The notes under the pieces were generated by a model. It did no database searches. It was not told the origin of the DNA and saw only the letters and a list, made by a program, of their open reading frames with translations. DNA of 64,000 nt from Planctomycetota bacterium. GTDB lineage: Bacteria > Planctomycetota > B15-G4 > SIAN01. Below are positions 1 through 64,000 of the stretch, one piece after another (the stretch's first letter is position 1; the number at the start of each line of letters is the position of its first letter). The DNA lies in NCBI GenBank assembly GCA_031409275.1, contig JANNXA010000045.1, positions 1 to 64,000 of the forward strand, in the 5' to 3' direction. Position numbers and translations under genes: made by a program.

Positions 1-1427
1 GCCTCGATCTTCGAGAAATCGAGGATGTCGTTCAGGATGGTGAGCAGCGACTCGCCGCTGCTGCGCACCGTGTCGAGATAGTCGCGCTGTCGCGCATCGA
101 GATTCGTCGCCGCCAGCATCTCCACGAACCCGAGCACGCCGTTCATCGGCGTCCGGATCTCGTGGCTCATGTTGGCGAGGAACTCCGACTTCAGCCGTGC
201 CGCTGCCAGCGCTTCATCGCGCGCGCTCTCGAGCGCGCTCGCCACTCGCTTCGCCTCGGTCACGTCCTCGAAGACGTGCAGACGGCCGAGAATGGCGCCG
301 GCAGCGTCGATCACCGGGACCGCTTCCGTGCGCAGGATGCGTCCGTCCGTGAGCCGCAACTCGCCGGCATGCTCGGCCGGCACCACGCCATCGATCCCGC
401 GACCGAGCTTTGGCAACTGCGCCTCGCCCGCCGCTCGATCGTTGCCGAGGCGCTCGATCAGCAATGGCCGCAGGCGCAGATTCCAGTCCAATCCGATCGG
501 ATCGAGGAGCGGACCTTCGAGGTGCCACAGCTGCGCGAAGCGACGGTTCGCGTAGAGGACGCCGCCGTCCGCGGCGCTGATCACCAGCATCGCGACTGGC
601 GAGCACTCCGACATCGCGCGCAGCAGGGTCTCCGTGCGACTGAGCTGCGCGGTGCGCTCCTCGACACTCTTCTCCAGTTCGTCCGAATGGGCGCGCAGCG
701 CGTCGCGCTGAGCGAGGACCTGGGTCGTCATGGAGTCGAACGCGCCCGCCAGCAGCCCGATCTCGTCGTGTCGCTCGAGCCCCATCCTCAGCTCGCGCGG
801 CGTCGCTGCGAAGTCGACGGCGGCGTTGGAGAGCGCGGTGATCGGCGCCGCGATCGAGCGCGCCACGCGGCGAGCGGCCAACGCGCCACCCAGCAGCAGC
901 AGGAGCGAGATCCACGCCGCCCGCCCCATGGCGTGCCGTGCGGCGGCGTCGATCGCGGCGAGCGAGGTCACGGTCTCGAAGGTGCCGAACGGCTCGCCCG
1001 AGATCAGGACCGGCACGTCGACGACCAACTGCTCGCTGCCATCGGCCGCATTCTCGTCACCGACGACTTCGCCGCTCGGCGGCGGGTCGAGCCCCTCGAT
1101 CTGCTGCCCTTCCAGTTCGGGTTCAGAGTGGGCGATGACTCGACCGGCCTTGTCCGTGAAGAGCGCGCGCTGCACGTCGGGATTCTCGTGACAGTAGTTC
1201 GCGACGAACGTGCGCAGCGAGTCGACGTCGTCCCCGGCGAGCGCCTCCGAGCTCGAGAGCGCGACGAGGCGCGCGCTCGATCGAGCCGCGTCCACGAGCG
1301 CGACGCGCAACGTGCGGCATGAGTCGGCGACGATGAGCGCCGTCGGCAGCGCGATCGCCGCGGCCACGAGGGCCAGCACGAGCGCGCTGATGCGCGTCCC
1401 GAGTCGATGACGTCGCGCGATCGGCAT
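1..1427 (-). CDS. Membrane sensor histidine kinase (TM-periplasmic-HAMP-PAS-HisKA), 3' end runs off the window; probably hybrid type
   Basis: Manual minus-strand translation gives [21 protein letters not shown]...[20 protein letters not shown] (HisKA H-box). ATG at 1427 is in frame and followed by a hydrophobic TM segment. Not in the ORF track because it has no stop inside the window. Confidence 0.93.
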
Positions 1428-1431
1428 CGGG

Positions 1432-2010
1432 CTATTCGCCCGCCGGCAACGCGTAGCCTGGCTCGCCCGGCAGTCTTCCGTCGATGCGCAGCACTTTGAC
1501 GCCCGCGGGCACCTCGGTCGCCAGCACGACGCCGATCGCCCCAGGCGTCTGCTGCACCAGCTTCGCCGCCGCGGAACAGCTCTTCACGACCGTCGGCAAT
1601 GCCGAGATCTGGCCGGCGTAGAGCCTTCCGACCAGGAACTTGCGCAGCGCCTTGTCATCGAGCTCGTACACGCGCTTCAGCACCGACTGCTGCTCGGGCA
1701 CCGTGGCGGGACGCGCCACCAGCACCACGCGCGTCGTCTCGTCCCAGAACTGGCGATCGAGCCGCATCAACTGACGCAGCTGATCGAGATTCAGGTCGCT
1801 TGTCGGGTTGTCCTTGTGGACGATCACCGCCACGAACTCGGGCGGCGGCTTCGGCGGCGGCACCGGCGTCGGCGTCGGTGAAGGCGCTTCGGGCGGCCTG
1901 GCCTGGAGCGTGGCGCTCGCTGCGAGCGGCTCGACTCCGCTCCATGCGAGCAGTGCGGCGACGGCGGCCGTCCGGAACTTGGCGAGAGGTCGATCCATCG
2001 CGTGGCTCAT
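1432..2010 (-). CDS. Exported PstS-like/PBP-fold substrate-binding protein
   Basis: Signal peptide, Pro-rich linker, [13 protein letters not shown] and V..TPGAIG motifs. ATG overlaps the porin stop (TGATG). Confidence 0.72.
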
Positions 2011-3269
2011 CACAGGTACCACGAGAACTGGAAGGCGAGCGTCGTCACCGAGCGACGACTCGTCGCCGCTCCCGCTGCCCGCTCCTGGATCGAGCTGCGC
2101 CGCAATTCGAGCTTGAGCGCGGCGCGTTCGCCGAGTTCGCGCCGCACGCCGACCAGCGCCTCGATCCGGTCGAGATCGAGATCCGCGTCGACATAGAAAG
2201 GATCCCCGCGCTCCATCGACAGCAGGTCGAGGCGCGCGTAGGGCGTCCACTCGCCGTCACGGAAACCGACCTGGGCGTAGGCCCCGCGATGGTGGAACGA
2301 GCCGCCGCCGCGATCGTCATGGAGCAGCGTCGCAGCTTCCGCGAGCAGGTTCCACGGGCCGTGGTCGAACTGCACGAACGCGCTCGCGGCCAGCTCCTCT
2401 TCGGCGCGCAGACGGCCCGATCCGGGATCGGCCGGGAACGCGTCGCGCCTCGCCGCGGCGCCGAAGCGCAGTCCGTCGAATGCCGACGGAGCGAGCGAGA
2501 TGGAGAGGTCGAGCGCCTTGGCGCCGTTGTCATCGCCCGTGCGCTGCCGATCCTCTGGCACCGGACCGCGCCCGTTCGAGAGCATCGCCGTCCACTCGAT
2601 CTGGCCAGCCCCGCTCAACTGGCGGCCGCCCGCCTCGAGGCCCGAAACGTGCATCGGCAACGGGCCACCGTCATCCTCGAATCGCGCGAGGAACGGGCGC
2701 TCGATCGTGAGTTCGAGGTACTTGCCGTGGTGCCAGACGCGATTCCAGCGCGAGATCGGCAGGTGCTCGAGGCCAAGCTTGAGGTAGAGCCCGTCGGAGA
2801 AGTTCCACGCGGTCCACAGCCGCTCCGCATCGAACGCGAGCTCGTCGTCGCCGCCTTCGAGGATCACTTCCGCCAGGACGCCGAGCCGGTCGCCGAGCTG
2901 TCCGGTGAGGAAGATGTCGAGCGAGCCGAGCTGGAACGCCGAGCGCCCTGCGCCATCCTCGGGGCGGCTCTGCCATCCGGCACCGTAGTCGCCGAAGAGC
3001 TGCGCGAACCACGTGTTCGCTTCGGCAGCGGTCGACTCCTCCTCGGCATCGCCCGCGTCGTCTGGTTCGCTCTGCAGGAGTTCGTTGAGTCGCGCCTCGA
3101 GCGCATCGTTGCGGCGCTCGAGCGCGTCGAGTCGCTCGTGCAGCGAGTCCTCCGCGGCGTCGGGCGTGGACTGCGCGGTCGCCAGCGGCACGAGTCCGCC
3201 AACGACCAGACTTTGCGCGACGATCATCGCGAAGCGCCCACGAGCAGGCGTCGTCGGAAAGCGACCCAT
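2010..3269 (-). CDS. Outer-membrane porin-like beta-barrel
   Basis: Signal peptide, N-terminal coiled coil, alternating beta-strand pattern, C-terminal aromatic motif AFQFSWYL. Confidence 0.75.
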   Translation of the reverse strand: MGRFPTTPARGRFAMIVAQSLVVGGLVPLATAQSTPDAAEDSLHERLDALERRNDALEARLNELLQSEPDDAGDAEEESTAAEANTWFAQLFGDYGAGWQSRPEDGAGRSAFQLGSLDIFLTGQLGDRLGVLAEVILEGGDDELAFDAERLWTAWNFSDGLYLKLGLEHLPISRWNRVWHHGKYLELTIERPFLARFEDDGGPLPMHVSGLEAGGRQLSGAGQIEWTAMLSNGRGPVPEDRQRTGDDNGAKALDLSISLAPSAFDGLRFGAAARRDAFPADPGSGRLRAEEELAASAFVQFDHGPWNLLAEAATLLHDDRGGGSFHHRGAYAQVGFRDGEWTPYARLDLLSMERGDPFYVDADLDLDRIEALVGVRRELGERAALKLELRRSSIQERAAGAATSRRSVTTLAFQFSWYL

Positions 3270-3315
3270 GAATTCCCCTCGACCGGCGGGCAGCTGCCCA
3301 CGGGACCAAGGGGTC

Positions 3316-3343
3316 GTATCGACGCCGTCGTGGTTCTCCCTGA
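3316..3343 (-). promoter_or_regulatory. Weak sigma28-like promoter candidate upstream of the porin operon
   Basis: Minus strand reads TCAG-N16-GTCGATAC versus consensus TAAA-N15-GCCGATAA; spacing is off by one. Confidence 0.2.
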
Positions 3344-3411
3344 AGCTGAGGACGCGGCCGTCCCGCCGCAGATCCCCCGGGAGGGCCGGGCAGAGCCCGC
3401 GCCCGGCGCGT

Positions 3412-4284
3412 TCAGCTCTTCGCGCCGCGCCGCGGCTTCAGCGTCATCGCCTTGAACGCCTCGATCTGCTTCTTGATGGCGATCTCGGTGGGCAGCCGCT
3501 CGGTCGAGCTCGCGCCGTAGAAGCCGGCGAGGCCGTCGACGCGATCGAGCACGTACTGCGCGTCGTCGGGCATCGCGATCGGGCCGCCGTGGCAGAGGCA
3601 GATCACGTCCTTGCGCACCGCGCGCGACGCGTCGACGATCGCCTGGATGCGCCCGACGCACGAGTCGAGCGTCTTCACCGACTTCGCGCCGATGGTGCCG
3701 CCGCTGGTGCAGCCCATGTGGGCGACGATGAGGTCGGCACCCGCCTTCGTCATCGCGACCGCTTCGTCGGGGTTGAAGGCGTAGGGCGTGGTCAGCAGAT
3801 CGAGTTCATGCGCGCGCCGGACGATGTCGACTTCAAGCCCGAAACCCATGCCGGTCTCTTCGAGCGTCGCGCGCAGCTCGCCTTCGATGAGCCCGACGGT
3901 CGGGAAGTTCTGGATGCCCGCGTAGCCGAGCTCCTTCAGCTCGCGCAGGAACAGGCGCGGGATCATGAAGGGGTCGGTGCCGCAAACTCCGGCGAGCACC
4001 GGCGTGTGGTTCACGACCGGCAGGATCTCGTACGCCATCTCCTTCACGATCTGGTTGGCGTTGCCGTACGGCATGAGCCCGGCCGTCGAGCCGCGCCCCG
4101 CCATGCGATAGCGCCCCGAGTTGTAGACGATCAGCAGATCGATGCCGCCCGCCTCCTCCGACTTGGCGGAGATGCCGGTGCCGGCGCCGCCGCCGACGAT
4201 CGGCTCGCCCTTCGCGATCTGCGCCCGGAAGCGCCGCAGGATGGCCGTGCGAGTCGGGACACCGGTCGGCTTGCGCGTGGCCAT
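3412..4284 (-). CDS. Phosphoenolpyruvate hydrolase-like / TIM-barrel signal transduction family protein
   Basis: [40 protein letters not shown] and GFYGASS motifs. Confidence 0.9.
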
Positions 4285-4364
4285 GGAAGCGAGATTCCTT
4301 GGAAGCGGGAGTTGGAGATCAGCGAGACGAGTTGAAGTGTGCGAGCGGACCGAGCTCGTTCGCC

Positions 4365-7300
4365 TCAGGGTGACAGCCCTGCGCGAACCGAGGCGATCAG
4401 GAACTGCTGGTAGGCCGGATGACGGTGCGCCGCCTCATCGTGACCGAGCGTGCAGGCGATCACGCGACCTTGGCCGAAGGGATGGCGCCACGCCACCGGA
4501 AATGCCTCCTTGCTGCGACGCGAGCGGCCGCGCAGCAGCACCGTCGTCTTGAAGTCGACTTGCGGCTCGAAGCGGTACAGCTCGTCGGCGACGGTGAAGG
4601 TGGCGGGAACGCTCGACAGAAGCGAATCGCCCGTTGCGACCACTTCCACGTCGAACTCGCCGTACGCCTCGTGGCCATGCGCGCCGCCGCCCACGACGCT
4701 GGCGTTCCACTCCGGCCAATCGGACCAGTTGAACCACGCGGCCGCATGCTGCACGAGGAGCGTGCCGCCCCGCTCGACGAACTGCAGCAGCGCGCGCCGC
4801 AGCGCCGCATCGGGCAGCGGCTGGTTGTTGGCAAGGACGATCACCTTCGCATGGTTCAGCGCAGCCGCGAGCGCCTCGGGGAGCTCGCTGTAGGCGACGC
4901 TGGTGATGCCGGCACCCGCGAGCGTCGCCACGTCGGTCTCACCCCAATGACGAGCGAAGTCGTGGCTCGAGCCGCCGCCGAAGAGGAAGACGTCGTGGTC
5001 CGATGGCGGCGGAGGCGGCGGCGTCGTGGCCGCTTTCGGGGCCCCCTTCTTCTCGGCGGTGATCGCCAGCAGGGTGGGCGCAAAGTGGTTGTCGAAGCTC
5101 TCCAGCACGATCGACGCGACCACCCCGGCTTTCGGTGGCACCAGCGCGTGGTAGCGCACCTGCCCCGCCGACCCGTCGGCGACCAGGCCTGGCACGAACT
5201 CCGAGCCCGGCACGTCGTTGCGCCCGATCCAGTCGGCGAACTCGACGCCGTTGCTCAGGATCGTCTCCGCGCTGGTGCCATCGGCGTAGCGCCAGGTCAC
5301 CTTCAGGATCGGCTCGATCTCGCGGAAGTAGGGCCAGCCCCACGCCGCGATCCCGCCCAGCACGTGCAGCGCCTCGAGCTCCATGCCCACCGCAAGCTCG
5401 ACGCGCTGCGGCATCTTCTTGCTGTCCCAGTCGTCGACGAGACCGCCCTTCAGCACCAGCGCGTTGTGGCCGGAGACCGTCCGCGCCGGATCGAGCAGCT
5501 CGAACGCCACGCCCTTCACGTCGACGATGCCGTAGCGGCGCAGCCGCAGCGGATTGTGGTCGCGACGCGTGTCGTAGAGCCCTTCATGGCCGTTCGCCGA
5601 TGCGACGGTGCGCAGGTCGAGGACGCGCCAGCCCGAAACGCCTCCGCCGAGGTAGGAGATGACGTCGCGCAGCGCCTTGCCGCCCAGCGCCTCGAACCCC
5701 GCCGGCATCGGCGAGCGTCCGCTGTTGCGCAGTTTCGAGAGATCCGCGCGCGCGAACTCGCGATCGCCCTCGGGATTGCGCAGGACCACCGCCTCGGCGG
5801 TCTCGCGTACCAGCACGCCGGTCTCGATGCGGCCATCCTTCAAGTACGCCTGCCATTCGGTGAAGGAGCCCTCGATCACGCGGTTGGGATCGAGGATCAC
5901 CGGCAGCAGGTCCTTGGCGCCGTGGAGCCCCATTCCGGAAAGCTCGGGACCGACCTTGCCACCGGCGCCGTACGCCGTGTGGCACTTCGCGCAGTTGGCC
6001 GTGAAGACGAGCTTGCCGGCCGCTGCATCGCCCGGCTGGTCGACTTCGGGCAGCAGCTGCGCGATCAGCGCGTCGATGGTCGCGTTGGTCGCCGGCAGCG
6101 CCGCCGCCAGCACGCGCTCCGCGCGCTGCGCCGTCGCCGCGTCGGCGTGGCTGCGCAGCCGATGGAGCCGCTGCGGTCCCAGCTCTCGCGCCGATGTCGG
6201 CTTCGCTTCGAGCTGATCGAGCAGCACGGCAGTGAAGCTCGGTCGCGCGATCAGGAGCTCGAAGATCCGCTCGCGCGGCTGCTCCGAGAGGGCGCCGTAC
6301 GCGGCCACCAGCACCTTCGCCGCTGCCGGGTCGTCCGTCGTCGCGAGCGCTGCGATCGCCCCCATCTGCAGGTCGAGCGATGCGGTCGGCGCCAACAGCG
6401 CGGCCGACGCCTCGATCGCCGCGGCGCGACGCGCAGGGATCGAGAGCAGCTTGGCCAGCGCATCGGCACGCGCGGGGGGCGCCATCGCCGCGTCCCGCAG
6501 CGCCGACTCGAGCCGAGCGCCAAGCGCCGCCATCGAATCGCCAAGGCGCGCCGGATCGCCGCTGCGAACCGCCAGCGGCAACGTGGCGAGCGCGACTTCG
6601 ACCTCGCCGCCGAGCAGCACGCGCAGCGCCTTCTCCTGGTCGGGTGCCAGTGCGAGGCGCGCATCCGCCGGCAGCGCCTTGGCCAGCTCCTGCATCGCCG
6701 TCTTCGCCAGGCGCACATCACCGGCCACCGCCGCGATCGACGGCAGCAGCGCCGCCGCCGCCGCCGCACCGCCCGCGCGAACGTGCCGCGCCACCACGTA
6801 GCCGACCAGGTCGGTCAGCGCGCCGCGCTCCTTCGCGCTCGCAACCGCCGCGATCGAAGCGGCCGCATTGCGTGCCGCCGCGCGGACCAGGGCCGTGCGC
6901 GACCAATCGTCCTTGAGCTGCGGCCAGACGGCCAGCAACGCCGACACGATCGGCTCAGAGCTCGGCATGTCGCCCAGCGCCGAGATCAGCAGCAGGCGCC
7001 ACCGTTCGTCCGCAGTCGGCAGCAGCGCCGCGACGCGCTTGGCGATCGCGCCGCCTTCGCTCGATCGACCGTGGAGCGCCGCGAGGCGCGCCGCGCTCTT
7101 CCTCACGCCCGCATCGCGATCGGCGAACAAGGAGTCGAGCGTCGCGCCATCGACGCCGCCGGCGTGCTGCAACGCCCACGCAGCCGCCATGCGTCCGGGC
7201 CCCGTCTTGCCGTTGCGCGCGAGCGCGGCGAGTTCTGGTCGCTGCGCTGCCGCGTTTCGCTCGATCAGCAGCCGCAGCGCCGTCGCGCGCACCCAACGGT

Positions 7301-9308
7301 TCGCATGGTCGAGCGCGGCGACCAGCTCCGCGCCGCTCGCCCCCTCGAGCTTCGGAACCTTGGCGACCTGCGCGTCCCGATGCTGCACACGCCAGATGCG
7401 GCCGTACTGGTGGTCGCGATCGGGGCGCTTGGCGGCGTTGGTCGGGCCATGCGGCGGACCACGCGTGTCGTTGTGCACGACCGCCTGGTTGTAGAAGTCG
7501 AGCACGTAGGCGGCGCCGTCGGGCCCCTCGCGCAGATGGATCGGGCGGAACCAGAGGTCGCGCCCGGCGAGGAACTCCGCTTCGCGCGCCTTGCTGCCGC
7601 GGTAGGTGACGCCGCCCGCGGCGAGCACGTCGTGATGCACGAGGTTCACCGTCGGCTCGGTCACGAAGTGGGCGTTGCGCCACGGCTCCGGCCAGGCACC
7701 GCCGGTGTAGATCATGCAGCCCGCGGCGGCGGTGAAGCCGCCGACGAAGTCGATCTGGACGTAGGCCGGCACCGTCTCGTGCGTGAGCGGGAAGACGCGG
7801 TCGTGGTCGGGCACGTCGGCAAAGCTCTCGACACCACCGACGCGGCCGCCGGCCAGCACCGCCTCGGGCAGGACGACGTGGCGCAGGTGCGCCCCGTTCG
7901 CCATGGTGAAGAAGAGTTCGTCGTCATCGCTCCAGTCGAGCCCCCACGTGTTCGAGCCGTAGGAGCTGACCATCTCGATGGCGCTGCCGTCCGGCATGAA
8001 GCGGAACAGGCCATTGCCGATCGCGCCGTGGTCGACCCCGTCGAGTCCGACGATGTGGCGCGAGGCGCCGCCGCTGTAGCCCTGGGTCGCGTAGATCCAG
8101 CCATCGAGGCCGAAGCGCAGGTTGCTGACGGTGGCGTGGGTGTCGCCGAAGCCGAATCCCTTGAAGAGGACCACCTTCTCGTCCGCCACGTCATCGCCAT
8201 CGCGATCGCGCAGCCAGAGGATCTCCGGTGACGCGCTCACGATGACGCCGTCGCGCCACGGAACCACCGACGTCACCAGGTCGAGACCACCGAAGAAGGT
8301 CTTCTTCGAGTCGGCGCGCCCGTCGCCATCGGCGTCGACGAGGATCGCGATCTCGTCATGCGCGGGGACTCCGGAGAACTGCTCCTTCTCGGGGTAGCCC
8401 GGCGTCAGCGCGACGATGGCACGTCCGCGCGCATCCCATTCGATCGAGATCGGCTTCTCGATCAGCGGTTCGGCGGCCATCAGCGACAGGTCGAACTCGG
8501 GGTGGAGCGCGAGTGCTTCGTGCGCGCGCGCGGGAGCGAGCGGCCCGCCCGGCGGATAGGCGAAGCTGGCGCGCTCGGCGTCGTTCAGGAGGAGGTCGAC
8601 GTCGCGCCGCCCCGCCCACGCGATGCCGCGCAGCACGCTGCCGCGCCAGGCCGGGTTCGAGAAGCTCTCGTGGTAGTGGCCTTGCAGCGAGACGAACGCG
8701 CGATGCGCTTTGCCTTCGAAGGTCCACGCCTGCGGCGCGATGTCGAAGACGGTGTGGAAGCTGTTCGCCAGCACCTTCACGCCGTCGGCGAAGTGAAGCT
8801 CGTAGTAGACCTCGTCGCGCAGGCGGAAGTTGCCGCAGCCCGCGCTGATCGGATGGTGGTGGTCGACGTAGTAGAGATCGATCTCGTCGGTGTGCCACTT
8901 CGAGTGGCCGTGCTCCCACGCACCGCCGATCACCGTCTTCCACCAATGCGGATCGTCGCCACAGACCGAGTCGTGCAGCGCCACGATGCCGCCGCCGCGC
9001 GCCACGAACGCGTCGAGCGCCGCGCGCTCCTCGCCGTGGATCGACCCGCCCTCCGCCGCGTACATCACCAGCACGTCGCTCTGCGCCAGTTCGTCAGCGG
9101 TCGGGAACCGCAGCGCCCCTTTGACGACGGCGCCGCGCTGCGTGAGCAGCGGCGTCCACTCCTCGACCCAGCGCGGATGGTCGTGCTCGCCGGGGCCGTG
9201 GGTCTTCTCGCCGCCGCGCAGGAAGAGGCGCAGCGGTGGCGCTTCCGCGACGGGGGATGCTGAGAACGGGGCCGACAGGCACAGGGCGAGCAGGGTGGCG
9301 GTTGTCAT
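4365..9308 (-). CDS. PVC-type heme-binding CxxCH protein: ThuA - membrane-bound dehydrogenase-like propeller - HEAT repeats - cytochrome c - ThuA
   Basis: Signal peptide [10 protein letters not shown]-terminal ThuA-like domain ([10 protein letters not shown]), [32 protein letters not shown] propeller motifs, CAKCH..VGPELS heme site with SPMP axial Met, C-terminal ThuA (TLGHD). Confidence 0.9.
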
Positions 9309-9450
9309 CCCGGGAGAAATATCCGCCGCCGCGCCGGCGAGCCACCCGCCGGGCGACACTTTTTTTCCCGAGGCCGCCTCAACAGCGACATCGATTCCAG
9401 TCGACCAGACCTCCACGCCGCGCAGAAACCCGCGGCGAGGAGGCGCTCTG

Positions 9451-11025
9451 ATGACGACTCGTGTGCTCGCCCCGGCTCCGAAGGGGTTCCACGGCGACCG
9501 CTATCTGCTGCGCCTCGTCGACCTGCTAGCGCCGCGCGCCGCGCTGTTCCTCGAAACGGGCGCCAACGTTGGATCGACGCTCGGCTACGTCGCGCGCCGC
9601 TTCCCGCAACTCGAGTGCTTCTCCTGCGAGCCGGACGCCGCCGCCGCCGAGGTCGCGGCCGCCCACGCATGCATCCGGCCGGGCGTGACGCTCGAGCGCA
9701 CCACCTCGCAGGAGATGCTGCGCAAGCTCGATCAGCAGGACCCGGCTCGCTTCGCCCGTCCGTTGCTTGCCTGGCTCGATGCCCACGGTTACGGCTTCGC
9801 CTGGCCGTTGCGCGACGAAGTGCGCTTCCTCACGGAGAAGTTCGCGAGCGGCTTCCTCCTCGTCGACGACTTCCGCGTGCCGCACGACGAACGTTTCGGT
9901 TTCGACGCCTACGCCGACGAGGAGTGCTCGTTCGACTACGTGAAAGCGTCGATCGCGCCGAACGTGGCGTGGCGCCTCTACTACCCCGCCTACTCCGAGC
10001 ACACGTCGCCCTGGCATCCGCTGCGCGGTTGGGGGCTGCTGCAGTTCGGGCCCGAGGCGGCGGCGCTCGATCGACTCGACGCGCTGCTCCCCGACGTCTG
10101 CCTCCACGCCGAGAGCCACGCGCCGCCCGTGCGCGGCGTCGAGTTCCTGCGCCGCGAACTCGCGCGTCATCCCGCACGAGTGGAGTGCTGGAACGAACTG
10201 GGCGCGCGCCTGCTCGAGCAGAAGGATGGCGACGGCGCGCGCCGCGCGTTCGCCGAAGCGCTGCGCCTCGATCCGCGCCACGAAGGGGCGCGCGCGAGCT
10301 GGCGGCAACTCCTCGAAGCGGCGCAGCCGCCCGGCGCGAAACCGCTGCCGATCGCGCCAGGGGCATGGGGCCGCATGGTCCATCGCGATCCCTACTCCGA
10401 CCTGCGCGACCTCTGCACCCTCGCGCACCCCACCATCGTCGACGGCGGCGCCAACCGCGGCGACACCGTGGCGCGACTCCGGGCGCTCTTTCCGGGAGCG
10501 ATGATCCACGCCTTCGAACCGATCCCCGCGCTCGCCGAGGCGGTCCGCACCCGCTTCGCGGCGGACGCCCAGCTGGTGGTGCACAAGTCGGCGCTCACGG
10601 CGAAGCCGGGCAGCGCTCGGCTGAAACGGATGCGTTCCGATCCGACCTCCTCGCTGCTGGCGCCGAGTCGTCTCGCGCAGCGCTATCAGGGTTCGCGCGT
10701 CGATGTGGTCGAGGAACTCGAGGTGCTCGGGCTGCCGCTCGCGGACGCGATCGCGGCGCCGATCGACCTGCTGAAGCTCGACCTCCAGGGCGGCGAGCTC
10801 GACGCGTTGCGCGGTCTCGGCGGCCGCCTGGGTGAAGTGCGCCTGATCCTCGCCGAAGTCGAGTTCGCGCCGCTCTACGACGGGCAGCCGCTCTTCGCCG
10901 ATCTCGACCTGTTCCTGCGCAGCGCCGGTTTCCGGCTGTTCCACCTCTACGACCTTTGGAGCCACCCTGACGGTCAGGTGACCGCCGGCGACGCGCTCTA
11001 CGTGAACGAGCGCTTCTACTCATGA
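9451..11025 (+). CDS. Fusion of a class I methyltransferase-like domain, a TPR and an FkbM-family methyltransferase
   Basis: GAGGAGG RBS before ATG 9451. FLETGANVG...WLDAH...LVDD (MTase 1); WNELG...ALRLDP (TPR); IVDGGANRG, AFEP, LLKLDLQGGE (FkbM). Confidence 0.82.
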   Translation: MTTRVLAPAPKGFHGDRYLLRLVDLLAPRAALFLETGANVGSTLGYVARRFPQLECFSCEPDAAAAEVAAAHACIRPGVTLERTTSQEMLRKLDQQDPARFARPLLAWLDAHGYGFAWPLRDEVRFLTEKFASGFLLVDDFRVPHDERFGFDAYADEECSFDYVKASIAPNVAWRLYYPAYSEHTSPWHPLRGWGLLQFGPEAAALDRLDALLPDVCLHAESHAPPVRGVEFLRRELARHPARVECWNELGARLLEQKDGDGARRAFAEALRLDPRHEGARASWRQLLEAAQPPGAKPLPIAPGAWGRMVHRDPYSDLRDLCTLAHPTIVDGGANRGDTVARLRALFPGAMIHAFEPIPALAEAVRTRFAADAQLVVHKSALTAKPGSARLKRMRSDPTSSLLAPSRLAQRYQGSRVDVVEELEVLGLPLADAIAAPIDLLKLDLQGGELDALRGLGGRLGEVRLILAEVEFAPLYDGQPLFADLDLFLRSAGFRLFHLYDLWSHPDGQVTAGDALYVNERFYS

Positions 11026-12107
11026 CTCGCGCGCTGCTGGTCACTGGATCGAGCGGACTGATCGGCTCGGCGTCGGTCCGCCACTTCGCCGCGCTCGGCT
11101 GGCGCGTCGTCGGCGTCGACAACAACTCGCGGCAGGACTTCTTCGGGCCGGGCGGCGACACGCGACCGACGCTCGCGGCGCTGCAACGCGACGTCGAGTC
11201 GTTCGAGCACGTCGAGCTCGACGTGAGGAACCGCGCCGGCCTCGCGCGCCTGGTGCAGCGCGTGCGACCGCAAGCGATCGTCCACTGCGCGGCGCAACCC
11301 TCCCACGACCTCGCCCGCCACCGACCGTACGACGACTTCGAGACCAATGCGCTCGGCACCTTGAACCTGCTCGAAGCCGCGCGCGCCGGCTGTCCCGATT
11401 CGCCGTTCGTCTTCCTCTCGACCAACAAGGTCTACGGTGACGCGCCGAACGAACGGCCGCTGCTCGACTTGCCGACCCGCTTCGACTACGCGCGTCCCGA
11501 GGACCACCACGGCATCTCGGAGGAGTGCCGCATCGACCGCTCGATGCACAGCCTCTTTGGCGCCTCGAAAGCGGCGGCCGACCTGATGGTGCAGGAGTAC
11601 GGCCGCTGCTTCGGAATGCCGACGGTGTGCTTCCGCGCCGGTTGCATGACCGGCCCGAGCCACGCGGGCGTCGAGCTGCACGGCTTCCTCTCCTACCTCG
11701 TGAAGAGCGCCGTGCGCGGCCGCGAGTACACGATCATCGGCCACGGCGGCAAGCAGGTTCGCGACCAGATCCACGCCCACGATGTCGGCACCGCCATCGA
11801 AGCGTGGCTCGAGAAGCCGAGCGCGGGGGCCGTCTACAACCTCGGCGGCGGCCGCGCGTGCCACGGCTCGGTGCTCGAGTGCCTCGACCTCGTCGACTCG
11901 CTGCTCGGTCGGACGACCCCGCGGCGGCACGAGCCACGCGCGCGCGCCGGCGACCACCAGTGCTACTTGAGCGACACGCGCCGCTTCGAGGCCGACCATC
12001 CGCGGTGGCGTCTCACGCGGACGCTCCCGCAGCTGATCGAGGAGATGGTGCGCGCCGAAGTCGACGCTGCTCAGCCGGCGCTGGCCGCCCTCGCCCCCTC
12101 GCGGTGA
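11022..12107 (+). CDS. NAD-dependent sugar epimerase/dehydratase (CDP-paratose 2-epimerase-like)
   Basis: VTGSSGLIG, HCAAQPSHD, STNKVYG, FGASK, GKQVRDQIH; ATGA overlap with the upstream gene. Confidence 0.9.
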   Translation: MTRALLVTGSSGLIGSASVRHFAALGWRVVGVDNNSRQDFFGPGGDTRPTLAALQRDVESFEHVELDVRNRAGLARLVQRVRPQAIVHCAAQPSHDLARHRPYDDFETNALGTLNLLEAARAGCPDSPFVFLSTNKVYGDAPNERPLLDLPTRFDYARPEDHHGISEECRIDRSMHSLFGASKAAADLMVQEYGRCFGMPTVCFRAGCMTGPSHAGVELHGFLSYLVKSAVRGREYTIIGHGGKQVRDQIHAHDVGTAIEAWLEKPSAGAVYNLGGGRACHGSVLECLDLVDSLLGRTTPRRHEPRARAGDHQCYLSDTRRFEADHPRWRLTRTLPQLIEEMVRAEVDAAQPALAALAPSR

Positions 12108-13048
12108 TGGGCATGCCGCTGCGTCTCGCCTTCTGCGACTTCTGGCCCCGCTTCGAACCGCCGCACTTCGCGGCGCGGCTGCCGGCGCTCACGGAACTCG
12201 CCTCGCTCGAGATCGTCTCCGACCCGCGCGCGGCGCAGCTGCTGATCTTCTCGTGCTTCCCGGACGGGCAGCGCACGTCGCGACCGCGCGATCCGCGGCG
12301 CCTCGGCGCCAACGGCGTACGGCTCTTCTACACCGCCGAGAACGTGCCGCCCGACTTCGCGACCTGCGACTTCGCGCTGTCGTTCTGCCGCGACCTCGTC
12401 GACCCGCGCCATCTGCGTCTCCCGAACTACGTCGCGACGCAGGCGCAGCAGGGCTTCGCTGCGGATGCGCTGCACCACCCCCCCGCCGATCCGCTCGCGC
12501 TGTTGCGCGCCAAGACGCGCTTCTGCACCTATGTGCAGGGCAACCCGCTGCCGTTTCGCGAGGAGTTCGTGCGCGCGTTGTCGAGCTTTAGGAGGGTCGA
12601 CTGCGCCGGCCGCTCGCTGAACAACACCGGCTTCATCGCCGATCGCCAACGCAAGCTCGCGCTCTTCCGCGAGAGCAAGTTCGCGGTCACCTTCGAGAAC
12701 GAGGCGGCGCTCGGCTACGTGAGCGAGAAGCTCCCCGATGCGCTGCTGGCGGGATGCGTGCCGATCTACTGGGGCGATCCGACCGTCGCGCTCGACTTCG
12801 ATCCGCGCTGCTTCGTCCATCGCCGCGACTTCGCGACGCAGGAGGAGCTCGTCGCCGAAGTGGCGCGACTCGACCGCGACGACGATGCCTACCTCGCGCG
12901 CCTCTCCGCCCCTCGCCTTCCGGCCGGCCGGCCCGTCGACGGCGCCGACCCCGCGCAATTGCGCGCTTTCCTCGGGCGCGTCGTGGCGGCCGCCGCGCGC
13001 GTCGCCCCGCGCTCCGCCATCACGAACGAACGGGTCACACGCGGGTGA
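12107..13048 (+). CDS. GT10 alpha-1,3/4-fucosyltransferase
   Basis: KFAVTFEN..GYVSEKL.DALLAGCVPIYWGD is the GT10 signature; also FCDFW and YTAEN. TGATG coupling to the upstream gene. Confidence 0.9.
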   Translation: MGMPLRLAFCDFWPRFEPPHFAARLPALTELASLEIVSDPRAAQLLIFSCFPDGQRTSRPRDPRRLGANGVRLFYTAENVPPDFATCDFALSFCRDLVDPRHLRLPNYVATQAQQGFAADALHHPPADPLALLRAKTRFCTYVQGNPLPFREEFVRALSSFRRVDCAGRSLNNTGFIADRQRKLALFRESKFAVTFENEAALGYVSEKLPDALLAGCVPIYWGDPTVALDFDPRCFVHRRDFATQEELVAEVARLDRDDDAYLARLSAPRLPAGRPVDGADPAQLRAFLGRVVAAAARVAPRSAITNERVTRG

Positions 13049-13110
13049 ACGACGATCCGTAAGGTCGGCGCTGCTCCGACCTCCTCGAACGTGGGCCAGG
13101 AATCGAAACG

Positions 13111-14088
13111 ATGCGACTCGTGCTGCTGTTGGTGCTCGCCGCGCTGCTCCCCGGCTGCGTCTCGCTCGACAAATTGGAGATCGAGCAGCGGTTGCTGGCG
13201 ATGGAGCGCCACGCACCGGTGCGCGCGCTGGGAGTGCAGCGCACGGTCGCCCCCGCGCTCCTCGATGGCGAACGCGTCGAGGCGGAGTTCCGCTGGTACC
13301 GAGCGGGCGCCATCGGACCCGATCGCCCGACGCTGCTGCTGATCCCCGGCACGCCGAGCTCGTTTGCGACCTGGAGCGACGTCGTCTTCGGGAGCGGCTC
13401 GATCGACGGTCTGGCGCGCGACCATGACGTCATCGTGCTCGACATCATCGGCCACGGGATCACCTCCACCACCGTCGAGCCCTACTCCTTCCAGCGTGCC
13501 GCGGATTGGATCGGTGCCTTCCTCGACACGCTCGACCTGCACCGGGTCACGATCGTCGGCAACAGCTACGGCGGCGAGTTCGCCTGGCGTGCGGCGCTCG
13601 ACCATGCCGATCGCATCGAACGGGTCGTCCTGATGTCGAGTTCCGGCTTCGCGCGCCGCGACGGCGAGTGGCTGCCCGAGGAAGTGAAGATGCGTGAGCT
13701 GTCGCTGGCCAAGATCGGCTGGTGGTTCAATTCGCGCGAGCGGATCCTCGGCGCGCTGCAGCCCCACTTCGGAGCACCGGTCGGCGACGCGCACGTCGAG
13801 GAGGTCTTCCTCGTCTGCGAGAACCGCGACAACTGGGAATCGATGATCGACCTCGCCCGCGACGAGAACGGCACCCGCTCGGCCGAGCTCGCGGCGCTGC
13901 CGCAGCCGACGCTCCTGCTTTGGGGCGAGCGCGACGTCGCCTACCCAATCGAGCGCTTCGCCCGCGACTTCGAGCGAACGATCCCGCGCGCGCGGCTCGA
14001 GCGGGTGCCCGACTCCGGCCACTACCCGCAGGAAGAGAACCCTGCCTTCGTTGCGAACGCGCTGCGCGCCTTCGTGAAGGAGCGTTGA
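13111..14088 (+). CDS. Alpha/beta hydrolase, lipoprotein
   Basis: Lipobox LPGC, nucleophile GNSYGG, LLWGERD, SGHYPQEE. Confidence 0.88.
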   Translation: MRLVLLLVLAALLPGCVSLDKLEIEQRLLAMERHAPVRALGVQRTVAPALLDGERVEAEFRWYRAGAIGPDRPTLLLIPGTPSSFATWSDVVFGSGSIDGLARDHDVIVLDIIGHGITSTTVEPYSFQRAADWIGAFLDTLDLHRVTIVGNSYGGEFAWRAALDHADRIERVVLMSSSGFARRDGEWLPEEVKMRELSLAKIGWWFNSRERILGALQPHFGAPVGDAHVEEVFLVCENRDNWESMIDLARDENGTRSAELAALPQPTLLLWGERDVAYPIERFARDFERTIPRARLERVPDSGHYPQEENPAFVANALRAFVKER

Positions 14089-14089
14089 C

Positions 14090-15172
14090 GTGAAGCTCTT
14101 CGCCACGCTGATCGTTGGGCTTGTCGCCGCCGCCGCAACTCCGCTCGTCCCCGACGACGGAACCACCGCCGTCTCGACACCTCGCAAGGGATTCGACGAA
14201 CTCACCCGCGGCAACTTCGATCCGCGCTGGATCCTGCCCGACGAACTGCCGATCGCGCGCGACGAGGGCCGCGGCCCGGCGTGGGACCTCGACTCCAAGA
14301 TGGCCGAGCTGGCCGCATTGCGCTTCGCCGCGGCACCCGCCGACCCGTCGGCGCCGCGCTCGCTCGGCGACGTCGTGCTGGCGGTTCGCGCGGCACGCGG
14401 CGATGCGAAGTCCGTGATCGCCCGCGTGAAGCAGACGCAGCCGCAGCTCTTCGCCGCGCTCGAGCCTTGCCTCAACGAACTGCTGGACGACACGCGCCTG
14501 TACGCGCGCGATTGGGATCCGGAAGACGACGACGTGCGCGACGGCTTCCTCTTCGCGCGTCCGCTCGACCTCGCTTCGATGAAGCTCGATCCGTGGCGAT
14601 CGATCGAGGGCAGCTCGCTGGTGCAGCAGGCGGTGACGCTGATCCATGCCGACTTCGAGGCGATCAAGGCGGCGGAGAATGACTATTCGCGCTATCGCGA
14701 ACGGCGCGGCGCGAACTACGAGGCGATCTACCCCGTCGCCGGCAGCGACGTGCGCGGCAGCGACGCCGACGGCCACCCCTTCGCGGCGCTCAAGCTCTAC
14801 TTCGAATGCGACCTGCCGTTCCCCTTCAGCAGCTACGCCTGCGACCTGCGCATCTTGAACCGCACCGACGCACGCGGCGGCTTCGTCTGCGACATCTACT
14901 CGACTAGCGACGACTTCCACTGGCTTGCCGGCAGCGACCTCTTCCTGCCGTTGCGTGCCAGCGATGAGAGCTGGGTCGCGACGCTCGTCGTGCGCCGCTT
15001 TGGCTTCGACCTCGACGGCGTCCCCGACGGCAACGACGCGCGCACCGCGGGCATCCGCTCGAGCCTCGGCGCGCTCAAGCTCGACGCGCAAGCGCGCTTC
15101 CGCGCGTACGCTGGGCCGCCGCGAACGGTGGAAGGGCGCACCCCCGACTTCGCAGTGACTGGCTTGCGCTGA
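14090..15172 (+). CDS. Exported hypothetical protein
   Basis: Signal peptide, coherent ORF with GTG start 1 nt after the upstream stop. Confidence 0.7.
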   Translation: MKLFATLIVGLVAAAATPLVPDDGTTAVSTPRKGFDELTRGNFDPRWILPDELPIARDEGRGPAWDLDSKMAELAALRFAAAPADPSAPRSLGDVVLAVRAARGDAKSVIARVKQTQPQLFAALEPCLNELLDDTRLYARDWDPEDDDVRDGFLFARPLDLASMKLDPWRSIEGSSLVQQAVTLIHADFEAIKAAENDYSRYRERRGANYEAIYPVAGSDVRGSDADGHPFAALKLYFECDLPFPFSSYACDLRILNRTDARGGFVCDIYSTSDDFHWLAGSDLFLPLRASDESWVATLVVRRFGFDLDGVPDGNDARTAGIRSSLGALKLDAQARFRAYAGPPRTVEGRTPDFAVTGLR

Positions 15173-15186
15173 CGAGGACCTCCCTC

Positions 15187-17985
15187 ATGTCCGACGCTGA
15201 CCCGGAACGCGAACGGCTGCGCGACCTCGTCGCCAAGGTGATCGAGGAGCATGAGCTCGACGGTCCGGCCGCGCTCGAGCGCGCTTGCCTCGCGAATCCG
15301 ACGCTTGCCGCGCAACTGCGCCAGCGCATGGATCGGCTGGCACGCATGGGGCTCGCCGGGCTCGGCACGAAGCCGATGGCGGACGCGATCCCCGAGCGCC
15401 TCGGCGAGTTCCGCCTGTTGCGGCGTCTTGGCGGCGGCGGCATGGGCGTCGTCTACCTCGCCGAGCAGGAGTCGTTGCACCGCCAGGTGGCGTTGAAGCT
15501 GATCCGGCCCGAGCTCCTCTACTTCTCCGGCTCGCGCGAACGATTCCGGCGCGAGGTCGAGGTGGTCGCGAAGCTGAACCACCCCGGCATCGTGCCGGTC
15601 TACTCGGTCGACGACGATGGCGACGTCCCCCACTTCGCGATGGAGTGGGTCGACGGCAAGAGCGTCGAGGAGCTGCTGCGCGAGCTGCGCGACCGCGACC
15701 TTTCCCGGATGTCGAGCGCCGAGTGGAGCGCGCTGATCGGGGAGTCGGCGGCGGCGGCGCCAGCGACCGGCGCGGGCGACCCGCGCACCTTCATCGAGCG
15801 CGTCCTCGAGCTGATCCGCGACGCGGCGCTCGCGCTGCAGCATGCGCACGAGCGCGGCGTACTCCATCGCGACTTGAAGCCTTCGAATCTGATGGTCGCG
15901 CGCGACGGCCGGGTGCGCCTCGTCGATTTCGGCCTCGCCAGCACCGAGGGGACCAGTCGCCTCACCAAGTCGGGCGCGCAGCTCGGCTCGCTGCCGTTCA
16001 TGGCGCCCGAGCAGCTCGAACAAGGTGCTGACGCGGTGACGGCGCGCAGCGACCTCTATTCGCTTGGCGTCGTCCTGTACGAGCTGCTCGCCGGCCGCGC
16101 CGCCTTCGACTCCGGCAGCGACGTGGAGCTACGCCGCCAGATCCTCGCCAGCGACACCCCGCTGCTGCGTTCGCTGAACCGCGCCGTTTCGTGGGAAGTC
16201 GAGACGATCGCCCTCACCGCGATGGAGCGCGATCCGGCGCGCCGCTATGCCTCCGCTGCCGACTTCGCGCGCGACCTCGACCATGCGCTGCGACGCGAGC
16301 CGATCGCCGCGCGCCGCGCTCCGAGCTGGCTGCGCGTGCGCCGCTTCGCGCAGCGCCGACCCGCGCTCGCCGTCGGCGCCATCCTCGGGACGCTGCTGCT
16401 GCTCGGCACGCCGACGGTCTGGGCCATCCAGGAACGACGCCTCGGCGAGAAGCTCCAGGTGCGGCTCGTCGCCGAGACGAAAGCGAAGGCGGCCGCCAAG
16501 CGCAGCGCCGGTCGCGCGCGCGCCGCGGTGAACGACTTCCTCACCACCGTCGCCGACAAGACGCTGAACAACGTGCCCGGCACCGAGGAGAAACAGCGCA
16601 GCCTGCTCGGGCGCGCGCTCGAACTGTTCGAGGAGATCCTCGCCGAGAGTCCCGACGACCCCGACGTGCAGTACGACGTGGCGCGCACGTTCCTGCTCGC
16701 GGGCCATCGCTTCGGCCGGCTCGGCGACAAGGCGCGCGGCGAAGCGACCTTCGCCCGCAGCCTCGCGCTGCTCGATGCGGCGCGGCCCACCATGGGTGAC
16801 CATCCCGCATGGCGCCGCGCGCGTGCCGAGGTGCTGATCGAGCAGGCTGTCGCGGCGCGCGATGGCGGCGCGGCACCCGACACGGTGATCGAGCCGATGC
16901 GCGAAGCGGCAGCGCTCCTGCGCGGATTGCTGGCGCTCGGCGACGACGCTGCGGCCATGAAGGTGCTGTTGATGGCGCAGAACCTCGCTGCCAACGCGCA
17001 CACCGAGCTCGGGCAACCGGAACTCGCGATCGAGAGCTTCATCGAGATGACGGTGCTGCAGGAGAAGCTGCGCGCCGCGGCCCCGAATGACCTCGAGCTC
17101 GCCGAGAACTGCGCCGCGCTGCGCGCCAACCTCGGCGCCGCGCGTCGCCACGCCGGTGACCTCGCGGCAGCCGAGATCGACATTCGCGCGGCGCTGGCCG
17201 AGTTCGACCGGCTGCTGAAGGTCATGCCGACGCGCACGGCGCTGCGCTTCTATTCCGCGGGACTGCGCTCGAACCTGGCCGTGGTCGAGGAGTTGACCGG
17301 GCGCGCCGACGCGGCGGCCGATACGTTGCGCGAGGTGATCGCCCAGTTCGAGCGACTCGCCGCCGACTTCCCGCAGGTGCCGATCTACCGCCGCGAACTC
17401 GCGAGCGACTTGCTGCTGCTGGCGCGCTACCTGCCGGCGACGGCCGCCGAAGAGGCGATCACGCGGATCGAACAGGCGCAGGCGATCATCCCTTCGCTCG
17501 AGCCGGCGCTCGGCGAGCCGCGCCGCTGCGCGTGGATGGCGATCACGGCACAGCTTCGCCTCGGCGAGCGGCTCTACGCCGCCGGCGATCCCGGCGCGGG
17601 GCTCGAGGCGTTGACTGCGGCCCACGCCGCCGCCGGTCCGCATGCCGAGGAATCGAGCAAGTTCGACGACGCGCTGCTGTTGGCGCGCGCCGCCCACGCT
17701 CTTGCGACCGTCGCCGCCGAGGAGTTCGCCGACGACGACCGCGCCCGCTTCGAACGCGAAGCGCTCGCGGCGCTGGAGCAGGCGTTCCAGAACGCCAAGA
17801 CTCGCGAAGAGCGAGCCGAGGCGCGCGAGCTGCTGTTCGAGGCGATCGCGACCGTCGAAGCGCTGTCCGCCGCGCGCGCCATCGGAACCGAGGAGCTCGC
17901 GACGCTGGCGTCGCGCTGGCTCCAACTGCTCCCCGATGATGCCGAACTCGGCGCGCGCATCGCGCCGTGGCGAAGTCGCTCCTGA
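15187..17985 (+). CDS. Hanks-type Ser/Thr kinase with TM segment and C-terminal TPRs
   Basis: LGGGGMGVVY, VALK, HRDLKPSN, DFG, MAPE, SDLYSLG, then TM and TPR-like helices. Confidence 0.95.
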   Translation: MSDADPERERLRDLVAKVIEEHELDGPAALERACLANPTLAAQLRQRMDRLARMGLAGLGTKPMADAIPERLGEFRLLRRLGGGGMGVVYLAEQESLHRQVALKLIRPELLYFSGSRERFRREVEVVAKLNHPGIVPVYSVDDDGDVPHFAMEWVDGKSVEELLRELRDRDLSRMSSAEWSALIGESAAAAPATGAGDPRTFIERVLELIRDAALALQHAHERGVLHRDLKPSNLMVARDGRVRLVDFGLASTEGTSRLTKSGAQLGSLPFMAPEQLEQGADAVTARSDLYSLGVVLYELLAGRAAFDSGSDVELRRQILASDTPLLRSLNRAVSWEVETIALTAMERDPARRYASAADFARDLDHALRREPIAARRAPSWLRVRRFAQRRPALAVGAILGTLLLLGTPTVWAIQERRLGEKLQVRLVAETKAKAAAKRSAGRARAAVNDFLTTVADKTLNNVPGTEEKQRSLLGRALELFEEILAESPDDPDVQYDVARTFLLAGHRFGRLGDKARGEATFARSLALLDAARPTMGDHPAWRRARAEVLIEQAVAARDGGAAPDTVIEPMREAAALLRGLLALGDDAAAMKVLLMAQNLAANAHTELGQPELAIESFIEMTVLQEKLRAAAPNDLELAENCAALRANLGAARRHAGDLAAAEIDIRAALAEFDRLLKVMPTRTALRFYSAGLRSNLAVVEELTGRADAAADTLREVIAQFERLAADFPQVPIYRRELASDLLLLARYLPATAAEEAITRIEQAQAIIPSLEPALGEPRRCAWMAITAQLRLGERLYAAGDPGAGLEALTAAHAAAGPHAEESSKFDDALLLARAAHALATVAAEEFADDDRARFEREALAALEQAFQNAKTREERAEARELLFEAIATVEALSAARAIGTEELATLASRWLQLLPDDAELGARIAPWRSRS

Positions 17986-18012
17986 CGGAGCGCTCGCACC
18001 CCGTTCGTCGGC

Positions 18013-19863
18013 TCAGCGACCGCCGTCGCCATCGTCCGCGGGGGCGGGCGTGCCCGCGTTCGGGGGACGTCGCGTCCGCTCGCCTTGACGCCACTTGGGC
18101 TGCGGCTCATCGGCGCGGTTGTAGGACTCGAAGTAGATGCACGCCATCTCGTCGGTGATCTGCGGACCGCCTCGCACGTTCGCCGCCGGGTCGGGGTTGC
18201 GCGGATTGGCGGCGCTGTTGTCGAAGAGGTGACGGCAGCGCAGCGTCGACCCCGCGGCGATCGCCATCGGGGTCGCGAACTCGTAGACGAACTGCCAGTC
18301 GGGATCCCAACGCTCGAGCGTCAGCGGCCGCGTCACGCTGCCGTCAGGAGCGATCAGCTCGACCTCGACCGATTTGCCGCGCAGATGCATGTGAGGAATG
18401 AGCCGCCGAAGCGTGGTGTCGAACTGGAGGTGGTGTTCGTAGACGACCTCGTGCGCTGGATCCCCGGCGGGAATCCGCAGCGGCACGGTGCGACTGAGGA
18501 TGCGCCCGCTGATGCGCTGCGCGGGCGGCTCCTTGGAGAACTTGAAGCCGATGCGCGTGCGCTCGCGCATCGCGGTTCCGTTGGGCGTGTAGTGGAAGTC
18601 GAAGCGAATCGTCGCCCCTTTCCGGAGCTGGAGCGCGAACCCTTCGGGGAAGAAGCTTGGCCCGGACCCCGGCAGATAGAAGGCGAGGAACTCCTGCCCG
18701 CGACCGTCGGGCTGCACCTGGCGCACGCCGATGTGGTGGCAGATCTCGGGGTGCTGGCAGAGGATCTGCACGGCGGAAACCCAGATGTCTTCCGTCAAAC
18801 CGCTCGGTGCATCGAGCGTCATGTAATCGACGATGCCGGTCGGAGGGACCACCACGGCCTTGGGCGACTCGACGATCAAGTCGGGCTCGCCGATCTGCCA
18901 GCCGCTCGGCGCGACATGGGGCGTCTGGTGGAAGTCGGGACCGCCGACGGGACAGCCCTCCTGCAGCCAGCGCCGCAGGTCAAGCTTCTCGTCGTCACGC
19001 AACCGCAGGTCGTCCTTCCATGGACCGGAGTCGGCGGTCGCGACCCACGGCGGCATCAGGTCGGCGCGCAGCACCGAGCGGATCATTTCCGCCGCGCCAG
19101 CGAAGTCCTCCGGAACCGAGAGCGCGAACGGCGCCGCGCCGCCCTCGCAGTGGCAGCGCTCGCAACGCGTCGAGGCGATGGTCGCGATGCGCGAGCTCCA
19201 GGTGACCGCGGCCGGCTCCGAAGGCGTGTCCGCGCTCGACGACGCTAGTTCGAGCGGCGTGCCGGGAGCGGGACGCGCCGGCTCGTCGATCCGCTCGCCG
19301 GCCAGCAGGGCTCGCAGCGACTCGCTCGCCGCGTCCACCGGACCGCGGAAACGCAGCCGTCGCGCCGCATCGATCACGAACAGCTCGCCACTGGTGCGCG
19401 CACGCAACGCACGGCCGGATCGTCCCGAAGGATCGATGAAGTAGCGGCCGGCAAATCCGTGGCGTTCACGATCGACACGGGCCGCAACTTCGTTCGCGCC
19501 TCGACTCGGGTCGACGAACACGAACGCCACTCCTTGTCGAGCGAAGCTTGTTTCGAGCGCCGCGAGCGGCGCGCCTTGGGTCGGTGCGTCGGGGTCGTCG
19601 GCGACACGCAGCACGACCACGACAGCCGTCGCCAGCGCCAGGTCCGAGAGGCGACCGGGTTTGCCGTCGAGGTCGTTGAAGTTGAAGTCCGCCACGAGCT
19701 CGCCGATCCCATCGCCGCTCCGATCGGCAGGCGCCGCAGAGAGCACCGCGCGATCGTCCTGCACCGGTGCCGCGCGGAGCGTCAGGCTCAGCACGGCCAC
19801 GAGCGCTCCGAGTCGCCACGCGGCGTGGGTGCATTGCCGACGAAAGTTGTTCTCGACGTTCAT
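18013..19863 (-). CDS. Exported fusion of a redoxin-like domain, cytochrome c and a copper type II (PHM/DBM-like) monooxygenase domain
   Basis: Signal peptide, redoxin fold (DFNFNDLDGK...FVID...RFRGPVD), CERCH heme motif, MPPW, CHH, HYTPNG, PHMHLRGK, TDEM. Confidence 0.82.
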   Translation of the reverse strand: MNVENNFRRQCTHAAWRLGALVAVLSLTLRAAPVQDDRAVLSAAPADRSGDGIGELVADFNFNDLDGKPGRLSDLALATAVVVVLRVADDPDAPTQGAPLAALETSFARQGVAFVFVDPSRGANEVAARVDRERHGFAGRYFIDPSGRSGRALRARTSGELFVIDAARRLRFRGPVDAASESLRALLAGERIDEPARPAPGTPLELASSSADTPSEPAAVTWSSRIATIASTRCERCHCEGGAAPFALSVPEDFAGAAEMIRSVLRADLMPPWVATADSGPWKDDLRLRDDEKLDLRRWLQEGCPVGGPDFHQTPHVAPSGWQIGEPDLIVESPKAVVVPPTGIVDYMTLDAPSGLTEDIWVSAVQILCQHPEICHHIGVRQVQPDGRGQEFLAFYLPGSGPSFFPEGFALQLRKGATIRFDFHYTPNGTAMRERTRIGFKFSKEPPAQRISGRILSRTVPLRIPAGDPAHEVVYEHHLQFDTTLRRLIPHMHLRGKSVEVELIAPDGSVTRPLTLERWDPDWQFVYEFATPMAIAAGSTLRCRHLFDNSAANPRNPDPAANVRGGPQITDEMACIYFESYNRADEPQPKWRQGERTRRPPNAGTPAPADDGDGGR

Positions 19864-20023
19864 GGCCGACCCACCGGGGTTTCCCTCAGAGACGAAGATA
19901 GCTCCGGCGGCCGCGCCAATGGGACGCCGCCCCGCAGCGACACCTCGCGAATCACATTCGGATCGTTCATCATCCGGCCCCGGTTCATCGACAGTCAGAC
20001 TGCAGGCGGTGGAAACCAGCGAG

Positions 20024-21808
20024 ATGACGAGCCGATTCGTATCACTGCTGCTCAGCGCGATGCCCCAGGACGGCGAGCCTGAGGCCGACCCACCGGAAGC
20101 GACGGTCGCGCCGCCACGGCTCGAAGTCGGCCCACCGCCGTTCGTCTTCACCGAGGTCGCCAAGGACAGCGGAATCGACTTTGCGACCCAATGCGGCGAG
20201 ATCGGCAAGCCGCGGCTGATCGATCAGATCGGCACCGGCGCTGCATGGTTCGACTTCGACCGCGACGGGCGTGTCGACCTCTATGTCGCGAACGGCTCCA
20301 CCCTCGCCGCGTGGCAGGGAAAGGAGCCGAATCTGCGCCGGCCGCGGCTCTACCGCAACCTCGGAGGCGGCCAGTTCGCTGACGTGACGCAGGCCGCGGG
20401 ACTCGACAGCGACCATTGGGGCGCGGGGCCTGCGGTCGGCGACATCGACAACGACGGCGACCTCGACCTCTACGTCGCCTGCGTCGGGTCGAACTTGCTC
20501 TATCGCAATCGCGGCGATGGCACGTTCGCAGAGGAGGCGCAAGGCAAGCCGGTCGAGTTCCCTGGCGTGACCCCCGGTGCGTGCTTCGGCGACCTCGATC
20601 TGGATGGCGACCTGGATCTCTACGTCTCCGCCTACCTCGAATTCGACGTCGCCCAACCACCGCGCGCGTACGGCCGCAAAGTGCGCAACCTCGACGTCTC
20701 GCTGGCCCCCAACGACCACCAGGGCGCCGCCGATCGCTTCTTCCTGAACGACGGGAGCGGCACCTTCACGGACGCCACCCGCAAGTCCGGCTTCCTGGCG
20801 AACGAGCAAGAGCATGGGTTCAGCATCGCCATGCTCGACATGACCGGCGACGACCTGATCGACATCTTCGTCGCCAACGACCGCACTCCCAACCTCTTCT
20901 ATCGAAGCAAGGCGCCGGGGATCGTCGAGGAGGTCGCGGACGAGTGCGGCATCGCCATCTCGCCGGTCGGCAAGCCGCAGGCGTGCATGGGCGTCGCGGT
21001 CGCGGACCTGAACGACGACCTGCTCCCCGACTTGATGGTGACCAACTTCCAGGGCGAGTACAACGCGGCCTACGTCTCGCTAGGTGACGGCACCTGGGAG
21101 GATCGCTTCCGCCAATTCGAGCGGGCCGGTTCGAGCCGCATCTTCGTCGGCTGGGGCGTCGGCTTCGCGGACCTCGACCGCGATGGCGCCGAGGAGTGCC
21201 TGATCATCAACGGACACGTCAATCCGCAGCTGGAGACGGAAGTCCCGAAGGTCTACGACTACGCCCAGCAGCCGCTCCTCTATCGACTCGTTCCCAACGA
21301 GGACGGCACGCGGACCTGGACCGAAGTGGCACAGCGTTGCGGCGTCCTCGGCGAGCACCGCCCCGGACGCGGCCTCGCCTTCGCCGACTATGACGACGAC
21401 GGAGACCTCGACTTCACGATCACCGACGTCGACGGCCCCGTCCGCCTCTTTCGCAACGACACTCCCAACCGCGGCCACTTCCTGCGGGTGGCGGTCGAAG
21501 GCGGCGACGGCATCAACCGCGATGGCTACGGCGCACGCATCACGATCGAAGCGGGTGGACAGCGGCAATCGCGCTGGGTGTTGGGCGCCGGCTCCTACCT
21601 CTGCCACCACGACCCGCGCCCCCATTTCGGGTTGGGCGCCGCCACGCGGATCGATCGCCTGATCGTGCACTGACCGGGCGGACGCGAGGAGCGCATCGAA
21701 GGGCCGCTACCCGTCGATCGCACGGTGATCGTGCGCGCTGGCGCCGGACTCGTGGCCGAGATCGTCGATGGCATGCGCAAGGAAATCGCGCCGCCCGCCA
21801 GCCGGTGA
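20024..21808 (+). CDS. CRTAC1-family FG-GAP/ASPIC-UnbV protein with an in-frame TGA at 21671-21673 (truncated, pseudogenised, sequence error or readthrough)
   Basis: Repeated DxDxDGxxDLYV motifs, NGH, RGLAFADYDDDGDLD, GSYL..., HFGLG. The frame continues 44 codons beyond the TGA (H*PGGREE), matching the family VxWPxG motif. Confidence 0.85.
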
Positions 21809-21842
21809 GGAGAGCGGGCCGATCGAATCGTGAGCTACGCTT

Positions 21843-22004
21843 AGTGTCGTGGAACAGAAGTTTGCTTCCACGAAACCGGGCGCTCTTCGCGCCTGCTTCG
21901 TCTCGCCTCCTCACCAACTGCCAGGGAAGTTGCTTCGTCGGCACTCCTCGCTTGACCCAAACATCGCCTCGGTCCGTGTTCGCGAACTTCTGTTCCAGGA
22001 CACT
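21843..22004. mobile_element. MITE-like element, 162 bp, with 23-bp terminal inverted repeats
   Basis: Left AGTGTCGTGGAACAGAAGTTTGC (21843-21865) versus reverse complement of right end AGTGTCCTGGAACAGAAGTTCGC (21982-22004): 21/23 identical. Intergenic, no transposase. Confidence 0.65.
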
Positions 22005-22030
22005 TGCGCCCCTTGCCTTCGGAGACGTCG

Positions 22031-22936
22031 ATGAGCTCCTGCTGCCGCTCGCTCCTCGTTGCTGCCGGGCTCGCCGCGATGATCGCGCCCGCCCATCACG
22101 TTCCGGCACAGGACGCGGCGCCCGCCGTCCGTGACGCGCGCGCCGCCGAGGCTCTCGGCTGGCGGCTCTCCACGCAGGCGTGGACCTTCCGCGATCGCAC
22201 GGCATTCGAGGTGGTCGACATCGCCGCGAAACTCGGACTCCACTTCGTCGAGTTCTTCCCCGGCCAATCGCTCTCACCCGATCAGCCCGACGTGAAGCTC
22301 GACCCCGACATGGGCGCGCCGGCGCTCGCGGCGTTCCAAGCCAAGCTGAAGGCGTCCGGCGTGAAGGCGGCGAGCTTCGGCGTCATTGGATTCAGCAAGG
22401 ATGAGGCGATCGGCCGCAGGCTCTTCGAGTTCGGCAAGGCGCTTGGCCTCGAGAACTTCTCCGCCGAGCCCGACCCCGACGCCTTCGACCTGCTGGAGAA
22501 GCTCGCCGACGAATACGAGATCAAGGTCGCGCTGCACAACCATCCGCAGCCGTCGCGCTACTGGAATCCTGACGTCGTGCTGCAGTCGGTGAAGGGGCGC
22601 AGCGCGCGACTCGGCTCCTGCAGCGACACCGGCCACTGGACGCGTTCGGCGCTGAAGCCGGTCGACTGCCTGAAGCAGCTCGAGGGGCGCGTGATCGAAC
22701 TGCACTTCAAGGACCTCGACGCGTTCGGCAAGCACGAAGCGCAGGACGTCCCGTGGGGCAGCGGCAAGAGCGACGCGATCGGCATCCTGCGCGAGTTGAA
22801 GCGCCAGGGTTTCCAAGGGCTGATCCACGTCGAGTACGAGACGGGGACGGGCCGCGAGCTCGAAGCGAACGTGGCCCGCTGCATCGCCTTCTTCGACGCG
22901 AGCGCGCGCACACTGCTCGCGGAAGCGGGCCGCTGA
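22031..22936 (+). CDS. Sugar phosphate isomerase/epimerase (AP endonuclease 2 TIM barrel), exported
   Basis: QAWTF, ALHNH, DTGHW, LHFKD, VPWGSG, HVEYE. Confidence 0.88.
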   Translation: MSSCCRSLLVAAGLAAMIAPAHHVPAQDAAPAVRDARAAEALGWRLSTQAWTFRDRTAFEVVDIAAKLGLHFVEFFPGQSLSPDQPDVKLDPDMGAPALAAFQAKLKASGVKAASFGVIGFSKDEAIGRRLFEFGKALGLENFSAEPDPDAFDLLEKLADEYEIKVALHNHPQPSRYWNPDVVLQSVKGRSARLGSCSDTGHWTRSALKPVDCLKQLEGRVIELHFKDLDAFGKHEAQDVPWGSGKSDAIGILRELKRQGFQGLIHVEYETGTGRELEANVARCIAFFDASARTLLAEAGR

Positions 22937-22944
22937 CGCCGACC

Positions 22945-23757
22945 GTGGAGCCGAGCGTCGAGCGCCTGGTCGCGGGCCCCTTCGCCCGCGCCGACCTCGA
23001 CACGCGGTTCGATCCGGCGCCGCGGCCGAGCAACCCGGCGCTCGACGCATGGATCGAGCTGCGTTGGCCGCAACTCTGCGCAGCGGCGCAGCGTGACGGC
23101 CGCGAGCTCTTCGACGGCGCGCTGCTGCGATTCGTCGGCGCGCGCGTCCACCACGGCGCGGCGGCGGCAGCGCCGTCACGGCGACGCCTCGATCTGCTCC
23201 TCGGTCCGGGTCGCTACCGCGATTTCGCGGCGACCAACCTCGACCCGGAGATGCTGCCAGCCGATCGCGGCGGCGTGCACCCGTGGTCCTGCTTCGGCAA
23301 CGCGCTGGGCAGTTCGGCGCTCGTCGCCACCGCCGACGGCCAGCTCGTGCTCGGCCGGCGCAGCGACCGGGTCTTCGGCTACCCCGGCTGGCTGCACGCC
23401 TTCGGCGGGATGCTCGAAGCCAGCGATGGAAGCGCCGATCGAATCGACCCATTCCGCGCCATCGAGCGCGAGCTGCGCGAGGAGCTCGGGATCGAGGTCG
23501 CGGAGCTGCGCACGCTCACGCTGCACGCCATCGTCCGTGAGCCGCGGCTGCACCAGCCCGAACTGCTGTTCCACGCCGAGATCGCGCTCTCGTTCGCCGA
23601 GCTCGAAGCGCGTTGGCGCCGCGCCGAATCGCGCGCCGAGCACGCGGCGCTGGTCGCGCTGCCATCGTCGCCCGGCGCGGCTCTTGCAGCGCTGGCAGCG
23701 CTGCCGCGCGTGAGTCCGATCGCGCGCGCCTGCCTCGACGAGGCGCTCGCCCGCTGA
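22945..23757 (+). CDS. NUDIX-family hydrolase
   Basis: GGMLE...AIERELREELGI Nudix box; start codon uncertain. Confidence 0.75.
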   Translation: MEPSVERLVAGPFARADLDTRFDPAPRPSNPALDAWIELRWPQLCAAAQRDGRELFDGALLRFVGARVHHGAAAAAPSRRRLDLLLGPGRYRDFAATNLDPEMLPADRGGVHPWSCFGNALGSSALVATADGQLVLGRRSDRVFGYPGWLHAFGGMLEASDGSADRIDPFRAIERELREELGIEVAELRTLTLHAIVREPRLHQPELLFHAEIALSFAELEARWRRAESRAEHAALVALPSSPGAALAALAALPRVSPIARACLDEALAR

Positions 23758-23922
23758 TCTCTCAGAGCGCCTAACAGAATGTCCGCTGCGTTCGACCGGC
23801 TGCGGCCACCCATGACTTCGTCGACCTCCATCGGCGACTCTTCAGAGTCGCCTGCTTCGGTCTGCTCGCCCTGGGCGGCCTCGCTCGGTCTCGGCGCGAC
23901 GCGTCCATTCTGTCAGGCGCTC

Positions 23923-24696
23923 TCAGCGACCGCCGGCGGGCGGCGGTGCGGGCGCGGGCGGCGGTGCGACGCGGAAGAAGAGGACGTGCTGCCACGGCAG
24001 TTCGTCGTATTCGCGCACCAGCTCGAAGCCGTTGTGGAGCAGCTCCTTCTTCACCTGCACCTTGGTCATCTTGTGCTCGAGCTTGATCGGTACTTCCGGG
24101 TCCTCGAGACGGAACTCGACCAGCACGATCTGACCGTCGGGCTTGAGCGCGCGCTTCAATCCCGCGAGCACTTCCGCGGGCCACGTGAGCTCGTGGTAGA
24201 CGTCGACGAGGAACGCCAGGTCGATCGACGCGTCCGGCAACTTCGGATCCTGCTCGGTGCACAACACCGGAACGACGACCTCGCCCACGTCATGGCGCTT
24301 CGCCTCGATCGCCAGCAGTTCGAGCATCTGCGGCTGCAGATCGACCGCGTAGACCCGCCCCTTGGCCCCGACCCGCTTCGCGAGCGGGAAGGTGTAGAAG
24401 CCATTGCCGCAGCCGAAGTCGGCGACGCTCGCCCCCTCCTTCAATTCGAGCGCTGCCAGCAACTTGCTGCAGCCCTCCTCTTTCTCGCGCGTGATGCGCA
24501 TCAGCCACGGGCCGCCCTCGTAGCTCATGAACGGCGCGATCGGTCGCCCCATGTAGCTCTTGGGTCGCTCGGTCACCGCCGGCGGAGCCACCGGCGGCGC
24601 AACCGGCGGCGACTCCTGCGCGGCACGCGCGACCGCGATCAGCGCGATCGTGGCCAACAGCAGGCGGGCGCTGCGCGTTGTCGAGGCGTGCGTCAT
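23923..24696 (-). CDS. Class I SAM-dependent methyltransferase with signal peptide
   Basis: VADFGCGNG, AVDLQ, VDVYHE, LKPDG; N-terminal signal peptide. Confidence 0.9.
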   Translation of the reverse strand: MTHASTTRSARLLLATIALIAVARAAQESPPVAPPVAPPAVTERPKSYMGRPIAPFMSYEGGPWLMRITREKEEGCSKLLAALELKEGASVADFGCGNGFYTFPLAKRVGAKGRVYAVDLQPQMLELLAIEAKRHDVGEVVVPVLCTEQDPKLPDASIDLAFLVDVYHELTWPAEVLAGLKRALKPDGQIVLVEFRLEDPEVPIKLEHKMTKVQVKKELLHNGFELVREYDELPWQHVLFFRVAPPPAPAPPPAGGR

Positions 24697-25508
24697 CGAC
24701 GACCTCCACTCATCTTCCCCGTCGAGCGACGCAAGGTGGTCGCGCGCCGGTTCCGAAACAGGAGCGAGGCGAGGTCGCTCACGATCGATCCGAGCGCGGC
24801 CGCGAGATCGAACGGCTTCGCCAGGCCCAAAACCGACTCGATCGGAAACGGGCCGGGCGCCACGCGTGCTTCACGAACGTCGCGTGCCTGCGCGCGCAGG
24901 ATGAGTTCCCGCCCGCCATCGCGTAGGAAGGCGAGCACCTGCGCAAGTTCGTCAGGATCGAACCACAGCCCGTGTTTCACGCAGACGTCGACGACGATTC
25001 CCGAGACGCCGCCCCAATTGCGCCGCAACATGCGTTCGCCGCAGTCGGGACACGGCAGGTAGCGAACCTCCGCCTCGAGTCGCACTGCACGCGTCCGCGG
25101 CGTCCCGCGCATCGCGACGCTCGCCGCGCCCGCCGCCTCGGAGCGGTTGCAGAAGTGGTCGAAGACGGCCGGGGAGAGCCAGACGCCCTGGCAGCCGGCG
25201 CACTCGATCAGCGTGCCGCCGCCCTGCCCGAGGCCGAGGTCGCGTCGCCGCAGCGTCCCGTCGCACCGCGGGCAGCCGCGCTGCGACGGCAACGGCGTGA
25301 TCGACTGCTCCGGGACGGCGCCGCCGCACCCCGCGCAATAGCGGGCGAGTCGCGCCATGCGCGCGCCGCAGCCGGTGCAGACGCGGTCGAGTTCGCGCGG
25401 ATGCGGGACGATCGGCGCCGCGCAGTGGTCGCATCGCTTCGCGGCGGCCGCGACCGGTGCCCCGCACGCCGAGCAGTGGAGCACCGTCACCTCGAGCCTT
25501 CGCCCCAT
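24693..25508 (-). CDS. Multi-zinc-ribbon protein (double zinc ribbon plus two zf-TFIIB-like domains)
   Basis: CxxC pairs; CPRC...C..CQGVWL and CPDC...DVC.KHGLWFD.DEL; ATGA overlap with the methyltransferase gene. Confidence 0.8.
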   Translation of the reverse strand: MGRRLEVTVLHCSACGAPVAAAAKRCDHCAAPIVPHPRELDRVCTGCGARMARLARYCAGCGGAVPEQSITPLPSQRGCPRCDGTLRRRDLGLGQGGGTLIECAGCQGVWLSPAVFDHFCNRSEAAGAASVAMRGTPRTRAVRLEAEVRYLPCPDCGERMLRRNWGGVSGIVVDVCVKHGLWFDPDELAQVLAFLRDGGRELILRAQARDVREARVAPGPFPIESVLGLAKPFDLAAALGSIVSDLASLLFRNRRATTLRRSTGKMSGGRR

Positions 25509-25550
25509 CACGCCCCTCCCAAGGTGGCGGCGCATCGTATCGTGCATGCC

Positions 25551-27488
25551 ATGTCGCCTCGCCGCCCGCTCCCCCTTCTCGCTGCGACTCGCACGGCCGC
25601 ATTCTCGGCCGCGGCGCTGCTCGCGCTTGTGGCTTGCAGCGATTCGCCCGGCGCGCCCGCGGCCGGCGCCTTCGCGCCGTCGACCGCTCCCGCGCGGTCC
25701 GCCAACGTCGCCGAACCTTGGCGACCCAACGTGCTGGTGGTCACGCTCGACACGACGCGCGCCGACGCGCTCGGCTGCTACGGAGCAAAGCACGGCCTGA
25801 CGCCGACGCTCGACGCGCTGGCCGCGCGCGGCATTCGATTCGACGCCGCGCGCGCACCCACGCCGGTCACGATGCCGTCGCACGCGACGATCTTCACCGG
25901 CAACTACCCGTTCCAGCATGGCGTCCGCGACAACGGGACCTTCGTGCTCGGCGACGAAGCCTTCACGCTGGCCGAGCGGCTGCGCGCGGCGGGCTACGCC
26001 ACCGCCGCGATCCCCGCCGCGTTCGTGGTCGACTCCTCGTTCGGCCTCGCGCAAGGCTTCGAGACCTACGACGAGCTCTCCTCCACCCGCACGGCCACCG
26101 GCGGTGAAGGCGAAGAGCGGACCGCCGCCGTCGTCGTCGCGCGCGCGAAGGCGTTCCTCGCCGCGCACGATCGCAAGCGCCCCTTCTTCCTCTGGACCCA
26201 CTTCTTCGACGCCCACTTCCCCTATGCGCCGCCGGCCGCGCTGCTGGCCGCCCATCCCTTCGCCGACGACCCGTCGAAGAGGGGGAACGCACGCGCGAAG
26301 CAGCGCCACCTCTACCAGCTCGAGCTCGCCCACATCGACACGCAGCTCGCCGAGCTGCTCGCCGCGCTGCAGCCCTTCGGCGGCGCCGAAGAGACGTTGA
26401 TCGTCGTGGTCGGCGACCACGGCGAGGGGCTCGGCGACCATGGCGAGGCGTCGCACGCCACCTTCGTCTACGACTCGACGCTCCGCATCCCGCTCTGGTT
26501 CGCGCACGCCCGGCTGCCGCACGGCCGCGTCGTCGAGGACGCCGTTTCGGCGGTCGACGTGACGCCGACGTTGCTCGCGCTGCTGGGTCTGCCTGCGGAT
26601 GGAACCTACGGCGCGTCGCTGGTTCCTTCCTTCACCGGCGAACCGATCGCCACCGCGCGGGCGCTCTACTTCGAGAACTGCTCGACCTGGTTCACGTCCG
26701 GTTGGGCGCCGCTGTACGGCGTCATCGCCGGCCGCTGGAAAACGATCGTCGGACCGCAGACGCGCTTGTTCGACCTCGTCGCGGATCCAGGCGAGAAGGT
26801 CGACCTCGCCGACGCTCATCCCGAGATCGTCGAGCAGGCGCGCGCGCAGCTCGCCGACTACGCCGAGCAGACGCTCGCCTCCGCGCGCCATGAACCCGAT
26901 CCCGCCGAACTCGAGGCGCTGCAACGACTCGGCTACGTCCAGAGCAGCGAATCAGCGCGCCGCGGCGGCAGCGTGCCGCCGGGCTGGCAACCCGACGAGG
27001 CGCTCACTCCGGAGCAAGGGCTCGCCAACCAGAAGCGCTTCTCGCAGGCCAACCAGCTGTGGCAGCAGGGGAAACGCGACACCGCCATCGAGCAGCTGCT
27101 CGAGCTGGCGCGCGAGGAACCGGCGAACGCCCACTACGCGGAGATCGCCGCCGCGCTGCTCTTCGAACTCGGACGCGCCCGCGAAGCGCTGCCGCTCGTC
27201 GAGCGCGCCGTGCGGCTCGCCGAGAACATCGGCAACCGGACCACGCTCGCCGCCTGCCTCATGGCCATCGGACGACGCGACGATTCGCTGGAGGCGCTTC
27301 GCGTGACCGTCGAACGCTTCCCGCGCGTGGCCGCCGCCCGCTTCAGTTACGCGCGCGCGCTGCTCGACGGCGGGCGCCGCGACGAGGCGCTCGTGGCTCT
27401 CGCGCCGCTCGAGACGCAGCTTCCGCCCGACTCTCCGCTCCGCGCCCAACTGCAGGAGCTCCTCGCGCGGGCGCGCGGCGGCCGTTGA
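25551..27488 (+). CDS. Sulfatase-like hydrolase with C-terminal TPRs, lipoprotein
   Basis: LVAC lipobox, NVLVVTLDTTRAD, TMPSHATIFTG, FDAH, GDHGE, LGY, then TPRs. Confidence 0.88.
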   Translation: MSPRRPLPLLAATRTAAFSAAALLALVACSDSPGAPAAGAFAPSTAPARSANVAEPWRPNVLVVTLDTTRADALGCYGAKHGLTPTLDALAARGIRFDAARAPTPVTMPSHATIFTGNYPFQHGVRDNGTFVLGDEAFTLAERLRAAGYATAAIPAAFVVDSSFGLAQGFETYDELSSTRTATGGEGEERTAAVVVARAKAFLAAHDRKRPFFLWTHFFDAHFPYAPPAALLAAHPFADDPSKRGNARAKQRHLYQLELAHIDTQLAELLAALQPFGGAEETLIVVVGDHGEGLGDHGEASHATFVYDSTLRIPLWFAHARLPHGRVVEDAVSAVDVTPTLLALLGLPADGTYGASLVPSFTGEPIATARALYFENCSTWFTSGWAPLYGVIAGRWKTIVGPQTRLFDLVADPGEKVDLADAHPEIVEQARAQLADYAEQTLASARHEPDPAELEALQRLGYVQSSESARRGGSVPPGWQPDEALTPEQGLANQKRFSQANQLWQQGKRDTAIEQLLELAREEPANAHYAEIAAALLFELGRAREALPLVERAVRLAENIGNRTTLAACLMAIGRRDDSLEALRVTVERFPRVAAARFSYARALLDGGRRDEALVALAPLETQLPPDSPLRAQLQELLARARGGR

Positions 27489-27509
27489 GCCGGCCGCGCG
27501 CCGTCTCAC

Positions 27510-28430
27510 TCACGTGGCGAGCAGATCGAGGACCGCCTTGGGCACTTCGTAGCTCGAAGCTCCGAAGTCGTGGAGCCGATAGCGGGTGATGCGCGTCGAA
27601 TCACCGCGCTTGGGCGTCTTCACCACCGTGAGGATCGTGAGCGTGTCGATGCGCGCGTCGGTCAGCGTCAGCTCGACCGTGACCGTCACGTCGGCGTTGC
27701 CACCGCCGGCGCGTCCCACCTGCGCTGACATCTTGCGCAGCCGATCGACGCCGGCGAATTCGTCCGCGAGCTTCTGCTCGAGCGTGCCTCGCCACGTCGC
27801 CCTGCCGTCGACTTCGACCTGCTCGATCGACGTGAAGCCGCCGGCCTGCAGACGTGCCAGCAGCTCGTGCGGCGGGCGCGTGGAGGCGAGCTGCATCAGG
27901 TTGCGCTTGAGCATCATCCCGCTCATCGGCGTGCCGCCGCCCATCATCGCGCCGCCCGCCGTTCCGCGCGGCGCGCTCGGCGCCTCGTCATCACCCCCGC
28001 TCGCTCGCGGAACCAGTGCCTCGCTGTCGTCGAAGCGCTCCCACAGCGCGGTGGCGCTCTCGCCGCGCCGATAGACCAGCTGATCGTCGAGGCAAAATCC
28101 GGTGAGGCCGCCGTTCTTCAGCTCCGTTGGCGCGCCCGCTTGCCAGCGCCCTTCGAACCTGGTGGCCTCGCGAGCGCCGATGCGCCGCTTCTCGCCCTCG
28201 ACCGGAGCGCCGCCACCCTTGTTCTCGTTGGCGCAGCTGAAGGCGTAGTTCTTCGCTGCGAGAGTGGCCTGGAATGCCGCCAGCAGTTCGGGGCTCAACG
28301 CGACCGGGGCGCGAATCGCGGCCGGCACAGCGGGAGCCTCCTGGCTTTGCGGTGCCTCCTGCGACGCGGCTCGCGCCAGGTTCGCCGCGGCGATCGTCAA
28401 CCACCCCACCGTCGTCAGCCATCGCTTCAT
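27510..28430 (-). CDS. Exported hypothetical protein
   Basis: GGAGG RBS, signal peptide MKRWLTTVGWL; lies directly downstream of the rhamnose isomerase gene. Confidence 0.65.
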   Translation of the reverse strand: MKRWLTTVGWLTIAAANLARAASQEAPQSQEAPAVPAAIRAPVALSPELLAAFQATLAAKNYAFSCANENKGGGAPVEGEKRRIGAREATRFEGRWQAGAPTELKNGGLTGFCLDDQLVYRRGESATALWERFDDSEALVPRASGGDDEAPSAPRGTAGGAMMGGGTPMSGMMLKRNLMQLASTRPPHELLARLQAGGFTSIEQVEVDGRATWRGTLEQKLADEFAGVDRLRKMSAQVGRAGGGNADVTVTVELTLTDARIDTLTILTVVKTPKRGDSTRITRYRLHDFGASSYEVPKAVLDLLAT

Positions 28431-28449
28431 CGTCATTCCTCCGTCAGGT

Positions 28450-29751
28450 TCAGCCCACGATGCCGCCGGCCGTCGCTCGCCGCGCCACCGGTCGCCGTGC
28501 CGCGCAGGTCGCGCGCCATCCGGCCTCACGCACCACCGCCAGCGGATCGATCGCGCCACCGGCGCGTCGACGCGCCTGCGCGAGGATCGGCCGAACATCG
28601 GTCTCGAATGCCTCCTTCAGCGTCTGCAGCGCCATCAGCGCGTCGTTCTGCGCCTGGCACTGCGCGAGCTTCGCGCGATCGACCAGCCACGCCTTCACGA
28701 ACCCGCGCTGCAGTTCCACCGCGCTGACGATCAACGACTCGATCGGATCGGTGACGTTGTGCGACTGGTCGAGCAGGTAGGCCGGCGCGAAGCCCGGCAC
28801 CTGCTCCACCGCCGCGCTCACCAGTTCGTGGAAGATCAGGAAGAGCTGGAACGGCTTGATCGATCCGGCGTCGAGGTCGTCGTCGCCGTACTTGCTGTCG
28901 TTGAAGTGGAAGCCGCCGAGCTTCCCGAACTGCACCAGGCGCGCGACGATCAGCTCGATGTTCACGTTCGGAGCGTGGTGGCCGAGATCGACCAGGCAAC
29001 TGCATTGCGAGCCGATCGCCTGCGCGGCCGCGTAGCTCGTGCCCCAATCCTGGTTCACGGTCGAATAGAAGGCGGGCTCGCACAGCTTGTGCTCGAGGTA
29101 CATGCGCCAGTCGGCCGGCAGCGAAGCCGCGATCGCGCGCAGGCTCTCGACGTAGCGGTCGAACGCGCGGCGCAGGTGGAGCTGGCCCGGGAAGTTGCCG
29201 CCGTCGCCGATCCAGACGGTGAGCGCCTTGCTGCCAAGCGCCCGCCCGAGGTCGATGCACTCGACATTCTGAGCGATCGCCTGCGCGCGCACCTCGGCGT
29301 CGACATGGGTCAGGCTGCCGAACTTGTAGGAACGCTGGCCGGGCGTGTGATCCTCGAACGTGTTCGAGTTCATCGCGTCGAAGGTGAGCTCGAGTTGCGC
29401 GGCGTGTCGACGCAGCGCCGCCGGATCGGCCGGCCGATCCCACGGCACATGCAGCGAAACCGACGGTGTCGCGCGCGTCAGTTGATGGACGACCGCGCAA
29501 TCTTCGAGCTTCTCGAAGATGTCGCGCGGCTCGCCGGGTTGCGGGAAGCGTCCGAAACGGGTGCCGCCCGTGCCCACTCCCCACGACGGCAAGGCCACCG
29601 CGAAGCGCTGCGCCTGCGCCGTGAGCAACTCGATGTCGACGCCGCGGCGCGCGAGACGAGCTCCGAGCTCGGCGTAATCGCGCTCGAGGTCCTCGGCCAG
29701 AGCTGCGTTGGCCGACTCGATCCGTTCGACCTCGATGCCCGCGCGCGCCAT
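28450..29751 (-). CDS. rhaI: L-rhamnose isomerase (RhaI, P. stutzeri-type)
   Basis: PSWGVGTGGTRF, SLHVPWD, NSNTF, VWIGDG, EHK..EP, DLGHH, HFNDSKYGDDDLD, DQSHN. Confidence 0.88.
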   Translation of the reverse strand: MARAGIEVERIESANAALAEDLERDYAELGARLARRGVDIELLTAQAQRFAVALPSWGVGTGGTRFGRFPQPGEPRDIFEKLEDCAVVHQLTRATPSVSLHVPWDRPADPAALRRHAAQLELTFDAMNSNTFEDHTPGQRSYKFGSLTHVDAEVRAQAIAQNVECIDLGRALGSKALTVWIGDGGNFPGQLHLRRAFDRYVESLRAIAASLPADWRMYLEHKLCEPAFYSTVNQDWGTSYAAAQAIGSQCSCLVDLGHHAPNVNIELIVARLVQFGKLGGFHFNDSKYGDDDLDAGSIKPFQLFLIFHELVSAAVEQVPGFAPAYLLDQSHNVTDPIESLIVSAVELQRGFVKAWLVDRAKLAQCQAQNDALMALQTLKEAFETDVRPILAQARRRAGGAIDPLAVVREAGWRATCAARRPVARRATAGGIVG

Positions 29752-29859
29752 CGCCTCGCTCCCGCGCCCCTGCTCTCCGCGGTCGGCTCGACCGCCCTGG
29801 AACCGGTGTGAGCGTAGCGGCCGCTTGCGTCCGTGCGGTGGTTCTCCGACGATCGAGCC

Positions 29860-31083
29860 ATGCCCGCGAGAAAACTGCCGACTGCCAAGCGCCCCCCGCT
29901 GCCAGCGTTCGCCGCGCTGCTGCTGCTGGCGAGCGGCGATGAACGGGCGACCACCCAGAAGCTCCTCGCCGACGGGCGCTACGCCGAAGCGCGCGTGGCG
30001 CTCGAGCGCGCGGTGGCGGCGGCGCCGGAGGACGTCGAACTGCGCTGCCTGCTCGCCTTCGCGCAAGTGAGCCTCGGCGACGCCGACGCCGCGCTGGCCA
30101 GCGCCGCCGCCGCCGAAGCGCGCGCACCGCAGCTGGCGGCCCCCTGCTACCACCGCGGCCGCGCGCAGTTGCAGAAGCTCGACTTCGCCGCGGCCGACGC
30201 CGCGTTCGACGCGGCGCGCGCGCGGGATCCTGCGTTCTTCGCGGAATGGCGCTCCCACTTCCAGGCGCTCGCGGCGCTGGGTCGCGGCGACGAGGTACGC
30301 GCACGCGAGCTCTACGCTCAATCGCCCGAAGCGCGCGCCCCCTGGGCCGACCCGGCGTTCCTCTTCGAGCGCATGGGCATGCTCCATCCGATCGTGCCCG
30401 AACCGGCGCCGGCGCGCGGCTGGTATCGCCGCGCCGCCGACCTCTACTTCCACGGCACGCTCGACGCGCCGCGCCCCCCGCCGGAAGCGATCGAGCTGGC
30501 GCCGCCGGTGCGCGGCGAGTGGCGCGTCGTCCAGGGCAACTTCGGTGACGAATCGCACTTCGGCATCGCCGGCTCGTTCTGCTTCGACCTGATGAAAGTC
30601 GAACGCGGCCAGCTGCAGCCGTCGCCAACGAGCGATCGCGAGAGCCACTACACGTGGGACGCGCCGCTCTTCGCTCCTGCCGCGGGGCGCATCGTCCGGG
30701 CGGTCGGCGACCTCGAAGATCAACGAGCGCACGCCGGCGACCTGACGCCGCTCGCCGCGTTGGCGATCAAAACGCAGCCGCTTGGCAACCACCTCGTGAT
30801 CGAACTGGGGCCGGACCGATTCCTGCTGCTCGCGCACCTCAAGCGCGGCTCATTGAGCGTGAAGGTCGGCGAGCGTGTGACCACCGGCGCACGCCTCGCC
30901 ACGATCGGTCAAAGCGGCGTGAGCTACGCGCCCCACCTGCACACGACGCTCTGGCGCTCGTTCGACCCGCCGATCGGAGTGCCGTGGCGATTCGCTGGCG
31001 CCGCGCGGCGCACGCTCGAAGGGATGCTCGAGCGCGGTGCCGCGTTCACGCCGGTCGTCGGTGAAGCGATCGTTTTTCCGTAG
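29860..31083 (+). CDS. TPR plus M23-family peptidase
   Basis: N-terminal TPRs; SH...FDL, GNHLVI, AHL..GS, IGQSG.S..PHLH. Confidence 0.82.
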   Translation: MPARKLPTAKRPPLPAFAALLLLASGDERATTQKLLADGRYAEARVALERAVAAAPEDVELRCLLAFAQVSLGDADAALASAAAAEARAPQLAAPCYHRGRAQLQKLDFAAADAAFDAARARDPAFFAEWRSHFQALAALGRGDEVRARELYAQSPEARAPWADPAFLFERMGMLHPIVPEPAPARGWYRRAADLYFHGTLDAPRPPPEAIELAPPVRGEWRVVQGNFGDESHFGIAGSFCFDLMKVERGQLQPSPTSDRESHYTWDAPLFAPAAGRIVRAVGDLEDQRAHAGDLTPLAALAIKTQPLGNHLVIELGPDRFLLLAHLKRGSLSVKVGERVTTGARLATIGQSGVSYAPHLHTTLWRSFDPPIGVPWRFAGAARRTLEGMLERGAAFTPVVGEAIVFP

Positions 31084-31087
31084 CCTC

Positions 31088-31122
31088 ATCCGTCGAATGG
31101 ACGCGAGGTCCAATCCTCGGAC
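31088..31122. promoter_or_regulatory. Candidate tandem enhancer (bEBP) sites
   Basis: ATCCG-N5-TGGAC (31088-31102) and GTCCA-N5-CGGAC (31108-31122), 20 bp apart, upstream of a sigma54 promoter. Confidence 0.5.
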
Positions 31123-31162
31123 TCGGCGACCGTTCGCTCGACGTTCGCGCCATCCGCGGGTA

Positions 31163-31178
31163 CGGCACTGCCGTTGCA
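31163..31178 (+). promoter_or_regulatory. Sigma54 (-24/-12) promoter
   Basis: CGGCACTGCCGTTGCA has exact GG-N10-GC spacing and lies 60 bp upstream of the ATG at 31238. Confidence 0.78.
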
Positions 31179-31237
31179 CGGCACCGGCGTCGTGGAAACT
31201 CGCGCTCGCCTCGGGCGCTCCGCGCAGGAGATCGCTG

Positions 31238-32959
31238 ATGTCGTTCCGCTCGCTGCTCCAGTCGAGTTCGATGGCCCTGCTCCTGCTGCCGCTGGCCGCC
31301 GCGTGCGGAGGCGGGGGCGGCGGCGGCGGCTCGACGACGTCGACGTCGGTCGAGCTGCTCGTCGGCGACGCGCCAATCGACGACCTCTCCTCCTTCGAGC
31401 TGACGCTCACCGGCCTTTTCCTCACCGAGTTCGGCGGCGGCGAGACGGGCAACCTCCTCACCGGAGCACGCACCGTCGATCTGCTGGCGCTCGTCACGCG
31501 CAGCGCACTGCTCGAGGTGCACTCGGCACCAGCTGGAACCTACGACAGCGCGCGCTTCGCCTTCGACGACACGGCGATCGTGGCGCGTGACCTCGCGGGC
31601 GCGCCGGTGGTCGTCACGGCCACCGCGGCCGGCGCTGCGGCGAACTTCTCGACGCCGCTCGTCATCGGCGCCGGCGAGCGGGCGCGCGTCCACTTCGAGC
31701 TGCCGCTCGCTGGGACCCTCACCGACGACCTCGCCCACCCGGGCCAGAAGATCTACGCGCCGGCGCTGCTGGTCACCGACCGCAAGGGCGATGACGAGCC
31801 GCTCGACGAACTACACGGCGTCATCGCTCGCGAGTTCCCCGACGATTCGCGCCTGCGGATCGCGTTGCAGGATCGCGATACAGGTGCAAGCCACGGCGAG
31901 CTCACCCTCCGCCTTTCACCGTCGACGCTGCTGCTCGACGACGACGGTGAACCGTTTGCCACCGAGCGCGCCTTCTTCGCCTTCGCGCACAGCGGCGACC
32001 GCATCGAGGCGAGCGGTGTGCTGGCCGCCGACGGCTCCTTCGACGCCGACCTCGTCCATGTCGAACGCACGCGCGGAAACGGAAACGACGACGTCGCCCG
32101 CATCCACGGCACGATCACCGACCTCGACCTCGCAGGCGACACCTTCACGCTGCGGATCCGCAACGTCGCCTTCGGCAAGAGCATCGTCGACCCGATCCTC
32201 GCAGGCCTCGGCGATCCGTCCGAGATCGAGATCTCCTACGTGGGCGCCGCGATCCAGCTGCGCGGAGACGATGCGCGCGGCGGTGACGAGAACGACCTCG
32301 CCATCGGGCAGGGCGTGAAGGTCGATTTCGAGACGTTCGTCTCCGAGCCCTTCGCGGCGCACGAGGTCGAGATCGAGGACGAGGAGGTCGAGTACGAAGG
32401 GACGATCGTGGACGCCAGCGGCCTGCCGGGAAGCTGCATCCTCCATCTCGAGCCGCACGATCCGGCCGTCGTGGCCGGTCTGGTGGACTCCTCGACGACC
32501 GACGTCGAGGTCGTCCTCGACGGCAGCGAGCGTCTCTGGCTCGACCTGCGCGGCGAGCCTGACGTCGACGTCGGACTGCTCGCCGACGAACTGCGCGTCA
32601 AGGTGCGCGGCGAGCGGTCGGGCAGCTCGTCGAACCCCACCATCGCCGCATCGTCGATCCGCGTCGAACCGGGCGAACTGCGGGGCACGGTCACGGCGGT
32701 GAACCAGTCGATCGGCACCTTCGTGGTCGACATCGACTCGCTCGACGATCCGTTCGGCGGCAGCGCGCTCCCGGATCCGGTCACGTTCCGCCTCGACGCC
32801 GACGCGTTCTTCACCGGCGACGCCGACGACGCCAGCGGCTTCTTCGCGCTCTTCGCCAACCTCGGCTCGGGCGACTCGCTCGAAGTGCGCGTCAGCGGAC
32901 TCTCCGACGGGGTCGGCGGCGCGCTGACCTGGTCGGTCGAGGCGAGCGTGACCGATTGA
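31238..32959 (+). CDS. Acidic beta-rich lipoprotein (DUF4382-like N-terminus, DUF5666-like repeats)
   Basis: AGGAG RBS, LAAC-GGGGGGG lipobox, LLVGDAP...VDLL...GTY, repeated E-x-x-G-x-I/V...V-x-G modules. Confidence 0.72.
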   Translation: MSFRSLLQSSSMALLLLPLAAACGGGGGGGGSTTSTSVELLVGDAPIDDLSSFELTLTGLFLTEFGGGETGNLLTGARTVDLLALVTRSALLEVHSAPAGTYDSARFAFDDTAIVARDLAGAPVVVTATAAGAAANFSTPLVIGAGERARVHFELPLAGTLTDDLAHPGQKIYAPALLVTDRKGDDEPLDELHGVIAREFPDDSRLRIALQDRDTGASHGELTLRLSPSTLLLDDDGEPFATERAFFAFAHSGDRIEASGVLAADGSFDADLVHVERTRGNGNDDVARIHGTITDLDLAGDTFTLRIRNVAFGKSIVDPILAGLGDPSEIEISYVGAAIQLRGDDARGGDENDLAIGQGVKVDFETFVSEPFAAHEVEIEDEEVEYEGTIVDASGLPGSCILHLEPHDPAVVAGLVDSSTTDVEVVLDGSERLWLDLRGEPDVDVGLLADELRVKVRGERSGSSSNPTIAASSIRVEPGELRGTVTAVNQSIGTFVVDIDSLDDPFGGSALPDPVTFRLDADAFFTGDADDASGFFALFANLGSGDSLEVRVSGLSDGVGGALTWSVEASVTD

Positions 32960-32966
32960 GCTGCGG

Positions 32967-35900
32967 ATGAATCGCCGCGACGACGACCTCTCGATGGCCC
33001 GCCCCGCGCATGGCGACGGCGAGGTGGCGCGCGTGCGGCTGCCCGATGGCCGTCTCGCCGTGCGCAAGCGCTTCGCGAGCGCAGCGCAGCCCGAGTTTCG
33101 CGCCGAAGTGGGCGCCCTGCTCGAAGTGGCAGCGCCGGAGATCACCCGACTGCTCGACGCCGGAGTCGATGACGACGGCCGTGCCTGGTTGGTGCGTGAA
33201 TGGGTCGAAGGCTCCTCGCTGCGCGAGGCGTTGCCCGTATCGACCGCAGCGCGCTCGCGTGTGCTGCAAGACGTGCTGGCGGGCCTCTCCGCCCTCCATC
33301 GCGCGGGACTGATCCACGCCGATCTCAAACCGGAGAACGTGCTGCTCTGCGACGATGGCAGCGCGAAGCTGTGCGACTTCGGGCTGGCGACCGCAACGCA
33401 ACTGCAAGGCGCTCTCGCCGCCGGCTCGAGCTACTACCTGCCGCCCGAACGACTCCTCGGCTGGCCGCTCGACGCGCGCGCCGATCTCTTCTCGTTCGGG
33501 CTGCTGCTCTACGAATTGCTGGGAGGCGCGCTGCCAAGCGACGCGGCCGCGTTCTACGCCCGTTTCCCGCGCGAACCGCTGCTGCCGCTGCTGCCGACCG
33601 ATCTCGCGAAGCACGGCGTCACGCCGGCGACGATCCGTGTGATCGAGCGACTCACCGCGATCGATCCGTGGCAGCGACCGGCCGATGTCGCGCAGACGCA
33701 GGCGCTGCTCGCCGCGGTCGGACTCTTGCCAACGGAAGCGACTCGTCGCCCCCGTCCGCGCCTGCGATCGGACTTCTTCCTCGCCCCGGCGATGGCGCAC
33801 GCCTCGACGCTGCTGGCCGCGGAGAGTCCGGCGCGCTGCCTCTACCTCTTGCCGCGGCGCGAGGACGGCCCCGCCTTCGAACGCGCGCTCGCGCTGGCGG
33901 CGGCGATCCATGGCGTGGCGCGCGACCTGCCCGACGCGCCGGCGCGCTCGCGCCAACGCCGCCTCAAGATCGGACGCGCCGACGCGGCCACTCTGCGCTC
34001 TTGCGGCGCGCGCATCGCCACCGGGGCCTCGTTGATGGGACTGTGGTGGAGCGAGCGGCCGCGCGCGGAGTGGTCCGAGCTGCCGCCGTGGATCACTCTG
34101 GTGCCGTTCGCATCTCCCGATCCGGCGCGGCTTGCCGCCGAACTCGCCGGCCACGTCGGCTTGCGCGACGCCCTGCCCTTGCCACTGCTGCGCCTCGCGG
34201 AAGCGCTGATCGACGAGCTCGGCCCCGACCCTGCCGCGATCGACGCGACCCTCGACGCTCTCGTGGCGCAAGGACGGCTGATGGACGATGGCGGCGGCGT
34301 CCACGCCCCGCCGCTCGCGACCCGTTGGGAGGGGTTGCCGCGTCCGGCGCTCCCCGACGTGCCGCTCGAACCGGCGCTCGCGAACCTGGTGCGCGCGCTC
34401 GAGATCGCGGACGAACCGCTGCCCGCCGCCACCTTCGAGCGCCTCGCGCAGGCGCTCGAGTGCGCGCCCGCGCGAGCGCGAGCGCAGCTCGAGCAGCTGC
34501 GACTCGCCGTTGCCGCGCCGGCGGGTTGGAGCGCCGTGCCGGGGCGCCTGCCCCCCGCCACGCCGAGCCAACGACAACAAGCGGGTGCTGCGCTGCTGGC
34601 GGCATCACCGCTCGAAGGGCCGCGACCGCGACTTCGACTGCTGGCAGCCTTCGCCGCGCAGGCGCATCGCGAGGCGGCGCAGCTGCTGGTCGACCACTGG
34701 CGCGAGCTCGCCGACGGCCGCGTCGACGCGTTGCTGCCCGAGCTTGAGCTCCTCCTCGCGACCTCGGAATGCGACAGCGCCACCCGCCATGCGATCGGCG
34801 AGTTGCTGCTGGCCGCAGGCCGCGGCGCGCGCGCCGCCACGCTCTTCGAGTCGGTCGCCGAGGAGGGTGGTGCACCGCTCGAACTGCAGTTGCGCGCGCT
34901 GCGCCGGGCCGGTGACGTCGCGCTGCTGCGCGGGAACTACGACGACGCTCGCCGCGCCTTCGAGCGTGGCTGCGCCCGTGGCAAACGCACTTCGGAGGAG
35001 CACTACTTCATCCGGGGTCTCGCCGACGCGCGCTTGCGAAGCGGCGATGCCGCGGGCGCGCTCGCGCTGCTCGAACCGCTCTTCCCGCGCGGAGCCGCGC
35101 CGACGCGCGAGCGCCTCGAAGCGGAGCCGCTGCGTGCGCTCGCGCTGTTGCGCCACGGCGACCTCGCGGCCGCCGAAGACGTACTGAAGCGCGCCATCGC
35201 GGCCACCCGACCGCTCGGCCATCCGGGCCTGCTGGCCGTCCTGTTGACCAATCTGTCGTTGGCGCAGTGGCGCAGCGGGCGCCCGCTGGTCGCCATCGAG
35301 ACCGCGCGCGAGGCGTTGTCGATCCAGGAAGAGCGCGGCCAGGCGCACGAGATCGCGGCGCTGCACCTGAACCTCGGCACCATCCTGCTCGACCTGCTGC
35401 GTTTCGACGAGGCGCGGCACCACTTCGAAGCGGCGCTCGAACTGCGCCGGGCGCTGAGCGAAGCGCGCGGCATCGCGCTGGCGCAAGCCGGAATCGCGCT
35501 GGTGGCGGTCGAACAAGGACATCTGGCCGCCGCCGCGACCGGCTTCGCGGCCGCGCGACCGATCCTCGCCGCGGTCGGGCAACCGCGCGAGCAGCTGCGC
35601 TGCGAACTCGGCCACTGCAAGGAGCGCTTTCGTTCCGGCCATTGGAGCGGTTTGACGCTTGCGCTGCGCAGCCTGGTAGCGCGCGCCGAGGCCGGCGGCC
35701 ACCTCGACGTCGCCATCGACGGCGCGCATCTGCTGCTCGAGCGGGCGCTCGCGAGTCCGGGCAACTCTGCCATCGAACGCGCGGCCGAGAACTTCGCCCT
35801 GCTCGAGCGGTTGGTGGGCACGTCGCGCGACGCGGCTGCGACCACCGCGCTGCAGATGCGCCGCGCCCAGTTGAAGCGCGCGGTGGGCGACGTGGATGGC

Positions 35901-37850
35901 GCGCTGAGCGTGCTGAACTCGGCGTTGCCGCGGCTCGCCGGCACCCCGCTCGCCATCGATGCGTCGCTGGAGGAGGTCGTGCTGCATGGACCGCCCTGCG
36001 AGATCTCGCGCATCGAAGCCGCCGAACGCGCCGCGCGCGTCACCAACCACCGCCGCGGCCTCGTGGCCGCGCTCGCCTTCCGGCGCGCGTGGCACGTCGG
36101 GCGTGGCGATCGCCACGGCGCGGCGGCGACCTTGCGCGCGCTGCAGGAGACGTTGCGCGATGCGACCGGCAGCGATTCGCCCCGCACCCAGCTGCGCGCG
36201 GCGATCGGCATGATGGCGCCGCGCGGCGACGCGGTGCGTCTGGCCGCGAACGGGCGCCACGAACCGAAAGAAGAGATGACGGCTCACCTCCAGCTGTTGC
36301 GCACGTTCCTCTCGATCAACAAGCGCCTCGCCGGCGAGGCCGACGTCGCGCGACTGCTCGACTACCTGGTCGAGACGGCGTTGTCGCTGACCGGCGCCGA
36401 GCGCGGCTTCATCGCGCTCGAAAGCGCCGGGGCGACGCGCTTCGAAGTCGGCAAGAGCGCGCGCGGCGGCGACCTTGGCGCGCCCGAGAAGGAGCTCTCG
36501 TTCAGCTTCCTGCGCCAGTGCCTCGAGAAGGGGCGCACGCTGGTCACCTCGAACGCCGGCCTCGACCCCCGTTTTCGCGAGCAGGCGAGCGTGAGCGCGC
36601 TCGACCTCCGCTCGATCGTCTGCGTGCCGATCCGCGTCGACGACGGAACGCAGGCGGCGCTCTACGTCGATCACCCCGTGCGCGAAGGCGCGTTCGGTGA
36701 GCGCGAGATCGAGCTGTGCGAGGCGCTCGCCGACCAGGCCGGGATCGCGCTGCGCAACCTCCACGCACGCCAGCGCATCGAGACGTTGAACGGCCAGCTC
36801 GCGACGCGGGTCGAAGTCCAGCAGAGCGCGCTCGAGATCGCGACTCGGCGCCTCGATCGCGCCGGCGGGGAGCCATTGGCCGCCGGCGGCGATCAGCGCT
36901 GGATCGGCGAATCGACCACGTTCGTCGCCACCGGCCGCCTGCTCGAACGCTACGCCCAGACCGACCTTTCGGTGCTGGTGCGCGGCGAGAGCGGGACGGG
37001 CAAGGAGGGGGCGGCGCGTCGCCTCCACGACCTCTCGCCACGGCGCGATCGTCCGTTCGTCAGCGAGAGCTGCACGGCGATCCCGGAGACGCTGCTCGAA
37101 GCGGAGTTCTTCGGGGTCAAGAAAGGCGCGTTCACTGGCGCCGACGCCGATCGCCCCGGGCTCTTCGAGCTGGCGCGCGGCGGCACGCTCTTCCTCGATG
37201 AGATCGGCGAGATGCCGTTGGCCCTGCAGGCGAAGCTGCTGCGCGCGCTCGAGGAACGGGCCGTGCGGCCGTTGGGAGCGCGCGAGGCGGTGGCGGTTGA
37301 CCTGCGCCTCGTCACGGCGACGAACCGCGATCTGCGAACGCTCGCGCGCGAAGGGAAGTTCCGCGAGGACCTCTACTTCCGCATCGCTGCCGCCGAGCTC
37401 GAGATGCCGCCACTGCGCGCGCGCAAGGGCGACGTCGTGCCGCTGGCGCAGAGCTTCCTCGAACAGCTGAATCGCGCGCACGCGACCACCCGCCGCTTCA
37501 CGCGCGCCGCGCTCGTCGAGCTCGACCGCTATTCATGGCCCGGCAACATCCGCCAGTTGAAGAACGAGGTGCAACGCGCCTTCGCCATCGCGGAGGACGA
37601 CGACCTCGACTGGCAGGCGCCACAAGGAGGCGTCGAACGCGCCAGCGGTTCGATGCGGTTCCCGGAGCCGCTGCCGACGCTCGCCGAACTGGAGAAGCTC
37701 GCCATCACGGAGGCGCTGACGCGCCATGACGGCGACAAGGAGGCGGCCGCCCGCGCCATCGGCATCTCGCGCGCGTCGATCTACGACAAGGTGCGCCGCT
37801 ACGACCTCGGTCCAGCTTCTGGACGTCGCAGTGCGAAGGATCCGGCGTAG
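32967..37850 (+). CDS. Ser/Thr kinase - TPR - GAF - sigma54 AAA+ activator - Fis HTH fusion
   Basis: HADLKPEN, DFG, ADLFSFG; TPR helices; GAF (AERGFI...LRSIVCVPI...LYVD); GESGTGKE, GAFTGA, FLDEIGEM, FREDLYFR, WPGNIRQL; HTH AARAIGISRASIY. Confidence 0.93.
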   Translation: MNRRDDDLSMARPAHGDGEVARVRLPDGRLAVRKRFASAAQPEFRAEVGALLEVAAPEITRLLDAGVDDDGRAWLVREWVEGSSLREALPVSTAARSRVLQDVLAGLSALHRAGLIHADLKPENVLLCDDGSAKLCDFGLATATQLQGALAAGSSYYLPPERLLGWPLDARADLFSFGLLLYELLGGALPSDAAAFYARFPREPLLPLLPTDLAKHGVTPATIRVIERLTAIDPWQRPADVAQTQALLAAVGLLPTEATRRPRPRLRSDFFLAPAMAHASTLLAAESPARCLYLLPRREDGPAFERALALAAAIHGVARDLPDAPARSRQRRLKIGRADAATLRSCGARIATGASLMGLWWSERPRAEWSELPPWITLVPFASPDPARLAAELAGHVGLRDALPLPLLRLAEALIDELGPDPAAIDATLDALVAQGRLMDDGGGVHAPPLATRWEGLPRPALPDVPLEPALANLVRALEIADEPLPAATFERLAQALECAPARARAQLEQLRLAVAAPAGWSAVPGRLPPATPSQRQQAGAALLAASPLEGPRPRLRLLAAFAAQAHREAAQLLVDHWRELADGRVDALLPELELLLATSECDSATRHAIGELLLAAGRGARAATLFESVAEEGGAPLELQLRALRRAGDVALLRGNYDDARRAFERGCARGKRTSEEHYFIRGLADARLRSGDAAGALALLEPLFPRGAAPTRERLEAEPLRALALLRHGDLAAAEDVLKRAIAATRPLGHPGLLAVLLTNLSLAQWRSGRPLVAIETAREALSIQEERGQAHEIAALHLNLGTILLDLLRFDEARHHFEAALELRRALSEARGIALAQAGIALVAVEQGHLAAAATGFAAARPILAAVGQPREQLRCELGHCKERFRSGHWSGLTLALRSLVARAEAGGHLDVAIDGAHLLLERALASPGNSAIERAAENFALLERLVGTSRDAAATTALQMRRAQLKRAVGDVDGALSVLNSALPRLAGTPLAIDASLEEVVLHGPPCEISRIEAAERAARVTNHRRGLVAALAFRRAWHVGRGDRHGAAATLRALQETLRDATGSDSPRTQLRAAIGMMAPRGDAVRLAANGRHEPKEEMTAHLQLLRTFLSINKRLAGEADVARLLDYLVETALSLTGAERGFIALESAGATRFEVGKSARGGDLGAPEKELSFSFLRQCLEKGRTLVTSNAGLDPRFREQASVSALDLRSIVCVPIRVDDGTQAALYVDHPVREGAFGEREIELCEALADQAGIALRNLHARQRIETLNGQLATRVEVQQSALEIATRRLDRAGGEPLAAGGDQRWIGESTTFVATGRLLERYAQTDLSVLVRGESGTGKEGAARRLHDLSPRRDRPFVSESCTAIPETLLEAEFFGVKKGAFTGADADRPGLFELARGGTLFLDEIGEMPLALQAKLLRALEERAVRPLGAREAVAVDLRLVTATNRDLRTLAREGKFREDLYFRIAAAELEMPPLRARKGDVVPLAQSFLEQLNRAHATTRRFTRAALVELDRYSWPGNIRQLKNEVQRAFAIAEDDDLDWQAPQGGVERASGSMRFPEPLPTLAELEKLAITEALTRHDGDKEAAARAIGISRASIYDKVRRYDLGPASGRRSAKDPA
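37810..37824. promoter_or_regulatory. Candidate enhancer palindrome inside the 3' end of the activator CDS
   Basis: GTCCAGCTTCTGGAC, a perfect GTCCAG-N3-CTGGAC palindrome, about 85 bp upstream of the -24 element. Confidence 0.5.
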
Positions 37851-37907
37851 GCGCTCCAAGGCTGCGGGAGCTCCCGGAGGAATCGATTGCTATCCGCACA
37901 TGGGCGA

Positions 37908-37923
37908 TGGCGCGTCGCTTGCA
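37908..37923 (+). promoter_or_regulatory. Sigma54 (-24/-12) promoter
   Basis: TGGCGCGTCGCTTGCA has GG-N10-GC spacing and lies 40 bp upstream of the ATG at 37964. Confidence 0.8.
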
Positions 37924-37963
37924 CGGCATTGGCGCTCCCCCGCTTCGATGGAATCCTCCCGCC

Positions 37964-39754
37964 ATGCGACTTCGCAACCTGCGCCGAGTTCTTGCACTGC
38001 TTGCAGCGTGGCCCGCCGTCACGTTCGCGCAAGGCAGCCCTGGCTCCGCGCGAATCGTCGTCCTCGACGAGCGGACGCTGACGCTGCAGTCGTTTCGCGA
38101 GGACACGCTCGCGCTCACGGGCCGGCCGGGACCCGATCGCTGCAAGCTGAGGCCGCTGACGCTGGTGTCGCGAGACGGAGCCGACCTCCTCGATCTCACG
38201 CTGCCGCAGCAGAGCGACGAGCTCGGCGTCACGTCGATCGCGCTCCCCGATGGTGGCTGGCTGCTCCGCTACCGCGACCCGAAGAACCTCCGCGGCGGCG
38301 TGCTGTGGGTCAGCGCGGCGGGCCGCTGCAACGTGCTGCTCGAGCAGCCGCTGGTCAACGGACAGGATCGATTGCTGGCGAACATCGCGGTGTCGCCGTT
38401 CGAAGCGCGCGCCGCCGTCATCGAGAACGAGAACCTGACCGGGCGCGGCGACGTCTGGTTGCTGCGCTTCGATGGCTCCGACTTCGCGTCGAGCGGCACG
38501 CCGGCGTACTGCGTCACTTCCTCGCTGGCCGGCCCCGACGCCGAACCCGACTCGATGGTGTTCGCCAAGGGCGCGCTGTTCTTCGCCGAGAGCGATCGAT
38601 TCCTGCGCCGCGCACCCAGCGATGGCAGCGGCGCCGCGCTCTCACTCAAGCTGCCGAAGTCGGCGGGTCTCGTGCCCGCCGAGATCAGCAACGAGATCGC
38701 CGTCAGCCGCGATGGCTCGACGCTGGCGTTCCAGGCCGGACTGAGCGAGGCGTCGTGGGACCTCTACGTCGCGACCGCGGCTGGAGTCGTCACGAACCTG
38801 TCGAAGGCGCCAAGCCAGTTCAACATCGCCGGCCACACCACCAGCGAATCGACCGGTCCGCTGATGGCGCTGTCGGACGATGGCGCGACGCTCCTCTACG
38901 CCGACGACGTCCCCGACCTCGAGCTCTTCAGCCGCCCCACCGACGGCAGCGCCGCGCCGATCCAGTTCACGACCGACCGCGAGTTCGAGCATTCGCTCGC
39001 CGATGGGAGCACGGTCATCGCGATGTTCGGCGGACCGCTCTTCTCGTTCGGCGAAGCGGGCTTCCATCGCGATTTCTATCGAGCGACCTTCAGCGGCGGG
39101 ACGGCGGCCGTGAGCAACCTCACGGCGACCTCGGGTGCCACGACGGCCCCCTTCCCGAAAGGCGCCCTGCTGCAGCCGACGATCGCGGCGCGCACGAGCG
39201 GCAGCGGTCTGGTGATGGTCGATCTGCTGGGACTCGGCGCCGGCAATCCGAGCTTCGATGTCTGGACGCTCGACGCGGCCGGCAGCGCTCCGTTGCTGAA
39301 CGGCCTGAAGCTCGCGCCGAGATTCCTGCGCGGAGGACCGGCGGCGGCACCCGTACTGCTGGCGGCGGTGACGACGGCTGGCGGCGATCAGATCTGGCGC
39401 CTGCCCGACACGCCGGCGGGAGCGGCGCAGTTCGTCGTCGACGCGCCCGGGCTCTCGTTGCGCGGGGTCGCGCTTCGTGACGATGGCAGCGAGATCGCGT
39501 TCGTCGTTTCCGGCGGCGCCGGACTCGAGCAGGTGGCGGCCGTCGACCTGGCGAGCGGCCGGCTGCGCCTGCTGACGCCGCAGCCCGGCTTCGCGGGCGC
39601 TTCGGCGGCCTACTCGCCGACCGGACGGGTGCTCTTCACCTTCTCGACGATCACGTCAGCGCCACTCTTCGCGTTCGCCGAGTCCCCCGCCGGCAGCGGC
39701 ATCGCCCGCAAGCTGGCCGGGGCGGGCACGGCGCCGCGCTTCCTGACGCGCTGA
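37964..39754 (+). CDS. Exported beta-propeller-like (TolB-like) hypothetical protein
   Basis: Signal peptide ending AQ; repeated S.DG..LAF/LLY/IAF blade motifs. Confidence 0.68.
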   Translation: MRLRNLRRVLALLAAWPAVTFAQGSPGSARIVVLDERTLTLQSFREDTLALTGRPGPDRCKLRPLTLVSRDGADLLDLTLPQQSDELGVTSIALPDGGWLLRYRDPKNLRGGVLWVSAAGRCNVLLEQPLVNGQDRLLANIAVSPFEARAAVIENENLTGRGDVWLLRFDGSDFASSGTPAYCVTSSLAGPDAEPDSMVFAKGALFFAESDRFLRRAPSDGSGAALSLKLPKSAGLVPAEISNEIAVSRDGSTLAFQAGLSEASWDLYVATAAGVVTNLSKAPSQFNIAGHTTSESTGPLMALSDDGATLLYADDVPDLELFSRPTDGSAAPIQFTTDREFEHSLADGSTVIAMFGGPLFSFGEAGFHRDFYRATFSGGTAAVSNLTATSGATTAPFPKGALLQPTIAARTSGSGLVMVDLLGLGAGNPSFDVWTLDAAGSAPLLNGLKLAPRFLRGGPAAAPVLLAAVTTAGGDQIWRLPDTPAGAAQFVVDAPGLSLRGVALRDDGSEIAFVVSGGAGLEQVAAVDLASGRLRLLTPQPGFAGASAAYSPTGRVLFTFSTITSAPLFAFAESPAGSGIARKLAGAGTAPRFLTR

Positions 39755-39800
39755 GACGCGCGCCAGGAAGGGGCTGGCGAAGGGCGTCGCGGCGTACCGT

Positions 39801-41372
39801 CTACGACTGGTCGAGCGTGTAGCTCACCGCCTCGATGCCCGGACGCCCCGCCATCTGGCTCTGCTCCCACTTGATGAAGTCGGAGCGCACGCCCATGACG
39901 TTGCTGTAGCGGATCGTGTAGTGCGTCCAGTCCTTCGCCATCAGCTCGTCGGACAGCTCGCGCTCGTGCTCCAGCAGCCCCGCCTTGCGCTTGTCCCAGG
40001 TCGCCTTGTCCATCGCCTCGACTTCGCGGACGAGCTCCTGGTAGATCGGTGCGCATGGCCAGTCGGTCCGCGCATTGACCCACCACGTGCACAGCTTCCC
40101 GAGCTTCTCGAGGAAGAGGTCGTGCTCGGGGCTGAAGTTGAGGCAGCTGCCGTCGAAGTAGTTGCCTAGCCCCTTCATCTTCGATTCATCGATCAGCGGC
40201 TTGGCGATGTCGTAGCCGACCGTTCCCTTGAACGGGAAGAAGATGGCCCAGCGGAAGCGGCCGAGCTTCACCTTCGCGCACAGCTCGAACGTGTCGAGGA
40301 TCTCGGCGCGCCCTTCGTGAGGCAGACCGAACATGATGAAGGCGGAGGTGTGCAGGTCGTACTTGTGCGCGTTCGCGAAGCTGTCCTCGATCTGCTGGTT
40401 CGTCATGTAGCGGTGCAGGACGTCGCGGCGGATGCGATCGTTGCCCGACTCGAGCCCGAACTTCACGATCATGCAGCCCGCTTCCTTCAGGTAGCGCGCC
40501 GAGGCGTCATCGAAGCAGTTGACGTGGCCGTTGACGACGAACGGGAGGCCGACGTTCGCTTCCTGGTAGGCCTTGCAGAACTTCTTCACGTACGGCTTGT
40601 TCAGCGTGAAGAGGTCGTCGTCGAAGATGAACGTCTTGATCTGCGGGTAGCGCCCGCGCAGATCCTTCAGCTCGGCGATCTGGCGCTCGATCGGGAAGCT
40701 GCGCAGGAACTCCTTCGGCCCCTTCGCCGCGCCGTCGGCGACGTACTGGTCGACGATCTCGAGGTTGAAGCAATAGGTGCACTTGTAGGGGCAGCCGCGC
40801 GAAGTGAGGATCCCCATCCACCCCTTCGTCGCCGCCAGCACCTTCGGCATGTCGAAGACTTCGTAGTCGAGCGCCGGCAGCGTGTCGAGGCCCGGGAATG
40901 GCGCAACCGGCTTGATCTTCTTCTCGCCGCCGACCCAGCTTCGGATGCCGTTCACCTCGGTCGGGTCGCCGCCCTTCACGAGCGCGTCCATCACGTCGAC
41001 GAGCGCATAGTCGCCCTCGCCGATGCAGACGTAGTCCCACAGCTTCGACTCGTGCACTTCGTCCGGCACCATCGTGCAGTGGACGCCGCCGATGATCTGC
41101 TTCAACTCGGGGAACGCGGCGCGGATCGCCTTGCCCGCCTCGATGCACCAGTCGTACTGCATCGAGAGCGCGGAGAAGCCGATCAGGCCGGGCTTGGTCT
41201 CGCGCACGTAGTCGACGACCTGCGCCATCGTCGGCACCGGCTCGAGCTTCTCGCAAACGTGCCAGAGGTCCATCTCGTGGCCGCGCGACTTCACGACGCC
41301 CGCGAGCGAAGCGATGCCGTGGTTGCTGCCAGCCGGCGCGTCGAGGCTCGGGTAGAGCAGAAGGATCTTCAT
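39801..41372 (-). CDS. Cobalamin-binding radical SAM protein (class B methyltransferase-like)
   Basis: N-terminal B12-binding domain (IGFS, GGVH, GEGD), TSRGCPYKCTYC, FDDDLF, GLESG, MFGLP. Confidence 0.92.
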   Translation of the reverse strand: MKILLLYPSLDAPAGSNHGIASLAGVVKSRGHEMDLWHVCEKLEPVPTMAQVVDYVRETKPGLIGFSALSMQYDWCIEAGKAIRAAFPELKQIIGGVHCTMVPDEVHESKLWDYVCIGEGDYALVDVMDALVKGGDPTEVNGIRSWVGGEKKIKPVAPFPGLDTLPALDYEVFDMPKVLAATKGWMGILTSRGCPYKCTYCFNLEIVDQYVADGAAKGPKEFLRSFPIERQIAELKDLRGRYPQIKTFIFDDDLFTLNKPYVKKFCKAYQEANVGLPFVVNGHVNCFDDASARYLKEAGCMIVKFGLESGNDRIRRDVLHRYMTNQQIEDSFANAHKYDLHTSAFIMFGLPHEGRAEILDTFELCAKVKLGRFRWAIFFPFKGTVGYDIAKPLIDESKMKGLGNYFDGSCLNFSPEHDLFLEKLGKLCTWWVNARTDWPCAPIYQELVREVEAMDKATWDKRKAGLLEHERELSDELMAKDWTHYTIRYSNVMGVRSDFIKWEQSQMAGRPGIEAVSYTLDQS

Positions 41373-41648
41373 CCGGCGTGCGCTCCGGGAACAAGTCAGA
41401 GCAGCGAAGCCCCCGCGAACCAACGCGGCGACGCCTCCGGAAAACGGCTCTCCAGAGGGCTCCTCCCTCGAAACAGGACCAAACTCATACAGATTCGAGC
41501 AGTCGATGCAACGCGCGCATTCGCACGGAGTTGTGGCGGGCGCGGTCGCTTCGGAACCAACTTCTCACCGCGCCCAGGCGTTTCGGCTCCGGATGGAGCG
41601 CCTTGTGACGATTCCTAGGTAGCCACCCCAACGTCGGAGTCCGCCGCC

Positions 41649-42035
41649 ATGCACCCCCCTCGACCCAAGCGAGCCACTCGATCGCGCCGCAGCGGCTTTG
41701 CGCTCGTCGAGTTGATGGTGACTTCGATCGTGCTGATGACCGGATGCGTCGCCCTGGTGCTCTCCACCAGCACCACCGGCCTCGCGACCTTCAAGGCCGA
41801 GCAGGCCAGCGTCACCAAGAACACGCTCGACTGGCTGCTCGAAAGTCTCGCCGACGTGGAGTTCGACGACCTGCTGTCGTGGAACGGGGTCAGCTTCGAC
41901 CGCGGCGACCACACCGCCCGTGTCAACGCAACCACGGTGTCGCTCGGACTGATCAGCCTCGAGATGACGGTCACCGACGACCGCACCGGCAGCGTCCTGG
42001 GGCGCATCGCGACGCTGCGCTCGGGAGGCTACTGA
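41649..42035 (+). CDS. Type IV minor pilin/pseudopilin (PilV-like)
   Basis: Basic leader followed by G|FALVELMV prepilin cleavage motif. Confidence 0.8.
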   Translation: MHPPRPKRATRSRRSGFALVELMVTSIVLMTGCVALVLSTSTTGLATFKAEQASVTKNTLDWLLESLADVEFDDLLSWNGVSFDRGDHTARVNATTVSLGLISLEMTVTDDRTGSVLGRIATLRSGGY

Positions 42036-42036
42036 G

Positions 42037-42624
42037 ATGGCGACCCCACGACGCAAGACGCGCGGCACCACGCTGCTCGAGACCTCGATCACGGCGACGC
42101 TCCTCGTCGGGGTGGTCGGCACCGCGCTCTCCCTGACGCGCGAATCGCAGGGCGTCATGCTCGATTGCATGCGCGCACTCGCCGAGCGGACCGAGTCGAG
42201 CAACGCGTTCGACGAGCTCGCCGAGTCGATCGCGCAGGCGAATGGCGCGACCCTCCAGATCGACACCCGTCCGGTGGACGGCGACCTCCTGCTGCTCCAG
42301 GTGCCGGTCAACCTCGTCGGCAGCGCCGCGACGTGGGGCGCGACCTCTCTCGACCGCGTCACGTCCACGCAATGGGCCGGCGCCTTCGACGAGTACCGGC
42401 TGATCGCGTCGCAGAACCACCGCACGAAGTTCCGCCTCACCCGCCGACCGGTCGACGCGAACGGCCAGCCACTGGCCGCGGCGGTCGACATCGCCGACGG
42501 GATCGATGGCGTCGACTCGGCGGGCCACAAGGGATTCACCGTCTTCCGTGACGCGAGCCTCGTTCGCGTCACCCTGCGCGTCGGACATGCCGTCGACGTC
42601 ACCGTCCGTCTGCGCAATCCGTGA
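42037..42624 (+). CDS. Type IV minor pilin/pseudopilin (PilW-like)
   Basis: RRKTRG|TTLLETSI prepilin motif with E5. Confidence 0.78.
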   Translation: MATPRRKTRGTTLLETSITATLLVGVVGTALSLTRESQGVMLDCMRALAERTESSNAFDELAESIAQANGATLQIDTRPVDGDLLLLQVPVNLVGSAATWGATSLDRVTSTQWAGAFDEYRLIASQNHRTKFRLTRRPVDANGQPLAAAVDIADGIDGVDSAGHKGFTVFRDASLVRVTLRVGHAVDVTVRLRNP

Positions 42625-44546
42625 GAACTCCCATGAACCGCATGCCCATCGCTTCGAACGTCCAAGGAATGCGCACGCGAAGCCGCGAAGCGGGCTCCAC
42701 GCTCGTCGTCGCGCTCGCATCGACCATGCTCGCCGCGGGCATCGCCTACGCCGGCCTGTCGATCGCCACGACCGGCCAGGCCGACTCGGCGCGCCAGGAA
42801 CTCAAGCTGCGCGCGAAGGCGCTGGCCGATGCCGGGGTGCATCGCGCCGTGACCTTCCTGAACCAGACCACGCACCTGAGCCCGTTCGATCCATTCGCCG
42901 CGGTCGACGCGCTCCTGTTCGACGGTGGCGGAGCGCCGATCGACTACGCGCTGGCGGAGGACGAGCCGCTCACCGTCGGCGGTCGCACCTACGGCAGCTA
43001 CTCGGTCCACGCGTCGGCGATCCAGAACGGGCTCGTGCGCGACGTCACCGTGACCGCGACCGGCTACGTCCCGAACCGCCAGGCGGCCCAGTTCCGCAAG
43101 ACCGTGCAGGCGGTCGTGCGACTCGAACAGCGCCCCGCCGAAGTCTTCGACTACAGCTACTTCATCAACAACTGGGGCTGGTTCTACGGCAGCACGATCA
43201 ACGGCTACGGCAACGTGCGCTCGAACGGACAGTTCGACGCCGCCAACTACTCGCCAGGCGTCTTCGGTGCGCCGCGCTACGAGCAGATGGACCTGACCAA
43301 CCCGTCGCTGCCCGACCTCGTCGGCTACCAGGACGACAACCACGACGGCATCGTCGACGGCACCGACGGCGGGATCTTCGCCGGCTGGGACATCAAGGAC
43401 TCGACCCACGTGCGCGGCCTCGGCGGCGACACGGCGAACCAGCACGACTACGTCGCGCAGGTGCCGATGCCCAACTTGAGCGACCTCGCCGTCTACGAGT
43501 CGATGGCGCTGTCCGCGGGCGCAAGCCTGTCGATCAGCGGCGGCGCCGGCTTCCCTGCGACCCCGGTCACCGACGCGGTGCTCGGGGACGGCGTCGGCGA
43601 GAAGCAGAACCTGGTGCTGATCGGCACCGTCGACAAGCCGATCCTGCTGAACGGTCCGGTCGTCGTCCGCGGCGACGTCATCCTGTCGGGCGTGGTGAGC
43701 GGCCAAGGGTCGATCTACGCCGGCGGCAACGTCTACGTCGCGAAGAACATCACCTACCTCGATCCGCCGACGACCTCGAAGCCGGCGACCAACAGCGAAG
43801 CGGACACCGAAGCGTGGATCGCGGCGAATCACTCGAAGGACTTCCTCGGCCTCTTCGCCCGCGAGCATGTCGTCATGGGCGACTACACGAACTGGATCTG
43901 GCGCTACTACGTCAACTGGTGGATGAACGACTCGATGAACGCCAGCGTCGAAGACGCGGGTCTCGACCAGATCCCGGGCACGCGGGCCGGTCGCGACGGG
44001 ATCATGAACACCGCCGACGATGACATCCTCGAAGGCGATGGCGTCTTCACCGTCGACCGCTACACGCAGGCGCACGCGAACCTCGGCCAGATCCCCGCGG
44101 GCAAGAGCGTCGGCGACGTGATCCCCGGCTCGGGCGAGGACATCGATGGCGACGGCAGCTTCGACGCGACCGCAACGCTCTCCGAGTTCGACCTGCCCGC
44201 CGCGCTGAACAGCGGCCAATGGGCCGGCAACGTGCCGCCTGGCACCGCGAACTTCAGCGAGATCTCGACGCTCGAACTCACCGACGTGAACGCCGCGATC
44301 TACACGAACCACGCCGCCGCGATGGTGACGCTGGCCTGGGGACGCGACTTCAACCTGCTCGGCGCAATCGTCTCGCGCAACGAGTCGATGATCTACGGCA
44401 CCAACAGCATGAACCTCACCCACGATCGCCGGCTCACCGCGGGCGGCGCGTACGGCAGTCTGCTGCCGCGCGAAGTCGTCGCGGCGCGAATCCTCACCTG
44501 GCGCACGCTCGAGCAGGACGTGCACTTCCTCGGAGCCACACCGTGA
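42621..44546 (+). CDS. PilX/GspK-like pilin with large Asp-rich C-terminal domain
   Basis: REAG|STLVVAL lacking E5, A.ALADAGV PilX motif, V.ATG, multiple DxDGDG-like loops; GTGA coupling to the upstream gene. Confidence 0.75.
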   Translation: MRTPMNRMPIASNVQGMRTRSREAGSTLVVALASTMLAAGIAYAGLSIATTGQADSARQELKLRAKALADAGVHRAVTFLNQTTHLSPFDPFAAVDALLFDGGGAPIDYALAEDEPLTVGGRTYGSYSVHASAIQNGLVRDVTVTATGYVPNRQAAQFRKTVQAVVRLEQRPAEVFDYSYFINNWGWFYGSTINGYGNVRSNGQFDAANYSPGVFGAPRYEQMDLTNPSLPDLVGYQDDNHDGIVDGTDGGIFAGWDIKDSTHVRGLGGDTANQHDYVAQVPMPNLSDLAVYESMALSAGASLSISGGAGFPATPVTDAVLGDGVGEKQNLVLIGTVDKPILLNGPVVVRGDVILSGVVSGQGSIYAGGNVYVAKNITYLDPPTTSKPATNSEADTEAWIAANHSKDFLGLFAREHVVMGDYTNWIWRYYVNWWMNDSMNASVEDAGLDQIPGTRAGRDGIMNTADDDILEGDGVFTVDRYTQAHANLGQIPAGKSVGDVIPGSGEDIDGDGSFDATATLSEFDLPAALNSGQWAGNVPPGTANFSEISTLELTDVNAAIYTNHAAAMVTLAWGRDFNLLGAIVSRNESMIYGTNSMNLTHDRRLTAGGAYGSLLPREVVAARILTWRTLEQDVHFLGATP

Positions 44547-45061
44547 ACGGGACTGCAACACCGTGGCCACGCGCCGCGCTCGGCGCGTTGCTGGCGCTCG
44601 GCATCGCGCTCCCCGGTGAGGCAGGCGCGCAGAGCTCGGCGCCGTCGACCTCGGGTCGGCCAGCCGAAGCGACGCTGCGACTGCGCGGCAGGAAGCTCGA
44701 CACGCGCGCGAGCCTCTACCCCGGCTCGGCCGATCTCGCCGCGAGCGGCTGGGACCACCGCGATCGCGAGCTGCGTCAGCTCGGCCTCGAGACGGTCGAG
44801 GCGAGCATGCCTGAGATCTTCGACCCGGAAGTGCTGCGAGCCCGGGCGCTCGCACTGCATGGCGGCGCCGAAGTGGAGAGCGCCACCGTGGCGCGCACGC
44901 CGCTCGAGCCGCGCTCGTTCGCGACCGCTTCGGAGCTCGACGCCCCGGCGCCCGCACGATTCGGAGTGGTCACCGGCGGGCTCGTCGCTTTCGCCGGCGC
45001 GCTGCTGCTGCTGGCGGCGCGCCGCAAGCGACGGCTCGCGCGATCGAGCGAGCAACCGTAG
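44543..45061 (+). CDS. Small exported protein with C-terminal TM anchor and basic tail
   Basis: GTG overlaps the upstream TGA; signal peptide ending AGAQ; C-terminus GGLVAFAGALLLLAARRKRR. Confidence 0.65.
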   Translation: MNGTATPWPRAALGALLALGIALPGEAGAQSSAPSTSGRPAEATLRLRGRKLDTRASLYPGSADLAASGWDHRDRELRQLGLETVEASMPEIFDPEVLRARALALHGGAEVESATVARTPLEPRSFATASELDAPAPARFGVVTGGLVAFAGALLLLAARRKRRLARSSEQP

Positions 45062-45069
45062 GAGCCGGC

Positions 45070-45705
45070 TCAGCCGCGGCGCTTCTTCAGCGGCTTTCCG
45101 TCGGCGCTGGTCGGCGGCGCGTCCTTCGCCGTGCCGCCATGCTTCTTGCCTTCGAGCGGCGGGATGCGGCCGTCGGCGAGCGCCTGCGCGAGGTACTCGA
45201 CTTCGCCCTGAATCGTGGTGTCGGCGGTCTTCGGACTCTCCTTGGGATTCAGGCAGAAGAGGTCCCACGCCTCACCCCGCTCGCCATGCTGGCGCACGTT
45301 CCAATCGCCCGACTTCTTGTCGCGCGACAGAGGGAAGAGGACGCAGCGCCACGGCTTGTACTGGAAGCGGTCGCCTTCCTCGGCCCCGACCTTGTGGAGC
45401 ACGCAACCGTCGTTGAAGAAGATGCACCAGCCTTTGCTGACCTTCAGCGTCGGCAGCCCCTCCTTCTCCTGATCGGAGAGCCAGCCGCTCTTCTCCGCCA
45501 GCGCGCGCGCCTCTGGTCGCAGGTGCGGCATGAACTTCGGCAGGTGCTTCGCGATCCGCTGCTGCTCGTGCGGCTCGACCGCCGGTCGGCCGTTCATGCA
45601 GCAGATCCCGCCACACGTCGGATAGACGCAGTCGAAGTGGGCGGTCTTCAGGTTCGCGATCGGCGGCGCCACGGCGAGGGGCACGGCGACTTTCTTCTTG
45701 CTCAC
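45070..45705 (-). CDS. Cys-cluster protein (DUF3109/YkgJ-like, putative Zn or Fe-S binding)
   Basis: FDC...CGGICC, CIFF..GCVLH, KPWRC.LFP; GTGA overlap with the GNAT gene. Confidence 0.75.
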   Translation of the reverse strand: MSKKKVAVPLAVAPPIANLKTAHFDCVYPTCGGICCMNGRPAVEPHEQQRIAKHLPKFMPHLRPEARALAEKSGWLSDQEKEGLPTLKVSKGWCIFFNDGCVLHKVGAEEGDRFQYKPWRCVLFPLSRDKKSGDWNVRQHGERGEAWDLFCLNPKESPKTADTTIQGEVEYLAQALADGRIPPLEGKKHGGTAKDAPPTSADGKPLKKRRG

Positions 45706-46253
45706 GAGCGCTCCTTGCGCGAAATCTCGGGTCCGCGCGCGGGCGACAACGGCCGTCCATCGACGCGGCGGGCGTAGACGACCTTGTCGTCGCCGAGGCG
45801 GTAGTAGTCGGGGATGCGAGCGATCTCGACGTAGTTCGCCCGTTCATAGAAGCGGCGCGTCGGCAGATAGGACTCCTTGCCGCCCGTTTCGATGAGGATC
45901 ATGCGACCGCCGGCAACCCGCACGGCATCTTCGGCCGCGCGCAACAGCTGTTGACCGATGCCAACCCCGTGCAGCGTCGGATCGACGGCGATCCAGTAGA
46001 GATCGAAGATGCCGTCGGTGAGCGGCGTGAGGCCCCAGCACACGTAGCCGACCGCACGCGCCGCATCGCGTTCGCCAAGTTCGGCGACGCGGAAGCAATA
46101 GTCGTCGGGAAGCGCGGCGGCACCCGATCGCGCCTTGGCGATCCCCTCGTCGATCAGCTCCATCGCGACCGCCAGCTCGTTGTCGGGGAACGAACCGGTG
46201 GCGCGCAGGATCGCTTCGAGCGGCGCGCGATCGCTGGAATGCAGCTCACGCAA
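45702..46253 (-). CDS. GNAT N-acetyltransferase
   Basis: GYVCWG, DLYWIAVDP..HG.GIG..LL, TRRFYER..Y, YY..GDD. Start is TTG 46253 or ATG 46301. Confidence 0.88.
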   Translation of the reverse strand: MRELHSSDRAPLEAILRATGSFPDNELAVAMELIDEGIAKARSGAAALPDDYCFRVAELGERDAARAVGYVCWGLTPLTDGIFDLYWIAVDPTLHGVGIGQQLLRAAEDAVRVAGGRMILIETGGKESYLPTRRFYERANYVEIARIPDYYRLGDDKVVYARRVDGRPLSPARGPEISRKERS

Positions 46254-47271
46254 CCGGACCGGGCCGGGCAAGCGCGAGGAGGCGGGCGACGAGCTGCTCA
46301 TAGGTAGCCCCGGTGCGACCCCACGCGCGGGCGAAGCCGGCGTCGGGCGATAGGTCGGGATTGGGATTCGCTTCGAGGACGATCGGCGCGTCGGAGCCGT
46401 CGAGCCGCAAATCGATGCGGCCGTAACCCGTGAGCGACAGCGCATGCCACGCCGCGAGCGCGGCGCCCTGCACCCGCGCCGCGACCGCGGGCGCAAGCAC
46501 GGCGTCGACGACGTTCGTGCCGTTCCAGTCGGGGCTGCCCTCGACCCACTTCGACTCGAAGGTGACCAGGCGCGGCCGTCCGGATGGGAACTTGGCGAAG
46601 TCGATCTCGGCCACCGGCAGCACTTGCGGCGCGTCGGCCGTCCCGACCAGCGCGACGTTCAGCTCGCGACCGGCGACGAAGCGCTCGACGAGGGCGGGCT
46701 GCCGATAGGTCTCGACGACGTAGCGCGCACGCGCGCGCGCCGCTGCGACGTCGTCGACCACGCTCGCCGCGGTGATGCCGTGGCTCGCATCTTCGCGCGC
46801 CGGCTTCACGATCCACGGGAACGGCGCACGCGCCGCCAGCGCCGCCAGCAACGCATCGTCGCGAGGATCGCCGCGCTCGAACACGACCCCGTCGGCGACC
46901 GGAACGCCGCCCGCCGCGAGCAACGCCTTCGCCAGTGGCTTGCGCAAACTGAGCGCGCACGCAAGCGAGCGATTCCCGGTGAACGGCAACCCGGTCAGTT
47001 CGAGCAGCGCGGCGACCGCCGGTTCGAGCGCCGCGTCGCCGCGGTAGGACTCGACGAGATTGAAGACGACGTCGGGATGCGCGCGCTGCAGCGCGGCCAG
47101 CAAATCGGCCGGCTGATCGGGCGCCGGTTGCAGCCGCGCTTCGTGGCCCAGCGTGGCGAGCGCCGCCGCGACGGCTCGCGCACAGCTCTGCACGGAGACG
47201 ACCGCGAGCGCATCCTGAGCGGATCCGTGGGCGAGCGCCTCCTCGGCGTTGTGCAGCACGACGACACGCAT
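46246..47271 (-). CDS. D-Ala-D-Ala ligase-like ATP-grasp protein B
   Basis: VFNLVE, IVKPAREDASHGI, ERFVAGRE, YGRIDLR, LEANPNPD. Confidence 0.88.
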   Translation of the reverse strand: MRVVVLHNAEEALAHGSAQDALAVVSVQSCARAVAAALATLGHEARLQPAPDQPADLLAALQRAHPDVVFNLVESYRGDAALEPAVAALLELTGLPFTGNRSLACALSLRKPLAKALLAAGGVPVADGVVFERGDPRDDALLAALAARAPFPWIVKPAREDASHGITAASVVDDVAAARARARYVVETYRQPALVERFVAGRELNVALVGTADAPQVLPVAEIDFAKFPSGRPRLVTFESKWVEGSPDWNGTNVVDAVLAPAVAARVQGAALAAWHALSLTGYGRIDLRLDGSDAPIVLEANPNPDLSPDAGFARAWGRTGATYEQLVARLLALARPGPVA

Positions 47272-47279
47272 CGCGGCGA

Positions 47280-48272
47280 TCAGCTCCGCGGCAGGCGGGA
47301 GAGCGCCTGGTCGAGGATGCGACCGATCAACCCGTCATGGTCGAGGCCGACGCGCTCCGACATCACGCAGAGGTCGCTCCAACCCGGGTTGACGCCCGGC
47401 AGCGGATTGAGCTCGATGAAACGAGGCACGCCATCGGCTCCGAGCCGCACATCGACGCGACCGACGTCGCGACACTGCAGCGCGCGATAGGCGGCCAGCG
47501 CGGTGCGTTCGACCGCGGCCGTCAGCTCCGGCGCGCGGCGCGGCGGGACGTGGTATTCGACCTGCTCGTCCCAGACGCGCTTCACCTCGACCGAGTAGAC
47601 GAAGTCCGCGGTGACGCCGCCCTTCGGGCAGATCTCCATCGTCGCGAGCACGTGCGCGCGCTCGCCCTGACCGAGGATGCCGACGGTGAACTCCGGCCCG
47701 GTGAGGAACTCCTCGATGAGCGCGGGCTGCTCGTAGCCGGTCAACAGGCGCTCGACTTCACGGCGCAGCGCAGCGTCGTCGTTGCTCTTGCTGGTCTTGC
47801 GCACGCCCATGCTCGAGCCTTCGAACAGCGGCTTGGCGATGCATGGAAACGGCAGTTCGAGAGTCGCGAGCTGCTCGACCGTCGAGACCACCACTCCGCG
47901 CGCGACGGCGACGCCGGCGGCAGCGGCGATGGTCTTGGCCAGCGCCTTGTCGAGGCTGAGCGCGAGCGTCAACGGATCGCTGTGGGTGCAGGGAACGCCG
48001 ACCATCTCGCAGGCGGCCGGCACGTGCGCCTCGCGCGAACGGGTGCCGTGGCCTTCGGCGACGTTGAAGACGAGCTCGGGCGGCCGCTCCAGCAGCGCGG
48101 CGAGGAAGCGCTTGCCGCCGCCCATGCGCCGCGGACGGTGGCCGCGCCGACTCAACGCCGCCTCGATGGCGGCGATCGTGCGATCCGAGTCGTACTCCTC
48201 GAGCCGATCGTCCGGTGCGCCAGCGGCCGCCGTGAAGTCGCTCTTCAGGTCGAATGCGATGCCGATGTCCAC
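47280..48272 (-). CDS. D-Ala-D-Ala ligase-like ATP-grasp protein A
   Basis: EEYDS, VFNVAEG...REA.VP, KPLFEGSSMGV, EEFL.G.EFTVG, GRVDVR, IELNPLPG; GTG start with GAAAGG RBS. Confidence 0.9.
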   Translation of the reverse strand: MDIGIAFDLKSDFTAAAGAPDDRLEEYDSDRTIAAIEAALSRRGHRPRRMGGGKRFLAALLERPPELVFNVAEGHGTRSREAHVPAACEMVGVPCTHSDPLTLALSLDKALAKTIAAAAGVAVARGVVVSTVEQLATLELPFPCIAKPLFEGSSMGVRKTSKSNDDAALRREVERLLTGYEQPALIEEFLTGPEFTVGILGQGERAHVLATMEICPKGGVTADFVYSVEVKRVWDEQVEYHVPPRRAPELTAAVERTALAAYRALQCRDVGRVDVRLGADGVPRFIELNPLPGVNPGWSDLCVMSERVGLDHDGLIGRILDQALSRLPRS

Positions 48273-48301
48273 GACCGCCCTTTCGTCCGCTCGCGCTTCG
48301 T

Positions 48302-49774
48302 TCAGGTCGAGTCGCGACGACTGCGGCCGCGGTGCGCCCACTTGCTCTTGCCGACCACGGTCTCGGTGGCCGGTGGCGCCGGCGCGGCTCCGTCCGCAGC
48401 GCTCGACGCCGACGCTGCGACGACCGGCGCTTTGCTCCGACCGCCGCTCTTCTCGCGACCATGGCTGCCATTGCGGCCGTTGCTCGAATGGCCGTTCTGC
48501 TCGGCCGCGTCGGCCGCCGACACCGCGAGTGCCGGCCGCGCGTGGCTGCTGCTCAGCGCGATCGGACCAGCGGCCGGCGTCGCGTTGGCCGAGGCCACGA
48601 GACGGCGGTGCAGGATCTCCTCCTCCGGCAGCTGCTCGAAGTACTCGAAGATGCGCCCCTGGAAGTTGCGCAGGATCGCGCGCTGCTTCTTCGGGTCGTA
48701 GTGGAGCAGGTAGTTGGGATTGACCGGCACCTTGCCGCCGCCGCCGGGCGCGTCGATGACGTACTGCGGCACGGCGAGTCCGGAGGTGTGGCCGCGCAGC
48801 CCCTCCATGATCTCGAGTCCCTTGGCGATGGTCGTGCGCATGTGTTCGCTGCCGCGCACCGGATCGCAGTGGTACACGTAGTAGGGGCGCACGCGCATCT
48901 TCATCAGGCCGTGCATCAACCCCTTCATGGTCTCGACGCTGTCGTTGACGCCCTTCAGCAGCACCGCCTGGTTGTTCAGCGGGATGCCGGCACGCGAGAG
49001 CATGTCGCACGCGCGCGCCGCTTCGGGCGTGCACTCGCGCGGGTGGTTGAAGTGCACGTTCACCCAGAGCGGGTGGTACTTCTGCAGCATGTCGCACAAC
49101 TCGGCATCGACTCGCTGCGGCAGCGAGACGGGCACGCGGGTGCCGATGCGGATGATCTCGAGATGCGGGATGGCCCGCAGCTTGGAGAGGATCGATTCGA
49201 GCTTGCCGGTCGAGCAGGTGAGCGGGTCGCCACCCGACACGACCACGTCGCGCACGGTCTTGGTCTTCGCGATGTAGTCGACCATGCGGTCGATCTCCAT
49301 CTCCGGCACGGCGTCCTCGTACATGATCCGCTTGCGCGTGCAGTAGCGGCAGTAGACCGCGCACGAGTTGCTGATCACCATCAGCACGCGATCGGGATAG
49401 CGATGCGTGATGCCGGGGACGGGCGAGTAGGCCTCTTCGCCGAGCGGATCCTCGTCGCCGACGTCGCGGTAGGTGTACTCCTCCGCGATCGGCACCGCCT
49501 GCCGCAGGATCGGATCGTCCGGATCGTCGGCATCGATCAGCGCCAGGTAGTACGGCGGGATGCCCATGCGGAAGTCGCGCAGCACCTCGCGGCGCACCTC
49601 GCGCTCGCCTTCGGGGATCGGCAGCAGCTTGATCAGCTGTTCGAGGTCCGTGACGCGATTGCGGAACTGCCACTTCCAGTCGTTCCACTCCGCGTCGGAG
49701 ACGTTCGGGTAGTAGTGGGCGCGACCCGTGCGTCGCGCAGCCACTGCGGCAGCGAGCCCGCTGCTCTGGATCAC
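48302..49774 (-). CDS. kamA: KamA-family radical SAM/PLP enzyme, lysine 2,3-aminomutase-like, with low-complexity C-terminal tail
   Basis: W.DWKWQ, THRYPDRV, CAVYCRYCTR, SGGDPL, HFNHPRE, RPYY..HCD, DAPGGGGK. Confidence 0.9.
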   Translation of the reverse strand: MIQSSGLAAAVAARRTGRAHYYPNVSDAEWNDWKWQFRNRVTDLEQLIKLLPIPEGEREVRREVLRDFRMGIPPYYLALIDADDPDDPILRQAVPIAEEYTYRDVGDEDPLGEEAYSPVPGITHRYPDRVLMVISNSCAVYCRYCTRKRIMYEDAVPEMEIDRMVDYIAKTKTVRDVVVSGGDPLTCSTGKLESILSKLRAIPHLEIIRIGTRVPVSLPQRVDAELCDMLQKYHPLWVNVHFNHPRECTPEAARACDMLSRAGIPLNNQAVLLKGVNDSVETMKGLMHGLMKMRVRPYYVYHCDPVRGSEHMRTTIAKGLEIMEGLRGHTSGLAVPQYVIDAPGGGGKVPVNPNYLLHYDPKKQRAILRNFQGRIFEYFEQLPEEEILHRRLVASANATPAAGPIALSSSHARPALAVSAADAAEQNGHSSNGRNGSHGREKSGGRSKAPVVAASASSAADGAAPAPPATETVVGKSKWAHRGRSRRDST

Positions 49775-50336
49775 CTGGAATCTCCCTGGAATCGCGCGGA
49801 GCGGACGATGCGATGAAGCATCGACTCGCGTGTCAGAGGTGAGCGCGCGACGCCGGCCATGTTGGAACGGCGGATGCAGCGTGACGCGTCGAGACGACGC
49901 GTCGCCATCCGCGACTGCTTCGCGAACGTTGGAATCGGAAGGGGGCGAACCGAGCGCGAGCCGGAACGGATGCGAAGGGGAGCGACGGTCGCGACGAGCG
50001 CGCCGAGCCGACCGCAGCCGGCGACGGCGCGCGTCGTACCTGGAGGTTCGCTCTCGACCGATGCTTCGTCCGCATCGACCCCGAGCGCTCGGATGCGACC
50101 GGCGCTCCGCGAGCCTCGTCCACTCTCCCCGACCACGAGGAGCATCACGTTCGTCCGCGAGGTCTTCCGCAGCGGCCAGCAGCCGCCAAAGCGTTCCCCT
50201 CGATCAACGGCGGGACGTCGCAGTTGCGATTGGCCGACCCGACCCATCGCAAGCTTGTCGAACGAGTCCCGTCCCTCGCCTCGACGGCGACTCGTCGAAC
50301 GAGCGCGCTGGGTCAAGCTCAGGAAGAACGGGCGGA

Positions 50337-50366
50337 ACCATACGGACGTCAGGAGGGGGCTGACAA
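50337..50366 (-). promoter_or_regulatory. Sigma70-type promoter candidate for the kamA operon
   Basis: Minus strand TTGTCA-N18-TATGGT. Confidence 0.45.
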
Positions 50367-50518
50367 GCGGCAAGCCGGCTCCAAGTACAAGGTGTTGAGA
50401 ACCTCGCCGCCACGTTTCGCCGAAAGGGCCGCTTGGATGCGCGCTTGAACGGTGCACCGCCGACGTTGAAGCTCACCTGCGAGCCGGACCACGCTCCATC
50501 CACGGATCGCCCCACTTC

Positions 50519-52549
50519 ATGAAACCCCTCGCCGCCGCCTGTCGCACCGCCCGTTTCGGAGCCCTCGCGGCGGGCGCCGTGGTCGGAGTCGCCGGCTGGC
50601 AATGGCCGACGCTCTTCGGCTCCGCCGGGGAGCGGCTGGGAACGGGGCTGCTGCTCGTGGTGGTGCCCACCGTCGTCGCCGCGCACGTCGCGCTGCCGCT
50701 GGCCCAGCGCCTCGCGAGCGCGGTCGCCGCCGCGCTCTGGAGCGGCGTGCTGGTCGCCGTCGTGGCGGCGCTCTACCTGCCGACGGTCACCCCGCTCGCC
50801 GTCGCCATCGCTGCCGCCGTCGGCGCGCTCGTGGGTGGACTGATTGGCCGCAGCAACTGGTTCGAGCGGCGCGCCGCCACCGTCGTCGCCGTGGTCGCGC
50901 TGGCGGCCGCCAGCAGCGTCGGCGTCGTGCGCCGCCCCCTGCCAGCCGAACCCGCGTCGCCCCACCCGAACACCTTCGTCTTCGGCCTCGACGCCGGCAC
51001 CTGGACGATCCTCGACGAACTGATGGCGAACGGCGACCTCCCCAACCTGCGCCGACTGCGCGAAGAGGGAGTGAGCGGCACGCTGCGCTCCGAAATCGAG
51101 TCCTCATCGCCGCGCGTCTGGACCACGATCGCCACCGGCAAGACCCCTTCGAAGCACGGTGTCGTCGACTTCTTCTGCACGCAGAACGACAACCTGACGA
51201 CGCGCCGTGTCTGGGAGATCTTGCAGGCGCAGGGCTACAGCGTCGGGTTGTTCCAGTGGCTGGTGACCTGGCCGCCCGACCCCTTCGATCCCTTCGTGGT
51301 GCCCGCATGGATGGCGCGCGGTCCGGAGACGCATCCGGCGGAGCTCTCGTTCATCAAGGAACTCGAGCTCGCGTTCCAGACCGGCGAGTTCGACCAATGG
51401 CGCGCGCAACGCGAATGGCCCACGCTGCTCACGCGACTGCGCGACTGGGGAGTCGGATACCTGCGCCACGGACTGCGCATGCCGACGCTGTGCGCCGCCC
51501 TGTCGCAAGCGTGGACGGCCGCGACGAGTCCGAGCTGGGAACTCCAGTACGGCGCCAAGCGGACGCTTCAGCTGCTGCTGAACGGCGACGTCTACCGTGA
51601 GCTCTACCGCCGCCACCAGCCCGACTTCTCCGCCTTCATCTGCTACGGGACCGACAACCTCGCCCACAAGTTCTGGCAGTACCACTACCCCGACGACTTC
51701 GCGATCCCGCACGGCGCCGCCGCCCCCTTCGCCAACCTGCTGACCGACTACTACCGCGCCGCCGATGCGCTGCTCGGCGAGGTGCTCGCGCTGCTGCCCG
51801 CGGACACGACGGTGGCCGTCGTCTCCGACCACGGCTTCACGTCGATCGGCGAAGGCGGCGAGTCGCACCAACGGGAGCTGCGTCCGAAGATGAGCCGGCT
51901 CGCCTCGCTGCTCGAGCTGACCGAACGCGACGTCCTCTGGTCGGCCGTCGCGACTCGCGGCTACTTCCGGCCCGTCGCAGGCGCCATCGGCGCCGACGCT
52001 GCCGCACGGAGGATCCTCGACTTCCTCGGCGGCTGCGAGGTCGTCGGCGGTCCGAAGCTCTTCGTGCCGAAGGTGCTCGACTCCGGCCAGATCGAGGTCG
52101 CGATCAACCTCGACGTGAAGTTCGAGCGCGACACCGAATTCGCCACGCCGAAAGGGCCGATGCTCCTCACCGACCTCGTCGACGTCGAGGATCGCACCGG
52201 CAACCACTCGATCGACGGGATCGTGCTGTTGCGCGGTCCGGCGTTTCGCCGCGGCGCGCGGATCGAGACCGCTCACCTCGCCGATGTGACGCCGACGCTG
52301 CTCCACTTGAATGGGTTCGCCGTCGGCGCCGACATGGACGGCCGCGTGCTCGAAGAGGCGTTCACCGATGCGTTCCGTGAAGAGCACTCGATCGAGCGCA
52401 TCGAGAGCTGGGACGATCTCGTGAATGTCACGCGCGCAGCGGCCGGACCAGGCGACGAGCGCGGGTGGCGCAAGTACGCCAGCGAACTCGGCTATGTCGA
52501 TGGCGGCGACAAGGCGACGCCCGCCGGAGCACCGAAGGAGCGGGAGTAG
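50519..52549 (+). CDS. Membrane-anchored alkaline phosphatase superfamily protein (type I phosphodiesterase/NPP-like)
   Basis: About 5 N-terminal TM helices; FGLDAGTW, SPRVWTTIATG...HG, D..AHKFW, VSDHGF, H..DGI, DVTPT, LGY. Confidence 0.88.
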   Translation: MKPLAAACRTARFGALAAGAVVGVAGWQWPTLFGSAGERLGTGLLLVVVPTVVAAHVALPLAQRLASAVAAALWSGVLVAVVAALYLPTVTPLAVAIAAAVGALVGGLIGRSNWFERRAATVVAVVALAAASSVGVVRRPLPAEPASPHPNTFVFGLDAGTWTILDELMANGDLPNLRRLREEGVSGTLRSEIESSSPRVWTTIATGKTPSKHGVVDFFCTQNDNLTTRRVWEILQAQGYSVGLFQWLVTWPPDPFDPFVVPAWMARGPETHPAELSFIKELELAFQTGEFDQWRAQREWPTLLTRLRDWGVGYLRHGLRMPTLCAALSQAWTAATSPSWELQYGAKRTLQLLLNGDVYRELYRRHQPDFSAFICYGTDNLAHKFWQYHYPDDFAIPHGAAAPFANLLTDYYRAADALLGEVLALLPADTTVAVVSDHGFTSIGEGGESHQRELRPKMSRLASLLELTERDVLWSAVATRGYFRPVAGAIGADAAARRILDFLGGCEVVGGPKLFVPKVLDSGQIEVAINLDVKFERDTEFATPKGPMLLTDLVDVEDRTGNHSIDGIVLLRGPAFRRGARIETAHLADVTPTLLHLNGFAVGADMDGRVLEEAFTDAFREEHSIERIESWDDLVNVTRAAAGPGDERGWRKYASELGYVDGGDKATPAGAPKERE

Positions 52550-52585
52550 TCGTCGTCGATCGGCGCCGCGGCGCGCTCGCGCCGC

Positions 52586-54373
52586 TCAGCGCCACCGCAT
52601 CGCGTAGGGCAGCGTGCACAGCAGCTGCCAACGCCCGCTGCCGGCAGGCGGCTCGGCGAGGAACGGCGCGAGCGCCTGTTCGAGGCCAGCGCCGCCGACC
52701 TCCCGCGCCAGCAGCGCCAACGGCGCCTTCACGCTCGCGAGACTCCCGAACTGCTCCTTCAACTGCTCGAAGAAGTCGGGCGCCTCGGGCAGCTCGCGCC
52801 GCGGCGTGCTCTTCGGGTCGAGTCGACCGCCGAGGAAGCACGCCATGGTGATCGCCTCGCGCAGCCCGCCGAAGCCGTCGATCAGCCCGATCTCCTTGGC
52901 TTCGCGACCGCTCCAGACGCGGCCGCGCGCGTTGAGTTCGAGCGCGACCGGGTCGAGCTTGCGACCCGCCGCGGCCTTGGCCACGAACTCCCCGTAGAGC
53001 TTCTGCATCGACGCTTCGAGCTTCCCGCGCAGCATCGGCGGCAGGCCGTCGCGCATGGTGGAGAGCTCTTCGGCGTGCGGGCCGTAGCCGACGACCTCGA
53101 CGTTGATGCCGACCTTCTCCCACGCTTGCGCGAGATTCGGCACCGCGGCGACCACGCCGATCGAGCCGGTCACCGTCGAGGGCTGCGCGAGGATGCGGTC
53201 GCACCCCATGGCGATCCAGTAACCGCCCGACGCCGCGACTCCGCCCATCGATGCGACGACGGGCTTCGCCTCGCGGCAGCGCTGCACGGCGCGCCAGATC
53301 AAGTCGCTGGCGAGCGCGCTGCCGCCCGGACTGTTGATGCGGAGGACGACTGCCTTCACCTGCTCGTCGGTGCGCGCGGTATCGAGTGCCTCGACGATGG
53401 TGTCGGCCCCCATCGTCTGACCGCCCAACCCGGCGCTGCTCTTGCCGCTCATGATCGCGCCGGTGGCGTAGACGATGGCGATGCGCGAGCCGTCGGGAAG
53501 TTCCTCGTCCTTCGGCTCGAGCAGCTCCTTCAGCTTGGTGAAGACCGTGAAGGGGTTGTCGAACTCGCTGAGGTCGAGCCCCTCTTCGCTGCCGTAGTCC
53601 TCCACCTTCGTGGGCGCGCTGCCGAGCAGCGTGGCCACCTTGGCGTCGAACTCATCCTCGTAGCCCACCGCGTCGATCAGGCCGAGCTCGAGCGCCCGCG
53701 CCGGAGCGAGCAGGACCTCTTCGAAGCCCGCTTCGACCTGCGCCGGCGCGACGTTGCGATTCTTGGCGATGGTGGCGACCATCGTCTCGTAACGCTCTTT
53801 GAGGAGTGCGCGCAACGAGGTGCGCTGGCCATCGCTCATCGAGTCGCGCGCCATGTCTTCGTAGGCGGTCTTGAACTCGCCGACGTGGAGCACGTCGTAG
53901 CGCACGCCCACCTTCGCGAGCAGCTCCTTCATGTAGAGGATCTCGGCCGCGGGCGCTTCGAGCGCGAGCTCGCCCTGCGGCGGGAGCATCAGCAGGTCGG
54001 CGACCGACGCGAACCAGAGCGCGCTGTCATCGAGCGACTCCGCGAAGCAGACGATCTTCTTGCCAGCGGCGCGCGCCGCCTGCAGTTCGCGAAGGACGTC
54101 CTGCGCGCGGGCGCCGTCGAGGCCATGGAACGGCGAAAGTCGGATCGCCGCCACGGCCGGGTCGTTGGCCAGCGCGCGCAGCCGCTCGAGCTCCGCCAGG
54201 AAGTTGCGGCCGCGCGGACCGAAGGGAGCGGAGGCGATCGGGTCTTCGTCGCCGAGTTCGCTCAGGTCGACCGTCACCAGTTGCGGTGCGTCAGCAGCCG
54301 GCTTCGACTCGTCGAGGCGGCCAAAGACGGGCAACAGCGTGCCAAGCAGGCACGCACCGAGCGTCGTGGACAT
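52586..54373 (-). CDS. sppA: Signal peptide peptidase SppA (67K type, S49)
   Basis: Tandem S49 domains; VGEFKTAYE, LRINSPGGS, AASGGY, TGSIGV, GRVWSG. Confidence 0.92.
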   Translation of the reverse strand: MSTTLGACLLGTLLPVFGRLDESKPAADAPQLVTVDLSELGDEDPIASAPFGPRGRNFLAELERLRALANDPAVAAIRLSPFHGLDGARAQDVLRELQAARAAGKKIVCFAESLDDSALWFASVADLLMLPPQGELALEAPAAEILYMKELLAKVGVRYDVLHVGEFKTAYEDMARDSMSDGQRTSLRALLKERYETMVATIAKNRNVAPAQVEAGFEEVLLAPARALELGLIDAVGYEDEFDAKVATLLGSAPTKVEDYGSEEGLDLSEFDNPFTVFTKLKELLEPKDEELPDGSRIAIVYATGAIMSGKSSAGLGGQTMGADTIVEALDTARTDEQVKAVVLRINSPGGSALASDLIWRAVQRCREAKPVVASMGGVAASGGYWIAMGCDRILAQPSTVTGSIGVVAAVPNLAQAWEKVGINVEVVGYGPHAEELSTMRDGLPPMLRGKLEASMQKLYGEFVAKAAAGRKLDPVALELNARGRVWSGREAKEIGLIDGFGGLREAITMACFLGGRLDPKSTPRRELPEAPDFFEQLKEQFGSLASVKAPLALLAREVGGAGLEQALAPFLAEPPAGSGRWQLLCTLPYAMRWR

Positions 54374-54542
54374 CGCGGCTCTCCAGGAGAACAGGGCGAA
54401 GCGTGGCGTTTGCGGCGAGCGGCACGGCAAAGCGGGGGCCGCGCGATCACGCGGCGAGATCGACTCGACGGGACAGGCAGGACCACCGCGAGCGCACGAT
54501 GCGGCGCGCGGGGTCGAAACGGGGCCGGTGGCGAGGACCCGT

Positions 54543-54560
54543 GAGGCGCCGTGGCGCCTC
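54543..54560 (-). terminator. GC-rich inverted repeat immediately downstream of the tRNA
   Basis: GAGGCGCC-GT-GGCGCCTC; no U-tract. Confidence 0.35.
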
Positions 54561-54565
54561 GTTCG

Positions 54566-54640
54566 TGGAGCGGGTGATGAGGATTGAACTCACGACAACC
54601 ACGTTGGCAACGTGGTGCTCTACCACTGAGCTACACCCGC
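54566..54640 (-). tRNA. tRNA-Gly(GCC)
   Basis: GCGGGTGTAGCTCAGTGGTAGAGCACCACGTTGCCAACGTGGTTGTCGTGAGTTCAATCCTCATCACCCGCTCCA: full cloverleaf, GCC anticodon, encoded CCA. Confidence 0.98.
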
Positions 54641-54653
54641 AACGAGGGCGGGG

Positions 54654-54682
54654 AAGATAGAGCCGCCTGCGAACGATGTCAA
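54654..54682 (-). promoter_or_regulatory. Sigma70 promoter of tRNA-Gly
   Basis: TTGACA-N17-TATCTT followed by a GC-rich discriminator. Confidence 0.85.
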
Positions 54683-54801
54683 ACCGCTGCCGGCGTCAGG
54701 AAAAGAATCATCGGAACGATTCGAGCGAAGCGATCGGCCGCGGCTGCACGCGGCGATCGGCAGGTCGCTCCCCTTGGCAGACGACCGTCCGGTCGGCGTC
54801 C

Positions 54802-55611
54802 TCAATCGCGTGGCGGGAGCCCAAGGTACGGCCGCCCGGCACCGTACCTGCGCGCGCCGGCGCGCGCGCGGGCCAACCAGCGCTGTGCCGCCGCGATCGC
54901 CGAGAGCCACGGCTCCCCGCCCGCAACTCCCGCTGAGATCGCCGACGCCAGCGCGCAGCCGGTGCCGCGCGGCGAGACGCCGCGCTGTCGCGGCTGAACG
55001 AATTCGTGGCTGCCGAAGCGGCCGCACAAGAAGTCGACGACCGCGCCGCGCGAAGCGAGGTGACCGCCCTTCAGCAACACGGCCGCCGGCCCGAGTTCGA
55101 GCAGCGCTCGTGCCGCCGCCATCGGCTGGCGCACGATCGCCGCGTGCGTCCAGCCCAGCAGCTCCGCCGCTTCGAGCGCATTGGGCGTCAGCAACGTCGC
55201 CTTCGCCACGATGCTTCGCCGATAGAGCGCAAGCGCGCTCGCCGGCAGCGTCCGCTCGCCGCGGGTCGGCGCGAAGACGGGATCGACCACGAAGGGGACT
55301 TTCGGACAGGCGGCTGCCAGCTCGCCGATCCGCTCGATCCACGCGCGATTCGCCACCATGCCCACCTGCACGACGGCGATCCGCGCGTCGCGGCGCAACG
55401 CCGCCAGCGGCCGCGCCATCGTGTGCACGGAGGTCGGGGTCACCGCCGACAATCCGACCGCCGTCTGCAGCGTCACGCAGGTCGCCAGCGCCGCCGCGTG
55501 GCTCCCGAAGATCGCGTGCACCTTGAGGTCGAGTTCGAGCCCGGCACCGCCGCTTGGGTCGGAGCCGGCAAGGAGCAGCGTGAGCGCGGCACGCCGGCGC
55601 GCAGCGCTCAC
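54802..55611 (-). CDS. thiD: Hydroxymethylpyrimidine/phosphomethylpyrimidine kinase
   Basis: AGSDPSGGAGL..DLK, VVDPV, LTPN..EA, LLKGGH, GTGC.LASAI. Confidence 0.9.
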   Translation of the reverse strand: MSAARRRAALTLLLAGSDPSGGAGLELDLKVHAIFGSHAAALATCVTLQTAVGLSAVTPTSVHTMARPLAALRRDARIAVVQVGMVANRAWIERIGELAAACPKVPFVVDPVFAPTRGERTLPASALALYRRSIVAKATLLTPNALEAAELLGWTHAAIVRQPMAAARALLELGPAAVLLKGGHLASRGAVVDFLCGRFGSHEFVQPRQRGVSPRGTGCALASAISAGVAGGEPWLSAIAAAQRWLARARAGARRYGAGRPYLGLPPRD

Positions 55612-56429
55612 GGCCGTTCACCGCGCAGGTGTCGCGCCGCGGCCAGTAGCGGTCCCGGTCCCTGGAAGGGCTCGGCGCGCAGCACCAACGTGCATTCGCC
55701 GGACAAGGCGCCGATCACGGCTTTCAGATCGACCTCGCCGGCTCCTGCCGGCAAGCCGCAGTATCCCGCCACGGCGTCCGTCGCATCGAGCCCGACGCAG
55801 CGTCCCGCGAGTTGATCGAGCCAGCGCGGCGCCGCCGGACCGCCAGCGTGCCCGAACGCCGCCGCTCGACCGCTGTCGTGCCACCAAGCCACCTGACGAC
55901 GACGCGCAAGATCGGCAAGGACGGCAGCCACCGCTTCCGGCGTCCACCACTCGCTGCGTGTCCGCGGCAACGCGAGTGCGATGCCCTGATCGGCACGTGG
56001 CTGCGTGGCTTCGTGGAGCGCACGGCAGAGTCGCTCCAGGCGCCGATCGCGCTCGGTCGGCGACACCGCCTCTTTGCCGCTGCCGTCACTCGCTTCCGGC
56101 AGCTCGACGATGGTCCAGCGCGCTCGCATGGCTGAGGCGAGGTCGAGCGAACCTTGGAGATCTCCGACGGCGGCCGCCAGCACGACCGGGTCGGCCGCGA
56201 CCAACGAGCGCGGGACGCCGACCGACGCCCCACCGCAGAGGAAGGGATGACGGATCGCCGGGCAGCGCACGCCCGAAAGGTCGCGCCGCATCCGCTCGGC
56301 AGCAGGAGCCGCCACCGTCCCACCGGGAACCCACGCCCGGACGCGCAGCGCCTCGAGCCACCCCGCGACCTCTTCGAGCGGGGGCAGTTGGCCCGACGTC
56401 GCATCCACTGCCAGTGCCAACTCGCGCAT
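55608..56429 (-). CDS. Divergent sugar-phosphate isomerase/epimerase-like TIM-barrel protein
   Basis: WWHDSG, D....GLPAGAGEVD; metal ligands look degenerate; coupled to thiD. Confidence 0.55.
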   Translation of the reverse strand: MRELALAVDATSGQLPPLEEVAGWLEALRVRAWVPGGTVAAPAAERMRRDLSGVRCPAIRHPFLCGGASVGVPRSLVAADPVVLAAAVGDLQGSLDLASAMRARWTIVELPEASDGSGKEAVSPTERDRRLERLCRALHEATQPRADQGIALALPRTRSEWWTPEAVAAVLADLARRRQVAWWHDSGRAAAFGHAGGPAAPRWLDQLAGRCVGLDATDAVAGYCGLPAGAGEVDLKAVIGALSGECTLVLRAEPFQGPGPLLAAARHLRGERP

Positions 56430-56631
56430 GCTCGCCGCCTCCTCGACGGTGCGGCCGCGAAACGGCCGACCACTCCGGCACCACTACCCCATTCCCCGGG
56501 CGGCGGCAGACAATTATCTAACAGCGCCCAAGATGCCCCGGTACCAGCCGAGTACGTCTGGCTCCATGCGGAATGAAGCACCAGCGAACCTCGCTGCCCC
56601 GCGGGGTTCGTCTCCAACAAGAGGAATGAGC

Positions 56632-59184
56632 ATGAGACATTTGGCCTGGACCTCCTGGAAGACGGCAGCATTGCTTGCCGTCATGACCAGCGGCGCCGTC
56701 GCGCAGAGCGCGCCGATGCCCGCGTCGACGCCAGGCGGTGAAGCCACCGCGCCGGCCGCCGATCGCCCCTACCTCGGCGTCTTCATCGAAGGCGCGGCCG
56801 ATGGTGGCGGCGTGAAGCTCGCCGAGATCGTCGAAGGCAGCCCGGCCGCGAAGGCAGGGCTCCAGGCGGGCGACGTGATCGTCGCGTTGGGCGACCGCAC
56901 GATCGGCTCCGAAGAAGAGCTGCGCGATGCCATCACCTCGATGGGCGTCGGCGCCAAGACCAAGATCACCTTCCTGCGTGACGGCGAGAAGCGACGCACC
57001 AGCGCACGGCTCGCGGCCGCGCCGGCGGAGATGGAAGGCGAGGAAGGTGAGGAAGGCGAGAACGAGGGTTCCGGCGACGAGCGCAACGCGACGATCGAGT
57101 TCAACCAAGTCACCGACGCCTCCGATTTCGGCGGCATGGTCGAACTCGCCCCGATGTCGGACGACAACGCCGGCTGGATGGGCGTGCAGCTGCAGGCGAA
57201 CGACGAGGGCGAGGTCTCCATCCTCGCGGTCGTTCCCGGCTCCCCCGCCGAAGCGGTCGGCCTTCAGGCCGGCGATATCTTCGAGCGCTTCGACACCGAT
57301 GAAGTCGACTCGGTCGAAGGTCTGGTCGAACAGGTCCGCGAGCACCAGGCCGGCGACGTCGTCAAGCTGCGCGTGCGGCGCGGCGACAAGGTCCTGAAGC
57401 CCAAGCTCACGCTCGGCAAGCGCGACGCAAATCTCGCGGTGCCCGGCATGAGCAGTGGGATGGCCTCGATCGAACTCGTGCCGGCGGCGACCCCAGCCGC
57501 CCCGTCTGCCAACGCCGGACCGACTCCGCCCGGCCGTCTGCACGCGCGAATCGCCGCTGCGCGCGGTGCCGCTGCCGCCGGCAACGCCGCCCCTTCGGCT
57601 GAGAGCGCGGAAATGCAGAACACGATCCGCGCGCTGAAGCAGCAGGTCGACGAGCTGCGTTCACGTTGCGAAGAGCAGCAGCGGATGCTGGAGCGCGTCC
57701 GCGAGGCGCTCGGTGGCGGCAGTGGCGGCGGTGGCCGTCGCGAGCCGCAGCCCGATTCGATGCCGATGCCGGCACCGATGCCCGGCGGCTCGCTCTCCTT
57801 CGCTCCCGGTGGCGAAGCGGGCTCCCTCGCGATCGGCGGTGGCGACGTCAGCTTCACGCTGAGCCCGCTCAGCTCCGGCACCTTCGCCGTCGACACGGCA
57901 CGTGACACCACCGAGGAGACGGTCCGCGCGTTGAGTGAATCGGCCGACCAGACGGTCCGCGCCATCACGCTCGAAGGGCAGAACCTCACGTTGCAACTGC
58001 AAGGGGCCAACGACGGTGCCGCCCTCTGGACCATGGACGGCGATGCCGTCGCCACGATCCAGGGCATGGCCAGCTGCACCGCCGGTGGCGACGACTGCTG
58101 CGCGAGCGGCGAGTCCAACGCCGATTCATGCTGCGCGAGCGGCGAGTCGGACGACGGCTCGTGCTGCGCGAGCGGCGAGTCCAAAGCGGACTCTTGCTGC
58201 GCGAGCGACGGATCCGATTCCGAAGCTTGCGCCGCGACGACCTGCGATGAGGCGGGGGCGGACGGTGCGCTGATGTTCACCTTCTCCGACGCGACTGGAA
58301 ACGTGACCGCCGGTAGCGCCGAGGGGATCGCGCTGTTCGGCGGCGACGAGGGCGGTCGCATCCGCCTCGTGACGACGAATGGCGGCGACGGCGGCTCGTG
58401 GACGACCGCCACGCCAACCAAGCCTGCCAAGGCGCAGAAGGTGAAGTCGGTCAAGGGGATGAAGATCGAGCCGGCCAAAGAGGCGACGTGGATCGTCACG
58501 GAGAAGGCTCACCAGGGCCGACTGCTCGACGATGGCCGCTGCGAAGATTGCCAGGCTCCCTGCTGCCAGCAGCCGCGCGGCAAGATGCCCGCCGAGTTTG
58601 GTCGTCGCCCCGAAGCGGCGCCCCGCGGCGCGGCCGGCCGCGCGCTGCCCCCGATGGTCGCTCCTCGCGCCCCGCGTGCTCCGCGTGCCGCCGTCGCTTC
58701 CCGGGCCGCACGTGCGCCGCGCGCTGCCCAGGCGCCCCGCGCACCGCGGCTGCGCGTGGAGACGCGCGAGGTCGAGGAATCGGAATCGTGCGCGTGCGAG
58801 TGCCCGGCCATGAAGGCGCATGGCCAAGGACACGGACAGGGACACGGCGCCGCGATGCCGAAGCTGCTGCGCCTGCATTCCATCGCGCCGCACCACGGCA
58901 AGGCGCTGCTGCGCTTGCACACGAGCCAGGGTGACAGCGAGATCGAATCGGGCGAATTCGAGTTGGCGTTCAGCCCCGACTCGAACGACGAGGTCACGCA
59001 GTTCGAAGGCATGCGCCTCGAGGTCGACGGATCCGAGGACGGAGCGCTCTTCTTCGAGATGCCGTGCGAGATCGAGTGCACGCTCGACGGCGATGACTCG
59101 GAATGCAACGTCGACTGCGACGAAGAGTGCGAAGTTCAATGCGAAGTGCAGTGCGCGGTCGATTGCGACGACAGCGGGAAGTGA
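56632..59184 (+). CDS. Exported double-PDZ protein with coiled coil and Cys-rich low-complexity regions
   Basis: GAGGA RBS, signal peptide; two PDZ domains (PYLGV...GSPAAKAGLQAGDVI; GWMGV...GSPAEAVGLQAGDI); no protease domain. Confidence 0.82.
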   Translation: MRHLAWTSWKTAALLAVMTSGAVAQSAPMPASTPGGEATAPAADRPYLGVFIEGAADGGGVKLAEIVEGSPAAKAGLQAGDVIVALGDRTIGSEEELRDAITSMGVGAKTKITFLRDGEKRRTSARLAAAPAEMEGEEGEEGENEGSGDERNATIEFNQVTDASDFGGMVELAPMSDDNAGWMGVQLQANDEGEVSILAVVPGSPAEAVGLQAGDIFERFDTDEVDSVEGLVEQVREHQAGDVVKLRVRRGDKVLKPKLTLGKRDANLAVPGMSSGMASIELVPAATPAAPSANAGPTPPGRLHARIAAARGAAAAGNAAPSAESAEMQNTIRALKQQVDELRSRCEEQQRMLERVREALGGGSGGGGRREPQPDSMPMPAPMPGGSLSFAPGGEAGSLAIGGGDVSFTLSPLSSGTFAVDTARDTTEETVRALSESADQTVRAITLEGQNLTLQLQGANDGAALWTMDGDAVATIQGMASCTAGGDDCCASGESNADSCCASGESDDGSCCASGESKADSCCASDGSDSEACAATTCDEAGADGALMFTFSDATGNVTAGSAEGIALFGGDEGGRIRLVTTNGGDGGSWTTATPTKPAKAQKVKSVKGMKIEPAKEATWIVTEKAHQGRLLDDGRCEDCQAPCCQQPRGKMPAEFGRRPEAAPRGAAGRALPPMVAPRAPRAPRAAVASRAARAPRAAQAPRAPRLRVETREVEESESCACECPAMKAHGQGHGQGHGAAMPKLLRLHSIAPHHGKALLRLHTSQGDSEIESGEFELAFSPDSNDEVTQFEGMRLEVDGSEDGALFFEMPCEIECTLDGDDSECNVDCDEECEVQCEVQCAVDCDDSGK
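58096..58227 (+). repeat. 33-bp intragenic tandem repeat x4 encoding CCASGES-x4
   Basis: TGCTGCGCGAGCG units start at 58096, 58129, 58162 and 58195. Confidence 0.9.
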
Positions 59185-59223
59185 TCCCGCGCCGCTGACC
59201 GCACGCAAAAGAGAGGTCCGATC

Positions 59224-59260
59224 GGGGCGCCGGTGAGCCGCAAGGCTTGCCGGCGCCTCG
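59224..59260. terminator. Hairpin between convergent genes
   Basis: GGCGCCGGTGAGCC-GCAA-GGCTTGCCGGCGCC with a GNRA loop. Confidence 0.55.
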
Positions 59261-59282
59261 CCCTCTTCAGGCGACCTCCGCG

Positions 59283-60728
59283 CTACACCTTCAAGTCTTC
59301 GAGGCCCGCACGCCCGGTGCGGCGCAACGGCGCGAGCGCAGGCTCGACCTGCTCGGCAAGGAACTCGGTCGCCTGCTCGCGCGCGCGTCCGACCAATGCT
59401 GCGCCCCCGGCGATCGCGGGCAACTGCTCTTTCACGGCGCCAAACGCTGGATCGACCGCAAGTCGCGCGAACAGATCGTTGTCCGCCGCGCCGCCCTTCA
59501 TGCGCTCCGCCGCGGCACGCGCATGGATGCGGATCTGCTCGTGCAGCAACTGGCGATCGCCGCCCGCCTGCACCGCCCGCATCAGGATCTCCTCGGTCGC
59601 CATGAACGGCAGCTCGCGCTGCAAGTGCGCTGCGATGCGCGCCTCGTTCACGATGATCCCTCGGAAGATGCTGTGGTAGATCCGCAGCACCGCATCCGCC
59701 GCGAGGAACGACTCGGCCAGCACGATGCGTCGATTGGCCGAATCATCGAGCGTGCGTTCGAGCCACTGCTGGCCGGCCGTCTCTGCCGCGTTCGCCGGCA
59801 GGTGGATCAAGTAGCGCGCCAGCGACACCATCCGCTCGGCGCGCATCGGATTGCGCTTGTAGGCCATCGCCGACGAGCCGATCTGCTTCTCCTCGAACGG
59901 CTCCTCGATCTCCTGCTCGTGCGCGAGGAGACGCAGGTCGTTGCCCGCCTTCGCCGCCGATTGGCCGATTCCCGAGAGGATCGTCAACAGCCGATAGTCG
60001 AGCTTGCGCGGATAGGTCTGTCCGCACACCGCGACCGTGGTCGCGAAACCGAGCCGCTTCGCGAATCGGCGATCGAGCTCCTTGACCTTGGCGTGGTCGC
60101 CGTGGAACAGCGTCAGGAAGGAGGCCTGAGTGCCGGTCGTCCCTTTCAGGCCGCGCGCGGGCAGCTCGTCGAGCAGTCGGTTCAGCTCGGCGAGATCGAA
60201 GAGCAGATCCTGCAGCCACAGGCACGCCCGCTTGCCGACCGTGGTCGGTTGCGCCGGCTGGAAGTGCGTGTAGCCGAGCGTCGGAATCGACTGCGTCCGG
60301 GCCACGAAGGCGGCGAGCTGCTCCATCACCTGGACGAGCGAGTCGCGCAGCAACAGCAGCGCGCGCTTCATCACCACGAGGTCGGCGTTGTCGGTCACCG
60401 TGCACGACGTCGCGCCGAGATGGAGGAACGGCTGGGCCGGCGGATGCAGCTCGGCGAATGCGTGCAGGTGCGCCATCACATCGTGGCGCAACTCCTGTTC
60501 GAGCGCCGCCGCGCGGGCGAGGTCGATCTCGTCGATGCGCTTCTCGAGCGCGTCGATGTCGCGCCCCGGCAGGTCGAGGCCGAGCTCGAGCTGCGTGCGC
60601 GCCAGCGCGATCCAGATCTCGCGCCACAGTCGTGCCCGCGCGCGATCGGAGAAGAGCTCCTGCATCGCTTTGCTGGTGTAGCGCGACGACAACGGGCTGC
60701 GCCACAACGCACCGGCCGGCTCCGCCAT
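59283..60728 (-). CDS. purB: Adenylosuccinate lyase
   Basis: RHDVMAH, HLGATS, TH.QPAQPTT, GSSAMAYKRNP, ERTLDDS. Start may extend to 60755. Confidence 0.96.
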   Translation of the reverse strand: MAEPAGALWRSPLSSRYTSKAMQELFSDRARARLWREIWIALARTQLELGLDLPGRDIDALEKRIDEIDLARAAALEQELRHDVMAHLHAFAELHPPAQPFLHLGATSCTVTDNADLVVMKRALLLLRDSLVQVMEQLAAFVARTQSIPTLGYTHFQPAQPTTVGKRACLWLQDLLFDLAELNRLLDELPARGLKGTTGTQASFLTLFHGDHAKVKELDRRFAKRLGFATTVAVCGQTYPRKLDYRLLTILSGIGQSAAKAGNDLRLLAHEQEIEEPFEEKQIGSSAMAYKRNPMRAERMVSLARYLIHLPANAAETAGQQWLERTLDDSANRRIVLAESFLAADAVLRIYHSIFRGIIVNEARIAAHLQRELPFMATEEILMRAVQAGGDRQLLHEQIRIHARAAAERMKGGAADNDLFARLAVDPAFGAVKEQLPAIAGGAALVGRAREQATEFLAEQVEPALAPLRRTGRAGLEDLKV

Positions 60729-60776
60729 ACCCCGATCGCTCCCGCCCATCGCCATGCTCCTACGCGCCGCAGCGTC

Positions 60777-61253
60777 TCAGCGCAGCGGCCCCCACGTGCG
60801 AGCGGCATTCAACGCCGCGGCGCACAGGCCAATCGACACGAAGCGCGCCACCGCCGGCCAGAAACGGCCGGGTCCGCGCACCCCCCACCACAAGCTCAGC
60901 ACGCCGACGCCGCCGAGCAGATCGACGCAGACGTCGAACGCGTCGGGTGTTCGGCCGGGAGTCCATGACTGATGCCACTCGTCGACGATCCCGTAGGTCA
61001 CCGTCAGCACCAGCACGCCGATCAGCGCGTCGCGTGACCAGCCGCCCGCGCGCCGGCAGCTCTCGGCCAGCAGCAGCGCCAGCGCACCGAACAGGAAGAA
61101 GTGCAGCGAATTGGAGACGAAGCCCCAGAACTGCCCGCCGATGCCCGGGAAGCTCTGCGACGAGAGCCACCAGATCCAACCAGCGTGGATCGGGACGGCA
61201 ACGGCCGCGACGATTCGAATCGCGCGGTCAGCGCCGCTTGACGAGCCGGACAC
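60777..61253 (-). CDS. VanZ-family membrane protein
   Basis: SSQ, H...FG.L, YGIVDEWHQS.TPGR..D..D...D..G. Confidence 0.88.
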   Translation of the reverse strand: MSGSSSGADRAIRIVAAVAVPIHAGWIWWLSSQSFPGIGGQFWGFVSNSLHFFLFGALALLLAESCRRAGGWSRDALIGVLVLTVTYGIVDEWHQSWTPGRTPDAFDVCVDLLGGVGVLSLWWGVRGPGRFWPAVARFVSIGLCAAALNAARTWGPLR

Positions 61254-61662
61254 GCGTGCCGCCCCCTTCGCGCGCTTCGAAGCGCACTTCGTCCATGGTG
61301 GCGTGGATCAGGAACAGGCCGCGCCCCGATTCGGCGTCCTCGTCCGGGAGGTGTGCCTCCGTACGCGAGTGGCCGGCGCGCGGCCGGAACGTGCCGCGAT
61401 CGAGCACGTCGAAGACGAGGCGATCCTCGTGGATGGCGACCTTGAGCTCGATCGCCTGCTGCTGCGCCGCGGCGCCGCCGTGAAAGCAGGCGTTCATCAC
61501 GACCTCGTCAAGACCGAGCAGGACCGCCTCGACCTTGTCGTCCGTGAATCCGTGGTCATGGAGCAGGGAACGGATCTGGCCGCGCACCAGTCGGACCGCC
61601 GCCTCGACCGGTCCGATCCGGAAGTCGATGGCAAGGAGTGCGGGCGCGTCAGGCGAATCCAC
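61228..61662 (-). CDS. RsbW/SpoIIAB-like anti-sigma factor kinase (HATPase_c_2)
   Basis: DEVVMNA..HG, V.DRG.F, ESGRGLFLI...MDEV, GT.V.L.K. Confidence 0.88.
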   Translation of the reverse strand: MDSPDAPALLAIDFRIGPVEAAVRLVRGQIRSLLHDHGFTDDKVEAVLLGLDEVVMNACFHGGAAAQQQAIELKVAIHEDRLVFDVLDRGTFRPRAGHSRTEAHLPDEDAESGRGLFLIHATMDEVRFEAREGGGTRVRLVKRR

Positions 61663-61712
61663 ACCGGGACGTTAGAGCCTGCCACCAAGAGGGACAAGGC
61701 GCGCCATGACCG

Positions 61713-62606
61713 TCACCGATCGAGGCCCGCTCCCGCGAAGACCAGAGAGAGGTCGAGTGCCGGCGCCGAGTGGGTCAGCGCGCCGATCGACAGCCGCTCG
61801 ACGCCTGCCTCGGCGTAGGCGCGGACGTTTCCCAGATGGAGGCCGCCCGACGCCTCGAGGCCGACCTGAGCGCGCGTGAAACGGCGGCGAATGCGCCGCA
61901 CCGCCTCGGCGACCTCTGCGGGCGAAAAGTTATCGAGCAGGATCAAGTCGGCACCGGCAGCTGCCGCACGCTCCGCCTCGTCGCAATCGAACACCTCGAC
62001 CTGCACCTTCATCCCGGCCGGCGCGTGGTGGCGTGCGGCCGCGATCGACTCCTCGAGCGGTCGCCGTCCCGCCGGCCATGGCCTCGCATAGGCGAGGTGG
62101 TTGCTCTTGATCAGGACCTGGTCCCACAGCCCATGGCGATGGTTGATACCGCCTCCAGCCGCGACCGCCCGCTTCGCGAACCAACGCAATCCCGGCAAGG
62201 TCTTGCGCGTGTCGAGGATCGCGGCACCCGTGCCAGCGACGGCGGCCACGTAGCGCGCGGTCTGCGTCGCGATGCCTGAGAGGTGCTGCAACAGGTTCAA
62301 CAGCGTGCGCTCCGCGGCCAGCAGCGCGCGCGCGTTGGCGGCCAGCGTGCCGACCGCCTGACCGGCGACGATCGCGCTGCCATCGGCGAGTGGCGCATCG
62401 AGACGCGCGTTTGGATCGAGCAGTCGCACCACCCGCTCGGCGAGATCGACGCCGCAGATGACGCCTGGCGCCTTGGCGGTCAGCGTCGCTTCGATCGAAG
62501 CTTCGCGCGGCACGAAGCAGTCGGCCGTGACGTCACCGGAACCGAGATCCTCGGCGAGGAAGCGGCGCAGGATCGAATCGAGATCGGCGGGCGGTGGGAG
62601 GCTCAT
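61713..62606 (-). CDS. nadC: Nicotinate-nucleotide pyrophosphorylase (carboxylating)
   Basis: EDLG.GDVT, ERT.LN, DTRKT.PG, NHR.GL, LLDN, EASGG, SIGALTHSA. Confidence 0.96.
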   Translation of the reverse strand: MSLPPPADLDSILRRFLAEDLGSGDVTADCFVPREASIEATLTAKAPGVICGVDLAERVVRLLDPNARLDAPLADGSAIVAGQAVGTLAANARALLAAERTLLNLLQHLSGIATQTARYVAAVAGTGAAILDTRKTLPGLRWFAKRAVAAGGGINHRHGLWDQVLIKSNHLAYARPWPAGRRPLEESIAAARHHAPAGMKVQVEVFDCDEAERAAAAGADLILLDNFSPAEVAEAVRRIRRRFTRAQVGLEASGGLHLGNVRAYAEAGVERLSIGALTHSAPALDLSLVFAGAGLDR

Positions 62607-62612
62607 TGGGGC

Positions 62613-62963
62613 TCAGCGCGCGAAGGTGACGAGCCCCTCCAATGCCGTCGCCACGCGCGGGCCGATGCCGTCGACGCGAGCGCACAGCTCCGCGAAATCG
62701 GCGAACGGGCCGCCCGCAGCACGCGCGTCGACGATGCGACGTGCCAGCACGGGGCCGATGCCAGGAAGGCGTTCGAGCGCTCCGACATCGTCATGATTCA
62801 AGTCGACGATCGCGGCCGCCGCCACTGCGGAGTAGCTCGCCGTGATCTGATGCGTCTGCAACCGGGCAAGTCCGACCGCCGCCAGCAGCAGACCGACGAC
62901 GGCGAATCCGGTTCGTCCACGTGACGCGACGGCGGCGTCGGTCGGGTCGCCGGCCACGTTCAT
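62613..62963 (-). CDS. comEA: ComEA-like helix-hairpin-helix DNA-binding protein
   Basis: TM segment, VDLN....L.RLPGIGP.LA.RIV..R...GPF....L..V.GIG. Confidence 0.82.
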   Translation of the reverse strand: MNVAGDPTDAAVASRGRTGFAVVGLLLAAVGLARLQTHQITASYSAVAAAAIVDLNHDDVGALERLPGIGPVLARRIVDARAAGGPFADFAELCARVDGIGPRVATALEGLVTFAR

Positions 62964-63904
62964 CGAGCCGCAGTGGTCTGGGTGCTGCGCAACGCGCTCG
63001 CACGCTGGCGATTGCGGGTGAAGTAGAGGCGGACGACTTCGTCGACGATGGCGTGGAGAGCGCCGCGATCCTGGAGCGGCCGCGGCGAGTCGTCTCCGTC
63101 TCCAAGGCGCGCCGTCAGCGTCGTGCCGTCGAGTTCGAGCGCGACCAGCGTCTCGTCATGGAAGAGGAAGCGCGTCGAACTACCGGCCACCGCGACCTCG
63201 ATCTCATCGCTGATGCGCAGGATCTTGCGCTTGAGCTCTCCGGCGAGGTCGACGTCTGGATCGACCGCCGCGACTGCTGCCGGAGGGCGGGTCGCCAACG
63301 CGCGAGCAGGGGTGCCGTTCGAGTACGCCGGCTCGTTCCCGTGCGTCGCGTTGCCGTTGACGCCGTTGACCCCGGCCTTGCCGCGGCGCGCACGACGTTC
63401 GATGAGCGGATCGACGGGCGAGTCCGAAGCCGGAGGAGCGTCGCGACGCGGCTCCCCTCCGGCGCGGACCACCACCAAGCGGTGCTTGCCCTCCTCGGAA
63501 AGGAGTCGCGCTTCGAAGAGTTCGATCGACATCGTCGAAAGCTCTTCGCGCGCGCCGAGCAGCGCATCGGTGAAGCGCGACGCCACGAGCAGCACCCGCG
63601 GGGGTCGCTCGAACGTCACGCCTGCCGGCTGGAACAGACGCTCCAACAGGCTCCGCATCCGACGCACTTCAGCGGCAACGAACCACGCCCGACCGAGCAG
63701 TGCCGCGTCTCCTGCGCTCCCCTCCCCGAGAGCGATGACGGGGCGTGCGCTGGCGTCCTGCAACCACAGGTCGACGAAAAGCTCCGGGGTGAGCCGGAAC
63801 CCTTGGTCGAGCAGACGCATTCCCCGCTCGAGATCTTGCGGCCTCTCCGCGAGCGCCCGCATCAACGCGGACATCTCCGGGGCCTGCGACTCGGTTTGGA
63901 GCAT
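62960..63904 (-). CDS. Hypothetical protein with a degenerate NucS/PD-(D/E)xK-like N-terminus
   Basis: GAGGGG RBS; LERGMRLLD...VDL...D...RPV and PRVLLVA..F pattern; ATGA coupling to the comEA-like gene. Confidence 0.55.
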   Translation of the reverse strand: MLQTESQAPEMSALMRALAERPQDLERGMRLLDQGFRLTPELFVDLWLQDASARPVIALGEGSAGDAALLGRAWFVAAEVRRMRSLLERLFQPAGVTFERPPRVLLVASRFTDALLGAREELSTMSIELFEARLLSEEGKHRLVVVRAGGEPRRDAPPASDSPVDPLIERRARRGKAGVNGVNGNATHGNEPAYSNGTPARALATRPPAAVAAVDPDVDLAGELKRKILRISDEIEVAVAGSSTRFLFHDETLVALELDGTTLTARLGDGDDSPRPLQDRGALHAIVDEVVRLYFTRNRQRASALRSTQTTAAR

Positions 63905-64000
63905 GGTCGCGGCCCCTCCCCCTCAAGGACGGCGCACAGCAGTTCCACGGATGCGAGACCGATGCGCGCCTGCACCGCCACTTTCCACGGATGCGGCAGA

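Follow-up and report, generated by a model that had tools for sequence, protein, structure and literature searches.

A lysine 2,3-aminomutase and a GNAT acetyltransferase encoded in one operon, together with a salt-related phenotype, characterize the AblA/AblB pathway to N-epsilon-acetyl-beta-lysine in methanogens and in Pelobacter carbinolicus (Pcar_1401/1402); the kamA-yodP genes of Bacillus are presumably a pair of the same type. Beta-lysine is also a building block in the NRPS loading of viomycin and streptothricin. Amide bonds are made by free-standing ligases in the NRPS-independent ATP-grasp peptide pathways, and acetylation masks charge in acetylated dipeptide solutes such as NAGGN.

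A cassette in the 64,000-nucleotide stretch of Planctomycetota contig JANNXA010000045.1 analysed here (the window) resembles AblA/AblB in having an aminomutase and a GNAT in one operon and in its salt-related phenotype, but differs in that two ATP-grasp ligases belong to its core, in that its GNAT is shorter and of a different subfamily, and in that salt harm in Desulfovibrio alaskensis G20 appears to follow loss of the GNAT only, not loss of kamA. The AblB model TIGR03827 matched neither this GNAT nor its 35 relatives, and a search of the window's own genome (control matched) found no AblB. Free-standing ligases, beta-lysine and charge-masking acetylation would recall the other systems, but the cassette, unlike the NRPS systems, has no carrier protein and no adenylation domain. 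In the full-text literature searched we found no description of the cassette and no Ddl-type ligase that uses beta-lysine; the amidoligase survey of Iyer et al. 2009 (PMC3268129) and the supplement of PMC5987646, both outside that scope, may contain prior notice of the gene neighbourhood. In the main text of PMC5987646 a 'type 3' Ddl resembling MXAN_4097 is distinguished, and LAM appears among the abbreviations.

Organization of the locus

Five close-packed or overlapping minus-strand genes had been described in an earlier note made from the DNA letters, and the open reading frames bear this out, with gaps of 29, 8, -8 and -4 nt in the order kamA, LigA, LigB, GNAT and DUF3109 (the GNAT start, a TTG, was picked among candidate starts):

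48302..49774, minus strand: kamA, lysine 2,3-aminomutase-type PLP/radical-SAM enzyme (490 aa; TIGR03820, 486 bits; 2A5H, E 2.4e-138)
48326..48358, minus strand: brief conserved motif in the C-terminal part of KamA, preceded by a low-complexity linker (12/63 KamA rows)
47280..48272, minus strand: LigA, class A Ddl-fold ATP-grasp ligase (330 aa; Pfam PF07478)
46246..47271, minus strand: LigB, second, class B Ddl-fold ATP-grasp ligase (341 aa; Dala_Dala_lig_C)
45702..46253, minus strand: GNAT N-acetyltransferase of the 2R7H (Dde_3044) subfamily (183 aa; profile and fold match)
45070..45705, minus strand: DUF3109 (Rv0495c/YkgJ-like) cysteine-cluster protein (211 aa; Pfam PF11307, E 6.4e-13; Atlas 0.94)

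GC3 is 0.82–0.91 across the five frames, their Pfam domains are LAM_C with Radical_SAM, Dala_Dala_lig_C (twice), GNAT and DUF3109, and an Rfam scan of positions 44500–51000 gave no credible match. DUF3109 is accessory to the cassette and lies outside its core, since only 10/58 loci carry it, and the five-gene set proposed earlier is thereby reduced to kamA-LigA-LigB-GNAT. Among 151 genomes DUF3109 was found in five, all five cassette-bearing, and directly 3′ of the GNAT in four. A weak domain of the CxxCxxCC type, under the Pfam cut-off, is present in two GNATs, and the DUF3109 structural model (pLDDT 72, built from 10 sequences only) gave no VIA match.

KamA

KamA, which aligns with the Clostridium lysine 2,3-aminomutase 2A5H, keeps the CxxxCxxC motif (C138/C142/C145), the PLP lysine (K348) and the two Asp residues (D304 in HCD, D341 in IDAPGGGGK) already reported for it, as well as R147. 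These match the CxxxCxxC motif, the PLP lysine and the R134/D293/D330-equivalent residues of lysine 2,3-aminomutase, the latter being, we assume, those that contact the substrate, and R147, D304, D341 and K348 are invariant across the cassette KamAs (61/61). The lysine model TIGR03820 gave the best score of six aminomutase models, although its 486 bits lie below the cut-off of 525 and the match stops at profile position 361 of 417. Judged by these residues and scores, KamA is the likely source of beta-lysine. The KamA rows with the C-terminal motif all come from the window's planctomycete group.

The two ATP-grasp ligases

LigA and LigB, which are 35% identical to each other, share with Ddl/Van ligases the fold and the ATP/Mg and catalytic residues, as equivalents of K97, K144, E180, K215, R255, D257, E270 and N272, for which we take the residue roles of DdlB as given. 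The ATP/Mg and acyl-phosphate catalytic residues are invariant in class A LigA (59/59); in LigB they are kept in 49–50/50 (the R255, D257 and N272 equivalents in 50/50), with E in 40/50 and D in 10/50 at the E270 equivalent. What sets the pair apart from Ddl/Van is that they are two divergent, non-essential paralogues in a genome with a separate, canonical-type housekeeping Ddl (contig C22), and that their pockets appear rebuilt. When mapped onto Ddl by sequence alignment alone, the D-Ala pocket H63/Y216/L282 is replaced by E/R/D in LigA and by E/W/G in LigB. LigA has E73 at H63, D300 at L282 and an acidic N-terminal motif (E26 and D28); the invariant N-terminal acids of LigA are absent from LigB, which has an EDAS loop, W242 at Y216, D306 at G276 and G312 at L282.

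Both ligases score far below all Ddl and Van family cut-offs (on the Ddl model TIGR01205, 116 and 115 against 246). Together with the replaced pocket, these scores set the ligases apart from canonical Ddl and speak against the refuting case named earlier, in which they make only D-Ala-D-Ala; LigA is predicted to be an amide ligase for amine-rich substrates. In databases the cassette ligases are routinely annotated as D-Ala-D-Ala ligases. In the ligase tree a supported branch parts class A from class B, neither being one clean group; because the own-genome Ddl forms a long branch and two rows were mis-trimmed, the tree was not used for ancestry.

The acetyltransferase and its fusions

In a profile search the GNAT matched 2R7H at E 7.5e-54, the next best match being at 6.6e-7, and its predicted model (pLDDT 94) superimposes on 2R7H with Z 23.8 and an rmsd of 1.4 over 155 residues (41% identity). 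By profile and model it is the orthologue of this protein, Dde_3044 of D. alaskensis G20, which the PDB labels a 'putative D-alanine N-acetyltransferase'. The subfamily is large: when sequences are clustered at 50% identity, 915 clusters match with E below 1e-30.

LigB is fused to the GNAT in 72/113 long GNAT homologues, whereas a LigA-GNAT fusion was found in none of the 113. A further 38/113 have the architecture GNAT′-deacetylase-GNAT, so that in some species acetylase and deacetylase form one polypeptide. The fused deacetylase is closest to acetylpolyamine amidohydrolases (APAH; E 5e-75), with other HDAC-fold enzymes lower in the list, and its catalytic residues are invariant (35/35). A stand-alone deacetylase adjoins 3/54 loci, 3′ of the cassette (L037, L042 and L065). 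Relatives of the cassette may in this respect resemble the cycling of polyamines by APAH and acetyltransferase, but here the link is to a biosynthetic cassette, and a search of the window's genome found no APAH-like deacetylase (only a 27% generic match).

Conservation of the cassette

Among loci selected by LigA, kamA lies directly upstream of LigA in 53/73, LigB downstream in 53/81 and a GNAT downstream in 41/65, and the full order kamA-LigA-LigB-GNAT occurs in 32 of the 51 long enough to show four genes; the order proposed to be conserved is therefore found in other genomes. It is absent from the remaining 19, some of which have no nearby GNAT, and L031 has LigA without LigB. Starting from the GNAT, a ligase was found within 1.5 kb in 17/23 other GNAT-bearing genomes, and a LigA match was absent in 2/24. 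A LAM-like kamA, LigA and GNAT co-occur in 20/151 sampled genomes from 17 families, with 0.8 expected by chance, although the locus and genome counts include kin and so are not independent; in two genomes (G134 and G165) all three genes are present yet unlinked. The four genes are a conserved unit, associated more than by chance, and roughly an eighth of the Planctomycetota sampled carry the cassette. Neighbour clustering across loci revealed no added conserved gene beyond synteny among kin; the deacetylase link comes from the GNAT fusions and not from this clustering. A plasmid search returned one weak stand-alone match and no cassette.

Mutants of Desulfovibrio alaskensis G20

The cassette of D. 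(Oleidesulfovibrio) alaskensis G20, Dde_3041-3044, corresponds to that of the window in its four annotations, order and strand, but has no DUF3109; its ligases are equated with LigA and LigB from their annotations and gene order rather than from a sequence comparison. Fitness data for these genes come from published mutant pools (supplement of PMC4215793), in which only values beyond 1 are called highly reproducible. GNAT mutants ranged from -0.57 to -1.63 in 800 mM NaCl, from -0.73 to -1.01 at pH 6.0 and from -0.27 to +0.05 at pH 8.5–9.5, and central kamA and ligase insertions from +0.12 to -0.35 in NaCl; kamA strains in pooled 800 mM NaCl gave +0.09 to -0.35, a range in which the consequences of kamA loss may be hidden by a paralogue or by cross-feeding (PMC4215793). 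An insertion at the 3′ edge of ligB, 12 nt before the GNAT, partly reproduces the profile of the GNAT mutants (r 0.71). A similarly oriented insertion in the centre of ligB does not, and the gene after the GNAT is convergent. These effects are modest and were measured on two strains mutated in the GNAT and one with the edge insertion. Cassette mutants showed no clear phenotype under phosphate limitation, none of the cassette genes appears in the supplementary data of the pressure study, and all four genes are classed as 'Dispensable'.

The GNAT-only defect supports the earlier suggestion of a tailoring or self-protection enzyme; it also fits a build-up of free beta-lysine or other GNAT targets. 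As the G20 cassette is itself uncharacterised, it serves as a test system and not as a known function, and, with each of its four genes represented among the archived transposon mutants, the cassette can be tested at once.

Proposed product and alternatives

We give about even chances to a reading in which the cassette builds a cationic, polyamine-like beta-lysyl amide and then caps it by acetylation. KamA, with its conserved active-site residues, would turn L-lysine into beta-lysine, whose carboxyl LigA would couple with ATP to an acceptor that carries an amine, either a diamine or another molecule of lysine or beta-lysine, bound in its acidic pocket. LigB, with a larger, open pocket, would append a further unit, and the GNAT, likely as the final step, would N-acetylate the product and neutralise its charge, in keeping with the G20 genetics. 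The unacetylated product would be harmful under salt or acid stress, and in some lineages the acetylpolyamine-amidohydrolase-like enzyme would undo the acetylation. The core of what had been proposed earlier, NRPS-independent ligation of beta-lysine followed by acetylation, is thus likely to stand, with a shorter list of products, as the G20 mutant data disfavour cell-wall and essential-osmolyte roles.

More tentatively, and with the odds against it, the cassette could define a new class of bacterial polycation, a polyamine-acting beta-lysyl amide made by two Ddl-derived ligases and switched by a dedicated acetylase and deacetylase in response to salt and acid stress, across many environmental bacteria. 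Knowing the product would bring to light a widespread metabolite, allow many annotations to be corrected, assign a role to 2R7H, an orphan of structural genomics, and provide ligases able to use beta-amino acids.

Acetylation might instead come first, the GNAT being an AblB analogue that makes N-acetyl-beta-lysine from which the ligases build a neutral dipeptide-type solute. This we consider unlikely, although the known AblA/AblB pathway also pairs KamA with an acetyltransferase (PMC1224877), the G20 GNAT defect shows in salt, and LigB, without the N-terminal acids of LigA, would suit an acetylated donor. The GNAT lacks a TIGR03827 match, however, and insertions in kamA or the ligases leave the fitness of G20 almost unchanged in defined 800 mM NaCl, unlike the abl deletion, which stops high-salt growth of M. 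maripaludis (PMC1224877); the edge insertion in ligB is moreover defective where the central one is not.

Somewhat less probable still is that the ligases place beta-lysine on a macromolecule, either an envelope polymer or a protein (at a terminus or on a side chain), with GNAT and deacetylase toggling the mark. ATP-grasp protein ligases exist, the closest GNAT folds after 2R7H are RimI/Ard1 protein N-acetylases (Z ≤ 18.7), and HDAC-fold enzymes are able to act on proteins. But neighbour clustering found no target, carrier, lipid or envelope gene recurring across loci, the closest solved relatives of both ligases are all dipeptide-forming Ddl/Van enzymes, and the deacetylase groups with amidohydrolases of small-molecule acetylpolyamines.

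We think it improbable that the substrate of KamA is some other basic amino acid, or lysine that has already been ligated, so that the product would not derive from free beta-lysine: KamA is below every substrate-specific cut-off (486/525 for lysine, 453/650 for glutamate, 399/600 for arginine), but its lysine-type R/D/D/K set is invariant and the lysine model tops all 6/6 cassette-linked KamAs scanned. Peptidoglycan remodelling by alternative D-Ala-D-X ligases would agree with the Ddl fold, the D-alanine annotations of the ligases and of 2R7H, and the peptidoglycan role proposed for an unconventional Ddl type (PMC5987646); it is very improbable given the ligase scores, the replaced H63, Y216 and L282, the separate Ddl, the dispensability of the four G20 genes and neighbour clustering that found no mur genes recurring near the loci.

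As for the lysine-fermentation context, a search of the window's genome (93% complete; control silent) gave no match to kamD (lysine 5,6-aminomutase). Least credible of all is that KamA is an EpmB feeding EF-P beta-lysylation among chance neighbours, for although epmA (contig C20) and efp (C40) are present and the second KamA of the genome (C14) is also under the EpmB cut-off (211/369), both of these genes map to contigs other than that of the cassette, in line with the absence of an EF-P/EpmA context noted earlier, and the cassette KamA scores 266 bits on the EpmB model (cut-off 369) against 486 on the lysine model and tracks LigA and GNAT across genomes. A side supply of beta-lysine from the cassette KamA to EpmA may exist.

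The gene cluster in the window

Five minus-strand genes, at positions proposed in an earlier note and borne out by ORF coordinates and Pfam, form a cassette with intergenic gaps of 29, 8, -8 and -4 nt in the order listed:

48302-49774, minus strand, kamA (Pfam identification)
47280-48272, minus strand, class A Ddl-like ATP-grasp ligase, LigA (Pfam identification)
46246-47271, minus strand, class B Ddl-like ATP-grasp ligase, LigB (Pfam identification)
45702-46253, minus strand, GNAT (Pfam identification)
45070-45705, minus strand, accessory DUF3109 gene (Pfam identification)

The nearest named relatives are Planctomycetota MAGs. Around it lie a B12-binding radical SAM gene (39801-41423, minus), a run of pilin-like genes (41649-44546, plus) ending in a 641-aa protein that no Pfam family matches, and, divergent from kamA, a membrane-anchored phosphodiesterase/sulfatase-family gene (50519-52549, plus); in the neighbour comparison none of these recurred with the cassette except in close kin.

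The cassette would work as a cross between the AblA/AblB pathway and those that make dipeptides by ATP-grasp ligation, yet on the features tested it falls outside AblA/AblB, the Ddl/Van ligases and EpmB. A full-text literature search found no description of it, and we term it 'uncharacterised' rather than 'never noticed' because Iyer et al. 2009 or the supplement of PMC5987646 may already mention the neighbourhood.

Conservation and linkage

Conservation was assessed on 18 GTDB and 80 metagenome loci picked by LigA (two duplicates removed), with linkage counted only at loci with enough flank. kamA lay directly upstream of LigA in 53/73 loci, LigB downstream in 53/81 and GNAT downstream in 41/65, and the complete kamA-LigA-LigB-GNAT order, which the earlier note had expected to persist in other genomes, was indeed found in 32 of 51; DUF3109 was present at 10/58. 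Among the variants, L031 and L032 have LigA but no LigB, and L120 has the two ligases fused. Others are split into LigA, response-regulator genes and then kamA-LigB (L091, L093, L097, L099, L101, L108, L110, L111), and the flanking sequence retrieved for these split loci showed no GNAT.

Because LigA-selected loci risk circularity, each gene was searched separately in 151 evenly drawn Planctomycetota genomes, giving matches to the GNAT profile in 24, LigA in 27 and LAM-like KamA in 28. All three co-occurred in 20 genomes from 17 families, against 0.8 expected if independent, kin not being independent. A ligase lay within 1.5 kb of GNAT in 17 of the 23 other GNAT loci, and two genomes (G134, G165) retained all three genes unlinked. 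The DUF3109 subfamily of the window occurred in five of the 151 genomes, every one cassette-bearing.

GNAT, deacetylase and mutant phenotypes

The pathway we favour, at about even odds, is one in which KamA would convert lysine to beta-lysine, LigA would couple this as an amide to an amine acceptor, LigB would extend the product and GNAT would then acetylate it, reversibly wherever a deacetylase occurs. Of solved structures, the GNAT profile closely matched only 2R7H (E 7.5e-54; predicted model Z 23.8), which is Dde_3044 of Desulfovibrio alaskensis G20 (PMC8836040, PMC4045070). There, Dde_3041-3044 lie on one strand and are annotated as lysine 2,3-aminomutase, ligase, ligase and GNAT; all four are classed 'Dispensable' (PMC4045070 Dataset S2) and are down-regulated at 15 uM copper (PMC8836040 Table S3).

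Pooled G20 fitness scores were taken from rows of PMC4215793 DataSheet2 covering two of three kamA rows, all ligase rows (2 and 4) and three GNAT rows from two strains. In defined medium with 800 mM NaCl, GNAT mutants scored -0.57, -0.77 and -0.97 in one experiment and -1.00, -1.63 and -1.29 in a second; scores were -0.73 to -1.01 at pH 6.0 and -0.27 to +0.05 at pH 8.5-9.5, with smaller fitness losses under selenate, peroxide and FCCP. Insertions in the central part of kamA or of a ligase gene scored between +0.12 and -0.35 in salt; at pH 6.0 their range was +0.07 to -0.40. A ligB insertion 12 nt ahead of the annotated GNAT start (-0.39, -0.50 in salt) had a profile correlated with that of the GNAT mutants (r 0.71). 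Another of the same orientation, central in ligB, scored -0.07 and -0.03, and the gene downstream of GNAT is convergent, without a consistent defect in these rows. This pattern, of modest effects measured in pools and from few strains, fits a harmful unacetylated ligase product. An inverted sequence, with acetylation preceding ligation to give a neutral solute, is rather unlikely.

Among 113 longer GNAT homologues, counts possibly biased by fused members in the seed alignment, there were 72 LigB-GNAT fusions, no LigA fusions, 38 GNAT'-deacetylase-GNAT proteins and three others, two of which (P0127, P0149) carry a weak N-terminal CxxCxxCC, cysteine-rich YkgJ-like domain, a hint at repeated recruitment of Cys-cluster proteins. 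Acetylpolyamine amidohydrolases are the nearest matches of the fused deacetylase domain, with E values from 5e-75 to 4e-63, and the catalytic residues of the domain are kept in 35/35. A stand-alone deacetylase follows the cassette at 3/54 loci, plus a fragment in L011; it was not found in the source genome (93% complete). Modification of a macromolecule by the cassette is unlikely.

KamA

The window KamA matched Clostridium lysine 2,3-aminomutase 2A5H (E 2.4e-138). Its best NCBIfam model was lysine aminomutase TIGR03820 (486 bits, below the cut-off of 525); lower scores came from EpmB (266) and from the models for glutamate and arginine. Equivalents of R134, D293, D330 and K337, which we take to be functional residues of the Clostridium enzyme, are invariant in 61/61 KamAs linked to a cassette, a set from which a divergent neighbour and the second KamA of this genome were kept separate. 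The model score short of its cut-off would fit action on another substrate, but with these residues kept throughout this is improbable. At the C-terminus of KamA a long low-complexity linker leads into a short motif (48326-48358, minus), which is conserved in 12 KamAs from planctomycetes and may serve in oligomerisation or docking.

The two ligases

LigA and LigB share only 35% identity, and by their scores, which fall well short of every Ddl and Van cut-off, neither is a canonical Ddl. When residues were placed on Ddl structures by alignment, their roles being presumed from Ddl, both kept the ATP and catalytic set. In LigA, E26, D28, E73 (for H63), R80, E81 and D300 (for L282, presumably in the acceptor pocket) were invariant in 59/59 rows, suggesting amine-rich substrates on both sides. 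LigB showed E74 in 48/50 rows, D161 (presumably in the phosphate loop) in 46/50, W242 in 50/50, D306 for G276 in 39/50 and G312 for L282 in 47/50, and may accept a larger substrate than LigA. The source genome also encodes a canonical-type Ddl on contig C22 (244 bits, above the PRK01372 and slightly below the TIGR01205 cut-off); a cell-wall role for the cassette, its Ddl-like fold notwithstanding, is very improbable.

Class A ligases also stand alone, without kamA or GNAT, in IMG/VR viral contigs (L121:6672-7694, L122:703-1713, L124:7998-9011), the first two adjoining genes that resemble large-phage structural genes. Double ATP-grasp proteins with two class A-like halves occur without kamA (L087:4012-6159, L089:1295-3448), the latter followed by a putative DmpA-type peptidase gene. 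A further Ddl-like group in related genomes (L015-L020) forms its own supported branch, with cassette genes absent from its 1.5 kb flanks.

Other genes of the source genome

No AblB was found in this 93% complete genome, and a kamD search gave no match, its control being silent too. EpmA and EF-P are encoded on contigs C20 and C40, respectively, and a role of the cassette KamA, with its low EpmB score, in supplying beta-lysine for EF-P is very unlikely. A second KamA (G000:C14:169087-170322, L040) keeps the D/D/K residues, scores below all specific cut-offs, EpmB's included, and lies away from efp and epmA.
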